A stretch of 64,000 nucleotides of DNA from an uncultured delta proteobacterium (GTDB lineage: Bacteria > Desulfobacterota > Syntrophobacteria > BM002), in assembly GCA_963712115.1 (NCBI GenBank), contig CAVQGX010000009.1, forward strand, positions 1 to 64,000. Reading direction: 5' to 3'. The translations under genes were made by a program, and so were the position numbers. Under the pieces are notes generated by a model. It searched no databases. It was not told where the DNA came from and worked only from the letters and a program-made list of their open reading frames with translations. Below are positions 1 through 64,000 of this stretch, one piece after another; the first letter of the stretch is position 1; every line of letters starts with the position of its first letter.

Positions 1-60
1 AGACAATTTCTGATTTTCTTGTCAGAGATTTTCTTACAGGTGAGAGTGTCTTTGAGGGAA

Positions 61-699
61 TCACAGCTCAACGAGCCGATTCTGAATGGCAAAGCGAGTC
101 AGCTCCGCATTGTTTCTGAGGTTCAGTTTCTGAAGCAACCTAAAGCGATAGGTATCCACAGTCTTTACGCTGATGTTGTAACCCTCGGCAATTTCCCGGG
201 TGGTCTGACCTAGGGCCAGGCTCCTTAGCACTTGAACCTCTCTATTGGACAGAGGATCCAACGGTGAGAGACCCCGCACTCCACTGGCCACCCGCAACGC
301 CAATGATTCGGCGGCTTCTTCGGTGAGATAGCGGCCCCCTGCATGCACCTTGCGGATGGCCTTTACCAGTTGCTCTGGTGCCGATCGTTTGGTGATATAC
401 CCCATGGCGCCAGCACCAATGGCCCGAACCACGTATTGCTCTTCCTCGTGCATGGTAAGGATGAGGATGGGCAGTTTCGCATAGTAAGAGCGAAGCTGGC
501 TGAGGACTTCCAAACCATCCATACCTGGCATAGAAATATCGATGACTGCCACATCAGGCATTGTCTTATGGGCTTGTTGAATGGCCTCGTGGCCATCGGC
601 GGCTTCTGCCACCACCACCATGTCGCCACTCTCTTCAACGATGCGGCGAAGCCCAGCTCGAACAATGGAGTGATCGTCTGCCAACAGCACCTTGATCAT
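61..699 (-). CDS. NarL/UvrY-family response regulator (REC + LuxR HTH)
   Basis: MIKVLLADDH receiver start, DISMPGMDG phospho-Asp motif, LSNREVQV...ISVKTVDTYR LuxR HTH; overlaps kinase stop. Confidence 0.95.
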   Translation of the reverse strand: MIKVLLADDHSIVRAGLRRIVEESGDMVVVAEAADGHEAIQQAHKTMPDVAVIDISMPGMDGLEVLSQLRSYYAKLPILILTMHEEEQYVVRAIGAGAMGYITKRSAPEQLVKAIRKVHAGGRYLTEEAAESLALRVASGVRGLSPLDPLSNREVQVLRSLALGQTTREIAEGYNISVKTVDTYRFRLLQKLNLRNNAELTRFAIQNRLVEL

Positions 700-2270
700 T
701 GGACTAATCCCTTGTCGCCATCAATGGACACTTTGAAACAGACCTGGGTTCCCCCTTCAGGTTGGGATTGAATTTCCAGGACGCCGCCAACCAGGCTAGC
801 GCGTTCGCGCATTCCAGCCATACCTAAGCACTCAGATTCTGGTAAGTCTCGCCTATCGAAGCCGCGTCCATTGTCCACCACCTGCAGGGTCAGCAGACCC
901 GCCGCTGTCTGCAGGGTTACATCCACGTGGGTAGCAAAGGAGTGACGTGCCACGTTGGTCAAGGCCTCCTGAGCGATACGATAAGCTGCTGTGGCTACCA
1001 TGTCATCCACTTTGGGCACACTGGGGTGCCTAAATATGCAAGCAATCCCGGTACGCTTTTCAAAATCGGTCGTGTACCACTCCAATGCTTCCGTGAGTCC
1101 CAAATCGTCGAGCACGCCAGGGCGCAGCCGCGTGGCCATTCCTCTAACCTCATCAATGGTTTTATCGATCAAGTCGCACATTGCCAAGGCCCGCTCCGAC
1201 GCTTTGGTATCTGCTACCTTCAGACGTTCCCTCAACCATACCGAATCAATCCGCAGCGCGGTGAGCACCTGACCCAGTTCATCATGTAGTTCCCGGGCTA
1301 TAGCTGTGCGCTCTTTTTCTTGGCTGGCCATGATGCTACCCGAAAGGCGCCGCAATTGATCCTGAGCATTCTTGAGTTCAGTGATGTCAGTCGAAATTCC
1401 GCAGATGCTGTGTGTAGATCCTTCTTCATCGTAAAGGGGAAATTTTACGGAAAGATAATGGTGAATGCCGTCTTCGTGAGGAACGCGCTCCTCCATTTGG
1501 AAAGGACGCCTTTCGGCAAAGACTTGCAGATCATTGGCTCGAAATTGGTCAGCAATCTCTTTTGGAAAGACGTCATAGTCAGTCTTGCCTCGAATTTCCT
1601 CATTTTGGATGTTAAACAGCTCTTCATACCGCGAATTGACTAGGACATAGCGCCCATCACTGTCTTTGATATAAACCACGGCAGGTGTATATTTGAGAAT
1701 GTTCGTGATCTCCCTAGTCCTTTCCGCCACCTGACGTTCTAAGTCTCTGGAGTAGCGGCTGAGTTCATCTTTGGCTTGCTTGAGTTCCATCTCTGCTTTT
1801 TTTCGTTCTGAGAGATCCCGTGCAACACAAACACTGCCAATGGTGCTGCCATAATCATCTTTCAGCAAACTGATGGATATGTCCATTGGTACGATAGTCC
1901 CGTCTTTTTTTCTCATTGGGATCTCATATTCTCTCACCACTCCATCTCTGCGAAGTCTCGCAAGCATTCCTTCCAGTTCTTCAGAATCCTCATAGAGCTC
2001 AAAGGCTGACTTTCCCGCGAGCTCATCAAAGTTGTAACCATATATTTCTGCCGCCCGCCTATTCCAAAGGATAAATCTGCCATGGTTGTCGACAATGCCG
2101 ATTGCCTCCACCGAGTTTTCAATAATATTTTCCAGATATTCCTTTGTCCTTTTTAGCTCTTCCTCAGCCCGTCTGCCCTCGCTTTCTAATGCCTCCAATT
2201 CGGTAATTCGTCGACGCAATTGCGCCAATTCATTTATGGATTGTATTTTTGTCTTATGTTCTTGTTTCAT
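696..2270 (-). CDS. Cytoplasmic PAS-PAS sensor histidine kinase (HisKA_3/NarX type)
   Basis: Two PAS/PAC domains, ERTAIARELHDELGQ H-box, QEALTNVARHS N-box, DNGRGF and GMAGMRERA G-boxes; no TM segments. Confidence 0.95.
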   Translation of the reverse strand: MKQEHKTKIQSINELAQLRRRITELEALESEGRRAEEELKRTKEYLENIIENSVEAIGIVDNHGRFILWNRRAAEIYGYNFDELAGKSAFELYEDSEELEGMLARLRRDGVVREYEIPMRKKDGTIVPMDISISLLKDDYGSTIGSVCVARDLSERKKAEMELKQAKDELSRYSRDLERQVAERTREITNILKYTPAVVYIKDSDGRYVLVNSRYEELFNIQNEEIRGKTDYDVFPKEIADQFRANDLQVFAERRPFQMEERVPHEDGIHHYLSVKFPLYDEEGSTHSICGISTDITELKNAQDQLRRLSGSIMASQEKERTAIARELHDELGQVLTALRIDSVWLRERLKVADTKASERALAMCDLIDKTIDEVRGMATRLRPGVLDDLGLTEALEWYTTDFEKRTGIACIFRHPSVPKVDDMVATAAYRIAQEALTNVARHSFATHVDVTLQTAAGLLTLQVVDNGRGFDRRDLPESECLGMAGMRERASLVGGVLEIQSQPEGGTQVCFKVSIDGDKGLVQ

Positions 2271-2557
2271 TTTGCGATCCTTGCTAGTGAATACGAAATC
2301 ATGCCAGACTGTTTTTCCTGGTTGCCACGACGATTTCGCTGGATGAGTTTCAACTTTAATGGAGCAGAATGAGAATCAAGATAAGCTGAGAGTAGGAAGA
2401 AACCAAATTTGGCTAATTTCAGGCTAATACAAGGCGGAACAAGTAGCAAGAGAAAAGTGTTACAGATCGAAATTACTTTAAGTTGTTTGGGGTTCATGCT
2501 GCCTGATGGAATGCTTCAATATTTCCAAATGTATATGCATTTTTCGCACAAACCTCG

Positions 2558-3853
2558 CTATCTCGGCACTGCCAGCTTCCCCATGGCCTTTTCAGTAAAG
2601 GTGGGCATGGGATAGTAAAGCTTGCCGCTCTGGGCCTCGGGAGGCCAGACGATAACGATAATTCTCTTGCCGCCTTGCCACTGAACGTTCACCATGGAGT
2701 GCCCGACCTGAAGCCCATTGTCGTCAATATCCCAGCCTCCGTAAAACGACATGAACTCAAGGTCGCCCAGGGCTTTCCTAATTTTATCAGACTCGACGCT
2801 TCCGGCCTTCTCTATCCCCATGACCAGCGCCAAGACTGCCGCACCAGCCTCAGCCGCGTGATAATCCGGTATCATATCTTTGCCCACGGCCTTCTTGAAA
2901 AGCTTGACGAATTCATCTTGACTCGGGCCAATCCAGGGAAGACCAGCTTTCTTGGCCTCGTCAGGAGAGTACTTAACCCCATATTCCCACTGCGAAGGGC
3001 CCGTGACGCCTTCCGCCATGCTGGTTAGCGTTTCATAGAAGGCTGGCAGGGTGGTGGCCGCTATCAAGGACAGGGCCTTGACATTTATGTCGAGATCAGC
3101 CATCTGTCGATTAAAGAGCACGCCGTCTTCAAAGTGGCCTCCGCCCAAGATGAAGTCAGGATTTGTCGCTTGCAAGGCAGAAAGCATAGAGGTCAGGTCG
3201 GTGACTCCTTTGGGGTAGGTTCGTTTGAAGACGATCTCGAATCCAAGCTTCTGGGCATGTTGTTCCGCCCCTTCCATGACCATTTTGGCGAATTCAGAGT
3301 TCTCATAGGCCAGGGCGACTTTCTTGGCCTTGGGATCAACCTTGTGAATCATTTCAAGGGTTCCTTGGTGATACTTGGTCGCTGGACCGATGGTCTGTAC
3401 GACGTACTGAAACCCCTGCCACTGGATCTTATTGTTCGCACCGCCATGATTCATGTAGAGTATTTTGCGACTTTCAGCTAGTGGTGCCCCCCAAAGAGTC
3501 AGCTCTGAACTGTAGGGAGCAAAAACACAATTTGCGTTGTCAACTGTAATTAAACGTCCAATAAGGGTTGTCACTATGTCTTTATTGGATTCACAGTCGT
3601 AGTATCTGTACTGAAGGGGAATCTTCCTCCAGCGTATTCTGACCCCGCCATAAACGTTATTGACCCAATCCACAACTGCCTTTATTCCCCCTACGGCCTG
3701 TTCTCCAGCCTTGGCATACCTCCCTGAGAGACATGCCGGATGGCCGATGACGATCTGGTCTGGGACTGCTAGAGCGTATGAAGCGAAGAAAGCCGCTGAA
3801 ATAACAAGGAAAATAGTGATTACCAGGAAACGATTATTTCGCATCTCGGTCAC
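2558..3853 (-). CDS. Branched-chain amino acid-type (LivJ/K-like) periplasmic solute-binding protein
   Basis: Signal peptide; IVIGHPACLSGRYA, APYSS and C-terminal QWQ..IVWP motifs typical of Peripla_BP_6; no permease or ATPase adjacent. Confidence 0.88.
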   Translation of the reverse strand: MTEMRNNRFLVITIFLVISAAFFASYALAVPDQIVIGHPACLSGRYAKAGEQAVGGIKAVVDWVNNVYGGVRIRWRKIPLQYRYYDCESNKDIVTTLIGRLITVDNANCVFAPYSSELTLWGAPLAESRKILYMNHGGANNKIQWQGFQYVVQTIGPATKYHQGTLEMIHKVDPKAKKVALAYENSEFAKMVMEGAEQHAQKLGFEIVFKRTYPKGVTDLTSMLSALQATNPDFILGGGHFEDGVLFNRQMADLDINVKALSLIAATTLPAFYETLTSMAEGVTGPSQWEYGVKYSPDEAKKAGLPWIGPSQDEFVKLFKKAVGKDMIPDYHAAEAGAAVLALVMGIEKAGSVESDKIRKALGDLEFMSFYGGWDIDDNGLQVGHSMVNVQWQGGKRIIVIVWPPEAQSGKLYYPMPTFTEKAMGKLAVPR

Positions 3854-4004
3854 TCTCCATTACTCGTTATTCTGGATGCTACCCCTCGGCTTGAAGCCTT
3901 GAAATATGGCCTAAAGTACCACAAGCAGTATAAAACAAATAATTTTTTCTTTATGTTCAGTCACAAGCTAGGATTTGCAGAAAGAGGTGTTCGGAAATAA
4001 TAAA

Positions 4005-4241
4005 CTATCCTTTCTTCCCTTGATCATTATTTGCAGATTGTTTGATACAAGAGTCCCAGTAACTGCATTCTGTTTCCGAACAATCCTCCGTCGCCTTTCT
4101 GAAGCAATCATCGAATCCCCGGCTTTTTTGCTTCTTTCTGACGTACTCTGTTATGCAGAGGTCGCATAAGCCTCCAGAGGGCTCATCCGTAGCTATACCA
4201 ACAATCCAAATTATGCCGCATCTTATACAGATGTATTCCAT
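4005..4241 (-). CDS. Small Cys-rich hypothetical protein (8 Cys)
   Basis: CxxC...CxxC followed by DCF-x5-C-x4-C-x-YW-xx-C; GGAG SD upstream. Confidence 0.65.
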   Translation of the reverse strand: MEYICIRCGIIWIVGIATDEPSGGLCDLCITEYVRKKQKSRGFDDCFRKATEDCSETECSYWDSCIKQSANNDQGKKG

Positions 4242-4347
4242 CTAATCAAGCACTCCCGGCTGCCTCTTTTCTTATGATTTTCATTCTTTCACCCAGCAAG
4301 TTTGGCAGAGCAGCTTATAGGCTCACGACAGCTGCTGACATCATAGG

Positions 4348-5472
4348 TTACCCAATAAAGCTCCAGAGAACACCGGCGGCAATGGCCGAGCCGATAACGC
4401 CAGCAATATTCGGCGCCATGGCGTGCATGAGCAAGTAGTTAGTTGGGTCTTCATGGTTGCCGATCATCTGCACCACTCGGGCTGAATCTGGAACCGCTGA
4501 AACGCCGGCTGCGCCTAGAAGAGGGTTAATCTTCTCCCGGGAGAATACATTCATGAGTTTGGCGAATAGGACGCCGCCGCCGGTGGCTACCATAAACGAA
4601 CAGGCGCCCAGGACAAAAATTCCTACTGATTTGGTGGTGAGAAAGACATCGGCCTGGGTGCTGGCGCCAACCGTAAGGCCCAAGACGATGGTCACTGCGT
4701 CAATCACCGCCGTTCGAGCGGTCTGCGAAAGGCGTTCGGTGACCAGACATTCCTTGAGAAGGTTGCCGAAGAAAAGCATGCCCAACAGGGGCAGGGCGGC
4801 CGGTGCGATAAAACCGCAGAGCAAGAAGCCGAGAATGGGAAAGATGATCTTCTCTGGCTGGCTAACCTCGCGGGGATCATCCATTTTGATGAGCCGTTCC
4901 TCGCGGGTGGTGAGCAGTTTCATGATGGGCGGCTGGATTACCGGCACCAGGGCCATGTACGAATAGGCGGCAATGGCAATAGGGCCCACCAAATGGGGTG
5001 CCAGCTGAGCCGACAAGAAGATGGCAGTGGGTCCATCAGCACCACCGATGATACCAATAGAAGCCGCCTCCTTGGGAAGGAATCCTAGGAATAGGGCGCC
5101 CAGAAATGTGACGAAAATCCCCACCTGAGCCGCTGCACCCAGCAAGATGAGCTTGGGTCTGGCTAGGAGGGTGGAAAAGTCGGTCATGGCGCCGATGCCC
5201 AGAAAGATCAAGGGCGGATAGACGCCCTTGCGAACCCCGAAGTAAAGATAGTTCAGTACACTTCCCTCTTCATAGATGCCAAGGCCCAGCCCCTTGAACA
5301 CTGGAATGTTGCCAACAAGGATGCCAAAGCCGATGGGAACGAGAAGCAGTGGCTCGTAGTGTTTGGCAATACCCAAATAGAGGAAAAAAAGACCCACAGC
5401 GATCATGATCAGATGGCGGTAATCGGCCATGCCAAAGCCGGTGTTATGGAAAAAATTTGCCAGGAACTCCAT
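4348..5472 (-). CDS. oadB: Na+-translocating decarboxylase beta subunit (OadB/GcdB/MmdB family)
   Basis: EPLLLVPIGFG, IFLGIGAMTDF, IGIIGGADGPTAIF, AAYSYMALVP and GVSAVP signature motifs. Confidence 0.95.
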   Translation of the reverse strand: MEFLANFFHNTGFGMADYRHLIMIAVGLFFLYLGIAKHYEPLLLVPIGFGILVGNIPVFKGLGLGIYEEGSVLNYLYFGVRKGVYPPLIFLGIGAMTDFSTLLARPKLILLGAAAQVGIFVTFLGALFLGFLPKEAASIGIIGGADGPTAIFLSAQLAPHLVGPIAIAAYSYMALVPVIQPPIMKLLTTREERLIKMDDPREVSQPEKIIFPILGFLLCGFIAPAALPLLGMLFFGNLLKECLVTERLSQTARTAVIDAVTIVLGLTVGASTQADVFLTTKSVGIFVLGACSFMVATGGGVLFAKLMNVFSREKINPLLGAAGVSAVPDSARVVQMIGNHEDPTNYLLMHAMAPNIAGVIGSAIAAGVLWSFIG

Positions 5473-5530
5473 ATAATCCCTCTTTCAGTTGCTATAACAA
5501 ATCTAATTGTTACTATAAAAAGTTGCCGTT

Positions 5531-5983
5531 TTAAGGCGAGCTTTCTTCTTCATACCCTTTAGCCCAGCAAAACAGCCCATCAGGCTCGCGCACTATTTTA
5601 CCTTTCAAAATCAGACGACAGATGGTGGAGTGAGGTTTGGCCAGTCTATGTTCAGCCAGCATCAGTACCCGTGGCAGCTTAAATGGTTCACCCAGGTGAG
5701 CCGTGAGCAGACGCAAAGACTCCTCGGCGTCATCCAGATCCCCTTCCTCAAGTCTCTCCTCTGCGACTGGAGTTGCAGGTGCGGATGGTTTCTTCACTGG
5801 GTAGAAAAGGTCTTTAAGAGTTATGACAATGGACTTTGGGGTTTGACCATTCAACCGGCCTATTACATAAGGGAACAGGGAGATTATAAAAGCCAGGGAG
5901 GCCAGCCCGAAAAAGACGATAGAAATCCCTAAGGCCGCAATGAGCCAGCCACTGGCTGCAGTAATTCCAGAAAACCCGCCCAT
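5531..5983 (-). CDS. OadG-family (gamma/delta subunit) membrane protein with C-terminal extension
   Basis: N-terminal TM (ALGISIVFFGLASLA), Pro/Ala linker, directly upstream of oadB. Confidence 0.75.
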   Translation of the reverse strand: MGGFSGITAASGWLIAALGISIVFFGLASLAFIISLFPYVIGRLNGQTPKSIVITLKDLFYPVKKPSAPATPVAEERLEEGDLDDAEESLRLLTAHLGEPFKLPRVLMLAEHRLAKPHSTICRLILKGKIVREPDGLFCWAKGYEEESSP

Positions 5984-5987
5984 TGAT

Positions 5988-6434
5988 CTACCTCCCGCCT
6001 TTCAGTCTGCGCCTGATTGCTTCTGCGAGGAAGGGTATCCGATTGGCCACCCTTTCGGAGACAGCGCGCATGATCTTGGTTCCCGTGGCCACGTTGCTCT
6101 GGATTAGGCGCAACAGCTCGCTCCCGGGAAAAGAAATAAAAGAGCAGTCGGTGAGACAGATGACATCTCCAGTGTAATGGGTTGGATGGATGATGGCTGA
6201 CCAGCCCACCACTTCGCCACGTCCGTGGAGGGTAAGGGCCCGACCGTCATTAAAGGCGACCATAAGGTTTCCCTGATCCATGACGTAGAAGGTGCGGGCT
6301 GGCTGTCCCTCCTTAATTATCGTTTCCCCCTCACTGGCATGGACCATGTCGGCCACTTTCGCTAATAAAGCGAGTTCATTGGGTTCCAAATCGAGAAAAA
6401 TGTCATATTTTCTGAGTTCGTGTGCTGGAATCAT
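5988..6434 (-). CDS. Stand-alone cyclic nucleotide-binding domain protein
   Basis: IFLDL..ELALL, GETIIKEG...FYV..G, GEVVGW cNMP fold; no HTH. Confidence 0.85.
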   Translation of the reverse strand: MIPAHELRKYDIFLDLEPNELALLAKVADMVHASEGETIIKEGQPARTFYVMDQGNLMVAFNDGRALTLHGRGEVVGWSAIIHPTHYTGDVICLTDCSFISFPGSELLRLIQSNVATGTKIMRAVSERVANRIPFLAEAIRRRLKGGR

Positions 6435-6509
6435 GTTTGTAACCGTTCTAGGAAACCAGCTATTAGAAACACTGGTAATCTACGGTAGATCGAGGTTTAA
6501 GATTTCCGG

Positions 6510-7001
6510 CTAATCGTCCCCTTCAGGCAGCCGGATCACCAACACCGGCTTTTTGGACCGTCGCAAAACCCGCCTGGCAGTGCTCCCCATCATAGCGTCT
6601 GCAAAAGCTCCATGGCCATGGGTGCCCATGACAAGGACGTCGAAGTCGCCTTTGTCGACCTCTTGAAGGATCTCTTCTTCGGGAATGCCCACCTTGACCC
6701 GAATATCGTCAACGGTGAAAGGGTGGGAGGCGAGCTCAGTGCTCATATTTGCCCGAAACTTATCGAGACGTGTGTTCACTTCGGTGATAGCCCTCTTGAC
6801 GTTTTTTTCCTTGATCTCTTCCCACTGTTCTCCCAAGAAATAGACGGAGATGGGGGGAGCCTCCAACACATGGAGAATGGTAATCCCTGCCCCATACCGA
6901 TGAGCGATACTCGCCGCATAAACAAAAGCGTGACGAGCATTTTCGGAAAGGTCAGTGGCATAAAGTATTTTCTTGATCTCTGGAATAGTCAACGCGCCCA
7001 T
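6510..7001 (-). CDS. Universal stress protein (UspA family)
   Basis: KKILYATDLS, VMGTHG...MGSTARRVLRRSKKPVLVI; start moved to ATG 7001 (purine-rich SD). Confidence 0.95.
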   Translation of the reverse strand: MGALTIPEIKKILYATDLSENARHAFVYAASIAHRYGAGITILHVLEAPPISVYFLGEQWEEIKEKNVKRAITEVNTRLDKFRANMSTELASHPFTVDDIRVKVGIPEEEILQEVDKGDFDVLVMGTHGHGAFADAMMGSTARRVLRRSKKPVLVIRLPEGDD

Positions 7002-7071
7002 TCCTTCTTCCTCCTTTTCATTTAATAGGTAATTTTTCTGCAAAAGTTCAGAGCACCATAGACGAAAGGAG

Positions 7072-7111
7072 AAAAAATGGGCGTGCTGGCGCTATTTTCG
7101 CACCCCCATTT
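7072..7111 (-). terminator. Hairpin + U-tract between dctM and usp
   Basis: Minus strand AATGGGGGTGC..GCACGCCCATT followed by T-run. Confidence 0.5.
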
Positions 7112-7137
7112 CTGTATCCATAATCCCAGCCCTCAGA

Positions 7138-8433
7138 TCAGAAGAGAAGCCCATAGATGAGCTTGGGAAACCAGAGGGAGATGATGGGAACATAGGTGAC
7201 AATAACCAGGCCAATCAGCATAATGATCATAAAGGGGGCAGCCCCTCTGAACACGTCCATAAGTGACAAACCGGAGATTCCACTGGCCACGAAGAGGTTG
7301 AGCCCTACGGGCGGGGTGATCATGCCAATCTCCATATTCACCGTCATGACTATGCCGAAATGGATGGGATCGATGCCGAGGCTCTTGACGATGGGGAGGA
7401 ATAGGGGTGCCAGGATCAAGATGGCCGAGCTCGGCTCCATGAAGTCTCCTACAAAGTAGAGAAGGACATTGACAAAAAGGAGGAATGCCCAGGGACTCAC
7501 AGCGTGTTCGATAATGAACGCGGCAATGGCTGCCGGGATCCCTTCGGTGGTGAGGATGAAGGCAAAAAGCATGGCCGTGGTAATAATAAAAAGGACCATG
7601 GCCATGGTTACACCGGAACGGACAAACACCTTGGGAATGTCGCGAAAAGTGAGATCCCGGTAAACGAAAAGCCCTACAAGCAGTGCGTACACCACGGCCA
7701 CTGCCGCAGCTTCGGTGGGGGTGAAAATCCCGCCGTAGATCCCGCCAAGAACCAGGACAGGCATAAAAATTCCGGGCAAGGCTACCCACAAGAGGCGCCA
7801 GCGCTCCGACCAGGTGACCTTCTCTCCTCCCTTGAACCCCTTTACCCTGGCGACAATAATCGCGGTGATAATAAAAAACAGACCCATCATGATTCCGGGG
7901 CCCACCCCGGCCATGAACAGCTTGCCCACAGATTCTTCGGTGGCCACACCGTAAACGATCATGGGGATACTAGGGGGGATAAGGATACCCAGGGAACCGG
8001 CCGAGCCCAGGAGCCCCACACTATACTTTTCGCCGTAGCCCGATGCAATCATGGCGGGGATCATGATAGAGCCGATGGCCACCACCGTGGAGGGGCTGGA
8101 GCCGGAAATCGCCGCAAAGAACATGCAGGCAAGAATGGAGGCCACAGCCAGCCCCCCACTATAATGCCCCACAAAGGCATTGCACACGTCTATGAGCCGC
8201 TTGGACACACCTCCCGTGGCCATGACATTGCTAGCCAGAACAAAAAACGGGATGGCCATGAGGGGAAAATGATCCAGGCCATTGTATAGCTTCTGGGCTA
8301 CGGCCATCAGGGGCAGGCTCTCGTGGTACCAGAAGGTGGCGATCACGGAGAGACCCAGGCAAACGGCCAGGGGTGTCCCCATGAGCAGAAACAAGAAAAA
8401 GACGACAAAAAGAGTAACACCTACACTCTCCAT
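7138..8433 (-). CDS. dctM: TRAP transporter large permease
   Basis: FPLMAIPFF, FAAISGSS, LIPPSIPMIVYG, FTPTEAAAV, ITPPVGLNLFV motifs. Confidence 0.95.
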   Translation of the reverse strand: MESVGVTLFVVFFLFLLMGTPLAVCLGLSVIATFWYHESLPLMAVAQKLYNGLDHFPLMAIPFFVLASNVMATGGVSKRLIDVCNAFVGHYSGGLAVASILACMFFAAISGSSPSTVVAIGSIMIPAMIASGYGEKYSVGLLGSAGSLGILIPPSIPMIVYGVATEESVGKLFMAGVGPGIMMGLFFIITAIIVARVKGFKGGEKVTWSERWRLLWVALPGIFMPVLVLGGIYGGIFTPTEAAAVAVVYALLVGLFVYRDLTFRDIPKVFVRSGVTMAMVLFIITTAMLFAFILTTEGIPAAIAAFIIEHAVSPWAFLLFVNVLLYFVGDFMEPSSAILILAPLFLPIVKSLGIDPIHFGIVMTVNMEIGMITPPVGLNLFVASGISGLSLMDVFRGAAPFMIIMLIGLVIVTYVPIISLWFPKLIYGLLF

Positions 8434-8487
8434 TGGTTTCTCCTTCGAGGCCTAGTTACTGGGGCGAAGACCATACCGGTGGCATTG

Positions 8488-9034
8488 TCATTTATCTTTC
8501 TCCAGGTGGACCAGCTTCGCCCTATCCTCCTCGGACAGCTCATGCATCTTGTCAATCTCAATAGCCTTCCCCTGAAGCACGTAAACCAGCTGCTCGATGA
8601 AGCGCAGGCTGAGTAAAACCCCGCCAACCGGCACGGCCAGGTATCCTATCTCCATGGGCATGCGCAAATCTCGGGACAGGAGTTTGCTCCTGCTGATGAA
8701 ATGGGCGAATTCGAACCCTTTTACAGCCACAATTATCCCGAAAAGGATACAGAGGAGAATGGAGAGAATGAGGATGACTTTTCTGGACGTTCGGGTGGAA
8801 CTTCTTAACCAGGACGTCCACCCCGATGTGGATGTTCTCCCGAACCCCCAGACTGGCGCCAATAAAGGTGCACCAGATAAGGGCCATGATGGTGATCTCG
8901 TACGAGCCGCCCCAGCCGGTGCCGAACACATACCTGAGGATCACCTCCTGGAAGGTCAGGTAGGAGGCCAGAGCCAGCAGAATGATCACCAAAACCGTTT
9001 CGGTCTGGTTCCAGATCCGGATAATTAATTGCAT
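8488..9034 (-). pseudogene. dctQ: TRAP small permease DctQ, split by a +1 frameshift at 8779-8782
   Basis: N-half MQLII..VILRYVF..HIGVDVL in one frame, C-half VILILSILL..YLAVPVGG..LRF in another; removing one A from CAG AAAA GTC restores a ~181-aa DctQ. Confidence 0.85.
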
Positions 9035-9050
9035 GATAGTTTTCCCCTCT

Positions 9051-9077
9051 GCCCCGGAAGAGCTTTTCTCCCGGGGC
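9051..9077 (-). promoter_or_regulatory. GC-rich hairpin between dctP and dctQ (likely mRNA stabiliser or attenuator)
   Basis: GCCCCGG-GAGAAAAGCTCTT-CCGGGGC inverted repeat. Confidence 0.45.
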
Positions 9078-9092
9078 GTTTGTTCTGTTTTG

Positions 9093-10094
9093 CTATCGCA
9101 TCTTATAAATCTCATCAATCCATGAGGCCGGGATAAACTGGGGAAACATCTTGTGCACCGGCTCCATGGTTTTCTGCATCACTGCCTTTTCCTGGGGAGT
9201 GAGCTCATGGATTTTAAGTTTTCCGGTCTGTTGAGCATATTCCTTTATCTTGGCCAGATCAGTCTCGTTCATCTCCTTTGCCTTCAAGCGCTCCTCACGG
9301 GTTACCTCCGCCATGATCTTCTCCAGGGTAGCGCGCACATCAGCAGGGAGCTTGTTCCAGAAGCTCTCCGTGGTGATCACCACGTAACCAAGGTAACCGT
9401 GGTTGGAGATGGTGTAATAATTCTGGACCTCATGGAGCTTCTTGGAGTAGATGTTGGAGGGAGTATTCTCCTGGCCGTCCACCACCCCCTGCTCCAAAGC
9501 GTTGTACACCTCGCCAAAGGGAAGCTTCAGCCCCACGGCATCGACCTTGTGCATCTGGGCTTCCAGGATGTCAGAGCTCATGATCCGGAACTTCACCCCC
9601 TTGAAATCCTCTGGTTTGATCAAGGGATGCTTATTATTGGTGAAGTCTTTGAAGCCGTTGTCCCAGACGGCCAGGGCCTTGAGCCCCCGCTTCTCGAACG
9701 ACTTCATAATCTCTTTGCCAATGGGCCCGTCGATTGTCTTGTGGGTGGCCTCGGTTGTGGCAAAAAGGAAGGGTTGGTCAAAGAGCTGAAGCTGCGGGAC
9801 AGAGCCGACAAACTTGGCGCTGGCGGGCGCAGCCATCTGGATGAACCCGGCGGAGAGGGCCTCGACAGCCTGGTTGTCGTCGTAGAGCTGGGCATTGGGG
9901 AAGACCGTCACCTTCACCTTGCCCTTGAGCTCCTTGTTGGCCCGGGCGGCAAACTCCTTGGCCGCCCACCCCTTGGGGGTGTTGTCCGCCACCACATGGG
10001 AGAAACTGATCTTTATCGCCTTAGCTACGGCCGCTGGAGCGACCATTATCAAGGACAGCAAAACGACTAGAAAAAAAACGTGGTATCTTCTCAT
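9093..10094 (-). CDS. dctP: TRAP C4-dicarboxylate-type substrate-binding protein
   Basis: Signal peptide, FSHVVADNTPKG, WDNGFK, FKGVKFRIM, EVYNALEQGVVDGQENT; start probably ATG 10094 (alternative 10154). Confidence 0.95.
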   Translation of the reverse strand: MRRYHVFFLVVLLSLIMVAPAAVAKAIKISFSHVVADNTPKGWAAKEFAARANKELKGKVKVTVFPNAQLYDDNQAVEALSAGFIQMAAPASAKFVGSVPQLQLFDQPFLFATTEATHKTIDGPIGKEIMKSFEKRGLKALAVWDNGFKDFTNNKHPLIKPEDFKGVKFRIMSSDILEAQMHKVDAVGLKLPFGEVYNALEQGVVDGQENTPSNIYSKKLHEVQNYYTISNHGYLGYVVITTESFWNKLPADVRATLEKIMAEVTREERLKAKEMNETDLAKIKEYAQQTGKLKIHELTPQEKAVMQKTMEPVHKMFPQFIPASWIDEIYKMR

Positions 10095-10198
10095 CTTGAT
10101 CTTCCTTTTGTATTTAGGACGTATTGGATACTTGTTCTTGAGCCATCTCACCACCCTCGTATGGACGCCGCCAGCAAAGTTTCCCTGCAGAACTGAAG

Positions 10199-11435
10199 CT
10201 ACCTGCTGGGTGGAACGAATTTGGCTGCGGCAAATTCAGGCGGCCAGATGGTCTGAAATTTGCCGTCAATGATCTGCAACACCAGGGTGCGGATGGTGTT
10301 CTGCCTTTCGAAACCTTCATATGAGTAAAAATTGACGGGACCAAAGGGGGTCATCATGTCCGTCTTTTCCAACGCCGCCCGTATGTCTTTGGGACTAAGG
10401 GATTCTGCCCTTCTCAGAGCATCCGCTGCCACCAGGACTGCTGAATAGGCCTCTGCGCCATGATAGTCGGGCTGCGAAGAAAAGAGTTTCACGTATGCAT
10501 CGAAATAATCCCTTGCGCCTGGATATAAGGCCCGCTCGGACCAGAGCGTTGCAGTCACCAGATTGATTGGCGGCATCTCCGGCTCTCTTGATGAATTCTT
10601 CCTGGGTAAAACCTCCGGCGGCTCCACAAAGCAATGATTTCAGGTTAGATTTCTGGATCTCCTTGACCAAGGTAACACCATCTTTGAGATAAGAAACCAT
10701 AAAGATCACGTCGGGGGGCTCTTCGGTCAGCTGGGAAAGCATGGGTTGGAAGTGGGCTGCGTCCGCTCCGTACCATTTGTCATAGTCAAACATTCCCCGT
10801 AACTCAATGCCATTATCCTTGCAAAACTCCAACATTCTGAAAGCGGCATTGGTCCCATACATGCCGTTTTCATGGATGATGGCCATGGATTTTGGTTTGA
10901 AATTCTTGAGCCAGAAATCTTCCAGCCCTCTGGTGTACTCGCTCACCGGGGGGTTCAACCGGAAGATGTTCTTCCAGCCCTTCTTAGTCAGCTTGTCAAC
11001 CGAAGCGGTGCTGACCAACAAAGGGACATTCAAGTCCTCTGCTACTTTGGCCATGGCGTAAGTGGGGTTGCTGGTCGCTCCCCCAAGCAGCATAACCACT
11101 TTGGAATCGCGAACCAGTTTCTCGACAACCTCCTTTGCCACAGAAGTCTTGTTCTGATCATCTCCGTAGACGATTTCCAACTGGCGCCCGTTTATGCCCC
11201 CCTCCTTGTTGATGGTTTCCTTGGCCATTTCACATGAATTCTTCATCATCAGCCCGAGAGTTTCACGATCTCCCGACAAAGGCAGGGGAACGCCGATAAT
11301 GACCGGCGATTTGCCCTCTGCCACGCTTTTGGCTGTTTCAGCGGTTTGCGCTGTAGCTGAATTGCGAACGGTTGAGAAAATGATGAACAAAGAGAGTGAA
11401 ACAAGAAGAAATAGCACCTTCTGCCTGTCTTTCAT
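10199..11435 (-). pseudogene. LivJ/K-like solute-binding protein, frameshifted at ~10560-10568
   Basis: Frame 1 ends ..KRAGDAANQ; frame 2 continues LVTATLWS..PDYHGAEAY..TPFGPVNF..LQIIDGKFQTIWP; junction GCC AAT CAAT CTG. Confidence 0.85.
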
Positions 11436-11484
11436 AACGTATCCTCCATCGCAGCTTCACAAAGCCTTGTGGATAAACAGCAAG

Positions 11485-11501
11485 AGCAACAACTGTTCCA
11501 A
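11485..11501 (-). promoter_or_regulatory. Sigma54 -24/-12 promoter of the SBP-TRAP-oad operon
   Basis: TTGGAACAGTTGTTGCT (GG-N10-GC) ~50 bp upstream of ATG 11435. Confidence 0.75.
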
Positions 11502-11574
11502 AGTTGATCCTCCGCTCCAAACCTCGAAACAGCGGGATATTAGCTTCATCCGAGCACATCGTGACCAGCAAAAA

Positions 11575-11615
11575 TCGGCCAATATCCGCCGGCAAATGGC
11601 GGAAATCCGCCATTT
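11575..11615. promoter_or_regulatory. Tandem palindromic enhancer (UAS) sites for an NtrC-type activator
   Basis: GGCCAATATCCGCC and AAATGGCGGAAATCCGCCATTT, 75-115 bp upstream of the sigma54 element; NtrC-family regulator encoded divergently. Confidence 0.55.
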
Positions 11616-11950
11616 AATCAAACGGGTTCGCCTTGTGATAATCGAACCAGGTTTCCTCCTAAGAGCTCGTATTTGCACCACATTATCTTTGTACGACACG
11701 ATTCACCCTTTCCAGGCTGACCGGATCATTGCTAGAAGAAAAGAACCCTGATCCTGGTGGTTAATTCAGTGTCTTTTCTAAAAGACGATGGTGCCAGGCT
11801 AATTTTTGGTATAGTTAATGAAGCATATCTTTTAGAAAGGCTGAAACGGGGGCGGTAATAATACGCCACTTATAGGGCGGTATTGAAGCCTAGGACATGG
11901 GATCTCAAACCTCCCATGCTCCTTGCCCCATGGTTGAAGGAGTTGAGAAC

Positions 11951-14900
11951 ATGCGTCTTCACTTCAGCATCTTAAAGAAGTTCGTTCTGGCCTTCCTTTT
12001 GCTCTCTATCTTGCCCCTCTGCGTATTCGGATTTTATACCACTCGCAGCGTTCGGCAGATCGGCCAGGGAGCCATTGCCAGCAGTTCCACCGAACTCGAA
12101 AAGCGCGGCAAAGAATCGATTGAACTTCGGGCGGTTGAACTGGCGAACCGGGTAAGTCAGTTGCTACGCAATCGTGAGGCCGATCTTCTTACTCTTCAGA
12201 TGATGCCGCGTGATGCTGTGGTCTATCAGCAATTTTCCCTTGCACATCGAGGAAGGATTTGGATACGAGAGGGGACCAATGAGAATCCCATTGAAGCTCA
12301 CAAAGAGATCCCCTTGTATCGGGAGGTTACTTTTATTGGCGCGGATGGCAGGGAAAAAATCCTTGTCAGAGATGATCAAATCGTGGGCTCTGAATTTCTT
12401 CGGGATGTGAGCGAGCCTGTAAACACAACCTATAAATGTGAGCGTTACTTTGAGGAAACCAAAAAATTAACAAAGGGTGAAATTTATGTTTCCCACGTAG
12501 CGGGCTGGTATGTGACCCGGGAAGAACAGCTCCAGGGTGCCGAGCGGGTTGAAGATGCGGTAGAGGGGAAGAAATTTGAGGGGGTGCTTCGTTTTGCGGT
12601 CCCTTGCTGGGCTAAAGATGGTCATTTCGAAGGGATTGTAATGCTTTCTCTCGATCATCGACATCTCATGGAGATGACCCAACACATTTTGCCTACGGAA
12701 GAACGGTTTGTTGTTTTTCCCAGTTATATGAGTGGCAATTACGCTTTCATGTTTGATGATGCGGGATGGATCATTTCTCACCCCAAGTTCTGGAATATCA
12801 GGGGAATTCTTTCGGACGGCAGCCAATTCAATGCCACTGATCCATCTTACACCAAGGAGAAAGTGGTGGCGGGTGAAGTTCCCTTTAATCTCGACTGCGC
12901 GGATTTTATTCATCCCAATTACCCTTTCATCGCTAGACAAGTACGGGCAGAAAAATCCGGGGTAACAAGCACCTTCAATGTGGGGGGAATCCCTCGCGTG
13001 ATGGCTTACGCTCCCATTTATTACGATCGGGGGCCTTACTCAAAGAATCGTATTTTTGGAGGAATCACCATCGGTGTTCAGACAGCCAAGTTCCAGGAAC
13101 CTGCCTTGCTCACCAGTACCAAGATCAAGGAAATGGTTCAGCAAACGAGGAATAGTGCGTCTGTCACCCTTGCGCTTGCAGCCCTTGTGGCCATCGGCCT
13201 CGCTGTTCTTCTCGCCAGGACCTTCACTCGCCCCATTTTGCTTTTGGCTCAGAGGGCAAAGGAGATCGCCTCAGGTGGCACTCCTGTCGAAGTAGAGGTG
13301 AAAACAGGGGATGAACTGGAAATCCTTGCCCATAATTTCACCCGTATGGCCAGGGAAATCAAAGAGCACCAGGAAAGCCTTGAAAAATCCCTCAATGAAC
13401 TCGCCGAATCCAAAGGGGCCGTAGAGCAATATACCATTGAGCTGGAAAAGCGGATCAAGAGCCTCAAAAATATCCATTACTTGAGTCAATATTTGGGGGT
13501 CGTTTTTGAACGGGAAATGGTACTGCAAACAGTTCTGAAGACCTGTGTGGAAGGGCTGGATTTCGATCGAGCCCTTTTATACCTTTATGATCCCATCAAC
13601 CGCCGTTTAATATGTCACCAAACGTTTGGATTTTCCCCGGAACACGAAAGGCGTGCCAAATCGGCTTCTTATGACATCGATAGACACGACTGTATTCCCA
13701 CCAAAGTATTCCGAGATGGGCAGACCATTTTTGTCAAAGATATCTATACTGAGGACTTGGCCACACCCCTGGACATCAAGATTTCAGAGGTGGGAGAGAC
13801 TTACTTCTATGCTTTCACTCCCCTTAAGGTTCAAGATCAGGTGATCGGGGTGCTGGGTGCCGACAATGCCACAAGTGAAAGGGAGATCACAGACATTGAC
13901 GTGGAATCCTTAGAAATCTTAACTAACGATGCTGCCCGCGCCATTGAGCGGTCACAGCTTTACCAACGGGTTATCAGTGAAAGAAACTTCATCGAGTCTA
14001 TCTTCACTCACATGACCAGTGGGATAATTACCCTTGATGAGAGTGGCAGTATCACCTCTTTGAATCCTTATAGCGAAAGAGTGTTTAGCCTGGACCAGAG
14101 GGAGGCAGTGGGTAGAGACTACCATCAGGTTTTTCACCAATACCCTTCATGGCTCGAATTGATTGAATCTTTTGCCCAATCTCCTGATGTGGAAAGGCAG
14201 TTTCTGGAGCATCAATTGAGTTCCAATGGCGCTCAGGAGAAATTTCTGGAGGTAAACCTGTCTCGCATTCACCAGGAAGAGCAGAGCCGACCGGTGCTTT
14301 TGATCTTTCTGAGGGACATCACTGAACGAAAGCTTCTGGAAAATCACCTGAGGCGTTCTGACCGTCTGATCAGCCTCGGTACTCTGGCTGCTGGTGTCGC
14401 CCATGAAATTCGCAATCCATTGACGGGCGTTTGTTTGCTCCTGGACGACCTACATGATCATCTGGCAGAAAGACCTCAGGAGCGAGAAATGATCCAAAAG
14501 GCTTTGTCGGAAGTGGAGAGACTGGAAAACCTGGTCAATGGCTTGCTCGATTTTGCTGCGCCCTCCAGACGGTTGCGTTTTGTAGTTCAGTCAGTTGAGG
14601 AGGTAATCAACAATACCCTTTTCCTCATCCAAGAACAGTGCAAAAAGCAGAAGATTAGTATAGCCGTTCAGGTTGCCGAACCCCTTCCACCTCTGCACCT
14701 AGACCCAGACCGATTTCGACAATCCCTTTTGAACCTGCTTTTGAATGCTATTCAGGCCATGCCAGAGGGAGGAGACCTTTCTTTACATGTGGACCGAGTG
14801 TTGGAAGACCAGTCGCTTGTTTCAGGTCCCGCTGTTCGGATCCTCGTCGCTGACACCGGAAAGGGCATTCCCTCAGAAGACATAGAATATATTTTCGATC

Positions 14901-15052
14901 CTTTTTTTACCCGAAATCCCTATGGTGTGGGGTTGGGCTTGGCCATCGTGCACAGTATCATTGACGAACATGGGGGGCGGATCACCGTCTCCAGTGAGAT
15001 GGGTAATGGCACGACTTTCCGAATAGATCTCCCCATTGATGGGATGAGGTAA
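11951..15052 (+). CDS. Membrane sensor histidine kinase (periplasmic Cache-like, HAMP, GAF, PAS, HisKA, HATPase)
   Basis: Two TMs, GDELEILA HAMP, GAF (IGVLGADN), PAS, AHEIRNPL H-box, NAIQAM, DTGKGI, GLGLAIV; start set to ATG 11951 (track start 11897). Confidence 0.93.
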   Translation: MRLHFSILKKFVLAFLLLSILPLCVFGFYTTRSVRQIGQGAIASSSTELEKRGKESIELRAVELANRVSQLLRNREADLLTLQMMPRDAVVYQQFSLAHRGRIWIREGTNENPIEAHKEIPLYREVTFIGADGREKILVRDDQIVGSEFLRDVSEPVNTTYKCERYFEETKKLTKGEIYVSHVAGWYVTREEQLQGAERVEDAVEGKKFEGVLRFAVPCWAKDGHFEGIVMLSLDHRHLMEMTQHILPTEERFVVFPSYMSGNYAFMFDDAGWIISHPKFWNIRGILSDGSQFNATDPSYTKEKVVAGEVPFNLDCADFIHPNYPFIARQVRAEKSGVTSTFNVGGIPRVMAYAPIYYDRGPYSKNRIFGGITIGVQTAKFQEPALLTSTKIKEMVQQTRNSASVTLALAALVAIGLAVLLARTFTRPILLLAQRAKEIASGGTPVEVEVKTGDELEILAHNFTRMAREIKEHQESLEKSLNELAESKGAVEQYTIELEKRIKSLKNIHYLSQYLGVVFEREMVLQTVLKTCVEGLDFDRALLYLYDPINRRLICHQTFGFSPEHERRAKSASYDIDRHDCIPTKVFRDGQTIFVKDIYTEDLATPLDIKISEVGETYFYAFTPLKVQDQVIGVLGADNATSEREITDIDVESLEILTNDAARAIERSQLYQRVISERNFIESIFTHMTSGIITLDESGSITSLNPYSERVFSLDQREAVGRDYHQVFHQYPSWLELIESFAQSPDVERQFLEHQLSSNGAQEKFLEVNLSRIHQEEQSRPVLLIFLRDITERKLLENHLRRSDRLISLGTLAAGVAHEIRNPLTGVCLLLDDLHDHLAERPQEREMIQKALSEVERLENLVNGLLDFAAPSRRLRFVVQSVEEVINNTLFLIQEQCKKQKISIAVQVAEPLPPLHLDPDRFRQSLLNLLLNAIQAMPEGGDLSLHVDRVLEDQSLVSGPAVRILVADTGKGIPSEDIEYIFDPFFTRNPYGVGLGLAIVHSIIDEHGGRITVSSEMGNGTTFRIDLPIDGMR

Positions 15053-15090
15053 AATGGGAAAGGGACCACAGATCATATCGAGGACAAACG

Positions 15091-16479
15091 ATGGAAAAAA
15101 TCCTGATCGTGGACGATGAACCTTTCATCTGCGAAAATCTTCAGCGAATTTTGCAAGAAGAGCAATACGACACTGTGGTTGCTCAAGAGGGAGAAAGGGC
15201 TCTAAGTGTTCTAGAAAGTGAGCTGATTGACCTGGTCTTCTTGGATCTAAATCTGCCTGACGTGCCGGGACTGGAGGTACTCAAGCGCATCAAGGAAGAG
15301 GATCCGGACCTCCTGGTCATCATCATTACAGGCTATGCTTCAGTTGAATCTGCGGTGGAAGCTCTGAAGATGGGAGCTTATGACTACATCAAGAAACCTT
15401 TCAAAGCGGATGTTATCAAGCTCATTGTGAAGTTGGCCTTGGAAACCCAGAGTTTAAAAAGACAAGTCAGGTACCTGAAAAAGCGGCACGAAGAGCTTTG
15501 TGGAGACGAGCCGATCATCGCTGAAAGCGAGCTTTTCAGAGAAAGTTTGCACCAGGCTCAAGAGATTGCCAGGCATGTGGATACCACGGTGCTCATTACT
15601 GGCGAAAGCGGTACCGGAAAGGAATTGATCGCTCGCATGATCCACAATTTGAGCCCTCGTTCGCAGCGCCCTTTGCTTGAGATCAATTGCGCTACTTTAC
15701 CCGAGAATCTGCTGGAAAGCGAACTTTTCGGTTATGACAGCGGGGCTTTTACGGATGCCAAAGGCAAGAAAATAGGACTTTTTGAAGCAGCCAATGGGGG
15801 CAGCATTTTCCTGGACGAAGTCGGTGAGATGTCTCTGGCGCTGCAATCTAAACTATTGCGCGTTTTAGAGGATAAGAAAATTCGTCGGGTGGGAGGGACG
15901 CAGTTCCATAAGGTGAACTTGAGGGTCATCGCCGCCACCAATCTGGATCTGCAGAAATGTGTCGAGGCCAAGCGTTTTCGTGAGGATCTTTTCTATCGGT
16001 TAAACATTTTTCCGATTCATTTGGCTCCGCTTCGGGAACGTCCTGAAGATGTCACTGCTCTAGTCAAGTATTTCCTCTCGGAGTGTGGAAAAAGGTTTGG
16101 CAAAGAATTTCAAGAAATCAGTATAGAGGCGGAGAAGATTCTGTCCAGTTATAACTGGCCTGGAAATGTGCGAGAACTACGCAACATAATCGAACGTATC
16201 TGTATCATGCACGATAACCTAGTACTGGATGTAGAACATCTGCCCAAAGAATTGACTGCAGATTTAGCCTCTAGAGAACAACTGAAACATTTTGATGTGC
16301 CCATCCCTTCTGGTGGAATTGATCTAGAAAAGGTGGTGGATCAATTTACCCGCAATCTTATCGAGAAGGCGATTAAAATAGCTGGCGGCAATATCTCACA
16401 AGCAGCCAAACTCTTGGGTACTCCACGGGGAACCCTTCGTTACAAGCTGGAAAAATTAGATCTGGACGTGGGAGCGTGA
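15091..16479 (+). CDS. Sigma54-dependent NtrC-family response regulator
   Basis: REC domain, GESGTGKE Walker A, GAFTDA loop, FLDEVGE, WPGNVREL, Fis-type HTH. Confidence 0.96.
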   Translation: MEKILIVDDEPFICENLQRILQEEQYDTVVAQEGERALSVLESELIDLVFLDLNLPDVPGLEVLKRIKEEDPDLLVIIITGYASVESAVEALKMGAYDYIKKPFKADVIKLIVKLALETQSLKRQVRYLKKRHEELCGDEPIIAESELFRESLHQAQEIARHVDTTVLITGESGTGKELIARMIHNLSPRSQRPLLEINCATLPENLLESELFGYDSGAFTDAKGKKIGLFEAANGGSIFLDEVGEMSLALQSKLLRVLEDKKIRRVGGTQFHKVNLRVIAATNLDLQKCVEAKRFREDLFYRLNIFPIHLAPLRERPEDVTALVKYFLSECGKRFGKEFQEISIEAEKILSSYNWPGNVRELRNIIERICIMHDNLVLDVEHLPKELTADLASREQLKHFDVPIPSGGIDLEKVVDQFTRNLIEKAIKIAGGNISQAAKLLGTPRGTLRYKLEKLDLDVGA

Positions 16480-16537
16480 GAGCAGACGACCATTTTTTGG
16501 AACGGACATTAAAGTCCGCTACTGACTGCTAAGTTAA

Positions 16538-18075
16538 CCCTAATGTTGCATAAAAATCGGGTTTTTCACAAATAAAAGACTTGCGGAGGCCCATGGATAC
16601 TGGGTAAAAGTGTTTTTGGACAAGAAAACACAACCCGATCCAGGAGGCCACCGCAAGTGAAATCCAGCAAAGCACAAATTCAGGCAAAGTTCCACAAAAT
16701 TCCTACCATTCGTTTCGAAGACCAAAAGCTGAGTTCGTTTTCAGGGTTGGTGATATTTCAAGTGCTTTTTGTGCGAATGAACCTAAAGGAGCGCCTGAGA
16801 CGATGTTTCGCTCATTTGAAGATGTCACCGATCTTTGGACGCCACCTGGTTATCATGTTGCTCATCGTTCATCTTCTGCTTGGATTTCGCCGTCTTCGAG
16901 AGATCGACTATTACCGTGACGATCCTTTGGTTCTTCGCCTGTTGGGATTGCGCAAGCTTCCCGATTTTTCCACCATCTCCCGAGCTCTGTCTCAGATGGA
17001 AATAGAAGGAGTCGACAAGCTGAGAGCGCTCTCTTGTTCAATGGTTGTCGAAGGACTACAGCGAGAACAGTTTGCTCGCCTGACCTTGGATTTTGATGGC
17101 TCCGTGCTCAGCACCAAAGCGCATGCAGAGGGCACGGCTGTCGGTTTCAACAAAAGGAAAAAGGGTGCACGCAGTTACTATCCACTGTTTTGCAGCGTCG
17201 CGCAAACAGGCCAATTCTTTGACGTGCATCACCGCCCTGGCAATGTCCATGACTCCAATGGTGCCGTTGATTTCATGATGCGCTGTTTTGAAAAAGCACG
17301 AAGCGAGCTAGCGAATACCAGATTTGAATCGCGAATCGATGCAGCTTTCTTCAACAAGGAGATATTTGATGTCTTTGATACCAACAAGGTGCAGTTTACA
17401 GGCTCTGTCCCCTTCGAAAGATTTGCAGAGCTCAAACAAATGATTGAGGTGCGACAACGCTGGCGGATCGTTGATAGGCAGTGGTCATACTTTGAGGCCA
17501 GGTGGAAGCCAAAATCGTGGCAGACGAAATATCGGTTCATTTTCACTCGCAGAAGAGTTAAAAGCCAATATAAAGGCCCTTTGCAACTTGATCTGTTTGA
17601 ACCACGTGACTTCAACTACCAATATAAGGTTATCGTTACCAACAAAACCAACTCAGCCAAAAGCGTCGTGCTGTTTCATAATGGCCGCAGCTCCCAAGAA
17701 GCCATCTTCGGCGAGGCCAAAAACAACTGTGGCCTCAATGTCATTCCCACTCGGCGCTTGGCAGGCAACCAGGTCTATACCCTTTGCGCGATGATGGCTC
17801 ACAACTTAGCCCGAGAAATACAAATGCTGGCAAATCCACCCTTGCTGCGAGCTCGCCCGAAACGCCCCGCAGCTTGGAAGTTCCAAACTCTAGATACCCT
17901 CAGACACCGCTTCATTCAACGCGCCGGACGGCTCATACGACCCCAGGGCCAACTGACACTCACCATGAGCGCAAACCCAGCAGTTCGCAAAGATCTTCTG
18001 CACTTCTTGGAGGCAGTGCAAAAGGCAGCTTAGAAGCAAAATCGACGTAAACCAGATTTTTATGCAACATTAGGG
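16538..18075 (+). mobile_element. Complete IS1380-family insertion sequence (1538 bp)
   Basis: Perfect 21-bp TIR CCCTAATGTTGCATAAAAATC (26/27 when extended); TTAA duplicated on both sides within AGTTAACT. Confidence 0.92.
16657..18033 (+). CDS. IS1380-family DDE transposase
   Basis: LSSFSGL, LTLDFDGS, SYYPL, RPGN.HDS, RIDAAFF, HNGRSSQEAIFGEAK, MAHNL motifs; GTG start after GGAGG. Confidence 0.92.
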   Translation: MKSSKAQIQAKFHKIPTIRFEDQKLSSFSGLVIFQVLFVRMNLKERLRRCFAHLKMSPIFGRHLVIMLLIVHLLLGFRRLREIDYYRDDPLVLRLLGLRKLPDFSTISRALSQMEIEGVDKLRALSCSMVVEGLQREQFARLTLDFDGSVLSTKAHAEGTAVGFNKRKKGARSYYPLFCSVAQTGQFFDVHHRPGNVHDSNGAVDFMMRCFEKARSELANTRFESRIDAAFFNKEIFDVFDTNKVQFTGSVPFERFAELKQMIEVRQRWRIVDRQWSYFEARWKPKSWQTKYRFIFTRRRVKSQYKGPLQLDLFEPRDFNYQYKVIVTNKTNSAKSVVLFHNGRSSQEAIFGEAKNNCGLNVIPTRRLAGNQVYTLCAMMAHNLAREIQMLANPPLLRARPKRPAAWKFQTLDTLRHRFIQRAGRLIRPQGQLTLTMSANPAVRKDLLHFLEAVQKAA

Positions 18076-18471
18076 TTAACTATTAATATTGCGCCGCAAG
18101 GATGGAAATCGTCAGCCTCAAAACGCTGTGGTAGTTCTTTGTAGTCACCGATTGAAGATACCTTGCCAACATCTTGAGTTTTCCAAAGGTTTCAATAAGA
18201 TAAGCATATAGTAAGCTGGACGAAGTTCGACGAGGGTTAATAGGTGGCCTTAAAGGAATGGATTGAAACTCAGATCGAGTAAGTAAATATCCGATCAGGT
18301 CAATAGGAAACTGCATTTAACATCAGAAGTCCGAGATTCACTGGATTAAAGTTACCACAACATCTGGAGAGAGCGCAAAATGAAATCCTCCAGCCCAAGA
18401 TTTAGAGCCCTCAAGGGCGGACGACAAAAATGTTGAAATGATGTTATTTGAAATCAAAGCAGACTGGTAGA

Positions 18472-18504
18472 AAATTTCAGTGTATAACGCTTGAAGTTAA
18501 ATCT
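18472..18504. repeat. 33-bp imperfect palindrome (13-7-13), empty copy of the IS110 target site
   Basis: AAATTTCAGTGTA-TAACGCT-TGAAGTTAAATCT; 24/33 gapless identity to the site reconstituted from 20696-20714 + 22302-22315. Confidence 0.55.
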
Positions 18505-18857
18505 CTGGTTGGAATGGCAGCCCTATTCCACGCTGACGGGAATATGAGGATCGTATGAAGAACGGATTTAAAACATTTGATAATATCTATCATTTTATAC
18601 ATGTTGCAGCTATCTAATCTTTAACAAAAAAGAACATATCCGGTATGTTGACATTCCCATTAAAAAGTATATCCACTTCGGCTCGTGTCCGGTGAAAAGG
18701 CGACTTATCAAGGAAAATCGGCTCATTTTGTGGCACTGCATTCTACAAATTCTCAAAGAGCGGCATAGTAATTTTAAAATGTTACAAGAGGAATTGCTAA
18801 CACCTGTTAAAGATCGGTAATGCTGATCGAAATATGGCTTAACTGAAAGATCGCTCT

Positions 18858-19520
18858 CTATACTATCCAAGTCTCCTGATGGAATCCCATGTCCCAGAAG
18901 AGATATTCTAGTTTTGAAGTAATTATAAAGTGATTCCGAACCATTTCCTTCTGGTCATCCGTTAGTTCTTTGGCGACCTGATCCATGACCTCAAGTACCT
19001 GTTTGACTATGGAAGCATATTCTTCGCTCCCATAGGTCTCAATCCAAAGCCGAAAAAGCTCTTTTGGAGATCCCCGTTTTCCAAGCTCCTTCCCTACCTC
19101 CCAGTAGATCCAGTAACACGGGAGAAAAGCTCCCATTCCCTCATAAAAAGGCCGCTCATAGGCAACCCTCAAGAGATAAGACGTGTAAAACAGATTGTTT
19201 GGCGCCATCGGGGTATTGTAAACCTCTTGCTCTGTCAGTTTCCAATTTTTGAAGAAACTCTCATGAAGTGCGCGTTCTACCAAAATGGTATCTCGTGCAT
19301 GTCCGGCGAACATCATAAGCCAGTTATCCTTTTGTGCTTTGGCTCCTAGAATGGTCAGACCCCGAGCAAAGTCACGTAAGTAAAGGGCATCCTGAATGAC
19401 ATAGAAGCGAAAAGCCCCCTCATCCAATGAACCGTCTGTAAGGCCCATGATAAATGGGTGTTCCAAGATTTTATTATATGTCCCTCTTATAGAGTTCCAC
19501 AGAAAATCGGTGAACTTCAC
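18858..19520 (-). CDS. tenA: Thiaminase II / aminopyrimidine aminohydrolase, TenA_C type
   Basis: HPFI..L.DGSL, YVIQDALYL, FLPCYWIY with catalytic Cys, WIETY, LEYLFWDM. Confidence 0.93.
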   Translation of the reverse strand: MKFTDFLWNSIRGTYNKILEHPFIMGLTDGSLDEGAFRFYVIQDALYLRDFARGLTILGAKAQKDNWLMMFAGHARDTILVERALHESFFKNWKLTEQEVYNTPMAPNNLFYTSYLLRVAYERPFYEGMGAFLPCYWIYWEVGKELGKRGSPKELFRLWIETYGSEEYASIVKQVLEVMDQVAKELTDDQKEMVRNHFIITSKLEYLFWDMGFHQETWIV

Positions 19521-19658
19521 GACAGCACCTCGCTCAATGAATTTTTACTCTGACTCTTGCCAGATCAGTCTTTTTGTATGGAAAGCACCTGACAAGAATA
19601 TCTATCTTGCGGAAATTAAATAGACAATTTCTGAAAAATTGCAGACCCATCAAATGGG

Positions 19659-20300
19659 CTAGGTTTCTTCCGTGGTTGCCATTTCCCAGAATAAGTATTC
19701 ATATCGCGCTGTTATTAAAAACAGCTCTTCCATTCTTCGTAATTCACGTTCAGGTTTGCCTGTTGCCAACTCATTTATAGTGCTACTTAGCCAGTTTACA
19801 AATTGTTGAAATTCTTCATTCGTCCAATTATCAATAAAGTCCTGCCAGGGACTTTGGATTTTCAAATTATTTCTGACCTCTATCCAGGAATCCAGATAGG
19901 CTTTTTCAGCAGCGTAAAGTACCGTAAAGCCCTCTGCAAATGAACTATTGTAAGCGGTACTCATCAAGAATTGATTATAACTATAGCAAGTTGGAGAGGG
20001 CATCACATCTTCTAAATTAACCCCGCGAGCAGAGGCATTTTTTCGAAACAGTTCCAACTCTCGATCCAGACCAGAGAGGATTTTAATAAAGATCGGCCTC
20101 AGATGAGAAGGCGCCTTTGCCAACAGCACTGCAACAAAAGGGATTGCTTCTTGCACAAAGACATAGTCCTGCTGTATCCAAGTTCTAAAAGCCTTATCTG
20201 AAATACTCCCCTCGGCTGTCATTTTAAGAAAGCGGTGATTCAGAATGGCATTCCATATATCTTGCGCTTTATCTAGTAATCTTTGATGAAAGTTACTCAT
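19659..20300 (-). CDS. TenA-family protein lacking the catalytic Cys (TenA_E type)
   Basis: WIQQDYVFV, LYAAEKAY in place of LPC, YEYLFWEMA; GGAGG SD. Confidence 0.88.
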   Translation of the reverse strand: MSNFHQRLLDKAQDIWNAILNHRFLKMTAEGSISDKAFRTWIQQDYVFVQEAIPFVAVLLAKAPSHLRPIFIKILSGLDRELELFRKNASARGVNLEDVMPSPTCYSYNQFLMSTAYNSSFAEGFTVLYAAEKAYLDSWIEVRNNLKIQSPWQDFIDNWTNEEFQQFVNWLSSTINELATGKPERELRRMEELFLITARYEYLFWEMATTEET

Positions 20301-20739
20301 AAATAACCTCCTTTGATTTAGTCTCGATGTTGGGGTAGATCGCGGTCATCGAGGATGGCAGGCCATTTTGCCAACTTGTTAAAGCTTGAATAAGTTGTGG
20401 TCTGAAAAAGCATATCCAAACCTAAAGACCTTCAGGTGATGTCACACCTGTTTTGTTTTCCGAGGTGAGAGGAATGGCTTGCTTTGAAACTTCACATCAG
20501 ATCGTTGTAGAAATCCGACGAGAGCAAGAGGAAAGTACATATGACATCGAAAGGCCAGGATTCGCTGGAGCAAATTTACCACAAAATCTGGAAAGGGCGC
20601 AAAGCGAAATCGCTCGCCTCAAAATCTTCGAGGATCGAGGGCGGGTGACAAGAATGTCAGAATGGTGTTATTTGCAGTCGAGGAGGGTTGGTGGGAAATT
20701 TAAACCTATAACGCCTATAAGGCCTCCTCTTGTCAACGG

Positions 20740-21170
20740 ATAAACGTCTCCCAGGAACGAAAAAGTTCTTTTTTCGTCAAACAACTTTGATGATGCCGTA
20801 ACAAGGCTCAGCGTTCCGATTTTGTTTCCCGATCAGGTTTGCAGATACCGTGTCTGCACCAAACGCCTATTGAGGGTCATCTCCCGCTCAATGCGGGAGC
20901 ACGGGCCCAGTTGCATTAAGGCCCGCACTTAGAAATCTATCCGTACCCGTATGCCGGCCCCTTCGATATGGCGGGCTCAGGTGAGTCACCAGTCCCAGTT
21001 ACTGTGTGGGCTCGGGGACGGAGCAGAACACGGAAACCACTGTACCGACATCATACTTATATAAACTGACTGGGGCCAGGGTGTGTGTCCAATCGCTTTA
21101 GAAGGGCTCGACAGACTGTCCCTGTCATGGTCCAGTTATAAGTAGGGCTCACACACTCCGCCCCAAGCTT
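20740..21170 (-). ncRNA. Putative bridge/seek RNA in the IS110 3' non-coding end
   Basis: Repeated GAGCCC-N10/12-TGG units in stem-loops; segments match the IS junctions (AAGCGAT, ATAGGCGTT); ends approximate. Confidence 0.7.
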
Positions 21171-22217
21171 TTAGGCTGCACTGAGAAAGATGTCCATATC
21201 GAAAGCTTCCCTTCGCTTGAGCATGAAGTAGACAGCACGGCCGAGCTTGTGGGCTAAGATGCTCAGAGCTTTGCCCTTGCCGTGTTTTCTGACCAGACGC
21301 TTGTGATAGTGCTGGGCTCGTTGATTATCTATCAAAAAGCAAACAGCGGCTTCTGAGAATGTCCACTTGAGATGAACGTTGCCGATCTTTTTGTTTGTGG
21401 TGCCCTGCTTCTTTCCTGCCGACTCCCTGGGACATTTGACCAGACGACAGTAGGAGACAAAGTCCTGCACCTTGGGAAAGCGACTGATCTGGTGGATTTC
21501 GTACAGAAGCATCAGAGCGAGAATCTTGCCAACTCCGGGAATCGTTTGCAGAAGATCCAATACCTCAGGGTTATGATCTCTGGCTGTTCTGAGAATATAG
21601 AGTTCAACATCCCTGAGCAGGCCATCATAGAAATCGAGTAACTGAAGGTCCACCTCGATGCTCTTGTTGGCACTGGGATCTGGAAAATGCTCTGCTACTC
21701 CTTGACGATTGCATCTGGAGGTGATTGCTTTGGGTAGTGGAGGAAGATTGTATTGACTGTTGGTGTTGTGAATGTGAGTGAGCAGCTCGGCGCGTTTGCG
21801 CTTGAGGTAGTTGCGCCGGCGCAGAAGATCCCGGGTGGAGCGCATCTGTCTAGGATAGACATAGGAAACGGGAAGTGTGCCTCCACGCAAAAGAATGGCA
21901 ATCTTCTTGGAATCGATCCTGTCGTTCTTGCTCTTGCCCCCATGGATGGCTTTCATGTAAAGAGCATGGCCCAGAACAAAGGGAATCGCCTCCTCGCTAC
22001 ACAGATCTGCCAGCCAGTACCACATGAATATGCACTCAACCGCAACAACGATGTCCTCACGGTACGGTGCAATGACTTTCAAGAATGATTCCGCTGAGGC
22101 TTTCCTGTTTCCGTGGAATAGAGTTTTGCCCGCCTGGTCCAGAATGCAAATGTACATGCTCCGGGCGTGAAGGTCGATTCCGCAGTAATACTTGTGCTGT
22201 TTGGTGTAAAATCTCAT
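21171..22217 (-). CDS. IS110-family DEDD recombinase/transposase
   Basis: GIDLH, VAVE, KNDRIDS (DEDD), TIPGVG, RESAGK catalytic Ser, KIGN..LK; start ATG 22217 after AAGGAGG. Confidence 0.95.
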   Translation of the reverse strand: MRFYTKQHKYYCGIDLHARSMYICILDQAGKTLFHGNRKASAESFLKVIAPYREDIVVAVECIFMWYWLADLCSEEAIPFVLGHALYMKAIHGGKSKNDRIDSKKIAILLRGGTLPVSYVYPRQMRSTRDLLRRRNYLKRKRAELLTHIHNTNSQYNLPPLPKAITSRCNRQGVAEHFPDPSANKSIEVDLQLLDFYDGLLRDVELYILRTARDHNPEVLDLLQTIPGVGKILALMLLYEIHQISRFPKVQDFVSYCRLVKCPRESAGKKQGTTNKKIGNVHLKWTFSEAAVCFLIDNQRAQHYHKRLVRKHGKGKALSILAHKLGRAVYFMLKRREAFDMDIFLSAA

Positions 22218-22822
22218 AGGGCTTCCTCCTTTGAGTGTAAGTGGTTTGTGGCGATAAACCACATATTACACTTCACTGGAGGAGGCCTTTATAAGTATCG
22301 CTTAAGCTTGAATTTGTGTTAGGCCAACGAGTGCAGATATGATGAGAAGATCTTAACTTTTCACGGATGCTTTGGACTCAAGATAAATAGCAGTATACTT
22401 AACTTGGGCCTGACTAGTGAATACCACTACCTATTGTGGTACCTAGCGACATCTTAGAACACGAACTTGCGAGTTTAACCGTCACTTTATATTTCGGATT
22501 GCTACTCGGCCTGAGTCTGGACTTCTTGATGGGCGGTAAGTCGTGACAACTTGTCAGGAGTAAACTTTTCAAAAGGGTACAAATTGTGAGTATACGCAAT
22601 CAGTAAGCTGCGTGCGAGACAATAAGCATCATCATCTACCTTTCACTAGATTGGTAGGTTTTATTGGTATTTGAGGTGGATGATATTTGGGGAGTCCCAC
22701 AAGCGATCAAAGGTTTTGACAAGTCAGATTTTTGTGAGGTAATTTTTTAACTTGTCTCCATTTTGACAAACTTGCCTAGGGGAACTTACTAACTTATGTA
22801 CATCAGGACCAAAGGAGATTCT

Positions 22823-23581
22823 ATGTTAAACAAATTACAAGGGAAGGTTGCAATTGTTACTGGTGGAGGGAGAGGCATAGGCAGAGCGATTGCAGAGGCT
22901 TATGCTAACAATGGGGCAAAGGTAGTTGTTACTGCCGCTATACAAAAAGATGAAATAGATGAAACGGCATTAAAAATAAATGGCAAGGCAATCTTAGCCG
23001 ATATTACCAAACCAGGTGATGTACAAATGTTAGTTGGCTCTGTTATTGTCGAGTTCGGAAGAATTGATATTTTAGTAAACAACGCAGCAAGAGGTATGAG
23101 ATTTGTCAATGAATCATTTATGACGGAGCCAAAGCCATTCTGGGAAGCAGACGCCAGTAACTGGCAGATGGTAATTAATACAAATGTCAACGGAACATAT
23201 CTGGTTACAAAAGCAGTAATTCCTCAAATGTTGAAACAGAAGTTTGGCCGAATCATTAATATTTCAATTAATCTTGAAACAATGAAACGTATAGGATTTT
23301 CACCCTATGGCCCTTCCAAAGCCGCACTGGAATCAATGAGTGTTATCTGGGCACAGGAATTGGCCGGAACCGGAATTACCCTGAATATCTTATTGCCGGG
23401 CGGAGCTACACTCACAGGTATGATCCCCCCGACTTTTCCCGAGGATAAAAAACAAGATTTGTTGAAGCCCGATATTATTGCACCTGCAGCCGTTTATCTC
23501 GCTTCTAATGAAGCTGAAAATATCAATGGGCAAAGAATAGTAGCTGTTGAATGGAACAAAGAACACGGAATAAATAAATAA
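22823..23581 (+). CDS. Short-chain dehydrogenase/reductase (FabG-like)
   Basis: TGGGRGIG, NNAA, YGPSK; start ATG 22823 after AAGGAG. Confidence 0.92.
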   Translation: MLNKLQGKVAIVTGGGRGIGRAIAEAYANNGAKVVVTAAIQKDEIDETALKINGKAILADITKPGDVQMLVGSVIVEFGRIDILVNNAARGMRFVNESFMTEPKPFWEADASNWQMVINTNVNGTYLVTKAVIPQMLKQKFGRIINISINLETMKRIGFSPYGPSKAALESMSVIWAQELAGTGITLNILLPGGATLTGMIPPTFPEDKKQDLLKPDIIAPAAVYLASNEAENINGQRIVAVEWNKEHGINK

Positions 23582-23622
23582 CTGAACATTTCTCTACTTC
23601 AAACATTTCACAGGAGGCACAC

Positions 23623-24360
23623 ATGGAATTCCAGACTAACACGGTGCTTGTAACGGGCGGTGGTTCCGGGATTGGATTTGCACTCGCGGAGCGGTTTGTT
23701 CAAGCGGGAAGCGATGTCATCATCTGTGGGCGTCGTGAAGATAAATTAAAAGAGGCCCAATCGAAATATCCGCAAATGCATATCCGCGTCTGCGACGTAG
23801 CCAACCCGACTGAACGCAGGGCGCTTTTTACCTGGGTATCAGAATCATTCCCGGGGTTGAATATACTTGTCAACAATGCGGGAATTCAACAACGCATTCA
23901 ACTGAAAGAGAAGCCGGCTTGGGAAACCCTGGGGCAAGAGTTGGCGATCAACCTCGAAGCCCCGATCCACCTTTCAACCCTCTTTATACCTCACCTCCTG
24001 CAACAAAAATGGTCTGCAATTATCAATGTCACTTCGGGGCTTGCCTTTGTACCACTGGCTCATGTGCCTGTCTATTGCGCTACAAAAGCGGCGCTGCATT
24101 CGTTTACGCTTTCGATGCGACACCAACTTACCGGCACGCCCATCACTGTTATCGAAATCATTCCGCCCGCTGTTGATACCGATCTCGGGGGCAAAGGGCT
24201 GCACACATTCGGTGCCCCTGTTGATGAATTCACGGATGCTGTTGTGGAACAACTTAAAAAAGGAAGCATCGAGGCAACCTATGGCTTTGCAGCGGAAGCG
24301 AGCCGGGCATCGCGCGAGCAGTTGGAGGAAATCTTTAAGCAGATGAACCCACCAATGTAG
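23623..24360 (+). CDS. SDR oxidoreductase (DltE-like)
   Basis: TGGGSGIG, NNAGIQ, YCATKAALHSFT, EIIPPAVDTDL. Confidence 0.92.
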   Translation: MEFQTNTVLVTGGGSGIGFALAERFVQAGSDVIICGRREDKLKEAQSKYPQMHIRVCDVANPTERRALFTWVSESFPGLNILVNNAGIQQRIQLKEKPAWETLGQELAINLEAPIHLSTLFIPHLLQQKWSAIINVTSGLAFVPLAHVPVYCATKAALHSFTLSMRHQLTGTPITVIEIIPPAVDTDLGGKGLHTFGAPVDEFTDAVVEQLKKGSIEATYGFAAEASRASREQLEEIFKQMNPPM

Positions 24361-24742
24361 ACAACGAGATACAGGTATAATCTTCGGGATAAAGGGACGG
24401 ACATCTCTTTTTTTCCCCAACGATGCAAAACCCTCCCGCATAAATGACTTATACATCTCTTGGCAGTATTTGATGAGCAGGGTTTAGCCTCTGGGGTAAA
24501 GTTATGGTTTCAAGATGTTAAGATTTCAGGCCTATCAAACTCTCAACGTCTATAGCAGAGACATTGATATTTGAGCTTGGTGAGATTGCCGCTATATGTG
24601 GTAGCTGGGTCGCAAGCCCAGAAGTGTGAAGCATGTCACCTTAAGTCTGAGGAAACCACTGAAGACTCTAAATATTTCCAATCTTGAGAATGGCTGACCG
24701 AGTGCAGCGTTTTTGTGCCAAATCCTTACCCAACCGCTGGGG

Positions 24743-25390
24743 TTAAATTGCTGGTTTTATCTTCGCAAGTGCCTTGGCTGCAGAATTTCTGACATCTGCG
24801 TTTTCATCCTCCAGAGCGGCAATCAAAGGTTCAACAGCACGGGCATCCTTAATCTTACCCAGGGCCTCGGCTGCCCAGCTTCTGACATGTGCATTTTTAT
24901 CCTGCAGGGCGGCAATGATAGGTTCAACAGCAAGGGCATCCTTGATCTCGCCTAGGGCGTTTGCCGCCCAACTCCGGACGTCCGGGTTTTTATCCTGCAG
25001 GGCCGCGATCAAAGGTTCAACAGCGCGGGCATCCTTAATCTTACCCAGGGCCTCGGCTGCCCCTGCCCGGACATTTGAGATTTTATCCTGCAGGGCCGCA
25101 ATTAAAGGTTCAACAGCACGGGCATCTTTAATCTTACCCAGGGCCTCGGCTGCCCCTGCCCGGGCACGCGATTTTTCACTCTTCAAGGCTGCAATCAAAG
25201 GTTCAACAGCAGAAGGGCCAGCCTTTTCCAGTGCCCTTATTGCCCTTCTGCGGATATTTACATTTTTGTCTTCCAGGGCTTGAATCAATCCATGTATCTC
25301 GTCTGATTGTGTATATCCACTGACGGGCATCCAGCAGAAGGTTAATATAATGCCTATTGTAATCATGAAAAGAACGTGCGACGTGTTCAT
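24743..25390 (-). CDS. Exported HEAT/PBS-lyase repeat protein
   Basis: Signal peptide then ~5 31-aa repeats [27 protein letters not shown]. Confidence 0.92.
24814..25215. repeat. 93-bp coding tandem repeats of the HEAT gene
   Basis: Unit AATCAAAGGTTCAACAGC recurs at ~24821, 24914, 25007, 25100, 25193. Confidence 0.9.
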
Positions 25391-25498
25391 CTTATTTTTA
25401 CTCTTAAATATATCTCAAGCCTTCGGCAGCGTGGTCCAGCCCCTATGTGAAGCAACGGCTGCATAAAGCAAGCAAGCGGGCAGCGAGGACAGTCTACA

Positions 25499-26725
25499 TT
25501 ATTTCGGCTTCTTTCGTTTTATAGTGGGCTTTGTATCTACCTGCAGCTCCAAGGGTTTTTCCCGGTCATATCCCTTGGAAACATGGCAACTCATCATACA
25601 GGTCCCACCTGTGGGGGTCTTAACAAATACAATGCGAATATGAAAATTAGATGGACCAAAGGGCGTCGAGCTGCGGATTAGTCGTTCCTGGTCAGTGGCA
25701 TGAACATCGTGGCAGGCAATGCAGGTCCGGCCTTTTCTCCTCGTGACATGGAGATAGTGGAGGTTCAGATTCCCATTGCGGAAATTGGTCAAGGTGGTAG
25801 ATTTTTCGAGAAATGCCTGGGCCTTTTCGTGGCATTGGAAGCAAAGGCCATAAAGTTTAGGGTCATAGGGGTTGTAGAATTTATCAGGAAAGAGGCGTGT
25901 CCAGTGTTTTGTTAAATTAGATCCATGAAACGCGTGACAGGGGGAGCACATCCCCTCGTTGATCACCCCATGCCTAAAGGCTGCACTTTCTATCTTTTTG
26001 GGGATCTCTTCATGACAACTGTCACAAAGCTGAATCTCTTGCGGCCCTTCGCGCACGAGATGTTTATAGCTGGATGCATGGGGGTTGTGACAGGCCAAAC
26101 AATCTTCTGACTCTACCGGGCCGTGCAGGTACTTATATTCCATCTTGTCATCCTTGTCGTGGCAGGTAAAGCAGAGTCTTGCGGAGGACGGTCCACTCTC
26201 AAGCTGGAATTTATAAGGAGATTGGTGGGGGTTATGACAGCTGATGCAATCCATCTTCACAGGAGGATGAACGACCTCCTGTTTATAGAAAGCCTTTTGG
26301 TCTTCATGACAACTCAGGCACAGATCCAAATCGGACTTTATCAGGCCAAAACGGGCCTTAGAAGCGGTCACATCATGGCAGTACTTACAAGATCCTTGGG
26401 CAATCGGCGTGTGGACGTACGAGGCCGTACCCATCTTGGCATGGCACTTCTCTGAAACACAAGACTCCTCTTCATGAATGGTCGCATGGGAGAAGGGGGA
26501 TTTTTTAACACTGTTTTTCTGAGCAAAAATTAAGGGGGACTCTGCGGGTGGTGATGACATCTGTGGTTGTGACAGAGAACCCCTGACCGTCCCCTGAGAT
26601 TCCTGGGCACAACTTAGCACAGGAGAAAAAACCAGGAGAAGAAATCCTGCGAATATGATCATTTTTGAATTCTCAACAAACCTTGAAGATACCCAACCCC
26701 TTTTGCCATCCTTAGAGTCTTTCAT
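25499..26725 (-). CDS. Periplasmic multiheme cytochrome c (9 CxxCH + CxxxxCH + CxxxCH)
   Basis: Signal peptide; repeated H.P...CxxCHxPH doubled-CXXCH units; FRNG..NLHYLHV motif. Confidence 0.92.
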   Translation of the reverse strand: MKDSKDGKRGWVSSRFVENSKMIIFAGFLLLVFSPVLSCAQESQGTVRGSLSQPQMSSPPAESPLIFAQKNSVKKSPFSHATIHEEESCVSEKCHAKMGTASYVHTPIAQGSCKYCHDVTASKARFGLIKSDLDLCLSCHEDQKAFYKQEVVHPPVKMDCISCHNPHQSPYKFQLESGPSSARLCFTCHDKDDKMEYKYLHGPVESEDCLACHNPHASSYKHLVREGPQEIQLCDSCHEEIPKKIESAAFRHGVINEGMCSPCHAFHGSNLTKHWTRLFPDKFYNPYDPKLYGLCFQCHEKAQAFLEKSTTLTNFRNGNLNLHYLHVTRRKGRTCIACHDVHATDQERLIRSSTPFGPSNFHIRIVFVKTPTGGTCMMSCHVSKGYDREKPLELQVDTKPTIKRKKPK

Positions 26726-27424
26726 TTTCCACCTCCATTGATAAACGTCTTCGTAACCGTTTAGCGCTTTGAAAAAGAATCAGGGCGCTAAGGGTCACCT
26801 TATACCTAGGCGGTCTAAGGATCTGCCAAGAATAATATCCACAATCATATGAATTTATATTAAATCTATCTATACAAAACATATTAGAACTGACCATACA
26901 AAAGTTTGAATTGCAGGACGAAGATTGCAGTCTTTACTTGATAATGAACTAAATCGATGAAAAGTTAAGAAGTCTTAGATTCGAGATATATTCAGCTAGA
27001 AAAGGGGCGGAAGGAAGAATATCTTACCCTTTAAATCTCAACATGTTGTAGAATTTATAACAACTGAAAGGAACTCGTTTTACATAGCAAAGAGTATAGT
27101 ACGAAGGAGAATTGTGTGTCCAGTACCATGAGAGTCAAAGGAACAACTTTTCTTGTAGACGCTGCCGTCAGAACGAGCGCGGAATGGACTCCAAAAAACT
27201 TGCCTCTCAGGCATTGAGGAAAAATTGATACGTATCGCCCGAAAAGCTGATCAAAGTTAGGCTCATGCAACCCACTGGCTCAAGTTCAAGGCTCTTGGTT
27301 ACAAGGGTGATTCAATAATACGTGGAGGCTGCTTCAAGCAACTGCCTCTGGGCTTGAAAGTGGGTTCACAAGAAATAAATATGAAGTAAGTCTTGCGGAT
27401 TTTGCTCGTTAATGCGGGTGCACC

Positions 27425-28606
27425 ATGGGAGTCGAAAGGCAGGAAAAACGTAAAAGGGAAGCCCTGAGATATTTTACCTTTTGCAGGGCGATGGCCATTG
27501 GGGCTTCGCTCCTATTTCTTTTCTACCTGAACGGGTGCTTAAAGACCGTTTCTCAGGAGGACACCCCATCACCAGAGCCTCCAGTCCTCATAGCTTCCGA
27601 GATTGAGCAAGAAAGCTCCGCTGAATCCGGTCAAAATATTTTCACAGTAAGTTATCCTGCCGATATGGCAGTTATGGAATTCAACCTTCTAAGTATTTCT
27701 TTAAGCCTACCTCAAGGTTCTGCTGATTTAATAGAAGTAGAGGTAAATAGACATATTAAGGCGAGTATCATTCCACGCCGAAAAGTCGAATGTTTGTCTG
27801 TTCCATTGGAGCTTGGCTTAAATAATTTAAATATAAGAGCCAAGAAAGAAGACAGAGTCGTAGATGTTGTTGCTTTAGATGTTTTTCGCAGGTCCGATCT
27901 TGTCGGCAACTATGAGAAGCCCCCGGCTGGTTTTAAAAAAGATTATTTTCATAGCAAGGACCGTTCACAGTGTGCCAGCTGTCATCATGTATTGGAACCG
28001 ACGGAAGCTGACAACAAGACGATAAATATCGAGACCTACGCTGCCGAAGTTTCAGAAAACAAGGCTGTTGTTCCCACCGAGTCCACCTGCTACTCGTGTC
28101 ACCGAGGGATTACCTTCTACTCATTTGTTCACGGGCCTGGTTTCGTCTGGAGTTGCCTCACATGTCACGATTCTCAAGGAGAGCCGAAGTATTCCCTTAA
28201 ATACCCGGTTCCAGAATTATGCTACAAATGTCATGCAGAGCAAAAACAACAAAGGAGCGGCAAAAAGAGCTATCATGCGCCTTATATTACGGACAAATGC
28301 GGTATATGTCACAACCCGCATGCATCAGAAAACCCTTGCAGGCTTGACAAACCTATCTGGCTTCTGTGTGTAAGCTGTCACCCTGATCAGGGTGACGGCA
28401 GGCATGTCATTGCACCTTATTTCTGGGGAACCAGGCATCGCAAGCATCCAACCCACGGGGTCCTAGACCCTTCAAGAAAGGGGCATGAACTTACCTGTGC
28501 AAGCTGCCATGATCCGCATGCATCTGACTCCCCCATGTTCATCACAAAATATGGCCCAAGGAGCTTTGATTTGTGTATGAAGTGCCATTGGAAGAATAAA
28601 CCCTAA
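27425..28606 (+). CDS. Octaheme cytochrome c lipoprotein
   Basis: Lipobox LNGC, Ig-like N-terminal segment (VPLELGLNNLNI), 8 CxxCH motifs. Confidence 0.9.
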   Translation: MGVERQEKRKREALRYFTFCRAMAIGASLLFLFYLNGCLKTVSQEDTPSPEPPVLIASEIEQESSAESGQNIFTVSYPADMAVMEFNLLSISLSLPQGSADLIEVEVNRHIKASIIPRRKVECLSVPLELGLNNLNIRAKKEDRVVDVVALDVFRRSDLVGNYEKPPAGFKKDYFHSKDRSQCASCHHVLEPTEADNKTINIETYAAEVSENKAVVPTESTCYSCHRGITFYSFVHGPGFVWSCLTCHDSQGEPKYSLKYPVPELCYKCHAEQKQQRSGKKSYHAPYITDKCGICHNPHASENPCRLDKPIWLLCVSCHPDQGDGRHVIAPYFWGTRHRKHPTHGVLDPSRKGHELTCASCHDPHASDSPMFITKYGPRSFDLCMKCHWKNKP

Positions 28607-29063
28607 AGGCAAGTTTGACTGTCGCCACATTAACCCAAGATGTTGAACCGTATACTCTAGGCAGACAACTCAAGATCACTTGCCAATACCTTGAGTCGAG
28701 GTCGGCTCAAGGTCTGAAGAGCATATGTGAACCGTAGGTGGTTTGTATGCTAGGTCCGACTAAATAGTTGTAGACTGGAGATGACATCCCTTAATTCACA
28801 CTTTGCTGGATTTCAATCTGGCACAAGATATGGTTTCTTGTCAATGTGGAGAACAAGAAAACCCCCATCGACCAACCGTTGACAAAAGCCGATGGGGGGA
28901 ACCATTGGGAGAATGGTATTAGGTGAGCACCATGCTCACCGCACTGATTCAATAATGCAAACCCGATGCCAAGAAAAAACAAAGCCCCCACTGACTAGGG
29001 ACAGCAAGGGGCAGTGAGGGCGACATGCAGAGGGGATAAAGCTTGGCATTATTGAGGGACGCC

Positions 29064-29336
29064 TCACTTCTTCCCATTAATCCTGTCCCTCAGCTTACCA
29101 GAGCATTTGAAGGTAAGAACTTTCCTGGGCGCTATCATCATCGGCTGTCCGTTCTGTGGATTCCTACCCTTCCTCTCCATTTTCTCTTTCACTGAGAATT
29201 TTCCGAGGCTTGAAATGAGGACATTCTCACCGCTCTCTAAAGTTTGCTTCATGATTTCGAAAAGGGAGTCAACTAGCTCGAGGGATTGTATTCTCGTATA
29301 GCTTGTCTTTTTGCTAATTGCTTTGGTGAGAGTCAT
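29064..29336 (-). CDS. ihfA: Integration host factor alpha-like protein (short helix 1)
   Basis: MTLTKA, LESGENVLIS..GKF.V..K..RKGRNPQ.G, RKVLTFKCSGKLRDRIN; AGGAGGAG SD. Confidence 0.85.
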   Translation of the reverse strand: MTLTKAISKKTSYTRIQSLELVDSLFEIMKQTLESGENVLISSLGKFSVKEKMERKGRNPQNGQPMMIAPRKVLTFKCSGKLRDRINGKK

Positions 29337-29757
29337 AACTACTGCTCCTCCTTCTACAGCTTGGGTAATGAGACAATAAAGTATTTTTTATGAGGAATTA
29401 TAGCGAGGTATGAGTTCCTCAACAGATTACACGAATGAGGGGAGAACTGGCAACAAAAAAGCCCCCACCGAAGCCAGGATCTCCGATGAGGGTGGAAAGA
29501 AGTGTAGGGTGAGAGAAGCAGGCTACAATTCCCACCCAAGCAGTATGATATATAACAGAAGAGATAAGTTGATGCAAGAAAAAAGAGAAAGCCCCCACTG
29601 ACAGAGCCAGTTAAAGCCAGTGGGGGCGAAAAAAAGAGAGCGGTTAGGATATAACCCACGGATGCCCTACCCAGTCTGCAACTTACCACATAGAAAGAAA
29701 TTACTGCAATAGTTGGATGCACGGCATGGAGGATTGCGAGAAGATAGAGAAACTCAA

Positions 29758-29862
29758 CTAAAACAGCAAGGGAAACATTCGAAATGCTGCGTATGAGAGT
29801 ACCCCTGCTAGCATCAACATGATCGTGACTATGATTACTAGTTGCGTAAATGTTGGAGCCAT
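29758..29862 (-). CDS. Unannotated 34-aa single-pass membrane peptide
   Basis: MAPTFTQLVIIVTIMLMLAGVLSYAAFRMFPLLF*, just downstream of a sigma54-like promoter; weak SD. Confidence 0.45.
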   Translation of the reverse strand: MAPTFTQLVIIVTIMLMLAGVLSYAAFRMFPLLF

Positions 29863-29897
29863 AATACACCGCAAGATGGTATTTAATTGTTAGCAAA

Positions 29898-29914
29898 TGA
29901 AAAGAGTGTGCCAA
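29898..29914 (-). promoter_or_regulatory. Sigma54-like promoter with IHF-like and UAS-like sites upstream
   Basis: TTGGCACACTCTTTTCA (imperfect -12); TTCAAATAGTTA at ~29945; TGTC-N-GACCA sites at 29991-30029. Confidence 0.45.
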
Positions 29915-30550
29915 GTGGGGCAATAAAAAAGGATCTTATGTTATTTCAAATAGTTAAGCAGCTATAGATTTGAAAGAGCTGCAAAGTTATTGTCCTGAAA
30001 GAGACCAAGAATTGTCACAGAACCGACCATTTTGGGTATGTATATCAAAAATTAAGCAGCAGGAGGGGTTGGGGCGGACTTCATATTACATCCCTTAATC
30101 CACACTCGGCCAGATTTCATTCTAGCACAAGATGTTGAGAAGAAAAAAAGCGGAGCAAAGGACTCCGCATTTTATTAGTTTAAACCAAGATATTGTATAT
30201 TGGGCTCAAGAGCAAAAGTGTGGATTAAAGTATGTAATCCACAGTCCAGGGGACCAACCTAACCTTCAGATCATCACGCCTACGCTAACTCTCGGATCAT
30301 TTAAATACGTTGAGGATATGTTAATTATTTGAAACTAATTGAGATTCAACATAGCAGATATTTGACATTATAGATCGCAAGAATCATATACAAGATCTAG
30401 CAATGATGGATCTAGATGTGATGAACGGCAAGAGTATGAGGGGTACCCCAAGATAATACACTATATAAAAAAGCTGTTATTGTTGATGCGTCACTCCTGG
30501 ATCTCATTTTAATAAAGATACTAAGTTAAGTAGTGCCTGTCTGCTATCTT

Positions 30551-31255
30551 CTATCTGTATATGTCCGAAGAACGTCGCCGCCGCCTGCCACCCATGATAA
30601 GCCCCACGATCCAGCCAAGCGTCATAACACCAGCACCGTAGAGAAACCAACGCATGTTGCTGGAAGATTGCAGTTTGTCATGAGATCTCTGTGCTTCCGC
30701 TAGCTTCGCTTTTAACTCGGGTAGCTCTGACGAGAGCTTTTCATGGGCTTCCTGCAGTCCCAAGTAATTTGTAGCGCCCTTTTTGAGAGCCTGGTACTCC
30801 TTGCTAGTTGCGTCTAAATTCTGTGTGAGTGAAGCCAACTCTTTCTCGATCCTGTCATTCTCTTGCCCGAGTTCTCGACTGCTAGTCTCAATTTCGCTTA
30901 TTTGTGATTCGAGCTGCGTTTTTTCCTCTGCTAGTTTTTCGGCAGTGAATTTCGAGGGAGGCCTGTCAGATAGATACCTCTCAAGGGTCCAGCCAGTTCG
31001 ACCATCTGGTAGACTTACCTCCGCCCAACCGTTCTGTGCTCTAATCATGGTTACTCGTGCACCTATCGGCATTGAGGCAATGATACGGTGACTGATATCA
31101 GGCCCACTTCGGAGGATAATCTCCAGGGTGGTATCTGAGACATAAAGTGTCTTGGCCCAGGTTTTGACGTTGAACAACCATACAGTCAATAATATTACAA
31201 GGGCAACAAGGTGAATCGCTCTTCTCAACAGTCTTCTCTTTCTATGTGTTGTCAT
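30551..31255 (-). CDS. SH3b-domain coiled-coil membrane protein (YgiM/TIGR04211-like)
   Basis: YVSD..LRSGP..GWAEV....GRTGW SH3b, coiled coil, WFLYGAGV TM, Arg-rich tail; start approximate. Confidence 0.9.
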   Translation of the reverse strand: MTTHRKRRLLRRAIHLVALVILLTVWLFNVKTWAKTLYVSDTTLEIILRSGPDISHRIIASMPIGARVTMIRAQNGWAEVSLPDGRTGWTLERYLSDRPPSKFTAEKLAEEKTQLESQISEIETSSRELGQENDRIEKELASLTQNLDATSKEYQALKKGATNYLGLQEAHEKLSSELPELKAKLAEAQRSHDKLQSSSNMRWFLYGAGVMTLGWIVGLIMGGRRRRRSSDIYR

Positions 31256-31739
31256 TATCCTCTCACATTTCGATGACATACCAGATAGCACTACCCAACG
31301 ACACAACTTGATCCATTTGGATCATGACCATAACTCTGTAAATCGCACTATGTCAATACAGTGTTTCAAATAGCGATTGAAAATCTTAAACCTTTTGCAT
31401 TTCACTGATTCCTAGGTTTACCTATCTTTTTGACTCTTGACTTCGTCCCTCGCAAATCGGTACCAAGATTGTAGAATGTTACCTTAATAGTTTCTCGAAA
31501 CTAGTACAGTTTGAGACCTGCAGCAAATCAAACAATACAAAGATCACATCAGGCTTCAATGTTCGGTTCCAAAAAAGAAGGTGATCTCCGTTGCACACTA
31601 GCTAGGATATATAGTGTTGCACTAATTGGGCATCTATCTTGCACGTCATTTTAGGGCACAAAGGTATTTATTATGCCTGCACTTCCATTCGACATGCATT
31701 GACTGCACTCTTCCCCAAAAAGATGGGAGGCTTTTATAT

Positions 31740-32771
31740 ATGATTTTAGATCCTATTTTGGGTCGGTTTTCCACTGACCTTGCAATTGATTTGGGTACAG
31801 CAAATACACTTGTCTATGTAAAAGGAAAGGGCGTCATAATCAATGAACCCTCTGTTGTGGCAGTAAGCAACAATGGAAAGGGCAGAAACAGCGTCCTTGC
31901 TGTAGGAAATGAAGCCAAACTGATGCTGGGCCGGACTCCTGGTACCATCGTTGCCGTTCGCCCGATGAAAGACGGGGTAATAGCCGACTTTGATGTAACC
32001 CAGGCCATGCTCCGGCATTTCATCGGAAAGGTAAATAATGGCCGGAGATTAATCCGACCGCGAATCATCGTATGTGTGCCTTCGGGGATTACTTTGGTAG
32101 AAAAGAGGGCAGTGCGTGAAGCTGCACAGTCAGCTGGGGCTCGCGAGGTTTTTTTCATAGAGGAGCCAATGGCTGCAGCTATCGGTGCGGGACTTCCCGT
32201 CACCGAACCTACCTGCAGCATGGTAGTAGATATTGGTGGCGGTACAACCGAGGTGGCAGTGATATCTCTTGCTGGTATTGTTTACAGCAAATCAGTAAGG
32301 GTAGGCGGTAATCACATGGATGAGGCCATCCTGCAGCACATAAAACAAAAATACAACCTGCTCATTGGCGATCAGACCGCAGAGCTTGTAAAAATCACAA
32401 TCGGCAATGCTTTTGGAAACAACAAAGTGGAACAGATGGAGATCAAGGGACGAGATCTTGTCGCAGGTATTCCCAAGATTATCGAGATAGACTCGAATGA
32501 GGTACGAGGTGCTATAAAGGATCAGCTTCAGACAATCGTAGATACCGTTAAGATTGCTCTTGAGCAAACTCCACCGGAACTGGCCGGTGATATTGTGGAA
32601 AAGGGGATTGTCCTCACTGGAGGTGGGGCGCTTCTGAAAAATATTGACAAGCTTCTGTATGAGGAAACAGGCCTGCCCATAACTGTAGCCGAAGATCCCC
32701 TCTCCGCAGTAGTAATGGGTTCAGGGAAAGCTCTTGACTCTATAGACACCCTAAGACAACTAATGGTTTAG
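31740..32771 (+). CDS. mreB: Rod shape-determining actin-like protein MreB
   Basis: [50 protein letters not shown]; start ATG 31740 after GGGAGG. Confidence 0.96.
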
Positions 32772-32859
32772 GAGACCAGTGTGGCGTCTCGTTTTCAAAT
32801 AAGAGAAAAGACACTGTGAATTAATTGTGACCGGCCGGAAACTTCTATTCCCCGCCAGA

Positions 32860-33453
32860 TTATTCTCTGGTCTCGTTCGAGATTTCCTGATTCCCAGGGT
32901 TAAAACACTCGGAGATCTCATACTCCTTGTTGCAGTCCCAACAAAAAACATGATCGGATCCAGGAGACCAGGATAAATGTTTGTGACCGCGTGAGCATTG
33001 CTTGGGTGGTGCTAAAGTAAGGTTGCTCTTGTCTTCTCTGTCTGCCTTATATTCTTTCTCGTCTTGCACTAATTGCTCTTCTTCCAGAATCTTATCCCCT
33101 TCCCCCTCATTCAAGGCCTCAGCTTCTGAGAACTCTGAAAGAAACGAGGTGATAGTTTCTTGGTCTTCGTCGGAAATTTTGACGAACTCAACACCCATGC
33201 CACGCGGCATATGTTCTTCAGGAGGGACTTGGCTACTCGTCCAGACCACCCTTGATTTAACTGCTATTTTAAGGTCAGGGGCACTAATGGTCATATCAAC
33301 GACTTCATGCAGTTCAAGTGGAGACAAACCACAAATAAAGGCTCCAATGGGACTGATGTTGTATGTAACCCGTTCGAGAGTTTCTTCTTCAGTCTTAATG
33401 GTTACAGGCCAACTGACTTTGGCTCTCAGATGTTGGCGCCTTTCTTGTGCCAT
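32860..33453 (-). CDS. PilZ-domain protein with C-terminal Cys/His zinc-ribbon-like motif
   Basis: ERRQHLR and NISPIG c-di-GMP motifs, GMGVEF; tail CSRGH..FCWDC. Confidence 0.85.
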   Translation of the reverse strand: MAQERRQHLRAKVSWPVTIKTEEETLERVTYNISPIGAFICGLSPLELHEVVDMTISAPDLKIAVKSRVVWTSSQVPPEEHMPRGMGVEFVKISDEDQETITSFLSEFSEAEALNEGEGDKILEEEQLVQDEKEYKADREDKSNLTLAPPKQCSRGHKHLSWSPGSDHVFCWDCNKEYEISECFNPGNQEISNETRE

Positions 33454-33897
33454 AGTTGCGATTTATCTTTAAAGTTATTTCTGGGAGACTTTTTTCTCAC
33501 CCCATTCCTCGGGGCTGCCGAAAAGTATAACAGTTGAGAAGACAATGCCAACTGCCACTCCAATGAGGCAGGTCACTACGTACCCTGACAAGAACATTTT
33601 AACCTCCAAATTCTTTACTGATTGGAAGTGCAAAGTCTATGCCCACCCGTTCCGTTAAGTGGTTTATATGGAGGGGTGGGACAGAAAACCCCCACTGACT
33701 CAACCACACACAAGGGTCAATGGGCGGATGAAAAGAAGGATTCAATGGCGGATATGAATTCTCGGCAGCGCTATTTAACTCGGACTGTATTTCGTTGTAA
33801 AGTCATTACTGCGAAAATCCGATGAACTCTTAGACTCGGTAGAAAAACGAAAAAAGTGTAGCCGAAGCTCCAATTTTTGGCCAGGACAAGTGGGTAA

Positions 33898-34401
33898 TTA
33901 TTGGGAAGAAGGGGGTGGAAACTCTTTGAAAATCTTCTCTACAGCCTCGCTCACCAGTTTATCCAGTTTCTCAGAAGAATAACTGAAGTCTAAAACGGCA
34001 ACTGCCTCACTGCGCCAAATCAGCCTGTATTCTCTATTGTTTACAAAATCCAAGAGCAGCGAGCCCGCTTCAATTTTATGGGCATATCTGTATCCGTAAT
34101 ACCCAGATCCGTACCAGTACTCGTCTTTGGTTCCGACTTTTGCAACAATAGAAAAGTCAGGATTTTTGCTCACCAGCTTGTAGCCTTTGGAGCCCAATTG
34201 ATTATTAACCACATTATGAATAAGCTCTTCAATTGACTCGCTTATTTGGTCTTCGGGTTTCAAAGGCAGCCAGCTATAAGTCTTTAGCCTGGCAAAGTCA
34301 GCCCCCCTATCATAATCGTAAGAGACATGATGAACTGTAGAACAGCTGATGGCAAAAACTATCAGCCATGAGACAATAAATACGCTTGCGTTTCGCAACA
34401 C
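33898..34401 (-). CDS. DUF4136-like lipoprotein
   Basis: Lipobox ISC, DYD...DF...KTYSW, GSLLLDFV..LIWR, IFKEFPP. Confidence 0.85.
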   Translation of the reverse strand: MLRNASVFIVSWLIVFAISCSTVHHVSYDYDRGADFARLKTYSWLPLKPEDQISESIEELIHNVVNNQLGSKGYKLVSKNPDFSIVAKVGTKDEYWYGSGYYGYRYAHKIEAGSLLLDFVNNREYRLIWRSEAVAVLDFSYSSEKLDKLVSEAVEKIFKEFPPPSSQ

Positions 34402-34850
34402 AAATCCCTCCTGATCGCACTATGTGATGTGGGGACTTTTCAAGCCTGAGTTACTACCAAAATATGGCAGCTTAGAGGTCCTAGTATGAGTAAGATAATT
34501 ACTAATTTTGACACTAGCTGTCAACCTAGCCAACTGGGGGGGAAGGGGGAAGTCGAATGGGCAATGCGGCAAGATAAGAAAAAACTGAAGCCATAAACTC
34601 TAGCGAACGTCTTAAACGATGAGATATGGAATCTAACAACAACTCTTGAGCTCCGCATCACATCCTTAATTCATACTTTCAGTTTCTTGAGACTTGGCAC
34701 AAAATGCTGGAGTAGAGACTTCCGAATGTGGGTTACACATAACTTGCCAACATCTTAAGTTTCCCAAACCTTAAGATATGATTTGCAGATAGGAAACTTT
34801 CTCCGTTTGAGGAAACGGGGTGCATGGTTGATTCAGATCAACAGGTCAAA

Positions 34851-34956
34851 CTGTTAGGGGTGTCGAGGGTTGGTATTGAAACAACCCAAAGACTGAGAGT
34901 TGCGAAAGCAGCAACCCTTAAAACCTGATCTGGGTAATGCCAGCGAAGGGAAACAG
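34851..34956 (+). ncRNA. TPP riboswitch (THI element)
   Basis: P1 CTGTT/AACAG, AGGGGTG, GACTGAGA, ACCCTTAAAACCTGATCTGGGTAATGCCAGCGAAGGGAA consensus core. Confidence 0.92.
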
Positions 34957-34977
34957 GAAGACAGAGAAAAGAGAATC

Positions 34978-35008
34978 AAAAGTGAAGGTTACTTGGGGTC
35001 ACTTTTTT
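34978..35008 (+). terminator. Terminator-like expression platform downstream of the TPP aptamer
   Basis: AAAAGTGA-N13-TCACTTTT followed by TT. Confidence 0.5.
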
Positions 35009-35135
35009 ATGCCTTGATTCCACGCTAAAGCAGAGTTCCTCGCTCCTCTATCACCACATCTACCATAAAGGATGCCACCGAGGTCAAATATCCTTTGCCC
35101 CAGGCTCAAGTGAGAGAGTATGGGGAATTACCTTG

Positions 35136-35163
35136 TTGACACAAAACTTCAAATGCGTATAGT
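35136..35163 (+). promoter_or_regulatory. Sigma70-like promoter for the Met-rich protein gene
   Basis: TTGACA-N16-TATAGT. Confidence 0.55.
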
Positions 35164-35279
35164 TGCCCTTGGCTCACCCTCCTTAGAACAATTTATCAGG
35201 GATCTAGAACCAAGAAGTTTTAAGCTTCGAGTTACTATTTACTTCTAAGCGTAAAGAACTAGACCAGTAGGAGGAAATC

Positions 35280-35624
35280 ATGAAGCGAATTACAGTTGTT
35301 TTTGCATTGGTGGCTTTCTTATTAGCTCCTGGAATCTTAGCTGCTCAGATGCAGGGAGGTGGTATGGGCCAACAGATGAAGACCCAGATGCACGCCAACA
35401 TGGGGATGATGGCCGATATGATGGGCAAGATGTACGAAATGATGAACAAGGGCAAGGCGACTTCTGAGCAGTGGCAGGAGATGATGGACATCATGGAGCA
35501 AATGATTCAGATGATGAAAGAAATGTCTGTACCGCATGGTGGGCAAATGCAAGAACAACATCAGACACAGCTTCAAGAGATGAATAAGAGAGTAAACACC
35601 CTATATGAAAAAGTTGTCCGCTAG
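35280..35624 (+). CDS. Exported methionine-rich helical protein
   Basis: Signal peptide, ~22 Met in 114 aa, several His; AGGAGG SD. Confidence 0.8.
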   Translation: MKRITVVFALVAFLLAPGILAAQMQGGGMGQQMKTQMHANMGMMADMMGKMYEMMNKGKATSEQWQEMMDIMEQMIQMMKEMSVPHGGQMQEQHQTQLQEMNKRVNTLYEKVVR

Positions 35625-35770
35625 GAGTTCTCCTGGTCCCCCCTAGTTGAAAGTGAGGTAGCAGCCCTTACCAGGGGTAATGAGGAGCTGCTCCTCTCCC
35701 TACCTTATTTGAACTTTGACTGCCTTTTCGTATGCGGGGATTTTTTTACCATCCTGTCAGTTGCTTTCTA

Positions 35771-36466
35771 TTATGATCTGGCCTTCATTGCCATTACATT
35801 ATAAACTGATGGCAATGTCTTGATTTGATGTGGATCACATGAATCGAGATGAACTTCAACCATTCTTTCCCATTCCATTATTTCGGAGGCCATAAGCGAT
35901 GTAATGTCCCCATAATCGATGGTTTTGAAAACAGTTCTCCACTCGGCGTTATCAATTGGAAGTGCCACCTCGGGAAATACGGAAAAAAGAACCTTGCTTG
36001 CAGCTACCAGTCCTAAAGTACTTTTTCCTATACACAAAGGTACCAGCTTTTTGAACATATTCCACAGCTGTGTAGCTACTTCTTTCTGAGCTGAATGAGG
36101 AATTTCAACAAGTACTCTTGCCCGCGATTCTGCTCTTTCTTCATCCAAAAAGTGTCTTAACTTGAGTGCACTATCTCTGATAGCCTTCCAACAAGCTGCA
36201 ATTTTTCCTTTTGGATCTTTTACCACTCCACTGGAATAAGAAACTCCCTTGAAAGGTCCCTGCCGGGTCATTTTGAAATTGGGCATGAGTCTTGCCACAT
36301 TTTGATAGAATATTTCCCGATCTAAGCCTTTATCGGATTTGACTATAATCTCGCGAACCGTTTCGTTATAACTATTCCCAAAATCGCTGATGCACGTTTT
36401 TATTACCCTAGACTCTATAGGTTTTCCGTTCTCCTCAAATAATATTTTCAAACTGGAAACCTCCAT
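35771..36466 (-). CDS. Hypothetical protein, possible HhH/DUF6308-like fold
   Basis: GLVAASKVLFSVFPEVALPIDN resembles the SKxLHxxxPxxxPIxD motif. Confidence 0.55.
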   Translation of the reverse strand: MEVSSLKILFEENGKPIESRVIKTCISDFGNSYNETVREIIVKSDKGLDREIFYQNVARLMPNFKMTRQGPFKGVSYSSGVVKDPKGKIAACWKAIRDSALKLRHFLDEERAESRARVLVEIPHSAQKEVATQLWNMFKKLVPLCIGKSTLGLVAASKVLFSVFPEVALPIDNAEWRTVFKTIDYGDITSLMASEIMEWERMVEVHLDSCDPHQIKTLPSVYNVMAMKARS

Positions 36467-36877
36467 ACATTAAAAAACTCCACCCCTCCTCGCTGGAGAA
36501 ATGGAGCTTCGAATAGGAATCCAGAACGCGCGAATTTCAGCTAAAGGGTCATCTCCTATTATTTTGAATAACGTACCGGTCTACCTTTGTTCTGTCAAGG
36601 AATTTGATAGGTTGCATTAGCAAGGCTGAAAAGGATAATGAATGTCTAAAACCAGAAAAAACCCCCACTCGACGCCCGATTGCCGATGGCGGCAATCGGG
36701 CACCAGGCAGAGTCAAAGGTAGGAACTCTGTCCATGCTCAGCTTGTAAAAAGAACCTAAAATCAGTCAATTGTGAAAGCGAAAAGTTTGTTCCTAAAAAG
36801 TTAGCTTTGAGCGTTGAATGTTCAGGTATTTCAGCGTTCACTGCTAAAGACTTATCTGTTTCCTCTGTATCTCCCAT

Positions 36878-37111
36878 TTAGCTGGCTTTTTCCACCTTCT
36901 CTATCAGTTTCTTTATGGCTTCTCCCAACTCCGGTAGAAGATCTGGCGACAGGGTGATGCCTTTTTTTGTCGGCTTGAATTCCCCGTCGCTGGCCTTGTA
37001 ATAGATCCTCAGATCCACATAGGTTTTGCCCTTGAAGGTGCTCAAGCTAACCTGAACCTGTTCTGTGGGACTCTTATCGAAACTATGAACCAACTCTCTG
37101 TCATCGGCCAT
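36878..37111 (-). CDS. PC4/YdbC-family ssDNA-binding protein
   Basis: FKGKTYVDLRIYY...KPTKKGITL. Confidence 0.9.
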   Translation of the reverse strand: MADDRELVHSFDKSPTEQVQVSLSTFKGKTYVDLRIYYKASDGEFKPTKKGITLSPDLLPELGEAIKKLIEKVEKAS

Positions 37112-37261
37112 ATTTTCACCTTCTTTGAATTTATGATTTCAAGTCTGACTATCCAGTACGAAATTGGGCTCGATTAAGCACAATCGCTGGCGCACAAGAA
37201 TTCTGAGTATTAGATCAAATCAAACTTCCGGTGGCGACAATAATTATGATCCTTCTGGAAC

Positions 37262-37870
37262 TCAAGGACGGCCTCGACGTCTTCCCATGCCCTTGCCCCC
37301 ACCCCTTCCCATGCCTCTACCTCTTCCCATGCCTTTACCTTTGCGTTTTCCTCTACCATACTCTCTGCCTTGCAATTCGCTCACCTTCGGCTCTCTTTGC
37401 TCTGAATCGGTCTGAAGCTCCGTCTTGGCCCTCTGAACCTGCTCCCCCAAAAAGCGTCGAAGGGAATTATAGAGGTAAGCGCATGAACCTAGGATTATTC
37501 CTGTGGCTGTCTCACCAGTAGCCTCAGTTTTGTCTCTTGCTTCAGAGTTCGCATGAGACCTCTCGTGGTAATCTTCCTCAGCCTTTGCTCTTGAATCCGG
37601 ACTAGTTTGTGGCTTAGCTTGAGCTTCTGCTTGTGCTGCTTCTTTTTGCTCTGGCTCCAACCTTTGCTTCGAGGATAAGAAAGCCTCCATCTTCTTGTAT
37701 GCTACGTTTACTTCCTTCAATTTCTCCTCGGCCTTTAGTTTTAGTCGAGGATTGTTAGAAATACGGTCTGGATGCCATACATTGACTAAATCTTTATAGG
37801 CTTGTTTTGCATCGTCAAGCGAGGCCTCGGGATCGAGCTCAATTATTTCATAACATTTCTTAATATCCAT
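37262..37870 (-). CDS. J-domain protein with Gly/Arg-rich tail
   Basis: KQAYKDLVNVWHPDR, AEEKLKEVNVAY; C-terminal GRGRGMGRG repeats. Confidence 0.88.
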   Translation of the reverse strand: MDIKKCYEIIELDPEASLDDAKQAYKDLVNVWHPDRISNNPRLKLKAEEKLKEVNVAYKKMEAFLSSKQRLEPEQKEAAQAEAQAKPQTSPDSRAKAEEDYHERSHANSEARDKTEATGETATGIILGSCAYLYNSLRRFLGEQVQRAKTELQTDSEQREPKVSELQGREYGRGKRKGKGMGRGRGMGRGGGKGMGRRRGRP

Positions 37871-38139
37871 TTCCTACCTCTTTAGTAGATGCGTCTGGTT
37901 GTTATCCACATAATTATCAAGTTACAGGAACGAAGAGTGGAGGGGCAAGGAAAAACACTCGACCTATCCGGTGCATAAGAGCCATTCATGGACGAAATTT
38001 ATGGGCCATCCGAATTTTATTAGGAAGGGGCCTTGACGTTGCGAAAACCAGACATTAGATGAAGCATCAAGAGCCTGCTTGCCAAAGAAATAAGGGTACT
38101 GATCTCTGAGAACTTGAGACTTTCCAGAGAGGTGAAACT

Positions 38140-38331
38140 GTGAGTGAGTTAAATATACGCTATTCTGATTGGTCGAAACACAATTATCAGAGCGGAGAAT
38201 CTTCCTCAATACCGAAAGAGGAGATCATTAAGTTATTCGAGTCTGTAGAGTCCGAAGCAATCACAGAGAAAGAGTTTTGTGAAATGGCAACTGAGATAAT
38301 CGAAAGGGCTGTTTTGGGTGCTACAGTCTAG
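38140..38331 (+). CDS. Small acidic hypothetical protein
   Basis: GTG start after AGAGGTGA SD; helical composition. Confidence 0.45.
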   Translation: MSELNIRYSDWSKHNYQSGESSSIPKEEIIKLFESVESEAITEKEFCEMATEIIERAVLGATV

Positions 38332-38469
38332 AGGTGGCACCATCTGAGCATAGCCTTTAAATACACTAAGGCAGGTGCAAAATTATAAAGCGGCACCAGT
38401 TGGCCCGCTTTTCTGCTCTTACAATGGAAGTTGTGACTGATTTCTAACCCCCAATCATTACTCACCCAT

Positions 38470-38880
38470 CTACTCCACTCCAGCTTTCTCCAATTCGTCG
38501 GTCAGGTTCCTTATGCGACTAATGGACTTGAGCCGGAAGGCAAGCTCGGTAAAATCGGGAGGTTTACTAATAAAATCGTCAGCGCCCGCCTCGACCGCCG
38601 CTTCTTTTTCATATGAGAATCCTGTCATCATGATCACAGGAATATGGCGCGTTATCTCCTCCGCCTTCAGCCTTCTGCAGGTCTCCATTCCATCAATGCC
38701 AGACATGCCCATGTCCAACAGAATGACATGAAACTGGGTGTTTCTAGCAAGATCCATGGCTTCCTCGCCACTTGAAGCTTGGATCACCTCGTATCCTTGC
38801 CCCGACAGATGTTCCGAGAGTACTTCTCTTATTAGCAGCTCATCGTCTACCACCAGAACCTTGTCCCCCATGGGAGCCAT
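38470..38880 (-). CDS. Single-domain response regulator
   Basis: VLVVDDE, ILLDMGM, IPVIMMTG, GADDFISKP. Confidence 0.9.
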   Translation of the reverse strand: MAPMGDKVLVVDDELLIREVLSEHLSGQGYEVIQASSGEEAMDLARNTQFHVILLDMGMSGIDGMETCRRLKAEEITRHIPVIMMTGFSYEKEAAVEAGADDFISKPPDFTELAFRLKSISRIRNLTDELEKAGVE

Positions 38881-39382
38881 CCTTTGTCGGTCTAATAATT
38901 ATCTTGTCAAAGCTTAGTAGCCAGTGATCTAAGCTGTTGATTGGTGCTTTTTGGCCAGTATGTTGCTGCCCAATGGCGAGTTAAGTGGGACTGTGGGGTG
39001 AGCCCCATAAGCCGATAGCTCCATCCGTATTACCAGAATCTCTTTTCGTGGCAACTTACTGATACCGTGTTGATCTGTCAAGGAAATACAGGTCAATAAA
39101 ATCGCCTTGAAATTTGGCAAGGGAGGAGAGCCTTACTCCTCATCTGAGGTCAGGGATCGCTGCCAGCCAGACAACAGATTGTAAAGTGGAACATTCTGTT
39201 TTTTCTGAATACAAATTTAGATAACACTTTTCTCTGAGGTGTGATTGTATGATAGACTTCACTGCCCTGCAAATTGATTAGCGAGTTGATTTCCAGAGTT
39301 TAAAAAAGATTTACCTAGAGGCTGATCTAGGAAAAATGCTCGTTTACTGCTCTATCATAGACTACTATTTGGGGAGACTGTT

Positions 39383-40012
39383 GTGTTTGGTTCACGAAAG
39401 AAAAAATCGCCTTCTTCTTCCACTAATTCTGGTAGCGGGTTGTTCTCTTGGATGGGAAACCTCGCAGTATTTTATGTGACCCTGTTGGCTCTGATTAGCA
39501 TACCTTTCTTAGTCTTGGCTTTGATCCTATTCTTCCGAACCGTCATGGACTATCATGTTTGGATATTGGTTGGCATCACGGCGATCAGTGTGGTGACATT
39601 ACTTTTTTTGATTCGCCGCAGAAAGCAGATTCTCGAGCAATTCGAAGCCGAAAAGAAGGATGTGATGGAAATTATTCGCTCAGCGGCTCGAGAGGGTCAT
39701 AATGTCAACATCTCCTTTATGCGCGGCTTGATTAGTCTGGACTATCGGGGCAGCAATAATGAAGGCCGCCTGCTTGAAGGCTCCAAACTCGGCCAACCCA
39801 AAGCACTTCCCCTAAACACTTCAAGCAATGAACCCGAAGAAATTATGGTAAATAATTCGGAAGACTTGTACGAAACCCGCACTCCAGGTATTGCCTCAGA
39901 GTTGGAAAAGCTTTCCGGCCTTCTGGAGAAAGGTCTGTTGACAGAGACAGAATACCAAGAACTCAAAGAGCGACTCATTGACCACAAATTGTCTAGCTTG
40001 AATTTGTCCTAG
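39383..40012 (+). CDS. Two-TM membrane protein with C-terminal SHOCT-like domain
   Basis: ELEKLSGLLEKGLLTETEYQELKERL. Confidence 0.75.
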   Translation: MFGSRKKKSPSSSTNSGSGLFSWMGNLAVFYVTLLALISIPFLVLALILFFRTVMDYHVWILVGITAISVVTLLFLIRRRKQILEQFEAEKKDVMEIIRSAAREGHNVNISFMRGLISLDYRGSNNEGRLLEGSKLGQPKALPLNTSSNEPEEIMVNNSEDLYETRTPGIASELEKLSGLLEKGLLTETEYQELKERLIDHKLSSLNLS

Positions 40013-40079
40013 GTTCAAATAATTTCGTTGGCATGCATTAAGAGCATAGAGTTTTTCGAGACCTAGAAGGTTACGAAAA

Positions 40080-41105
40080 TTGAAATGGCCGTTTAAAAGA
40101 TTCAGGCGAGAGCAAGTCGTCGTTGAAAATATATCTCTTATCCTAAAAGCTACCAGATTTGCAGCGCATAAGCACCGCAGGCAGCGCCGTTCCGATAAGA
40201 GCGCATCCCCGTATTTAAACCATCCTATCGCTGTCGCAGACGCATTATGGTCAGTTGGCGGGATACATAACATCAATACCATCGCCTCAGCAATCCTACA
40301 CGATACAGTTGAGCATACGAGGACATCACCCGAAGAGTTGGAGGCCGAATTTGGAAAGGTAGTAGCATCTATAGTCAGAGAGGTGACAGATGAGAAAAGA
40401 CTATGGAAGCAAGCAAGAAGAGGCCAAGGGGGAAGGCAGGTCGAAAGCATATCCATGTCGGCTCGTCAGATAATAATTGCAGAGAAGATATCTAATATAG
40501 AAACAATAATTAATTCGCCCCCGACGGATTGGTCTCACGACAAACTGAGAGAATATATAGCTTGGATGGAGGAGGTAATCACCGCCTTTAGAGGAACCGA
40601 TGAAAAACTAGAGCAGCACTTTGATCAATTATGCATAAAAGCAAGACGGCAATTAGAGCGGGAACGAAAATCGGAAGCCGAAGAAACAGATCTAAATGTC
40701 TCAAATGTGGTTGGAGCTATTAGGTGCAAATTTGCCGCAAGTGGTAATCCCACTGATATTCCAAATCTAAGAGGGGGTACATTCAAGGCGAAGTTGGTGA
40801 GAGGTGGGATAGAGGTAGACAATCTCGGCAGTCAGCCTTTTCTTGCCTGGGCTGCTTTTCAGGCTGCAGTTTCAATACTTAGAAAAAACGGTGGTCGGGC
40901 CAAGCGAGGTAACGCTATGGGATCCAGGCTAGGCGAGCCTGATTTAACCATAAATTCTGTGGAGGGTTATATTGCCCAAATGGTATACGGCAAGCGGGTT
41001 GGTGAGACAGTCTTCAGACGTATAACCCCAATTGCCGGCATTCTTATATGGGCAGGTATTTGTGAACACGCGCCAAATGAGTTGGTCCTTCAGGACTTCG
41101 AATAG
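40080..41105 (+). CDS. Mesh1/SpoT-like HD hydrolase domain fused to an uncharacterised C-terminal domain
   Basis: FAAHKHRRQRR..PYLNHP, AILHDTVEH, VREVTD, AEKISN; extra ~130-aa domain. Confidence 0.82.
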   Translation: MKWPFKRFRREQVVVENISLILKATRFAAHKHRRQRRSDKSASPYLNHPIAVADALWSVGGIHNINTIASAILHDTVEHTRTSPEELEAEFGKVVASIVREVTDEKRLWKQARRGQGGRQVESISMSARQIIIAEKISNIETIINSPPTDWSHDKLREYIAWMEEVITAFRGTDEKLEQHFDQLCIKARRQLERERKSEAEETDLNVSNVVGAIRCKFAASGNPTDIPNLRGGTFKAKLVRGGIEVDNLGSQPFLAWAAFQAAVSILRKNGGRAKRGNAMGSRLGEPDLTINSVEGYIAQMVYGKRVGETVFRRITPIAGILIWAGICEHAPNELVLQDFE

Positions 41106-41135
41106 CATGCATGAAACCTCAATACTCTCTAGTCA

Positions 41136-41537
41136 ATGCCACCTACAGAACACTCAATTAAGAGAAGTATCGTTGTTGCTTTGGCTTTCATTACTCCATT
41201 AGGATTCTTCGCCAAACTTTATCCTGGTCCAGGACGATACTGGTTTAACAATTATGGTGCTGGGGTTCTTTACGAGATATTCTGGTGTTTGAGCTTATTC
41301 CTTTTCTGGCCCAAGAGGGAAAATATCACCAAGATTGCAGCAAGCGTCTTCACAGCAACGGTTTTCTTGGAAGCATTACAACTTTGGCATCCTTATGTTC
41401 TTGAGCGAGTTCGTTCTACTTTTCTTGGAGCGGCATTAATTGGCACCACTTTTTCTTGGTGGGATTTTCCCCATTACCTTATAGGCTGTACAATCGGTTG
41501 GCTCCTTATGCACCGATTGTTGAAGCCTAAGCTTTAG
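41136..41537 (+). CDS. DUF2809-like membrane protein
   Basis: EALQLWH..RSTFLGAALIGTTFSWWDF. Confidence 0.8.
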   Translation: MPPTEHSIKRSIVVALAFITPLGFFAKLYPGPGRYWFNNYGAGVLYEIFWCLSLFLFWPKRENITKIAASVFTATVFLEALQLWHPYVLERVRSTFLGAALIGTTFSWWDFPHYLIGCTIGWLLMHRLLKPKL

Positions 41538-41618
41538 CTTCTAAAGACCTCCTCATTTTTTGATAGAAAACGTACTGACGGAAAGAATCGCACTTAGTAC
41601 CAACACCATACGAGAAGT

Positions 41619-42491
41619 ATGAAGAAGTTACTGATCACTGGGGCAAGTGGCTTTCTGGGATGGAACATTAGCCAGCTAGCTGCAAAAAAGTGGAAAACAT
41701 ACGGAACGGTCTTCTCCCACCCCATTCAAATACCAAGTGTGAGTATAATTAGGACAAACCTGACTAACTACGGTGGCGTAAGGCAATTATTTGAAGATGT
41801 GAATCCAGATGCGGTTATTCACACAGCTGCAGCGTCGAATACCAACTTCTGCCAACTCAATCAACTCGAATCGCGGAAGATAAATGTTGAGACATCCGTA
41901 AATATTGCTGGCCTTTGTGCTGAGCGCAGGATTCCTTATGTGTTTATTTCAACTGACCTCGTCTTTGACGGCCTAGAAGCTCCTTACAGAGAATCTGATT
42001 CTCCCCGGCCTGTAAATGCCTATGGAGAGCATAAGGCCTTAGCTGAGGAAGCAATACTGAAATCATATCCTCTCGCAACGATTTGCCGGATGCCACTTAT
42101 GTTTGGTCCTTCTGGTCCAGTGGCAAAGAGTATTCTTCAGACCTTGATACAGGCAACAGAGCGAAGGCAGCAGTTACACCTGTTTGTTGATGAGTTCAGG
42201 ACTCCTATTAGTGCCCATACTGCCGCTTCTGGTGTGTTTCTAGTCCTTGAGAAAGTTAAAGGGATTATACATTTAGGTGGAAAAGAACGTATATCTCGAT
42301 ACGATCTCGGCAGGTTGATGGCGGACGTTCTAAACTTAAACGCCAAGCTGATACCATGCAGTCAGGATGATATTGACGTGATTGCACCTAGACCGCCTGA
42401 TGTCTCGTTGGAGAGCAATAAGGCATTTGCATTGGGATTCAGCCCGAAATCCTTGGCGGAAGAACTGAGAGAAATGGCACCGCTGTTCTAA
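41619..42491 (+). CDS. RmlD-like NAD(P)-dependent reductase
   Basis: TGASGFLG, HTAA, ISTDLVFDG, PVNAYGEHK, DEFRTP, RPPDVSL. Confidence 0.9.
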   Translation: MKKLLITGASGFLGWNISQLAAKKWKTYGTVFSHPIQIPSVSIIRTNLTNYGGVRQLFEDVNPDAVIHTAAASNTNFCQLNQLESRKINVETSVNIAGLCAERRIPYVFISTDLVFDGLEAPYRESDSPRPVNAYGEHKALAEEAILKSYPLATICRMPLMFGPSGPVAKSILQTLIQATERRQQLHLFVDEFRTPISAHTAASGVFLVLEKVKGIIHLGGKERISRYDLGRLMADVLNLNAKLIPCSQDDIDVIAPRPPDVSLESNKAFALGFSPKSLAEELREMAPLF

Positions 42492-42661
42492 GTTGCCCAC
42501 CTTTAGACAGAATGCTATCCAGCCTTGCAACAAGCATTTGAACAATTAAAGACCTCCAGAGATTCAGTATATTATGGTGAGTGACGGATTCTCATGTATA
42601 CTTGCGGATAATAAGCTCCGAACAAATCCGGATTGTATGAACAAGGAGGCTTTTTTCATAG

Positions 42662-43399
42662 ATGGGACCACCCAGACTATTAATTACTGGCTCAAAAGGT
42701 AAAATTGGTAAGATCCTCATGGACGCGTTAGCCGACTCGTTCGAGGTCGACGGGGTTGATATCCTGGCTACATCAGGAGAAAGAACATTCAGGGCGGATC
42801 TTGCTGATTATGAGCAAATCTCCAGAGTGCTGAGCATGCTTTCGCCAATAACGTGCATCGTTCACCTTGCTGCTGATCCCAGAGTCAGTGCTGGTTGGGA
42901 TTCCGTGCTGAAGAACAACATAATAGGAACCAAAAACCTCTATGAAGCGGCGAAGGAATATGAGGTCAAGAAGGTTGTTTTTGCTAGTTCAAATCATGTA
43001 ACCGGCGCATATGAAGGCATACCACCAAGCCTTCATGAGCAAGATAACCCGAGACTGATAACCATAAATGATCCAATAAGACCTGATAGTGACTATGGTA
43101 CCAGTAAGGCTTTCGGGGAGGCTGTTGCGAGGCAGTATTACGAACTCTACGGGGTACAGTCAGTGTGTCTCAGGATTGGTAGTTTTCTGGCCGATGACAA
43201 TCCTACTAGGAATGAAAGAGTCCGCAGAACTTGGATAAGCCATAGAGATTTAATCCAACTTGTCACAAAGAGTATTCTCTCCGAGGTGGAGTTTGGTATC
43301 TACTATGGTGTGTCAAATAATAAAGGCAGATTCTGGGACATTTCAAACGCCGGGGAGGAGATTGATTATTATCCAGAAGATAATGCATCAGTATTTTGA
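42662..43399 (+). CDS. NAD-dependent epimerase/dehydratase (uronate dehydrogenase-like)
   Basis: TGSKGKIG, HLAA, FASSNHV, PDSDYGTSKAFGE, LRIGS, YYGVSNN. Confidence 0.88.
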   Translation: MGPPRLLITGSKGKIGKILMDALADSFEVDGVDILATSGERTFRADLADYEQISRVLSMLSPITCIVHLAADPRVSAGWDSVLKNNIIGTKNLYEAAKEYEVKKVVFASSNHVTGAYEGIPPSLHEQDNPRLITINDPIRPDSDYGTSKAFGEAVARQYYELYGVQSVCLRIGSFLADDNPTRNERVRRTWISHRDLIQLVTKSILSEVEFGIYYGVSNNKGRFWDISNAGEEIDYYPEDNASVF

Positions 43400-43491
43400 G
43401 ACATGTTGGTGGCAATCGAAGGATGCTGACGGTTTGATACTCGAATTTTAACTCTAACTTCGAGTAGGTGTTGCTGCAGTGGCTTCTGCCA

Positions 43492-44187
43492 TCATTCTAC
43501 CTTGCCCACGTAGTCCAAAATTGCCCTGAAAAGTGAAGCGCTCCTGCTGATCTGCCTGTATGCCTCATCTTTGGTCAAAAGCCGGTTCTCCTTTTCCAAC
43601 TTGTAGCCCAGTTCTTTTGCATCGTTAGCAATCTTAGCAATCTCCCTTGCCAAATCCTCTTCTGATTCAATCTTAATGGGATAGATCTTTATCCTGTCGA
43701 GATTGTCAAGCACCTCGTCGTTTATGATGCCGTCAATCTCCTTGTGATGCCTCCAGTTGAAGCTGTCGTAAGCTGTATTGTGCAGCGGCTGAGACAGATC
43801 ACTTACGTAGTGAGCACAAAAGGCAAGATGGTACTCAGCGTACTTCCCTCCCTTCTTGTCCTTGATGTAGTCTCTTAGTGAGGCAATTATTGCCCCGTAG
43901 AGGTGTCCACTTTTATCGATCTGATTGTACTTTGGGATCTGATCCAAAACCATTTCGGGCGTTACTACTGTGTCCGGAGAGTTATTCACGTAGTGATTGT
44001 GGCGCTCTATATCTCCCGCTTTAAGTTTTGCCATGTCTGCTCCTGTAGCATTGAACCACTTGTGATAGCCGGCGACTTTAGCAATAGCAATGTGAGTTTC
44101 ATCATGCCACGCCCGTAAGGATATTGGACACAATAGGAATAGTAGGGCAAGCAACACTACAACCGTAAGACGTCTATTTCTTCTCAT
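43492..44187 (-). CDS. Secreted S1/P1 nuclease / Zn-phospholipase C-like protein
   Basis: Signal peptide then mature W-xxxx-H start, DxxK, HYVN, HYVSDLSQPLH, HxxxD zinc-ligand pattern. Confidence 0.8.
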   Translation of the reverse strand: MRRNRRLTVVVLLALLFLLCPISLRAWHDETHIAIAKVAGYHKWFNATGADMAKLKAGDIERHNHYVNNSPDTVVTPEMVLDQIPKYNQIDKSGHLYGAIIASLRDYIKDKKGGKYAEYHLAFCAHYVSDLSQPLHNTAYDSFNWRHHKEIDGIINDEVLDNLDRIKIYPIKIESEEDLAREIAKIANDAKELGYKLEKENRLLTKDEAYRQISRSASLFRAILDYVGKVE

Positions 44188-44371
44188 TTATTCCTCCAAC
44201 GTTGATCATCAACTACTATATGTATAATAACGAACACCAGACGGCGAAAGGCTAACAGCAAAAGTCTGTTCCACCTACAAAGAGATAAAAAAGCTGTGTT
44301 TTAAAGTTTACTTTAGGGAATTTTCGTCTTTCCCCCGCGACTTTTACGTTTAAGGCGCAGGAAAAGTCACC

Positions 44372-44452
44372 TAACAGTGACTTAACACCGCTCAACAATA
44401 GTGTAACAGGTTGTAACAACAACATAAGTAACAGTTTGTCGTTGAGTTAACA
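44372..44452. promoter_or_regulatory. Helically phased (T/C)AACA direct-repeat array
   Basis: Copies at 44372, 44383, 44393, 44404, 44414 (10-11-bp period), plus 44429 and 44448. Confidence 0.5.
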
Positions 44453-44800
44453 GTGGTTGGTGGGGGTGTTATGCGGGGGGATGTGTGGTATGTATACAGA
44501 GCCTCGGGATCTGAGGAATCCCAGGCTTGAGACCCTTCATTCACAAAGCAAACACCGTTTGCTGATTTTATATTGGGTCATCTATTTTTCGGGGTTCCGT
44601 GAAGAGGGTAGGGCGGTTAAATCAACTTTCTGGTTAGGCAGCGTCTCAAATGACACGCGGAAATGATAAGAAGGGATAATCAGGTAATCTCGGTCATACT
44701 ACACTGCCCAAAGCGGTTGACATAAGAATCTTATTATTGTATTCAGCCAAATAAAAGTTCGTAAAACTTTGCCAGGAATTTGCCAGACCCTCGCAGATAC

Positions 44801-44877
44801 GCATGATTAGTGATGGTGGTGAGAGTGCCGTCCTCACACGGCGGAAGTCGAGAGTTCGAATCTCTCCCCGCCCACCA
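44801..44877 (+). tRNA. tRNA-Val(CAC)-like sequence with a non-pairing 5' acceptor strand (pseudo-tRNA or 3' fragment)
   Basis: Anticodon arm CCGTC-CTCACAC-GGCGG, T arm GAGAG-TTCGAAT-CTCTC, CCCGCCC-A-CCA intact; 5' GCATGAT cannot pair with CCCGCCC. Confidence 0.75.
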
Positions 44878-44893
44878 TTCAGCGAAACCAATG

Positions 44894-44921
44894 GAGCCGC
44901 CTCTTTAAGGGCGGCTTTGTT
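44894..44921 (+). terminator. Intrinsic terminator after the tRNA-like sequence
   Basis: GAGCCGCCT-loop-GGGCGGCTT followed by TGTT. Confidence 0.55.
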
Positions 44922-44974
44922 GAAAGGGGCAGACGCTGGTAACCGTTCCCTGCTCTGCCACGATAAATGGGGCA

Positions 44975-45889
44975 ATGAAATCCGGTATTACTAAAATACC
45001 GCGACACCTTATTATCAACTCGGGAAAGCTACTGGGACTTCTTCTCTATTCCCTAGCTGTACCTCATAGACGGCTGGTGCGGCGCAATTTGCAGTTTTGT
45101 TATCCCGAGTGGTCCCACAAGGAGATCCGAGAGCTCAGCAGACGTATCTTCATGAATTTCGGCATCACCCTGGTGGAATTGCTCCAATGCACGTTCATGT
45201 CCCCTGAAGAGGTGCTTAACACCTTGCGCGTTGAGGGGGAGGAAAATTTCAACAAGGCCTTCAAAAGTAACCGGGGCATAGTCATCGTTTCCGCCCACAT
45301 GGGGAACTGGGAAGTTGGCCTTCATATTACCAATTATTACGGAAAGCCCATACTCGGTGTGGCTGCCAAGACCCGTTATGGCTGGGCGGATATCCTGCTG
45401 AGTCGTTCGCGAAACCGTCTTGGCAATACCATTATAGACAAGAAGGGCGCATTGCCGAAAATTACCGAGGGCCTCCGCAGGGGTGAAGCAATCGGTATGT
45501 TGATAGACCAGAGTAGGCGCAAACACGGGGTTGAGGTTACATTTTTCGGCCGCAAGGCCACTGCCTCCCCTGCAGCTGCCTTGCTGGCGCTGCGATGCAA
45601 CAGTCTAGTATTACCCGCTTTTTGCGTGCGCCGAAGTGACGGTCAGCTCACCATCCAGGTGAAGACACCCTTTGAATTGACGAGAACAGGCGACCTGCGC
45701 AGTGATATCCAAAGCAATACGCAGCGGATGATCGATGTAGTTGAAGAGATGGTCAGGAAATATCCAGATCAGTGGTTTTGGCTCCTAAAACCGTGGAAGG
45801 TGCACTACCCTAATCTTTATTCCGAGTGGGATGCTCGACGGCGTAAGCGCAAGGCAAAGAAGAAACGAAAAGCCCTTTCCAGGGTTTAA
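44975..45889 (+). CDS. Lipid A late acyltransferase (LpxL/HtrB family)
   Basis: SAHMGNWE, LIDQ, VTFFG, YPDQWFW. Confidence 0.9.
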   Translation: MKSGITKIPRHLIINSGKLLGLLLYSLAVPHRRLVRRNLQFCYPEWSHKEIRELSRRIFMNFGITLVELLQCTFMSPEEVLNTLRVEGEENFNKAFKSNRGIVIVSAHMGNWEVGLHITNYYGKPILGVAAKTRYGWADILLSRSRNRLGNTIIDKKGALPKITEGLRRGEAIGMLIDQSRRKHGVEVTFFGRKATASPAAALLALRCNSLVLPAFCVRRSDGQLTIQVKTPFELTRTGDLRSDIQSNTQRMIDVVEEMVRKYPDQWFWLLKPWKVHYPNLYSEWDARRRKRKAKKKRKALSRV

Positions 45890-46008
45890 ACTTGTTTGAC
45901 CGCACCCTTCTATTCACCCTCCCAATTGCCCACAAGTGGAATTTCTTTTACCAATCTATGAATTCATTTGCCACCATTCTGCACTAAGCTCAAGGCTGCA
46001 CTTAGATT

Positions 46009-46066
46009 TAACTGGTTGATAATAAAAGATATTATTTTGAATTGGCAAACTGGTACAGTTCTTGTC
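46009..46066 (+). promoter_or_regulatory. IHF site plus sigma54-like promoter upstream of the TPR gene
   Basis: TATCAACCAGTTA (minus strand, IHF consensus) and CTGGTACAGTTCTTGTC (imperfect -12). Confidence 0.45.
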
Positions 46067-46086
46067 TAACCGAGATAGGTAAAGTA

Positions 46087-46728
46087 ATGCGCAAGAGAAA
46101 ACAGATGAAACCAGGTTTTGACTTTACAAAAGCTGTTTTAATACTGTCGCTGGTCATTGCCATCTCTCAGATTTTAGCTGTAGCAACCTTGTCCAAGGCT
46201 TCACCATCTCCTGCTCGAGAATATCACGGTAAGGGCGATGTCAATTGTGAAGAAATTAAAGATCCTAGCCTGCATGACTCTGCTGTATCCTGTTTCTCTC
46301 AAGGTTTGACCTATTACGATCAGGGGCGATGGCAAGAGGCGATCAAGGCTTTCGAAAAAGCTGCTCTGGCCGAGCCTGATTATGAACTGGCCTATTTCGG
46401 TTTAGGCATTACCTATTCCCGCCTCGAATTCTGGGAAAAAGCTCTTGCCTCATTTGCAAAGGCGGTTGCCTTAAGCCCCTATCACGCCGAATCCTACCTA
46501 GGACTGGGGGTGGCCTATACAGTGCTCGGCCGCAACAAGGATGCCTTGGAAGTTTGTAGAAAGGCGGTTCAGATCAAACCTGAATATGCACAAGCCCACT
46601 ATGCCCTGGCGCTGATCTATTTGAAGCTTGGAGATAAAGCATCAGCCCTAGAGGCATGGGGGATGCTTAGAAAGCTAGACCGCAGTTTGGCCGATGAGGT
46701 CATTCGCCTGATTGGCGATGGGGAATAG
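46087..46728 (+). CDS. Exported TPR-repeat protein
   Basis: Signal-like segment then ~4 TPRs (AYFGLG, SYLGLG, AHYALA); start 46087 or 46105. Confidence 0.88.
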   Translation: MRKRKQMKPGFDFTKAVLILSLVIAISQILAVATLSKASPSPAREYHGKGDVNCEEIKDPSLHDSAVSCFSQGLTYYDQGRWQEAIKAFEKAALAEPDYELAYFGLGITYSRLEFWEKALASFAKAVALSPYHAESYLGLGVAYTVLGRNKDALEVCRKAVQIKPEYAQAHYALALIYLKLGDKASALEAWGMLRKLDRSLADEVIRLIGDGE

Positions 46729-46934
46729 GGAAGCCGTCCAAGAAAATCGTCATCAAACCCATCTAATTACCAGCCATTTGAGCTTTAACTAAAGTCCTTT
46801 TGATAATTTTGCCATCTTTTCATATTTTGTGGTAAAGTTGTCCAGAAATTCCTCTCCCCATAGTGCCATTATTAAGTCTTTAGATGATTCAACCTCTATG
46901 TCGACTAGATCTTGAAAAAGGATAAGGAACCAGA

Positions 46935-47759
46935 ATGAGAGTTACCTTCTACGGCACGAGAGGATCCATTCCAGTGCCCGATCCGGACTTCGTGGAATTT
47001 GGCGGTAATACTTCCTGCATCCTGGTAACCTTCAGCACCGGTAGAGTCGCCATTTTAGATGCCGGGACTGGAATTCGAAAGCTGGGAAACGATCTTCTGG
47101 CAGCATCTCACGAACAATATAGTGAAATGATAATCGGATTCTCCCATACCCATTGGGACCACATACAGGGTTTCCCCTTTTTTAAACTGGCCAATGATCC
47201 GCGACGGAACATCACTTTAGCCATCTGTGGAAAAGGTAGAGGCTCCAAAGATCTTAAGTCCGTTTTCGACACTCAGATGCAGTTTGACTACTTCCCTGTT
47301 CCCTTGGATAAGATGGGGGCGGTGTTGACTTTCTGGCAACCTGACCTGACAGAATTTGTCCACCCCAGGGGTGTTGAAATTGTGGCCTCCGAGCACAACC
47401 ATCCAGGGGGTGCTTACGGTTATCGGGTTACGGAAGGGGGCAAAACCCTAGTTTATTGCACAGACGTGGAGCACCGCGATGGCATAGATAAGAATGTAGT
47501 GGCCCTTTCCAAAAATGCTGATCTCCTCATTCACGATGCGCAATACACGCCTGAGGAATTAAAAGAGAGAAGGGGATGGGGCCACAGCAGTTGGCAGCAA
47601 GCGGTGGAGGTTGCAGAACGGGCAGGGGTGAGAAAGCTTGCTCTATTTCATCACGACCCAGAACACTCAGATAAGTTTCTCTTTGAGGTGGAACTGGAGG
47701 TGCAGAAGAATTTCCCCAGTGCCTTTTTTGCAAGAGAGGGAATGACGATCGAATTATAA
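46935..47759 (+). CDS. MBL-fold metallo-hydrolase (ribonuclease Z / phosphodiesterase-like)
   Basis: GTRGS, GGNTSC, DAGTG, HTHWDHIQG, WGHS, FHHDP. Confidence 0.92.
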   Translation: MRVTFYGTRGSIPVPDPDFVEFGGNTSCILVTFSTGRVAILDAGTGIRKLGNDLLAASHEQYSEMIIGFSHTHWDHIQGFPFFKLANDPRRNITLAICGKGRGSKDLKSVFDTQMQFDYFPVPLDKMGAVLTFWQPDLTEFVHPRGVEIVASEHNHPGGAYGYRVTEGGKTLVYCTDVEHRDGIDKNVVALSKNADLLIHDAQYTPEELKERRGWGHSSWQQAVEVAERAGVRKLALFHHDPEHSDKFLFEVELEVQKNFPSAFFAREGMTIEL

Positions 47760-47780
47760 GGCAAAAAATCACAATTCTAA

Positions 47781-47856
47781 GTTTTCAGTGTTCAGGTGTC
47801 AGGTTTTATCCTTTATTTTTCTTTTTCCTGAAACCTGAAACCCGAAACCTGAAACC
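47781..47856. repeat. Heptamer foldback element (CCTGAAA-type)
   Basis: TTTCAGTGTTCAGGTGTCAGG ... CCTGAAACCTGAAACCCGAAACCTGAAAC. Confidence 0.7.
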
Positions 47857-47928
47857 CTAAGATTTGGTGGGTGTTGCTAAGTCCTTCCGGGCCGTAGGCC
47901 CTATGGCCGGAGGCGGGGCCCGGATTCT

Positions 47929-48228
47929 TTACTCTGTCTTACCGAACTCGAAAATGATTTCTCCCGCCTTGTTCCCGGGACGCAGTTTGCCCTGATACTT
48001 CAAGCCACCAGAAAGTTTGCCGTCCACTCTGCTCTCTTTGGTTTCGAGAAGCCACATGTGGCCCTCTTTCGTATCCAGGATGAAAATGTTGTATTCACTC
48101 TTCTTCCCCACATTTATCTCTAATGCTTGGTAACGCCCTGACTCCGCAGCCAATGTAGGTAATCCCATTGCCAAGAACAAAACCACTGCCATCGCTATCA
48201 CCAGACAATAACGTTTTAGCTTCATCAT
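47929..48228 (-). CDS. Small exported hypothetical protein
   Basis: Signal peptide MMKLKR..AAE, GRYQ...FILDTKEGHMW motif; AGAGGAG SD. Confidence 0.7.
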   Translation of the reverse strand: MMKLKRYCLVIAMAVVLFLAMGLPTLAAESGRYQALEINVGKKSEYNIFILDTKEGHMWLLETKESRVDGKLSGGLKYQGKLRPGNKAGEIIFEFGKTE

Positions 48229-48363
48229 TACTTCTCCTCTGGACCCTCGCCGATTCCTATCCACCAACCCTGGAGGTTGAAGATTTGGTCCACTGACAGC
48301 CTGGGGTTGGACCTGCAGTTCCACTATTGAACCCCAAGTCATAATTTGAAGATTACTCTCAAA

Positions 48364-48380
48364 ATGGCACAAACCTTGCT
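48364..48380 (+). promoter_or_regulatory. Sigma54 promoter upstream of the DUF47-PiT operon
   Basis: ATGGCACAAACCTTGCT matches TGGCAC-N5-TTGC. Confidence 0.65.
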
Positions 48381-48489
48381 GATTTCTGTTTATTGCAATA
48401 GTTGCCAGGTAGTTTACACTAATTAGTAAGGTGTAGACCATGAAACTTTTGGCATTTTAGATCACTTTAGACACTTCCAGGGGTTCAAC

Positions 48490-49140
48490 ATGTTCAAATT
48501 CCTTTTCAAAAAAGAGCAGCAGGTTCAAGAGCTCATATCAAGATACCTGGACAATCTCAAAGCTACTCAGGTGCATTTCGAAAAGGCAATGGATTGCTAT
48601 TTCGACTTCGGTCTAGGGGAAAATTGCGATTTTCTAATTGAGCAGACTCACAAATTCGAATCCAGGGCTGACGATTTGCGCAATGAAATCATAGAGATGA
48701 TGTATTCCAAAGTTCTGATTCCCGAGTCTCGTGGTGACATATTAAGACTTCTCGAATCCATAGACTTAATTCCCACTCACTTCGAGACGGTTCTTTTCAT
48801 GATACAAGGCCAGAAACTCAAGGTCCCGGATTTCATCACTCCCGATCTTAGGGAACTCATGCGGTTATCCCTGGAATGCTGCGATCTCGTAATCAGGCAA
48901 GTGGAAGCCTATTTCAAGAAGACTGAGGATATCAAGCCTCTGGTGTCCACTATTGACAACCACGAAAGTAGATGTGACCACATAGAGCGAGAAATAGTTA
49001 GAAAGATCTTTGCCTCTGATCTTGACCCTTTTGAAAAGATGCAGCTCAAAGAATTAGTGGTCCAGATGGGCGAGATTTCGGATCAGGCTGATCGTGTCTC
49101 CAGAAGTGTCTACATAATAAATATCAAACGTCGGGTGTGA
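48490..49140 (+). CDS. DUF47/PhoU-like phosphate transport regulator
   Basis: ESRADDLR, ESRCDHIE, ISDQAD motifs; coupled to PiT gene. Confidence 0.9.
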   Translation: MFKFLFKKEQQVQELISRYLDNLKATQVHFEKAMDCYFDFGLGENCDFLIEQTHKFESRADDLRNEIIEMMYSKVLIPESRGDILRLLESIDLIPTHFETVLFMIQGQKLKVPDFITPDLRELMRLSLECCDLVIRQVEAYFKKTEDIKPLVSTIDNHESRCDHIEREIVRKIFASDLDPFEKMQLKELVVQMGEISDQADRVSRSVYIINIKRRV

Positions 49141-50084
49141 TGAATTCTCTTCTTGGTGGCATATTTCTGGGCTGGTCTTTAGGTGCCAATGATGCAGCCA
49201 ATATTTTTGGCTCAGCTGTTTCATCCAGAATGCTTAAATTTTGGACGGCTGCAATTCTAGCCGCTGCCTTCGTCCTAGTCGGTGCTCTGGTTGAGGGCCA
49301 ATCTGGTATAGAAACACTTCAGAACCTTACAGTTTTCACCTCGAATCAAGCCATTGTAGCATCTGTTGCTGCTGCAATTACCGTAACCCTCATGACGCTC
49401 CTAGGTCTGCCAGTTTCCACATCTCAAGCGGTGGTCGGGGCAATTTTGGGTGTTGGGCTGTTGAATCGCCAGCTCGATTTCGCGGGGCTGGGAAAGGTAG
49501 TGGTTTGTTGGGTTGGAACCCCTGTTGGAGGCATAGTTCTGGGCATATTGGTCTACAAATTGTTGGCTGCAATAGCCAACAGCATGAATCTAAACATCTT
49601 TCAGTCCGACATACTGCTGAGGCTATGCTTAATTTTTGCTGGGTCCTATGGTGCCTACGCTCTCGGGGCCAACAATGTGGCGAACGTAACTGCAGTTTTT
49701 GTAGGTGCTGGAATGTTGAACGTTCCATCCGCTACTCTTATTGGGGGATTGAGTATCGGATTAGGTATTCTCACCTTCAGCAGGGGGGTAATGGAGACCG
49801 TAGGGAAAAAGCTGGTGAGACTTGATCCTTTTTCTGCCCTGGTCGTAGTGCTGGCCCACGCAATAACCGTCCATATCTATGCTTTGATTGGGGTTCCGGT
49901 TTCTACATCTCAAGCAGTAATCGGAGCGGTACTAGGGGTGGGAATCATTAAAGGTGTCAATACCATACAGCGGCGGACTCTGGTGCATATTTTCCTAGCC
50001 TGGTTTATCACTCCTTTCGTAGCCTCCTTTTTCGCACTCTTCCTCGACTTTGTCACTCATTTGCGCTACATTCCCGGCCACTAG
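49137..50084 (+). CDS. Inorganic phosphate transporter (PiT family)
   Basis: GANDAAN, PVSTSQA twice, GANNVAN. Confidence 0.93.
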   Translation: MMNSLLGGIFLGWSLGANDAANIFGSAVSSRMLKFWTAAILAAAFVLVGALVEGQSGIETLQNLTVFTSNQAIVASVAAAITVTLMTLLGLPVSTSQAVVGAILGVGLLNRQLDFAGLGKVVVCWVGTPVGGIVLGILVYKLLAAIANSMNLNIFQSDILLRLCLIFAGSYGAYALGANNVANVTAVFVGAGMLNVPSATLIGGLSIGLGILTFSRGVMETVGKKLVRLDPFSALVVVLAHAITVHIYALIGVPVSTSQAVIGAVLGVGIIKGVNTIQRRTLVHIFLAWFITPFVASFFALFLDFVTHLRYIPGH

Positions 50085-50247
50085 GTGGTGTTCACCCTGT
50101 AGTGAGGCGGTCTGAAGCGATAGGTGAGGATCACCCTAACCAAACTAGGCACTGAGCACTGCTTAGACGAGCTCAGGACAAGTAAGCACTGGGCACCGCG
50201 GGACTATACGGAGATGGGGTGAAACGGGGATACGGCGAAAGGGAGTA

Positions 50248-50323
50248 AGAGGTCGGAGGTCGGAAGTCAGAGGTCAGTGGACAGGATTAAAGCTGATCTC
50301 TGACATCCGACTTCTGACTTCTG
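50248..50323. repeat. Heptamer foldback element (GAGGTCG/TCTGACT type)
   Basis: AGAGGTCGGAGGTCGGAAGTCAGAGGTCAG ... TCTGACATCCGACTTCTGACTTCTG. Confidence 0.7.
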
Positions 50324-50372
50324 AGATAGACGACTCCAACGATTTGACCATTTGACGAATCGACAAATTGAC

Positions 50373-51170
50373 ATGCAAGGACTCATAGAATCTCCGCCGG
50401 CGGGTAAACCGGGGGAAAGACTAATTACCCTGGGGGTGCTTGGCTCTTTTGCAATCTATTTGTCCATTCACAGAGCCACCCCCGGCTGGCTGCTAGCGAC
50501 ATTTTTGTTGCTAACTTTTACAGCCCTTTTTGCCAGGGCGGTTCAGTCCTTTCACCTTTCTCTTTTCTGCACTCTATGGCTGCTTATCCCCCTTATCACA
50601 CCTGCCCTCAGCAAATGGCCTCTTTACAAAGTCGCGCCTCTAGTAGTTTACGGGGGTGTCGTTGGGGTGATTCAGCATCTTCGTAAATCAGTCCTCTGGA
50701 TACGTCCAGGTCGATTGGGGGTTGACATTTGGTTGTTAGTTTCACTTGTTGTGGTAGTTTCAAGTGCAGCCCTAATGGTGTGGAACTTAATATGCAGGCC
50801 GGATCTTGGTCCCAGTCGGGCTAATATACCATCCATGCCTCTATGGTTCCTGCCCCTGGCTGGTGTGGCTTTTGCCCTGCTTAATTCGGCAGTTGAGGAG
50901 GCCATCTTTAGGGGTATTTTCTTGCAGGCTTTGGATAGTGCTGTTGGCGCTGGGACGAGCTCCTTGGTGATTCAGGCAGTGTTTTTTGGCTGGCTGCATT
51001 ACTCAGAGATCGGTTTCCCCAAGGGTTTGGCAGGGGTGGCAATGGCTTCTGTTTATGGTTTGTTACTTGGCTACCTGCGCTATCGATCTCAAGGCATGTT
51101 GGCCCCCTGGCTAGCTCATGCGGGGACAGACCTTGCCGTCTTTACCATCGTGGCAACCTCAGTCAGCTAA
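50373..51170 (+). CDS. CPBP/CAAX intramembrane metalloprotease
   Basis: EEAIFRG, FGWLH, AHAGTD motifs; multi-TM; start uncertain. Confidence 0.88.
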   Translation: MQGLIESPPAGKPGERLITLGVLGSFAIYLSIHRATPGWLLATFLLLTFTALFARAVQSFHLSLFCTLWLLIPLITPALSKWPLYKVAPLVVYGGVVGVIQHLRKSVLWIRPGRLGVDIWLLVSLVVVVSSAALMVWNLICRPDLGPSRANIPSMPLWFLPLAGVAFALLNSAVEEAIFRGIFLQALDSAVGAGTSSLVIQAVFFGWLHYSEIGFPKGLAGVAMASVYGLLLGYLRYRSQGMLAPWLAHAGTDLAVFTIVATSVS

Positions 51171-51245
51171 TAAGAGTAGAATTCCAGTTTTTGTCGATGA
51201 CAGAACTATGCTACCATTGGCCTTTCCTTCTATACCGTGTTGGTT

Positions 51246-51402
51246 AAATTCGAAATCCTAAGCACGAAGCTCGAAACAAATCCAAAATCCGAATTCTCCA
51301 ATGTTCAAAACAAATCTCACTGAAATAGATGAGCTAGTTTTAAACATTTGGATTTGGAAAATTTGAATTTGTTTAGGATTTAGATATTCGGATTTCGAAT
51401 TT
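51246..51402. repeat. Long foldback element with degenerate 7-nt period
   Basis: AAATTCGAAATCC...ATGTTCAAAAC pairs with GTTTTAAACAT...GGATTTCGAATTT. Confidence 0.75.
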
Positions 51403-51450
51403 CAGTAAGCTTGTGGCGGGCAGGACCGATACAATTTTCTGCTAGGACAG

Positions 51451-52344
51451 GTGATTGTGAACGAGAAAGAAAGACCCCTATTTAATCCCTCTTTGGCCCT
51501 CATTAGTGGCGTTCTAGCGGTTTCCACAGGCGCTATATTTGCAAAACTAGCTGAAGCTCCAGCCTTGGTGATTGCAGCATATAGAGTTGGTCTGGCTTCA
51601 TTGATACTAGCCCCCATAGCCTGGTGGCAGGCTCGTGATGAGCTTCTCGGTCTTGAGAAAAAGGATTACATGCTAGCCTTGTTGTCCGGCTTTTTTCTCG
51701 CCTTGCACTTCTCCACCTGGATTTCATCTCTGAGTTATACCTCTGTGGCCAACAGTGTGGTGTTGGTGAACACAAATCCTCTCTGGGTAGGGATATTGAC
51801 ACCTGTAATCAGCAAGGACCGACTTACCCTTATGACTAAAATTGGCATAGTGATCAGTGTAATTGGCGGTGCCATCATCGGTGCCGGGGATTTTGCCACG
51901 GGGGGTCAAGCACTGTGGGGTGATTTCTTGGCTTTGCTGGGCAGCATTTGCGCTGCTGTATATCTATTGCTGGGTCGTAATTTGAGGCGCAAACTTTCCT
52001 TGCTCGCCTACGTAATTATTTGCTACGGTAGTGCTGCAATCATTTTGTGGGTTCTAGTTATTGCGCTGGGACTTCAGGTTGTTGGTTTCAGCTCGGGTAC
52101 CTATGCGGCTTTTGCCGGGATGGCCCTTATATCGCAGATCATTGGCCATACCAGTTACAACTGGGCGCTCAAGTGGTTTAGCGCCAGTTTAATTGCCGTG
52201 AGTCTGCTTGGAGAGCCCATTGGCGCCACTATTCTAGCCTACATAATTTTTGATGAGACTTTGACCTGGACAAAGCTTGTCGGAGGTAGTCTAATCCTGG
52301 CGGCTATCTACCTCGCCGCCCGAGGCGAGAAGACGTCGATTTAA
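51451..52344 (+). CDS. DMT/EamA-family transporter
   Basis: ~10 TMs, HFSTWISSL.YTSVANS, GHTSYNWAL, LGEPIGA. Confidence 0.92.
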   Translation: MIVNEKERPLFNPSLALISGVLAVSTGAIFAKLAEAPALVIAAYRVGLASLILAPIAWWQARDELLGLEKKDYMLALLSGFFLALHFSTWISSLSYTSVANSVVLVNTNPLWVGILTPVISKDRLTLMTKIGIVISVIGGAIIGAGDFATGGQALWGDFLALLGSICAAVYLLLGRNLRRKLSLLAYVIICYGSAAIILWVLVIALGLQVVGFSSGTYAAFAGMALISQIIGHTSYNWALKWFSASLIAVSLLGEPIGATILAYIIFDETLTWTKLVGGSLILAAIYLAARGEKTSI

Positions 52345-52954
52345 TCTCGTCTGATGATACAATTAGCTCTCGCCCGCTCCCCCTCGACAAGCTCAGGGTT
52401 CGCTAGGGCACGCAGAGGGCACAGAGAAGATGTTTTATTGATAGTCTGGGATCACCTAGAGGCTCCAGCGATGCTGGACCCCAATAATGTTTATTGGGGT
52501 CAGTGGACAGCCCTTGATAGCTTGGACAAGCAAGCTTATCCCGGCGAATCAAGTGCTGCCCACTTAGCCTCTAGGCCATCTTAACTTAGGGGATCTATCA
52601 TTTTAGATAATCTTGGTATTTTTTGAGCTCTCGGAGTTTCGGTGGGGCCACAAAGGGAAGTAGAGGGGACTCATGACTTTAGGCTTTGTTCCCTGTGGGC
52701 TCTAGCTTCCCCAGGGTGCTCCATCAAAAATAGTATGCGGGGATTGGAACTGCTCAAAAGCTATCGCGTGACGCGGTCCCGATGAGGATCGGGACCGGGG
52801 AGGGCCCCTTGAGGACACGAATGAGCTTGCTTGTTTTGTACTCCAAGGGGTCCTCCCTGAGCTTTTGAGCGATCTCCTTATCCGTGAGCGACTGCATGCT
52901 CCTCTTAATCAGCTTAGGCTCTCTGAGGACTCTGTGAGCTCTGTGAGAGGTAAA

Positions 52955-53941
52955 ATGCCGGTTATATCTCAGTCAAGCTATATTCCTCCCCCTGGTTTTA
53001 GTAACCGCCACATTCAGACATTCTTTCCATACCTTTTCAGAAAAGTGAAGGGGATTAGATATAGAAGGGAGCGAATTTGGACACCGGACGACGATTTTCT
53101 GGATCTTGATTGGTCTTCCATCGGCGCAAGCAAGGTGGCAATTGTTTCCCATGGCTTGGAGGGAAATTCTGAGCGCTGGTATGTTCTGGGGATGGTAAGG
53201 GCACTTAACCGCAGCGGTTGGGACGCACTGGCCTGGAACATGAGAGGATGTAGTGGCGAGCCCAACAAGACACTTCGGTCCTATCACAGCGGGATCACCG
53301 AGGATTTAGCAGCGGTTGTGGAACACGTGATAGATGGGGGAAAATACCATGCCATAGCATTGGTCGGCTTTAGCTTGGGAGGCAATTTGACCTTGAAATA
53401 CTTGGGAGAGCGAGGTCCTGAGATAAATAAAGCCATTACCGGGGCCGTGACCTGCTCAGTTCCTTGCGATCTGTCCTCAGGTGCGGAGGAAATGGCAAAG
53501 CCATCAAATAAAATCTACATGAAACGATTCACTCGGATGCTTCATGAAAAGATAAAAGCAAAAATGAGCATCATGCCGGATAGGATTAGTGATGAGGGCT
53601 ACAATATGATTAAGACATTCAAGGAGTTTGACGACCGCTACACTGCACCGCTTAACGGCTTCAGAGATGCGGAGGACTATTATAATCGAGCCAGCAGCAA
53701 ACAGTTTATCCACAAGATCACCACTCCTACCCTGCTGGTGAATGCCAAGAACGATCCCTTTCTCTCTGAGTCTTGCTATCCCTTACGGGAGGCAGAGGCA
53801 AATCTCAACTTTTTTCTCGAGATGCCGAAATCGGGTGGGCATGTGGGTTTTATTTCCTTCAATAAAAGGAAAGAGTACTGGTTTGAATCGCGAGTGGTGT
53901 CATTCCTAAATAACCTGCAGCTTCCCCAATCTACAATCTGA
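52955..53941 (+). CDS. YheT-like alpha/beta hydrolase
   Basis: HGLEG, RGCSGEPN, GFSLGG nucleophile, DPF, GGHVGF; start ATG 52955. Confidence 0.92.
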   Translation: MPVISQSSYIPPPGFSNRHIQTFFPYLFRKVKGIRYRRERIWTPDDDFLDLDWSSIGASKVAIVSHGLEGNSERWYVLGMVRALNRSGWDALAWNMRGCSGEPNKTLRSYHSGITEDLAAVVEHVIDGGKYHAIALVGFSLGGNLTLKYLGERGPEINKAITGAVTCSVPCDLSSGAEEMAKPSNKIYMKRFTRMLHEKIKAKMSIMPDRISDEGYNMIKTFKEFDDRYTAPLNGFRDAEDYYNRASSKQFIHKITTPTLLVNAKNDPFLSESCYPLREAEANLNFFLEMPKSGGHVGFISFNKRKEYWFESRVVSFLNNLQLPQSTI

Positions 53942-53966
53942 AATCTACAATTTAAAATCTAAATAG

Positions 53967-53983
53967 TTGGCACGATATGTGCT
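53967..53983 (+). promoter_or_regulatory. Sigma54 promoter
   Basis: TTGGCACGATATGTGCT, 40 bp upstream of ATG 54023. Confidence 0.7.
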
Positions 53984-54022
53984 CCCATAAGGAACATCCT
54001 TCCTCAGTAAAAGGAGCAAACA

Positions 54023-54664
54023 ATGACACGTAAACCGCATATGTTGGAACCTTTGATGGCAAGTCTTCTCACTCTCGACTGGGAAATCAGTTCCCAGACT
54101 ATTAGGAAGTTTGAGAAGGAATTAGAGGTGCTGAAAGAGAAAGTAGGTGATGACCCTTACAGCAAGAAGCTAATCGACTTAACCCTGCCGATATGCAACT
54201 ATTTGAGGGTCAGAAAAGGTTCAGCCGCCCCCGCCTCCATGCAGTTCCTCCACCAGGCGACCCGCACCTTGCACAGTCTGGGGCAAAAGCAGAAGCTTGG
54301 AGTTGCAGAGCGCAAGGAGAAAATAAGAAGATTGGTCAATAACTTCAGAGATCTCATGGCTGATGTCCAGAGGGTTAATTCTACATTGGAGCGGGCGACC
54401 ACAGCAAAATCTTTGCCAGCAAGTCCCAAGGTTACTGCCGGGAAAAAGGATCCGACTCGGAAGCCCGCTGTTCGAAAGATAAAGAAAGAATCACCCAAAG
54501 TGGAGGTTTTAAAGACAATAAAGAGTCACAAGAAAGGCATCGATATAGCCACCTTGATAAAGATAACCGGTTTTGCCGACAGTACCGTTAGGAACGTTGT
54601 CTACAGAGCCGCCAAAGAAGGAACAATCAAGCGGGTGCGAAGAGGCGTCTATGTAGTTGCCTAG
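54023..54664 (+). CDS. Basic hypothetical protein with C-terminal winged HTH
   Basis: KKGIDIATLIKITGF...VRNVVYR..KEGTIKRVRRGVY; Lys/Pro/Ala linker. Confidence 0.7.
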   Translation: MTRKPHMLEPLMASLLTLDWEISSQTIRKFEKELEVLKEKVGDDPYSKKLIDLTLPICNYLRVRKGSAAPASMQFLHQATRTLHSLGQKQKLGVAERKEKIRRLVNNFRDLMADVQRVNSTLERATTAKSLPASPKVTAGKKDPTRKPAVRKIKKESPKVEVLKTIKSHKKGIDIATLIKITGFADSTVRNVVYRAAKEGTIKRVRRGVYVVA

Positions 54665-54743
54665 TTCCCCTTTGCCTTGACAGGAACCTTAATCTGATAC
54701 GCTGCTGAAAGATTGCCTAAGCCAACACGGAGATCTGGCCGAC

Positions 54744-55556
54744 GTGATCCAATCATATCTCATTGCCGAGGAAGGGCTTACTAAGGGTATGGTCTTTCCT
54801 CTGGAAAGCCGGTTGACCATTGGACGGGGTGAGGAAAACGACATCCGGCTCACCCATTCGACCGTATCCAGACAACACACCCAGGTATATCTGGAAGATG
54901 GACAACCATATGTCCAAGACATGGAAAGTAGAAATGGCACTTACTTAAACGGTGAGCGGGTTGAGAAGGCCGCCCTGTCCAACGGAGACATTGTCTGGGT
55001 TGGAGATGTGGCCCTGCGGTTTTTGCAGGAGAATGATCGAGATGGAATAGACGTTGGCAGTGAGACTCAAGAACTAACCCACACTGATGTTTCTCGAGGT
55101 CTGGCTGGCGGTGAACTGCCGGCGCGCTTTAAGGAAGCGATTGCCAAAGTTCCCTTTCTGTCCAATTTCCCCGAAGAGGACCTTGCTGAAGTGGGCCAGG
55201 CGGCAAATCTGAGGCTTGTCAAGCAGGGTACAGTTATTGTGCGAGAGGGGGATACGGGCAGGTCAATGTACATCGTACTGGAAGGCAAGGTCGAGGTGCT
55301 GACTCAAGACGACCAGGCTAACGATATTCATGTATCTTACCTGGACGAAAATGAGTTTTTCGGTGAAATCTCCTTTCTCACCGCAGCGCCAAGGTTCGCA
55401 ACTGTACGAGCTGCAGAAGATACACTCCTTTGCGAGCTCAGTTACAGGAGCATGAAAGAGGTTGTCCGACAGTCGCCGGCCGTAAAAGAAATCCTAAATA
55501 AATATTACCGCGAGCGGCTCAGAGAGCTTCAGGCAAAGAAGAGAACCCCAAAATAA
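54744..55556 (+). CDS. FHA + cNMP-binding domain protein
   Basis: TIGR..VSRQH..SRNGTYLNG FHA; FFGEISFL...PRFATV cNMP. Confidence 0.9.
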   Translation: MIQSYLIAEEGLTKGMVFPLESRLTIGRGEENDIRLTHSTVSRQHTQVYLEDGQPYVQDMESRNGTYLNGERVEKAALSNGDIVWVGDVALRFLQENDRDGIDVGSETQELTHTDVSRGLAGGELPARFKEAIAKVPFLSNFPEEDLAEVGQAANLRLVKQGTVIVREGDTGRSMYIVLEGKVEVLTQDDQANDIHVSYLDENEFFGEISFLTAAPRFATVRAAEDTLLCELSYRSMKEVVRQSPAVKEILNKYYRERLRELQAKKRTPK

Positions 55557-55584
55557 ACATAATAAATGTTCTTTTCTATTAATT

Positions 55585-55859
55585 AGTGTCCATCCGAAAA
55601 CAACGCTTTTTGGACTCGTGCCATCAGCGATCAGCCTTCAGCTTTCAGCTAAATATACATGAATCCAATAAATTGAGCTGAATGCTGAGTGCTGAACACC
55701 GACAGCTCCAGCCGGAAACCTCCGTTCCCCTCCCCTGGTGGGAGGGGATAAAGGGGAGGGGGAAACAATATAAGGTCAAAATACTTATCATTTCATCACC
55801 CCCACCTTAATCCTCCCCCGTCAAGGGGGAGGAGATTATTGTGTTTCCGGATGGACACT
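55585..55859. mobile_element. Composite MITE with AGTGTCCATCCG terminal inverted repeats
   Basis: AGTGTCCATCCGAAAACA / TGTTTCCGGATGGACACT (17/18); encloses a heptamer foldback and a REP-like CCCCTCCC..GGGAGGGG multi-hairpin. Confidence 0.7.
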
Positions 55860-55861
55860 GA

Positions 55862-56485
55862 TTAGCCTCTCCTTTCTTCTTCCTTTATTCTGTCCCGAAT
55901 TCGTCCTATCACCTGGGAGGGTGTGTCATTACGGAAAAGAGCCTGAAACTGCGCTCGATAATTTTTCACCCCGCTGATACCCAAAACTATAATGTCATAA
56001 ACCTTCCAAGTGGAATTACGTTTCAGCATCCGCACTTCTACTGGTACTTCCACCCCCTTCCAGAGGACGTTAACCCTGACCAGAGCTATACGGTTGCCTA
56101 CGAGGTGCTGGCTCAGATAGGTGACTTTTTCATCTTTGTATCTCTCCTGCAGCCTGGTGATATAGTACTTGCAGAGGAACTCGGCGAAAACCTCTACGAA
56201 TTCCTTCCTCTGTTCCGGAGTAAAGCTTCGCCATTTGGAAGCCAGAACCCGCCTCGAGAACTCCCTAAAGTCGAACACTTGCCCTGCGGTGTCGCAGAGC
56301 AGTTCTTGTTGTTCCCCCTTTTTGCTTGCCACTTGATAATGGGGATCTTGCAATAGGGCTATACCCAGGTTAACGGTTTTTTCCAACACATCCACTGGCT
56401 CTTCGCAGTAAGCCAAGGAGGGTATGGCATATAGAATAAGGAGGCAAAGGAGAAGACTTTTTTTCATCAAAAGATCCCGCAACAA
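55862..56485 (-). CDS. MlaC/Ttg2D-family periplasmic lipid-binding protein
   Basis: FDFREFSRRVL..W, WKVYDI...GIS.VKNYRAQF. Confidence 0.88.
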   Translation of the reverse strand: MLRDLLMKKSLLLCLLILYAIPSLAYCEEPVDVLEKTVNLGIALLQDPHYQVASKKGEQQELLCDTAGQVFDFREFSRRVLASKWRSFTPEQRKEFVEVFAEFLCKYYITRLQERYKDEKVTYLSQHLVGNRIALVRVNVLWKGVEVPVEVRMLKRNSTWKVYDIIVLGISGVKNYRAQFQALFRNDTPSQVIGRIRDRIKEEERRG

Positions 56486-56663
56486 GGAAAGGGCGAACCA
56501 TTCTTCTAGATGTCCGGCGGTGGCTGGATTGGTATCTCCCAGTAAATTGACCTATTTAACCTCTTTGTGCTAACCTTGGTCCGTGCCAAAATATTTCACC
56601 AATTCGCTCCGAAAGCGGATATGACATTCTTTTAACATATCAGAGAACAGCAGATGATCATAG

Positions 56664-56841
56664 CCCGGACGTTCCATGAATAGCTTACTACGACCACCGA
56701 TATGGCCGTCCTTCCGTGCGTCCTCGGGTATCGGCCCCTGCGACGCACCATTCAGGTGCGCCTCGGGACCAATACCCTGCGATTGCCCGGTGGCACGACC
56801 ATCTTGGAGGTCTCGTGACACCAATTCATGAAACATCCGGG
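56664..56841. mobile_element. 178-bp structured MITE, copy 1
   Basis: TIR CCCGGACGTTCCATGAAT / ATTCATGAAACATCCGGG; colinear with 62965-63142. Confidence 0.85.
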
Positions 56842-57249
56842 CAAGGCAGTGAAACGAGGAGGCATAAGTTTAAGCGATTTTATTCGCATACATTCTCCCT
56901 GTTAATTTTGGCTGGATTGTTTTACTTCTTTTTTGGTTGCACAATGGCTCCCATCAGGGGGACAGAAATTGAACAGAAAAGATTGTTGGATGGAGTGTAT
57001 GACGGCAGTTACAGACATGGGCCCAATAGCGCCACGGTGAGGGTGACAATCTCAGCAGGAAAAGTTGTGGATATAGAATTGATCAAACATTTTGCCTCTT
57101 GGAAGGGCGATAAGGCCAATGACATAATTCCGCAGAGGATAGTAGCTGAACAGTCAACCGATGTTGACGCAGTGTCGGGGGCGACAAACAGCAGCCGGGT
57201 AATTATGAATGCGGTGCAAGAGGCTCTGGAAAAGGCTTATAGAGAGTAG
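56815..57249 (+). CDS. FMN-binding domain lipoprotein
   Basis: FFGC lipobox, DGVYDG, VDAVSGATNSS flavinylation motif; start uncertain (GTG 56815 inside the MITE). Confidence 0.82.
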   Translation: MTPIHETSGQGSETRRHKFKRFYSHTFSLLILAGLFYFFFGCTMAPIRGTEIEQKRLLDGVYDGSYRHGPNSATVRVTISAGKVVDIELIKHFASWKGDKANDIIPQRIVAEQSTDVDAVSGATNSSRVIMNAVQEALEKAYRE

Positions 57250-57251
57250 GT

Positions 57252-58118
57252 ATGGGGAAAGCTAGGTTATATCTCCTATTAACAACACTGGCCTTGGTGT
57301 TTTTTGGGGGCTGCAAAGTCTCCTTTTTTGTCGCCTTCAATGGAGAATCCAGCACCTTATTTGTGCGGGTAACAGATGCCAGACCTGCTCTACCTTCTGG
57401 TACTGAGGCGGTTTTTATCACATTCGAGGAATTCTTTGTCCACAGAGAGGGTGGAGGTTGGATATCTTTGCCCTTGGTAAATTCGCCCTATGCTATAGAT
57501 CTGCTCGAGTTACATTCAGGCAAAACCTCACAACTGGTGAAGACGGCGAAACTCGAGGTCGGTAAATATGACAGAATTAGAGCCTTAGTGAGTAGCGCAG
57601 CTGTGCTAAGTGGAGGAGTTTTCTACTCTGTTGATTTACCACCGGGGACCTTGAGCATCGAAAGGGAATTTCTCTTCGAGCTGGAAGGGGGGCAAACGCT
57701 GGATCTCACCATCGATTTCGATTTAAGCCAGTCCCTCGCAGTATCTGGATCACAACTGGCACCCTCTTACCAACTGAAACCTGTACTGCATATCAACCCC
57801 ACAAAAGAGGCCGCGGCGATTCAAGGAGAAATTGCTGCTGAAACCTTTGAAGAACACCAGTCAGTAGAAGCGACTGTTACAGTATTTTTAGACAAGGATC
57901 AGAGTGGTGGCCTGAACGGGGCTGACGAAGAGTACACGAGGGTTTTGGTGGATAAGGACAATCGGCTGTTTACCATTTTTTGGCTGGTTCCGGAGCAAGG
58001 CTATATAGTTCAAATAGAATTGAACGGGTTAGGACCCTCTGAGTTCGAACATTTTGTCTTTCCCGCTGATTTACAAAAGGGGGATACCTTCCAACTCAAC
58101 CACAGCAATCCCATTTAG
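57252..58118 (+). CDS. DUF4382-like lipoprotein
   Basis: FGGC lipobox, VRVTDA, IDLLEL, GKYDRIR, IDFDLSQS, LKPVL. Confidence 0.8.
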   Translation: MGKARLYLLLTTLALVFFGGCKVSFFVAFNGESSTLFVRVTDARPALPSGTEAVFITFEEFFVHREGGGWISLPLVNSPYAIDLLELHSGKTSQLVKTAKLEVGKYDRIRALVSSAAVLSGGVFYSVDLPPGTLSIEREFLFELEGGQTLDLTIDFDLSQSLAVSGSQLAPSYQLKPVLHINPTKEAAAIQGEIAAETFEEHQSVEATVTVFLDKDQSGGLNGADEEYTRVLVDKDNRLFTIFWLVPEQGYIVQIELNGLGPSEFEHFVFPADLQKGDTFQLNHSNPI

Positions 58119-58119
58119 A

Positions 58120-59478
58120 CTAGAAACGATATTCGACCATAGCGGCAATGGAGTTCTGAGTCAGGATTTGACCCTCTAGGTTTATCAATAGCCCCTCAGT
58201 AAGATGGAGGGAAAGGCCGCCGTAGGCGCCGAAGCTGTTTTCCTCTTCCAGGTCGTCTTTATATTCAACCGAGGTGAAAGGGGCTGGTATGTTTTCCAGC
58301 TGCTCACGGTCGGTGTCTTCACGGTAGATGAAATAAGTCGCCCCGAAGTAGAGGGCAAAGCGCTCACGAACAAGGCCTACTTCTCCCTTGCCGGCAAATT
58401 CCCACCAATCGGCTTCTTTGGAAAATTTGTTTCCCCCTGCTGACTGATAGTCGGCTTCCAGCTTGCCTTTATGGTACTCCGCCTGAAGGGCAGAGTAAAA
58501 GCCTCGCATGCTGCCATTTTTTACTTCGAAAAGATTTAGCCGGGCCCCGCCGCCGTAAGCCAAATTGAAGTTGTCCATATCGTCAACGTCATAACAGACA
58601 CCGACATCCGCAAAAAGTCCCAAGAAATCTGTAATTCCGAAGCCAAGGCGCAACATATCCAGGTTCATCTCAGTGTCGAATCTATATTTTTCATTGCCTG
58701 AAACGGAAACGTCTGTTTTTATCGTGCCGCCGTTGGTTGTGATTTCCGTACGCTCGGTTACTTCAGTGTGAACTTCCCGGTAGGTGTGCTGCCAACCAAG
58801 GGAAAACTTGCCCCCAACAACATTCCTGCCGTATCCCCTCCTCTGCCACACCGGTTCCTCCTCGCGAGGTTCTGCTTTGACCTTGACCGGTGGCTTGGCA
58901 GGGGGAGGGGCAGGTGAGACAGGAGGAGGAGCTTTTTTGGCCTCGGCTACCATTACCTTTTGGGGCTGAGCTGTAACTGGTTTTTTTGTAACTGGCGGTT
59001 CCGTCTTTCGAGCCGGCGGTAAAACCGGAGCGGTCTTTTTTTCAATCCTGGGTGCTTTTGCCATGTCCTCCCCTATGGGAGAGTCCTTTCGGTAAATGGC
59101 AGTGTATTTGGCAAACCCTCTCTTCTTCAACTCGTCGCTTTTTATTTTAGCCTGATTATATGTGGAGAAAGGGCCGAGGTAAATTCGATACCAGTATCCC
59201 AGTTTGGGGACCTCCTCCCCCCTTACCACCGCACTGTATCCTTTTTTCTGTAAATCCTTTGCCACCTTAACTGCATTGCTATTCGCTCTAAATGAGCCGA
59301 CATGGATATAATAATAATTATTCTTCGCCTGAACCAAATAGGGGTTTAAGAAGAGCCAAAATGTGGCAGTCAAAATTATTGTAATCCACAGCCGGATTTT
59401 GTCTTGTTTCCTTGGCAAAATTCCGGCCCTTGAATTCTTCCAACAGAACTCTGTCATTTTTGCTCGCTCCATGTCCAT
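58120..59478 (-). CDS. SPOR-domain protein fused to an outer-membrane beta-barrel
   Basis: IHVGSFR..NA, WYRIYLGPF SPOR; Pro/Lys linker; amphipathic strands ending VEYRF; start uncertain. Confidence 0.8.
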   Translation of the reverse strand: MDMERAKMTEFCWKNSRAGILPRKQDKIRLWITIILTATFWLFLNPYLVQAKNNYYYIHVGSFRANSNAVKVAKDLQKKGYSAVVRGEEVPKLGYWYRIYLGPFSTYNQAKIKSDELKKRGFAKYTAIYRKDSPIGEDMAKAPRIEKKTAPVLPPARKTEPPVTKKPVTAQPQKVMVAEAKKAPPPVSPAPPPAKPPVKVKAEPREEEPVWQRRGYGRNVVGGKFSLGWQHTYREVHTEVTERTEITTNGGTIKTDVSVSGNEKYRFDTEMNLDMLRLGFGITDFLGLFADVGVCYDVDDMDNFNLAYGGGARLNLFEVKNGSMRGFYSALQAEYHKGKLEADYQSAGGNKFSKEADWWEFAGKGEVGLVRERFALYFGATYFIYREDTDREQLENIPAPFTSVEYKDDLEEENSFGAYGGLSLHLTEGLLINLEGQILTQNSIAAMVEYRF

Positions 59479-59542
59479 GAAATTCCCAACAAATGGATTA
59501 ATATTTTTGCTTTAATTACCTAGGGGTGTATCAACAAGCTCT

Positions 59543-59559
59543 CGCAATAAGAGTGCCAA
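59543..59559 (-). promoter_or_regulatory. Sigma54 promoter of the SPOR gene
   Basis: TTGGCACTCTTATTGCG consensus; IHF-like TTAAATAGTTA near 59611. Confidence 0.7.
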
Positions 59560-59797
59560 GTTTGCCGATGGTGGGTTTTTCTCAAATCAAAGACTAAAAA
59601 ACATGTAATCTTAAATAGTTAAGATGATGTATGCTGGTTGCTTTGTTGGCAAGGGCTGGAAATGCTGCTACATCTCAAACACTTTAACTGGCTGGCAAGG
59701 ATGGAAGGTCATCTTGACAAGTAAACCTTAAGTGGTCAGTATTAGATATTATTTACTGGGTAAACAGGGCTGAAAGCTAAAAGATGTAGTTTCAACT

Positions 59798-61189
59798 ATG
59801 TCAAACAAGACTAATATCAGTGTTTCTCTTAAGAAGCTAATATGGGACAAAGAGTTGTCAGCTTTTCCCTGGTGGAAGGCTTGGCTCATCAAATCGGTCC
59901 GGATTTGCTATGTTGCGGTGCGGGATGTTGTGGACGGGCAACTCACACTCCGAGCCATGAGTTTGGTATATACCACCTTGCTTGCCCTGGTGCCCTTGCT
60001 TGCCGTTAGCTTTTCCGTGCTCAAAGGCTTTGGAGTGCACAATCAGATAGAACCGCTGTTGCTGAACTTCCTGAGCCCGCTGGGCGAGAGGGGGGTCGAG
60101 ATCAGTTCCAGGATCATAGGGTTTGTGGACAATGTGAAAGCAGGAGTTTTGGGTTCTGTGGGTCTGGCCCTTTTAATCTACACGGTTATCTCACTGATTC
60201 AGAAAATTGAGTCGGCTTTCAATTACACCTGGCGGGTCAAGCGGAGCAGACCACTTGCCCAGAGGTTCAGCGACTACTTGAGCATCATTTTAGTAGGCCC
60301 GGTCCTGATATTCACAGCTCTCGGCATCACAGCCACTCTGACGAGCACGGCCATGGTTCAAATGTTGGTGGCCATTGAGCCCTTCGGGAGTTTTTTGCAG
60401 ATAGGAAGTCATTTGCTGCCCTACCTGTTGATCATTACAGCATTTACCTTCTTTTATATCTTCGTGCCCAACAAGAAAGTTCAACTCATCTCTGCTTTAA
60501 TCGGTGGAACCACAGCAGGGGTTCTTTGGGAGGTTACAGGCTGGGGTTTTGCTTCATTTGTGGCTGCATCTACTAGATACACAGCTATTTATGCGGGTTT
60601 TGCCATCCTCATTATGTTCATGGTCTGGGTGTATTTGAGCTGGCTGATTCTCCTTGTGGGGGCGAACATTGCTTACTATCACCAGCATCCTGAGTCTCTG
60701 ACGCCCGAGCGGCGGAGTCTGCGCCTGAGTAATCGGCTAAAGGAAAGGCTTTCGCTCTTGGTAATGTTCATGGTGGGGCAAAACCACTACCACAACCGCC
60801 CGGAGTGGACTCTGGACGATCTCGCTCAGCAACTGCATGTGCCCGCCGATGTTCTAGAACCCATCATCGAATCCCTTGAAAACAAACGAATACTCGCCAG
60901 TACCGCAACGGATCCCCCAACCTATTTACCCGGGCGGCCCCTGGATACAACGGAAATAAAGGAAGTTCTCCATGCAGTTCGCACAGCCGATGAGGCGCCC
61001 AACGCCAATCTCAACGACCTTCCGGCTGAACTTGTCGTGGACCAAGTGATCAACGATCTCGACCAGGCCGTGGCTAATGAACTCCGGGGTCTTACTGTCA
61101 AAGAGTTCGCCCTTTCAGAACCATCTAAGGTTAACTTGCTTTCTCAAACATCCGAGAGGCAGAAGGCTTCTTCAGATGAAAGTCATTAG
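59798..61189 (+). CDS. YihY/BrkB-family membrane protein with C-terminal HTH
   Basis: YTTLLALVPLLA, IESAFNYTW, YTAIYAGFA..WVYLSWLILLVGA; Rrf2-like tail. Confidence 0.9.
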   Translation: MSNKTNISVSLKKLIWDKELSAFPWWKAWLIKSVRICYVAVRDVVDGQLTLRAMSLVYTTLLALVPLLAVSFSVLKGFGVHNQIEPLLLNFLSPLGERGVEISSRIIGFVDNVKAGVLGSVGLALLIYTVISLIQKIESAFNYTWRVKRSRPLAQRFSDYLSIILVGPVLIFTALGITATLTSTAMVQMLVAIEPFGSFLQIGSHLLPYLLIITAFTFFYIFVPNKKVQLISALIGGTTAGVLWEVTGWGFASFVAASTRYTAIYAGFAILIMFMVWVYLSWLILLVGANIAYYHQHPESLTPERRSLRLSNRLKERLSLLVMFMVGQNHYHNRPEWTLDDLAQQLHVPADVLEPIIESLENKRILASTATDPPTYLPGRPLDTTEIKEVLHAVRTADEAPNANLNDLPAELVVDQVINDLDQAVANELRGLTVKEFALSEPSKVNLLSQTSERQKASSDESH

Positions 61190-61350
61190 ATCCATTGATA
61201 CTGCCATTCCCAAGAAACAAATAGGCCGTATGTTTTGTCCTAATAATATTTCACCTTTTTCCCGCCCCCGCGACCGGTATTTGCCATGGGGGAGGGGAGG
61301 TTAGCTTTTTTGGGGGTTGTGCATTCAGGCTTCAGGAGAGGAGGTCCATT

Positions 61351-61590
61351 ATGAAAAAAATTGCCATAGCAGTCGCTATTGTCGCAGCCCTGGCTTTTGG
61401 AGCCTTGAATTATCACTTTATTTTGCTGGATAGTAATATAAAGATACTGAAGAAAGTGGATTTCACTTTCCAGGATACCTTTGTGGATGCAAGAGGATCT
61501 AAGAAATATAAACTCCTTCTTAACCCCGCCCTGGTAAAAGCCGGAGTGAAAGATCTGTATAAAAGAGAGGGTATCACTATTGGGAAATGA
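61351..61590 (+). CDS. Small membrane-anchored hypothetical protein
   Basis: GGAGG SD, N-terminal TM, YHFI...K......DTFVDARG. Confidence 0.7.
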   Translation: MKKIAIAVAIVAALAFGALNYHFILLDSNIKILKKVDFTFQDTFVDARGSKKYKLLLNPALVKAGVKDLYKREGITIGK

Positions 61591-61833
61591 GGATCTAGCA
61601 AGGGTAACTCAACTGACCCTGCTGCTGCCGTTCTTTAAAACCAGACAAACAATCGGGCCCTTGCCCTCGGCCCTGAGCGACTCGACCTGAGGACTTCGAG
61701 TGAGCCTCAGTCGAACTCCTCGTCGACAGGTCCCGTCGAAGGGCTCCTCAGAATGACACCCAGTTGAAGCATTGCTGGATGGCTACTAACTGGTATTCAC
61801 TTAGATAAAGGAAGGAAGACCAAGGAGGTGAAA

Positions 61834-62046
61834 ATGGCTGAGTTAAAATGCCCACTTTGCGGCTCGAATAGTTTCTATACCAAGGACCCAACAGATCCAT
61901 ATGAAGTCTACGAATTTGATTTGTCAGATGGGAAGGTAGTATTCAGCTCGGAAGTGAATGAATCTGATTTGCCCGAATTTGACGAGGAGACCGAGACATA
62001 CTGCAACAGGTGTGCCTGGCACGACAAACTCAAAACCCTGGGTTAA
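61834..62046 (+). CDS. Small zinc-ribbon protein
   Basis: CPLCG ... YCNRCAWH; AAGGAGG SD. Confidence 0.75.
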   Translation: MAELKCPLCGSNSFYTKDPTDPYEVYEFDLSDGKVVFSSEVNESDLPEFDEETETYCNRCAWHDKLKTLG

Positions 62047-62140
62047 TTAAAATTTCAAATTTAAGATTTCAGATTTAAGATTCAAATACAGATACTAGCT
62101 CTTGAATCTGCAATCTGCATCCTAAAATCTAAAATCGCAA
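62047..62140. repeat. Heptamer foldback element (AATCTAA type)
   Basis: AAGATTTCAGATTTAAGATT ... AATCTGCAATCTGC..AAATCTAAAATC. Confidence 0.65.
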
Positions 62141-62153
62141 AGGAGGTTTCGAC

Positions 62154-62597
62154 ATGAAGAAGATCATGATTGCCTACGACAGCAGGACCGGCAAAACGGA
62201 AAAAATGGCTGAGTCCATTGCAGAAGGAATCCGTATGGCAGGTCACGAGGCGGAAATCAAAAAGATTACCCAGATCAAAAGCGAGGCAGAATTGCAGGGG
62301 TATGATGCATATGTCTTCGGCTCCCCCACCTACCACAGGGACATGATCGGTACGATGAAGACTTTTCTATTCTTGGCCCAAAAGGCAAACCTAGAAGGCA
62401 AACTAGGCGGTGCATTTGGTTCATACACCCATAGCGGAGATGCTCCCGCTATAATTTTCGACACCATGGAGCACGTATTCAAGATGAAAATGACCAATCT
62501 GGGTTCTTTTAATTTGAAGGAAGGCCTTGTTGACGGTGCAGAAGGTTTGCGGGCCTGCCAGGATTATGGAAAGTCCATCTGTGAACAATTGGCTTAG
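62154..62597 (+). CDS. Flavodoxin-domain protein
   Basis: YDSRTGKTEKMA, FGSPTYH, GAFGSY. Confidence 0.9.
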   Translation: MKKIMIAYDSRTGKTEKMAESIAEGIRMAGHEAEIKKITQIKSEAELQGYDAYVFGSPTYHRDMIGTMKTFLFLAQKANLEGKLGGAFGSYTHSGDAPAIIFDTMEHVFKMKMTNLGSFNLKEGLVDGAEGLRACQDYGKSICEQLA

Positions 62598-62650
62598 GAG
62601 ATCGCAGAAACTTTAGATCCAGGCGGATGGTGCATTAAGCCTTGGTGTTA

Positions 62651-62682
62651 GAGCCATGTCCTTTGGGCATGGCTTTATTATT
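62651..62682 (+). terminator. Intrinsic terminator after flavodoxin
   Basis: GAGCCATGTCC-TTT-GGGCATGGCTT followed by T-rich run. Confidence 0.65.
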
Positions 62683-62756
62683 TCGATTGACCGAGGCCCG
62701 TCCCCTGGGCGCACTCAGAGATTCATAGATAGGATCAGAATCACTGACTCAACTTC

Positions 62757-62861
62757 ATTGGAGCATTGGAGTGATTGGAGTAATGGAGTATTGTGAAAGA
62801 CCAAATGAAACTTCCTCTTTCTCAATTCCAACACTCCAACACTCCACTACTCCATTACTCC
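62757..62861. repeat. Octamer foldback element (TGGAGTAT/ACTCCAAC type)
   Basis: ATTGGAGCATTGGAGTGATTGGAGTAATGGAGTATTG ... CCAACACTCCAACACTCCACTACTCCATTACTCC. Confidence 0.75.
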
Positions 62862-62964
62862 TTAAATCCCGTGACTTACGTCCTTTTTGGCACGGGTCGT
62901 GCTAAGTGTACGGGGTTGAAGAGAAAATGATCTGTACATTGATTACAACGGGTTGGAAGTTTAG

Positions 62965-63142
62965 CCCGGATATTTCATGAATCACCTGCTGCGACCACGG
63001 ATATGGATGTCCTTCCTGGCGTCCTCGAGTGTCGGCCCCTGCGACGTACCGTTTAGGTACGCCTCGGAACCAACACCCTGCGGTTGCCAGGTGGCACGAC
63101 CATCTTCGCGGTCTCGCGACAGCAATTCATGAAATATCCGGG
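62965..63142. mobile_element. 178-bp structured MITE, copy 2
   Basis: Perfect 18-bp TIR CCCGGATATTTCATGAAT; flanks TTAG / CTAG. Confidence 0.88.
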
Positions 63143-63160
63143 CTAGGGAGGAATGGAGAA

Positions 63161-64000
63161 TTGAAGATATTAATCAGTCACGTTTCAGACGAGGCCCTGT
63201 TTGCTTTGCTTCTCAAAGACTTTATTGAATCTACCTTCCTCGGGCAATTTGAAGTGTTTCTCAGCAGCAATTCCGGTGAGCGGGGAGTGGGGGATAAATG
63301 GCTGGTGGAAGTCGATGCTTCTCTTAGCAGTGCGGAGCTCCTCTTGGTACTCTGTAGCCCGAAATCGATTCGCCAACCATGGATACACTTTGAATTCGGC
63401 TGCGCCTGGACCAAAAGTATGGCGATTACTTGTATCTGCCACTCGGGGTTGAACAAGGTTGGTCTACCTCCACACCTTCGTACCTTTGATGTGTTGGAGG
63501 TTGAAAATGATGATTTCATGGAGCAACTCTTCAACGACCTGGCAAAGCGATTCGGCATCAAGCGACTCCCAAGGCTCTCCTATGACACCATGAAAGCCGA
63601 GTTGCGCGCTACTCTGGTATCGATTGCATCATCGGCTCAAGCCGGCGACAGAGCAATTCTGACCGCTGATGTATCTGAGGGGCCAGTTGCAGTTAGGACA
63701 GAAGCTGAAACTTCTCCAGCGCGAGGGCAAGTTTATACTGCACCCGTAAAAACTGACACCACAAAGAAGGTTGCTGAGACTCCCCCAGAGATACAACTGG
63801 TTGAGGAAGGGTTGGATGATGAAATAGATGGAACCATAGAAGAGAGATTTAGGGAAAGAAAGGAGACCCCTGAGCCGCAACCTATGTCACGCAGTTCCCC
63901 GGGAGTTGTAATTAAGAAGAAGAAAAAACGTGGCAAGAAGAAAGATGAAACAGCCAAACCGGAGAGCGTACAAAAGAGAGTACTAACGCTCCTTTCGGAA
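63161..64000 (+). CDS. TIR-domain protein, 3'-truncated by the window edge (not in ORF track)
   Basis: TTG start after GGAG; MKILISH..EVFLSS..GDKW..LLVLCSPKSIRQPWIHFEFG; open to 64000. Confidence 0.88.
   Translation, partial: MKILISHVSDEALFALLLKDFIESTFLGQFEVFLSSNSGERGVGDKWLVEVDASLSSAELLLVLCSPKSIRQPWIHFEFGCAWTKSMAITCICHSGLNKVGLPPHLRTFDVLEVENDDFMEQLFNDLAKRFGIKRLPRLSYDTMKAELRATLVSIASSAQAGDRAILTADVSEGPVAVRTEAETSPARGQVYTAPVKTDTTKKVAETPPEIQLVEEGLDDEIDGTIEERFRERKETPEPQPMSRSSPGVVIKKKKKRGKKKDETAKPESVQKRVLTLLSE

Follow-up and report, generated by a model that had tools for sequence, protein, structure and literature searches.

Does an insertion sequence of the IS1111 type carry a guide RNA that, like the RNA of IS621, reads both its target and its own ends and adds letters that pair only after strand exchange? 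The handshake guides of IS621 have been described (PMC11208158), as has their effect on direction (PMC13626964), and these letters set how well and which way the IS621 reaction runs; our statements on these two papers and on PMC11208160, PMC11187229 and PMC13604230 refer to the parts of each that were available. RNA-guided bridge recombinases are under development as genome-editing tools. We address the question with a 64-kb stretch of DNA (the window) and about 50 relatives of the element that it contains, describing the anatomy of the element, the helices of its RNA and the covariation of guides and handshake letters with the junctions. We consider it probable that this is an IS1111-type element with a bridge (seek) RNA encoded in its non-coding region, the RNA having a target loop, a donor loop and post-exchange handshake letters.

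An IS1111-type element, its ends and its core

The element in the window is intact and belongs to the IS1111 type of the IS110 family (Table 1). Its transposase has both domains of that family, the DEDD RuvC-like N-terminal domain (PF01548 DEDD_Tnp_IS110, E = 3.8e-15) and the IS116/IS110/IS902 C-terminal domain (PF02371 Transposase_20, E = 2e-18), each over the curated cut-off. Two features place it in the IS1111 group: the non-coding region measures 457 nt downstream of the gene versus 81 nt upstream, and the subterminal inverted repeats, set in by 10 nt from the left end and by 5 nt from the right, fall within the group range of 7–17 bp. The transposase length fits the 330–350 aa of that group, and a ..P-R-E-S-A-G.. 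stretch spotted by eye in the translation may correspond to the IS1111 C-terminal motif GL-P----S(t)G. A second copy in the same genome, on contig C29, is 99% identical and its flanks part from those in the window outside the ends at 20714 and 22298, which are also break points in contigs from four public runs. Solo right-end remnants occur elsewhere (L092, L093). An Rfam scan of 20300–22700 at a permissive threshold matched no family, and the RNA runs examined contained at most 0.07 of the sampled words, next to nothing of the stretch.

Table 1 Features of the element in window coordinates
Feature	Position	Strand	Basis or match
Whole insertion sequence, IS110 family, IS1111 type, 1585 bp	20714..22298	-	Ends from second copy and flank divergence
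Transposase gene, 348 aa	21171..22217	-	Open frame and Pfam domains
Left subterminal inverted repeat, 11 bp	22279..22289		Inverted-repeat search, regions upstream versus downstream of transposase gene
Right subterminal inverted repeat, 11 bp	20719..20729		Same inverted-repeat search
Core CG, left junction (transposase orientation)	22299..22300		Common to both junctions
Core CG, right junction	20712..20713		Common to both junctions
TTGACA in right end, candidate -35 box; the promoter would exist only at the circle junction	20731..20736	-	Spacing in relatives
Unit 1, 97-nt target-binding loop domain with a closing 10-bp outer stem	21069..21165	-	Stem covariation
Unit 1 5' strand, RNA UACUUAUAAC	21135..21144	-	Complements core G and right target flank TTATAA
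Unit 1 3' strand, target part, RNA CUAAAG	21096..21101	-	Same sense as left target flank
Core letters CG in unit 1 3' strand	21094..21095	-	TG in relatives
Handshake-like AU of unit 1	21092..21093	-	Equals first two letters of element's left end
Unit 2, conserved third stem, internal loop built like unit 1	20961..21022	-	Stem covariation
Unit 3 5' guide, RNA AUAGAUUUC	20932..20940	-	Complements core G and element left end, imperfect in window copy
Unit 3 3' strand, donor part, RNA AUAGG	20866..20870	-	Same sense as last 5 nt of right end
Core letters CG in unit 3 3' strand	20864..20865	-	TG in relatives
Handshake-like UU of unit 3	20862..20863	-	Equals first two letters of right target flank
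UGGUGCAG, 3' half of long-range helix closing units 2 and 3	20854..20861	-	Partner CUGC at 21023-21026

Insertion is site-specific, with a short core and no long target duplication, and only CG is common to both junctions. The core had earlier been read as GCG; the base before CG differs between the two junctions in relatives, and the functional shared core is CG. Among 41 relatives parsed, the core at the left junction was TG in 39 and CG in 2. The target of the window element reads ..AAAG-CG-TTATAA.. and lies where a palindromic repeat unit has its foot. The flanks AAG-CG and, where visible, TTATA are common to the two copies in its own genome (C9 and C29) and, in other runs, to three more left flanks and one more right flank; TTATAA is likewise carried by insertion sites in other runs. 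Unoccupied look-alike sites, found in contigs of other runs with loose ends at 22299, run from ..ATAA straight through CG to CTT... No further CG-core copies turned up among 60 related genomes searched, which held only a TG-core sister element, in 3 genomes.

The right end may also contribute to a promoter formed at the circle junction, with TTGACA as its -35 box, as suggested by the spacing in relatives: in 31 of 32, TTGAC followed by A, G or T stands 17–18 nt from the hexamer made of the core G and the first five left-end letters. No joint or circle junction was reported among contigs of the four public runs, and since contigs drop rare forms, this absence says nothing about activity.

Guide loops and their junctions

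Guides and junctions were compared across relatives after L035 and L016 (mis-anchored) and L015 (stop in the transposase gene) had been dropped before the permutation tests, the right end of L006 had been left out as disrupted and eleven rows of the family table had been corrected by hand from printed sequences. The relatives are not independent, and the permutation figures below therefore overstate. The preliminary description had assigned target binding to unit 1 and donor binding to unit 3, and covariation between guides and junctions in the relatives bears out both assignments. A blind column-by-position covariation scan recovers three guide strands, the 3' strand of unit 1 and both strands of unit 3.

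Unit 1 is a structured RNA loop with two strands that match the two strands of the target, as bridge and seek RNAs have. Across 32 sequences, 92.5% of its outer stem is paired, versus 40–46% when the stem is slid, with changes on both sides at all 10 pairs. The 3' strand covaries with the left flank: in the 6 nt beside the core, 3.79 of 6 match the cognate left flank versus 2.15 of 6 for non-cognate flanks (n = 38; 0 of 20,000 permutations), and columns 21097–21099 covary with flank positions -2 to -4. For the 5' strand against the right flank, the signal within the family is weak (4.64 versus 4.30 of 7; 614 of 20,000 permutations). The letters on which the earlier assignment had been built are true as reported. 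TATAAC of unit 1 complements the target GTTATA (plus strand 20707–20712), and AAGCGAT equals the left junction, the 7-mer ATCGCTT standing at 21092–21098 and 22297–22303; taken alone, this 7-mer is at chance level (10 matches versus 7.8 expected in the 64-kb window), and its match gains meaning only through position and homologs. The unit 1 copy of the element's left end was likewise reproduced, with TTATAAGTA occurring twice in the window, at 21136–21144 and 22289–22297, versus 0.15 expected. This copy in the 5' strand is real.

Unit 3 supplies a second loop that matches the donor ends. The 9-mer AACGCCTAT (plus strand), which had been equated with the right junction, indeed occurs only twice in the window, at 20710–20718 and 20862–20870, where 0.24 occurrences are expected and 2 of 100 shuffles reach two. 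The 3' strand of unit 3 covaries with the right end: the relatives' variants ATAAG, ATAGG, AGAGG, ATATG, ATAGA and ATATA each come with a matching right end, and only 2 of 20,000 permutations match as well. For the 5' strand, covariation is seen with left-end position 6, to which guide column 20938 is complementary in 21 of 28 sequences versus 8.5 expected; its fit to the left end of the window copy is weak, with 6 Watson–Crick pairs and 1 wobble in 9. A linker segment, UAUAAGUAU at about 21043–21051, was considered as donor 5' guide and ruled out, its conservation being absent in the sister element.

Between these loops lies unit 2, and a long-range helix, whose pairs are mostly invariant with one flanking pair that covaries, closes units 2 and 3. 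No covariation of unit 2 with the junctions was found, either by eye against the left flank and right end or by column scan against all junction positions. Its TATCG had been described as complementary to CGATA; the letters are correct, and the match is no more than chance, a complement reading that exists because CG is its own complement. At this site relatives carry TTTGA, in the same sense as T, core and A. As a donor guide, TATCG was rejected, with no junction covariation and with the 5' guide of the donor loop at 20932–20940 instead. The 5' strand of unit 2 ends in UAAC and its 3' strand reads UUUUGA, and its core-like letter, too, has gone from T to C in the window element. We entertain, as an unlikely reading, that IS1111-type bridge RNAs are three-loop machines, in which unit 2 would act as a guide loop in its own right (serving, for example, excision or a generic second site) and the left-end copy in unit 1 could capture the incoming donor strand over about 10 letters. 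On the same reading, the 9-letter copy would make the handshake far longer than the two letters of IS621.

In homologs with different targets, the guide segments do not stay unchanged. They change with the targets together with the core letter, which here is CG, and in relatives TG, at the two junctions as well as in the two 3' guides. The window element is a clean case of natural retargeting, in which both target guides and the core letter have changed together (TG to CG), and it shows which RNA letters need co-editing to reprogram such an element.

Handshake-like letters and competing explanations

In the window element, the two letters that follow the core in each 3' guide strand fit the non-cognate DNA at 4 of 4 positions versus 2 of 4 for the cognate DNA; because T is shared at the second position, only the first letter of each pair tells target from donor. 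In the close family, AT (unit 1) and TT (unit 3) stand in 33 of 33 relatives that have an open transposase frame, covering 28 distinct guide sets. Neither the letters nor their DNA partners vary within it, and there they may also have a scaffold role; the invariance of the left-end letters might also come from a -10-like hexamer at the circle junction.

The letters do vary in a second, ISGsu4-like clade (L090, L108, L109, L111 and L117–L125, from Burkholderiales and Pseudomonas plasmids; the name is taken from the annotation of two records). Its dinucleotides differ (AG, AA and AT; TG, AC and TC) and follow the non-cognate DNA, with most element types known from one insertion and with ends set by spacing homology. 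L090 and L108 misfit by one letter each, the 5' guide of L108 fits only with a 1-nt bulge, and a megablast search for further copies of L090 returned only L090 itself. Loci L110 and L112–L116, at 27.5% amino acid identity or lower and with other architectures, were left out of the parsing. Counting element types pooled over both clades, non-cognate matches were 17 of 18 for the donor loop against the target and 15 of 16 for the target loop against the element end, versus 4 of 14 and 3 of 14 with cognate DNA; shuffles reached the observed value 36 and 3,513 times in 100,000. On sequence, then, these letters behave as defined for IS621, fitting non-cognate DNA and cognate DNA less.

When metagenomes were scanned for unit 3 variants that differ at the first handshake letter, 17 loci came up, of which 9 could be recognised as relatives; the other 8 had no element features and were taken as chance matches, of which about 20 were expected by a rough estimate. 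In six of the 9 the transposase gene is broken, truncated or missing (L092, L093, L095, L096, L098 and L105), and two are cut by a contig end (L097 and L102). L101, the only intact variant of the close family, carries GU in unit 3 and has a target flank that starts with GT. UU does not match the flanks of three family insertions (AT in L043; TG in L013 and L049). The earlier proposal that the 2-nt extensions are handshake-like is upheld by their covariation with the non-cognate partner in the second clade and in L101.

Could the post-core letters simply be loop scaffold, for example closing a structure before the conserved UGG, and owe their identity with the junctions to coincidence and shared descent? 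The constancy of the letters in the close family and the UGG that always comes next after them would suit this, and the single discriminating letter per loop in the window element has a chance of about 1 in 16. However, the second clade has the same scaffold with dinucleotides that track non-cognate DNA, and the copies with close-family variants are broken, truncated or contig-cut, with the exception of L101, where the target base fits, so that we hold a pure scaffold role to be quite improbable. Far harder to credit is the proposal that there is no guide RNA at all and that the junction-like repeats are DNA sites, either for transposase binding or left over from earlier ends. The segments lie among helices rich in compensatory changes, and their layout equals that of experimentally shown bridge and seek RNAs (PMC11208160, PMC11187229), even if the solo remnants L092 and L093 would suit leftover ends.

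The unbroken match of both 3' strands to the integrated junctions also allows them to be read as full-length guides (9 contiguous letters each) for excision, in place of a post-exchange handshake on insertion, and the RNA of IS621 does mediate excision as well, with substrates bound across both loops (PMC13626964). In IS621, however, handshake letters that pair before exchange inhibit the reaction (PMC11208158; PMC13626964), so perfect junction pairing would disfavour excision, and we judge this reading improbable.

Proposed mechanism and relation to known systems

Under the post-exchange handshake that we favour, the bridge (seek) RNA would be encoded downstream of the gene for the transposase. 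In unit 1, the 5' strand would pair with the right target flank (G and TTATAA) on the transposase-sense strand, and the 3' strand with the left flank and core (..AAAG-CG) on the opposite strand; in unit 3, the 5' strand would pair where the left end begins and the 3' strand where the right end finishes, together with the core (AUAGG-CG). AU after the unit 1 core fits the first two element letters and UU after the unit 3 core the first two letters of the right flank; since the post-core letters fit the DNA of the other loop, they would pair only once strands have been exchanged. Taking the plus strand as 'top strand' gives the layout of IS621, in which a 5' left guide is followed by a 3' right guide, the core and the handshake dinucleotide. 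We infer that the RNA is made and is bound by the transposase, and likewise which strand is exchanged first and an effect on direction. The extensions may drive directionality, as proposed at the outset; by analogy with IS621, the one base pair gained per loop after exchange would favour insertion over excision.

Like IS621, the window element pairs a DEDD recombinase with one RNA that has a target loop and a donor loop, each reading both DNA strands and the core (PMC11208160, PMC11208158, PMC13626964), and in both, the dinucleotide 3' of the right guide matches the non-cognate DNA once strands have been exchanged. Unlike IS621, its RNA lies downstream of the transposase gene, with the guide order mirrored relative to transposase direction, and the core is CG (TG in relatives) rather than CT. 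It also differs in its long subterminal inverted repeats, in the third loop-bearing stem between the two loops and in its transposase, which is only distantly related to that of IS621 with the same Pfam domains.

Closer in layout are the IS1111 seekRNAs of ISEc11, ISPa11, ISKpn4 and ISPst6, which share the downstream non-coding region, the subterminal inverted repeats, the 330–350-aa transposase, a top-strand match 5' of the bottom-strand match and matches that overlap in the target (PMC11187229). In its available part, that paper describes target matches without a donor loop or handshake letters; the targets and ends of the window element differ. An 82-nt seekRNA with both target matches sufficed for movement of ISEc11 (PMC11187229), and a donor loop may therefore be non-essential in some IS1111 elements. 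A literature search for donor loop rules or handshake letters in the IS1111 branch returned IS621 work and reviews only, and supplements, such as the IS1111 loop tables and extended figures of Durrant et al., may already show donor loops.

The ISGsu4-like clade shares the loop scaffold (AGCC, 7–9 letters, core TG, two letters, UGG), the spacing between core and inverted repeat and the same handshake logic, whereas its transposases have about 30% amino acid identity to that of the window element, its ends (ATGGG at the right), targets and handshake dinucleotides are other ones. Most relatives sit directly before a GTTAGGC-like box, which we take to resemble the right-hand core site of attC. The IS1111-attC group inserts into integron attC sites next to a GTTRRRY box. 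Many relatives fit this box, whereas the right flank of the window element after the core G (TTATAG/TTATAA) does not, the element having moved to another target; for ISKpn4, a table in the review PMC13604230 places the insertion 10 nt further upstream. These comparisons suggest that the IS1111 branch follows the same handshake rule in mirror orientation, which is an extension of the principle known from IS621 and not a new one.

Anatomy and insertion site of the element

The ends of the element were located by alignment of its copies, at the points where the likeness of the flanks stops. Contig C29 of the same genome carries a second copy (99% identical) and C54 a sister element (75% amino-acid identity). 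Non-coding DNA extends 81 nt upstream and 457 nt downstream of the transposase gene, and an inverted repeat of 11 bp is set back 10 nt from the left end and 5 nt from the right end. On these sequence features, namely the long downstream non-coding region and the subterminal repeats, together with transposase length, we place the element in the IS1111 group, using criteria from two studies (PMC11187229, PMC11208160).

Features of the element, of its structured non-coding segments (units 1 to 3) and of related sequences; window coordinates unless a contig is named
Feature	Position	Strand	Remarks
Insertion sequence	20714-22298	-	Flanks diverge beyond ends in copy alignment
Transposase frame, 348 aa	22217-21171	-	Open; both Pfam domains of IS110-family transposases
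Unit 1	21069-21165		Candidate target loop
Two letters past core, unit 1	21092-21093		AU
Unit 1 5' strand 9-mer	21136-21144		Common with left end, 22289-22297
Unit 2	20961-21022		Third conserved stem
Unit 3	20862-20870 (3' strand)		Candidate donor loop
Two letters past core, unit 3	20862-20863		UU
Donor-loop 5' guide (predicted)	20932-20940		Placed from blind-scan column 20938
Paralogous open frame, 220 aa	18858-19520	-	Just upstream of target site
Paralogous open frame, 213 aa	19659-20300	-	Just upstream of target site
Dispersed repeat	30221	+	One of 32 copies
Sister element	C54:11217-12878		L003/L004
Empty site of sister element	C31 ~156440-156480		Holds the 20-letter left flank

Breaks at the same two ends were present in contigs of four public runs (estuary, marsh and marine-sediment), which contributed three more left flanks, each with ..AAAG ahead of CG, and one more right flank beginning TTATAA. 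Unoccupied look-alike sites in public runs read unbroken ..ATAA, CG, CTT.. on the plus strand. Taken together, the flanks of the copies, the public-run flanks and these empty sites therefore identify the insertion site as ..AAAG-CG-TTATA(A/G).., which stands at the base of a palindromic repeat unit. The two neighbouring paralogous frames beside it may encode TenA/thiaminase-II-type proteins.

One dispersed repeat, built around T(A/G)GATTAAAGTATG as its core, occurs at window 30221 and at 31 other places in the genome (C2-C60), on both strands, with a conserved ..TGTGGT.. motif ~25 nt upstream; it matched no Rfam family. In C29, C31 and C16 the repeat precedes the palindromic unit that the window element targets; in C13, C27, C31 and C42 it precedes a ..GTCCGACTGCAGCGAG.. 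box, the target of the sister element. The sister element has a TG core, an open 348-aa frame and its own target guide, ..CGAGU-UG.

Junction core, guide loops and RNA structure

Scanning one genome per species yielded 67 related loci from many phyla, with amino-acid identities of 41-85% in the best segment, both extremes being fragments; plasmids added two more loci. In nearly all of them the left junction runs flank, TG, then ATAC, ATAG or ATAA, and the right junction ..ATA[A/G]G, TG or GG, then TT(A/C)GG... A CG core is confined to the window element, where the two junctions and the two 3' guide strands all have it. The GCG core proposed in the preliminary description did not hold up, as its extra G is not common to both junctions in relatives; CG is the common part here. 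The right junctions of 12 relatives read GG (L017, C54, L009, L010, L044, L045, L050, L049, L056 and L071) or AG (L025 and L019) opposite guide UG. The letter ahead of the shared G is thus G or A at the right junction versus T at the left junction and in the guides, and since this pattern runs in lineages, that letter is apparently carried along with the right end, and a single G may be all that the two junctions truly share.

All strings named in the preliminary description were found at their places. The 9-mer common to unit 3 and the right junction occurs nowhere else in the 64 kb (0.24 expected), and the 9-mer that links the left end to the unit 1 5' strand has two matches in the window (0.15 expected); the 7-mer present in unit 1 and at the left junction is by itself at chance level (10 matches versus 7.8 expected). 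The unit 1 9-mer copies left-end positions 2-10, has no such copy in relatives, and its three 5' letters fit 0/3 right flanks (C9, C29 and run X2).

Covariation among relatives supports the proposal that the target loop is unit 1 and the donor loop unit 3. The six core-adjacent letters of the unit 1 3' strand track the cognate left flank (mean 3.79/6, versus 2.15 for non-cognate flanks; 0/20000 permutations) across 38 guide-site pairs; three rows that were decayed or mis-parsed had been excluded beforehand, and 11 rows were corrected by hand. Likewise, the five core-adjacent letters of the unit 3 3' strand track the right end (4.67/5 versus 3.32; 2/20000 permutations, with 9 distinct guide/end combinations), and six different pentamers were paired correctly with right ends. 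The unit 1 5' strand gave a weak signal (4.64 versus 4.30 of 7; 614/20000 permutations) because the targets are mostly alike. A blind scan of all alignment columns against all junction positions recovered three strands. Window columns 21097-21099 covaried with flank positions -2 to -4 and mark the unit 1 3' strand; column 20867 tracked right-end position -2 (25/27 versus 12.6 expected) and marks the unit 3 3' strand; column 20938 complemented position 6 of the left end (21/28 versus 8.5 expected) and marks a 5' donor guide, and it is from this last column that the donor-loop 5' guide is placed.

Unit 2 has an internal loop that mimics the target loop (5' ..UAAC, 3' UUUUGA, ATCGA here), and the same scan of every column against every position found no covariation between it and any junction position. 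Its TATCG had been read as a guide complementing the junction, a claim contradicted by relatives, which have TTTGA there, a direct rather than a complementary copy of T + core + A. As the 5' guide of the donor loop the unit 2 segment was also rejected, ATCGA here complementing the junction only through the palindromic CG.

The guide segments sit in internal loops that separate helices. All 10 bp of the unit 1 outer stem have both-side changes (10/10 pairs), and its pairing reaches 92.5% across 32 sequences versus 40-46% with one side slid. A long-range helix, CUGC/GCAG, encloses units 2 and 3; the unit 2 stem covaries, and the whole is 94.4% paired versus 30-50% when slid. Unit 1 measures 97 nt here versus 152-184 nt in the 31 relatives aligned with it, and the inner hairpin of the relatives is therefore absent.

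Letters beyond the core

The letters corresponding to AU in unit 1 and UU in unit 3 are kept as AT and TT in 33/33 full-length open-frame elements with 28 distinct guide sets. Left ends begin AT in 41/41 parsed cases and right flanks TT in 33/38, the exceptions being L043 (AT), L013 and L049 (TG), L019 (TC) and one mis-parse, with the RNA remaining UU. Invariance of the left end may instead stem from a predicted junction promoter: in 31/32 elements, the virtual circle junction sets TTGAC[A/G/T] 17-18 nt from a hexamer composed of the core G and the first five left-end letters, and a junction promoter of this kind has reportedly been found in ISEc11.

A metagenome scan for unit 3 sequences whose handshake letters do not begin with T returned 17 loci, 8 without element features and 9 relatives. 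The transposase gene is broken, truncated or missing in six of the nine (L092, L093, L095, L096, L098 and L105), two are cut by a contig end (L097 and L102), and the sole intact variant, L101, with a 348-aa gene, carries GU at a site whose flank begins GT. In L015, which carries CU and UG, a stop codon interrupts the gene. The metagenome loci L092/L098 and L093 are solo remnants that lack a transposase gene and retain only the right end and the 3' half of the donor loop.

Further variation came from a second clade with the same scaffold at ~30% amino-acid identity, found on plasmids of Burkholderiales, Pseudomonas and Pseudoalteromonas and in some records annotated as ISGsu4-family. With ends placed by spacing homology, and the L108 5' guide fitting only with a bulge, the target-loop letters and element end read AG/AG in L090, AA/AA in L111, L117, L118 and L119, AT/AT in L109, L121, L122 and L124, and AT/AA in L108; the donor-loop letters and target flank read TG/TG in L108, AC/AC in L109 and L123, TC/TC in L117, L118, L120, L121 and L122, and AC/TC in L090. 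Counted by element type over both clades, where most types represent one insertion and relatives share descent, the donor-loop letters fit non-cognate DNA at 17/18 positions versus cognate DNA at 4/14 (36/100000 shuffles reach the observed value), and the target-loop letters at 15/16 versus 3/14 (3513/100000). This covariation with non-cognate DNA supports a handshake-like reading of the two extra letters, as the preliminary description had suggested.

In two Paraburkholderia plasmids (L111 and L119), the ISGsu4-like non-coding region is interrupted ~230 nt past the stop codon by another IS110-family element, which removed the donor loop. L109 has a second ATGGGTG motif ~17 nt beyond its right end, which may be a remnant of an earlier right end.

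Comparison with IS621

Durrant et al. reportedly predicted bridge RNAs in IS1111 elements, and Siddiquee et al. are said to have shown target matches in such elements. Full-text searching of main articles for handshake guides in IS1111-type elements matched only IS621 studies, a review and an unrelated preprint; within the literature covered, the extension of the handshake rule to the IS1111 branch therefore seems to be unpublished. In IS621, the handshake letters follow the right guides on their 3' side and, once the top strands have been exchanged, pair with positions 6-7 of non-cognate DNA; the reaction is blocked if they pair with cognate DNA beforehand (PMC11208158), and its efficiency and direction are set by the configuration that gains base pairs through the exchange (PMC13626964). 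The layout here is like that of IS621: with the plus strand of the window as top strand, each loop has a 5' strand in left-arm sense and a 3' strand that complements the right arm and is followed by the core and then two letters. AU fits the element end and UU the target, their predicted partners after exchange. Since both DNAs have T as the second letter, the exchange would gain each loop a single base pair.

Follow-up and report, generated by a model that had tools for sequence, protein, structure and literature searches.

A new class of programmable recombinases rests on bridge (seek) RNAs, which are being developed into DNA-insertion tools, and the mechanistic model has so far been built on the two-loop RNAs of the IS110 group. 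A sequence-only reading of a 64,000-nucleotide stretch of contig CAVQGX010000009.1 from an uncultured delta proteobacterium (hereafter, the window) proposed that an element on its minus strand carries a guide RNA with three repeated loop units instead of two. This raises the questions of whether the region encodes a guide RNA at all, which DNA each unit would read, and what an additional unit could be for. We consider it likely that the region encodes the bridge (seek) RNA of an element of the IS1111 type, within the IS110 family, and that it comprises three modules; the three-module layout is a structural variant of a known RNA-guided recombinase system. The RNA is presumably produced and bound by the recombinase. 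Contigs from one metatranscriptome run covered 217 nt inside the recombinase gene (21499-21715) and a 46-nt piece of the left flank, and nothing on the non-coding region.

The element and its recombinase gene

The features of the element, in window coordinates, are as follows.

20712..22300, minus strand: whole IS1111-type element with both copies of the CG core; junctions placed where the identity of two copies ends
21171..22217, minus strand: recombinase (transposase) gene, 348 aa, from the open reading frame list and Pfam
22298-22290, minus strand: right donor arm (RD) ATACTTATA, the 9 nt between the left repeat and the core
22279..22289, minus strand: left subterminal inverted repeat AAGGCCTCCTC, recurring in opposite orientation at 20729-20719, with the same layout in homologs
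20719..20729, minus strand: right subterminal inverted repeat GAGGAGGCCTT, counterpart of the left repeat, with the same layout in homologs
20757..20778, minus strand: A/T-tract hairpin GACGAAAAAAGAACTTTTTCGT, seen in the sequence, with similar hairpins in many homologs

The element is 1.59 kb long, with CG cores at 22300-22299 and 20713-20712 and the element proper running from 22298 to 20714. A second copy on another contig of the same genome (C29) is 99.7% identical, the identity ending at the element junctions, and the genome also holds a diverged third copy. Contigs from other metagenomes exit the element at 22303 into three different left flanks, while others join 22299 straight to TTAT(T/A)ATGTAAAC, which is an unoccupied site. 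A flank BLAST located a paralogous unoccupied site in the same genome (C31:~156315); an empty-site pattern built by joining both flanks had 0 matches there. Five independent sites of the window lineage have ..(T)AAAG|CG|TTATA.. in common. Insertion is thus site- and orientation-specific, with a short core shared by both junctions. Read along the recombinase gene, an inserted copy has the order LT-core-RD, tnp, non-coding region, LD-core-RT, where LT and RT are the target flanks and LD and RD the donor arms.

As the sequence-only reading had it, the region of interest lies downstream of an IS110-family recombinase gene, whose product matches DEDD_Tnp_IS110 (PF01548, 3.8e-15) and Transposase_20 (PF02371, 2e-18), both above the curated cut-offs. 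Some 445 nt of non-coding sequence follow the recombinase stop codon, against about 80 nt before the start. The N-terminal DEDD (RuvC-like) and C-terminal PF02371 domains in a recombinase within the size range of about 330-350 aa, the longer downstream non-coding region and subterminal repeats within 7-17 bp place the element in the IS1111 group. Its 11-bp subterminal repeats (AAGGCCTCCTC and GAGGAGGCCTT) stand 9 and 5 nt back from the core. A conserved TTGACA (20736-20731) precedes the right repeat, and the left donor arm (LD, ...ATAGG, ending at 20714) comes after it; TTGAC is kept in the right ends of homologs. By analogy with the published IS1111 model, this is suggestive of a -35 box of a junction promoter. 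No circle-junction joints occurred among the metagenome contigs compared with the element. The A/T-tract hairpin might mark the 3' end of the transcript; a promoter and terminator scan of the non-coding region gave nothing above shuffles and did not call this hairpin.

Three modules and the guide roles of units 1 and 3

The structured part of the non-coding region spans about 300 nt (21164-20859) and falls into three modules.

21072..21164, minus strand: unit 1, target-binding loop; compensatory changes and covariation with target flanks
20946..21022, minus strand: unit 2, the third module, with the shape of a target loop; structure counts over 54 sequences and a covariance model
20859..20941, minus strand: unit 3, donor-binding multi-loop; covariation with element ends and clamp pairing

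About 100 elements were examined, taking in 80 of the 586 relatives detected in one metagenome scan. Comparisons used 55 non-redundant elements with both junctions, and 59 homolog junction pairs were aligned. Every motif listed in the sequence-only reading was recovered at its position on the minus strand. GAGCCC-N7-AACTGG has exactly two exact matches in the 64-kb window, both in this region; with up to two mismatches it has 7 against 5.5 expected, and the motif by itself is not beyond chance. The fold of the single sequence is only weakly better than shuffles (z = -1.97), and Rfam gave 0 matches at E values up to 1 across positions 20000-23000. We take the units as real because of their conservation and covariation.

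Unit 1 has an outer stem (21164-21150 with 21087-21072) that includes the closing GTGTGT (21156-21151) and ACACAC (21087-21082), two CC:GG clamps (21147-21146 with 21089-21090; 21133-21132 with 21104-21105) and loop strands at 21145-21134 (5') and 21103-21091 (3'). Its motifs are GAGCCC (21150-21145), TACTTAT (21144-21138) and AACTGG (21137-21132), followed in the second half by GAGCCC (21109-21104), TTCTAAAGCGAT (21103-21092) and TGG (21091-21089). Of the 18 pairs that make up the outer stem and clamps, 16 have compensatory changes on both sides, and pairing is kept in 92.4% of 983 cells.

In unit 3, the 5' strand is 20941-20931 (the ATAGATTTCT region), followed by a clamp of 20930-20927 with 20876-20873 (93.2% paired) that encloses two variable hairpins at 20926-20881, and the 3' strand (20872-20862) is followed by TGG (20861-20859). 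The motifs first listed for it were GGGCC (20924-20920), TTAATGC (20919-20913), AACTGG (20912-20907), CTCCCGC/GCGGGAG (20898-20892/20887-20881), GACCC (20878-20874) and TCAATAGGCGTT (20873-20862), and among these conservation is limited to the 3' half, GACCC-TCAATAGGCGTT-TGG. That half of the proposed unit held up. The 5' half, GGGCC-TTAATGC-AACTGG, did not: it falls in hairpins that vary among homologs and gives no covariation signal, TTAATGC sitting in a lineage-specific hairpin and the real 5' loop strand lying upstream of it. A further GAGCCT that had been noted near 20805 is present (20809-20804), with conservation limited to the closest relatives.

We analysed the loops as 5' and 3' strands (U1a and U1b, U2a and U2b, U3a and U3b for units 1, 2 and 3), comparing the match of each strand to the element's own DNA with its match to other elements' DNA in the 55 non-redundant elements (5000 permutations). 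For units 1 and 3, all four strands matched their own DNA better, with 0 of 5000 permutations in each case: U1b against LT-8..-2 (2.80 matches, against 1.72 with others), U1a against RT3-9 (3.82 against 3.34), U3b against LD-7..-1 (4.95 against 4.53) and U3a against RD3-9 (4.22 against 3.64). In windowed comparisons, the 3' strands gave same-sense matches, that of unit 1 to the interval from LT-7 through the core (z up to 9.8) and that of unit 3 to the interval from LD-7 through the core (z 10.7). The 5' strands were complementary, that of unit 1 to the core through RT8 (z about 5.5) and that of unit 3 to RD1-9 (z 6-7; 6.9). Exact runs of at least 8 nt were present for U1b in 15 of 55 elements (2.2% of non-cognate pairs) and for U3b in 35 of 55. 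At single columns, 20938 pairs with RD6 in 35 of 55 elements (14.7 expected) and 20867 matches LD-2 in 48 of 55 (26.4 expected).

The absolute identity is modest, at 2.8 of 7 distal positions for U1b at fixed register, and none of the 55 elements has one mismatch or fewer between U1b and LT-8..-2. On the 5' strand of unit 3, the proximal GUUUCU is likewise conserved in spite of two standing mismatches to the DNA, so that conservation in these loops is not from pairing alone. A match of TACTTAT, in the 5' strand of unit 1, to the left flank was dropped as a candidate copy of that flank; the C54 copy of the element breaks the pattern and the segment complements the right flank. The apparent match arises because TTATAA is near-palindromic.

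Judged by this covariation, unit 1 is the target-binding loop, reading both target flanks, and unit 3 the donor-binding loop, reading both element ends, which is the behaviour of a multi-loop guide RNA that had been proposed. The 3' strand of module 1 carries the left target flank, the core and AU, the first two RD bases, and its 5' strand complements the last core base and the right target flank. In module 3, the multi-loop, the 3' strand carries the left donor arm, the core and UU, the first two RT bases, and the 5' strand complements the core and RD. The two-base extensions may be 'handshake-like'. Within the loops, the match to the top strand comes first in the 5' to 3' direction, followed by the match to the bottom strand.

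What the third module might do

Unit 2 has three outer helices (21022-21018 with 20950-20946; 21015-21013 with 20956-20954; 21010-21008 with 20960-20958) and a loop formed by a 5' strand (21007-20998, ACACAGTAAC), an inner hairpin (20997-20973) and a 3' strand (20972-20962, GCCATATCGAA). It repeats the motifs GAGCCC (21013-21008), ACACAGT (21007-21001), AACTGG (21000-20995) and GAGCCC (20978-20973). Over 54 sequences, 84.3% of its cells are paired, against 73.1% in shuffles, and its covariation score is 0.317, against 0.148 in shuffles (0 of 500 reaching 0.317) and at most 0.130 in slid controls. A covariance model found one match per element in 47 of 50 further loci and three in the element's own genome, each within an element copy. 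Plasmid relatives from Vibrio and Alteromonas (49-56% protein identity) carry the unit as well. Homologs across the clade thus keep three units rather than only two, as the sequence-only reading had anticipated.

Conservation within unit 2 is uneven. Its stems and the proximal loop bases (5' ..CUAAC and 3' UUUGA; GUAAC and AUCGA in the window element) diverge by 0.06-0.17 per site, where the region as a whole has 0.24; the distal loop bases diverge by 0.36-0.38, the level of the hairpins (0.37). Module 2 is a paralogue of module 1 that has kept the stems, the CC:GG clamps and, within the loop, the crossover-adjacent bases only, the distal bases drifting. Our best guess, held tentatively, is that it is a third recombinase-binding loop that pairs only with the invariant crossover-proximal DNA (T-TG-A on one strand, G-TTAG on the opposite one). 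Such a loop would supply a second, low-specificity target-type loop in cis which, while excision or direct strand transfer takes place, could hold on to a resident junction or to a generic attC core site.

An extended form of this proposal is possible, if rather speculative: module 2 would be a working third guide loop with its own recombinase dimer and generic target reading, giving alternative synapses from one RNA. Target and donor loops together would lead to insertion, and the target-type loop with another target-type loop or with the donor loop to excision or direct strand transfer; module 2 might in addition be first to engage any attC core site, the flank being checked afterwards by the specific loop. 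If true, this would be a natural three-loop bridge-recombinase architecture with separable 'generic' and 'specific' target reading.

It is also quite conceivable that module 2 never pairs with DNA and serves as a scaffold for protein binding or folding, a processing signal, or a decoy that sequesters recombinase and limits transposition, its conserved bases making protein or tertiary contacts. The neutral look of its distal bases fits this, as do the two mismatches that conserved GUUUCU of unit 3 tolerates, and all fixed-register tests of unit 2 were null. Among the 55 elements, the match of U2b to LT was equalled or bettered in 514 of 5000 permutations, and those of U2a to RT, U2b to LD and U2a to RD in 2545, 3183 and 3178. 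Against the attC R''-L'' partner arm (35 elements) the maximum z was 4.1, which is the noise level, and comparison with the other non-coding columns and the left end gave self-matches and nothing else. The conserved unit 2 bases are, however, exactly those able to pair with invariant crossover DNA, and two further observations weigh against a loop that never reads DNA.

One is the first core position. C at this position in U1b, U2b and U3b is confined to the window lineage, the relatives having T in 53, 54 and 54 of 55, so that unit 2 too shows U to C in the lineage with a CG core. In two lineages whose core became GG (L180 and L177), U1b, U3b and the right junction read GG (the left junction of L180 also), units 1 and 3 tracking the DNA, but U2b stays UG, which favours a loop that does not pair with DNA; another relative (L181) has CG in U3b only. 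Since L180 and L177 keep UG, the covariation of unit 2 with the first core base holds in one of three lineages, and a reading of the core by unit 2 is no more than possible. The other observation concerns the element's own flank, to which matches are in weak excess. Free of register, the longest exact run of U2b against the own left junction was 4.58, against 4.28 with others (7 of 5000 permutations); this weak signal may reflect shared ancestry, or gene conversion involving U1 and U2. Taken together, the sequence comparisons give mixed hints that link unit 2 weakly to DNA pairing.

A second, fully programmable target-binding loop directing the element to a different target site, as in a dual-target element, is improbable. 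Unit 2 does have the target-loop architecture and the same proximal bases, the register-free signal of U2b would fit, and U2b is a better flank match than U1b in 6 of 59 elements, among them L015 (run of 8 nt against 5), L024 (9 against 8) and L033 (7 against 6). The sequence-only reading had offered a second target as one role for the extra unit and expected ACACAGT and GCCATATCGAA to covary with insertion sites. Neither segment does so with LT or RT at fixed register, and the distal bases evolve at the rate of hairpin loops. Predicted unit 2 targets are also not enriched in the host genome, with 24 matches at up to three mismatches against 24 for the reversed control (20 against 81 for the unit 1 site); in the genome of L022 there were 3 against 8 (6 against 15 for the unit 1 site). 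Such counts do not inform even on unit 1. The lack of fixed-register covariation, the drift at hairpin rate and the lack of genome enrichment disfavour a second programmable target, and all five independent insertion sites of the window lineage match unit 1, not unit 2. The other roles that the sequence-only reading had offered, help with excision and a scaffold, are both conceivable.

That the GAGCC, AACTGG and TGG repeats are DNA-level recombinase binding sites in the right end, and not parts of an RNA, is very unlikely. The motifs resemble the subterminal repeat (GAGGCC) and occur three times, but the stems beside them keep pairing through double changes with G-U intermediates, which is the signature of an RNA structure formed by one strand; the variable segments track flank and end sequences strand-specifically; and published IS1111 and IS110 elements are described as using RNAs from their non-coding regions (PMC11187229, PMC11208160). 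A chance arrangement or recent functionless duplication peculiar to this copy, which the lack of enrichment of the loose motif in the window might have suggested, can hardly be credited when about 100 elements spread over many phyla, the most distant at 49% protein identity, have kept unit 1, unit 2 and the 3' half of unit 3.

Known systems, attC sites and a change of target

As in the IS621 bridge RNA (described in PMC11208160 and PMC11208158), a DEDD recombinase is accompanied here by an RNA from the non-coding end of the element, with internal loops whose two strands would pair opposite DNA strands of target and donor around a shared core, and with short extra pairings fitting the recombined product (handshake guides). 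The IS621 RNA lies 5' of the gene, whereas here it lies 3' and the order of loop strands is reversed. Also unlike IS621, the donor module forms a multi-loop, the 3' (left-guide) strands bear the 2-nt extensions that match the product, and the core has a soft first position, occupied by T, G or C. For many IS1111 orthologues, Durrant et al. place the donor bases in a multi-loop (PMC11208160). The IS621 archetype has two guide loops, against three conserved loop modules here.

The seekRNAs of ISEc11, ISPa11, ISKpn4 and ISPst6, as described by Siddiquee et al. 2024 (PMC11187229), resemble the present RNA in their downstream non-coding region and subterminal repeats, in having the top-strand match 5' of the bottom-strand match, and in natural retargeting through guide changes. 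Published seekRNAs are reported at 82-96 nt (short) and 145-172 nt (long) (PMC11187229; Table 1 of PMC13604230), in contrast to the structured region of about 300 nt with a second target-type loop found here. The main text of PMC11187229, its figures and supplements with the long-seekRNA folds aside, describes no third loop, and a literature search for bridge RNAs with a third or extra loop, figures and supplements aside, returned nothing relevant. For CazIS110-1, an RNA with the target loop only is reported to cooperate with the full bridge RNA, transferring the LT-RD junction to a new target (bioRxiv 10.1101/2025.10.25.684509). There too a second target-type loop stands alongside a full bridge RNA, which suggests a possible role for module 2. 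As reported, however, CazIS110-1 has as its second loop a shortened version of the target loop itself, made as a separate, more abundant RNA, whereas module 2 is a distinct, diverged loop in cis between target and donor loops.

The clade is widespread in sediment and soil bacteria. It provides a worked-out guide map, covering target and donor, for an RNA of the IS1111 type whose donor module is a multi-loop, and it has a conserved third loop beyond the reach of the two-loop model; if that loop binds protein or DNA, it bears on the balance between excision, insertion and direct transfer and on RNA engineering.

Most homologs appear to lie in integron attC sites, with insertion at a TG|TTRRRY core site and a recognisable complementary R''-L'' (RYYYAAC) arm upstream in 37 of 59. 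The crossover falls on the core site itself, at (T/C)G|TT, and insertion at the integron crossover point of attC is relevant to the disruption or mobilisation of cassette arrays. Stop codons just before R'' in several flanks, judged by eye, suggest that the homologs lie in sense orientation relative to the cassettes. The attC positions of the homologs recall the IS1111-attC group (ISPst6, ISPa21, ISKpn4), which is described as inserting at AA*CG, 11 nt before GTTAG, near the attC 5' end and antisense to cassettes (PMC3001079, PMC13604230). Compared by insertion point, the TG|TTRRRY site of the window clade differs from the AA*CG given for ISKpn4, ISPst6 and ISPa25 in Table 1 of PMC13604230.

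The core is TG in almost all relatives and CG in the window element, whose lineage moved to the AT-rich site ..TAAAG|CG|TTATAA... LT, core, RT and LD of this lineage all differ from those of relatives, and U1a, U1b and U3b carry matching changes. On these comparisons, the window lineage is an apparent natural retargeting event, in which core, both flanks and donor arm changed together with matching guides; the clade therewith offers a natural example of such a change. CGTTATA[AG] is not enriched in the genome (117 matches, against about 299 expected from length alone), so the target of the window lineage is not a high-copy repeat. The window element's own copies occupy AT-rich palindromic sites without a clear partner arm. 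As a separate observation, the same genome encodes an integron integrase.

The element and its homologs

The element lies on the minus strand, where its recombinase gene is followed by the non-coding region that carries the three units.

22217-21171, minus strand: recombinase open reading frame (ORF), 348 aa, from the ORF list and Pfam

The 348-aa protein matched Pfam DEDD_Tnp_IS110 (3.8e-15) and Transposase_20 (2e-18), the domains of IS110-family recombinases. Approximately 445 nt separate its stop codon (21173-21171) from the right end of the element, and the units sit in this interval. No ORF of at least 50 aa was found inside this 3' non-coding region, and no Rfam family matched in 20000-23000 at E up to 1. 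An ORF on the plus strand (20453-20743) overlaps the last ~30 bases of the element.

A second copy, 99.7% identical, was present on contig C29 of the same genome. Comparison of the copies placed the left limit of identity at ...AAG/CG/ATACTTATA-AAGGCCTCCTC and the right limit at GAGGAGGCCTT-ATAGG/CG/TTATA... (slashes set off the core). At 22303, contigs of three other metagenome runs switch to three different sequences, each reading ..TAAAG before CG. Unoccupied sites were seen in two runs, whose contigs connect 22299 straight to TTATTATGTAAAC or TTATAATGTAAAC, and a paralogous one lies on another contig (C31:~156315). Thus, 22298 and 20714 are the limits of the element, and both junctions carry a CG core. 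Its 11-bp subterminal inverted repeats and long non-coding region 3' of the gene give it the published IS1111 layout (PMC11187229, section 6; PMC11208160, section 12). This CG-core element shares the genome with a TG-core relative of ~75% nucleotide identity on contig C54 (~11217-12878).

In one scan, species-representative genomes yielded 68 loci with 41-75% protein identity (75% being the top full-length match), with MAG labels of Desulfobacterota, Binatia, Nitrospirota, Acidobacteriota, Gammaproteobacteria, Spirochaetes, Bacteroidales and others. A single metagenome scan revealed 586 relatives, and 80 of these were retrieved. A near-full gene was present at 116 loci, 62 of which contained both junctions in the fetched DNA, with the junctions recognisable by anchors; exclusion of L012, L086 and L120, with dubious or cut left flanks, left 59 elements, 55 of them non-redundant (<93% identity in the non-coding region). 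Loci with both junctions formed the covariation set, and the remaining loci served the unit 2 model search.

Module structure and the guide roles of units 1 and 3

All motifs of the sequence-only reading, in 20855-21160 and near 20805, were found where it had placed them. The modules share one design, in which the CC of GAGCC pairs with the GG of a closing (U)GG, and the GG of AACUGG pairs with the CC of a second GAGCC; these clamps give an internal loop, of a 5' and a 3' strand, between an outer stem and an inner hairpin. In unit 1, 16 of 18 predicted pairs had changes on both sides in at least two sequences, and 92.4% of 983 cells were paired. The clade-wide prediction for unit 3 was one 4-bp clamp (93.2% of 220 cells paired); because two variable hairpins occupy the space between the clamp strands, unit 3 is a multi-loop. 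The earlier observation holds once unit 3 is redrawn; the GGGCC-TTAATGC-AACTGG motif previously assigned to it lies in the first variable hairpin and is lineage-specific.

Elements were anchored on the core and their loop columns scored against their own DNA and that of other elements (55 elements). The 3' loop strand of unit 1 (U1b) shared 2.80 identical positions with its own left target flank (LT-8..-2) and 1.72 with others, and the complement of the 5' strand (U1a) scored 3.82 v 3.34 against the right target flank (RT3-9). For unit 3, the 3' strand (U3b) had 4.95 v 4.53 identical positions with the left donor arm (LD-7..-1), and the complement of the 5' strand (U3a, 20941-20931) scored 4.22 v 3.64 against the right donor arm (RD3-9). 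All four comparisons gave 0/5000 permutations, with six-column z scores of 9.8 (U1b/LT), 5.5 (U1a/RT), 10.7 (U3b/LD) and 6.9 (U3a/RD). Single columns keep register: 20938 was complementary to RD6 in 35/55 elements (14.7 expected), and 20867 equalled LD-2 in 48/55 (26.4 expected). Identity between U1b and the left flank was modest in absolute terms, with exact runs reaching 8 nt or more in 15/55 elements, compatible with mismatch-tolerant insertion at varied sites and with the register slipping somewhat in an ungapped comparison.

Pairing is good in the window element: U1b (CUAAAGCG+AU) reads against ..TAAAG/CG/AT.. at four of five sites, U1a forms nine pairs in a row with G-TTATAGGT, one of them a wobble, and U3b (AUAGG-CG-UU) reads against ATAGG/CG/TT. 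U1b and U3b extend two bases beyond the core, AU corresponding to RD1-2 and UU to RT1-2, the post-recombination sequence. Since these bases are invariant in both RNA and DNA, we only infer a possible handshake-like role, by analogy with PMC11208158.

These results support the earlier reading of a multi-loop guide RNA, in which unit 1 tracks target flanks and unit 3 donor arms. The order of strand matches is as published for IS1111 (PMC11187229, section 9), for which a multi-loop donor module like unit 3 is also described (PMC11208160, section 12). Judged from sequence comparison, the element has the testable defining features of bridge/seek RNA systems, the two-loop layout excepted, and would work like one.

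Unit 2, a conserved third module

Unit 2 (54 sequences) had 84.3% paired cells v 73.1% in shuffles, and a covariation score of 0.317 v 0.148, reached by 0/500 shuffles (slid controls, at most 0.130). Pairing reached 98.9% and 96.3% in its two outer helices, where UA/GC, CG/UA and UA/CG exchanges occurred. The unit 2 model gave one match per element in 47/50 homolog loci outside the model-building set, and none in the other three (L100, L116, L032). Unit 2 was present in plasmid relatives from Vibrio campbellii and Alteromonas macleodii, the model had no match in a 34%-identical Pseudoalteromonas relative, and matches in the own genome were confined to the three element copies. The proposal of three units rather than two is thus borne out by structure and by independent loci, and unit 2, which is conserved, genuinely departs from the two-loop model. 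In the literature text searched, we found no description of a conserved third target-type loop; earlier depiction in figures or supplements (long seekRNA folds, Durrant covariance models) is possible.

Among pairs 70-93% identical, the stem-adjoining loop bases of unit 2 (5' ..CUAAC, 3' UUUGA) were conserved like stems (0.06-0.17 differences/site). Divergence was 0.36-0.38/site in its distal loop bases, much as in hairpins (0.37), and 0.53 in the distal target guide of unit 1.

Loop segments covaried with insertion sites or element ends in units 1 and 3. For unit 2, fixed-register comparisons were null (LT 514, RT 2545, LD 3183 and RD 3178 of 5000 permutations). Comparisons of unit 2 with the attC partner arm and with the remainder of the element were also null. 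Three observations nevertheless favour DNA pairing. The longest exact run of its 3' strand (U2b) was slightly longer with the own left junction (4.58) than with other elements (4.28; 7/5000 permutations); the core-anchored run gave 154/5000, and U2b beat U1b in flank match in 6/59 elements. The window lineage alone has C, not U, at the first core position of U1b, U2b and U3b, with CG at both junctions. Against these, two homologs picked up by looking for non-T core bases in unit 3 strands (L180, L177) had GG in U1b, U3b and the right junction (in L180 the left also). Because U2b stays UG in both, and CG is confined to U3b in L181, DNA pairing by unit 2 is unproven. A second, low-specificity target-type loop is mechanistically plausible, given that the CazIS110-1 preprint (bioRxiv 10.1101/2025.10.25.684509) reports cooperation between a target-loop-only RNA and the complete bridge RNA during direct strand transfer, and that an IS621 preprint describes half-match recombination.

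Target sites and variants among relatives

In 37/59 elements the left flank was complementary to an upstream arm starting RYYYAAC, and the right flank started TTRRRY; the predicted target is an integron attC site, with insertion at the (T)G/TT core site. Published attC-targeting IS1111 elements differ, inserting at AA*CG, 11 nt from GTTAG (PMC13604230, Table 1), and antisense near the attC 5' end (PMC3001079). The window lineage target is an AT-rich variant (..TAAAG/CG/TTATAA..) that adjoins a short palindrome and was not a high-copy repeat in the own genome. The host has an integron, as it encodes an integron integrase outside the window (contig C27:2356-3300; TIGR02249, 486.9 bits, cut-off 265); the element family targets attC sites.

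The left flank of the C54 relative resembles a GC-rich attC (..GTCCGACTGCAGCGAGT/TG/); its right junction is GG and its own guide UG. GG at the right junction was combined with TG at the left junction and in all guides in 12/59 junction pairs (e.g. L005, L073, L091, L106). Thus, the first core position either tolerates mismatch or is carried over from the target. Similar intergenic sequences (C3:~8570-8850 and C31:~156230-156420) form a small family with the DNA right of the element (20700-20300). Within them are a short palindrome, GTTATAATGTAAAC...CATATAAC, and ATACTTTAATCTAAACTTT, a repeat found on >20 contigs.

Five homologs (L077, L080, L082, L088, L105) had an additional ~560 nt, with an ORF, separating units 1 and 2, so that unit 2 began ~765-769 nt past the stop rather than the usual ~200 nt; units 1 and 2 are therefore separable by cargo or nested insertion. 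Five other loci (L173, L178, L179, L182, L184) were solo right-end remnants, with unrelated sequence at the positions of the gene and units 1-2. In L173, L179 and L182, unit 3 was followed by a TTGAC box, subterminal repeat and donor arm, features that were degenerate in L184 and unrecognisable in L178. A Pseudoalteromonas xiamenensis plasmid IS1111 relative (L164:2000-2400, 34% protein identity) had three GARCC-N10-13-TGG motifs in its non-coding region, of which, by eye, the first matches the left flank of L164 itself and the third its right end; a layout of three modules may extend beyond this clade. Elsewhere in the window, a 458-aa ORF (16657-18033, plus strand) is presumably a DDE transposase of another insertion sequence.
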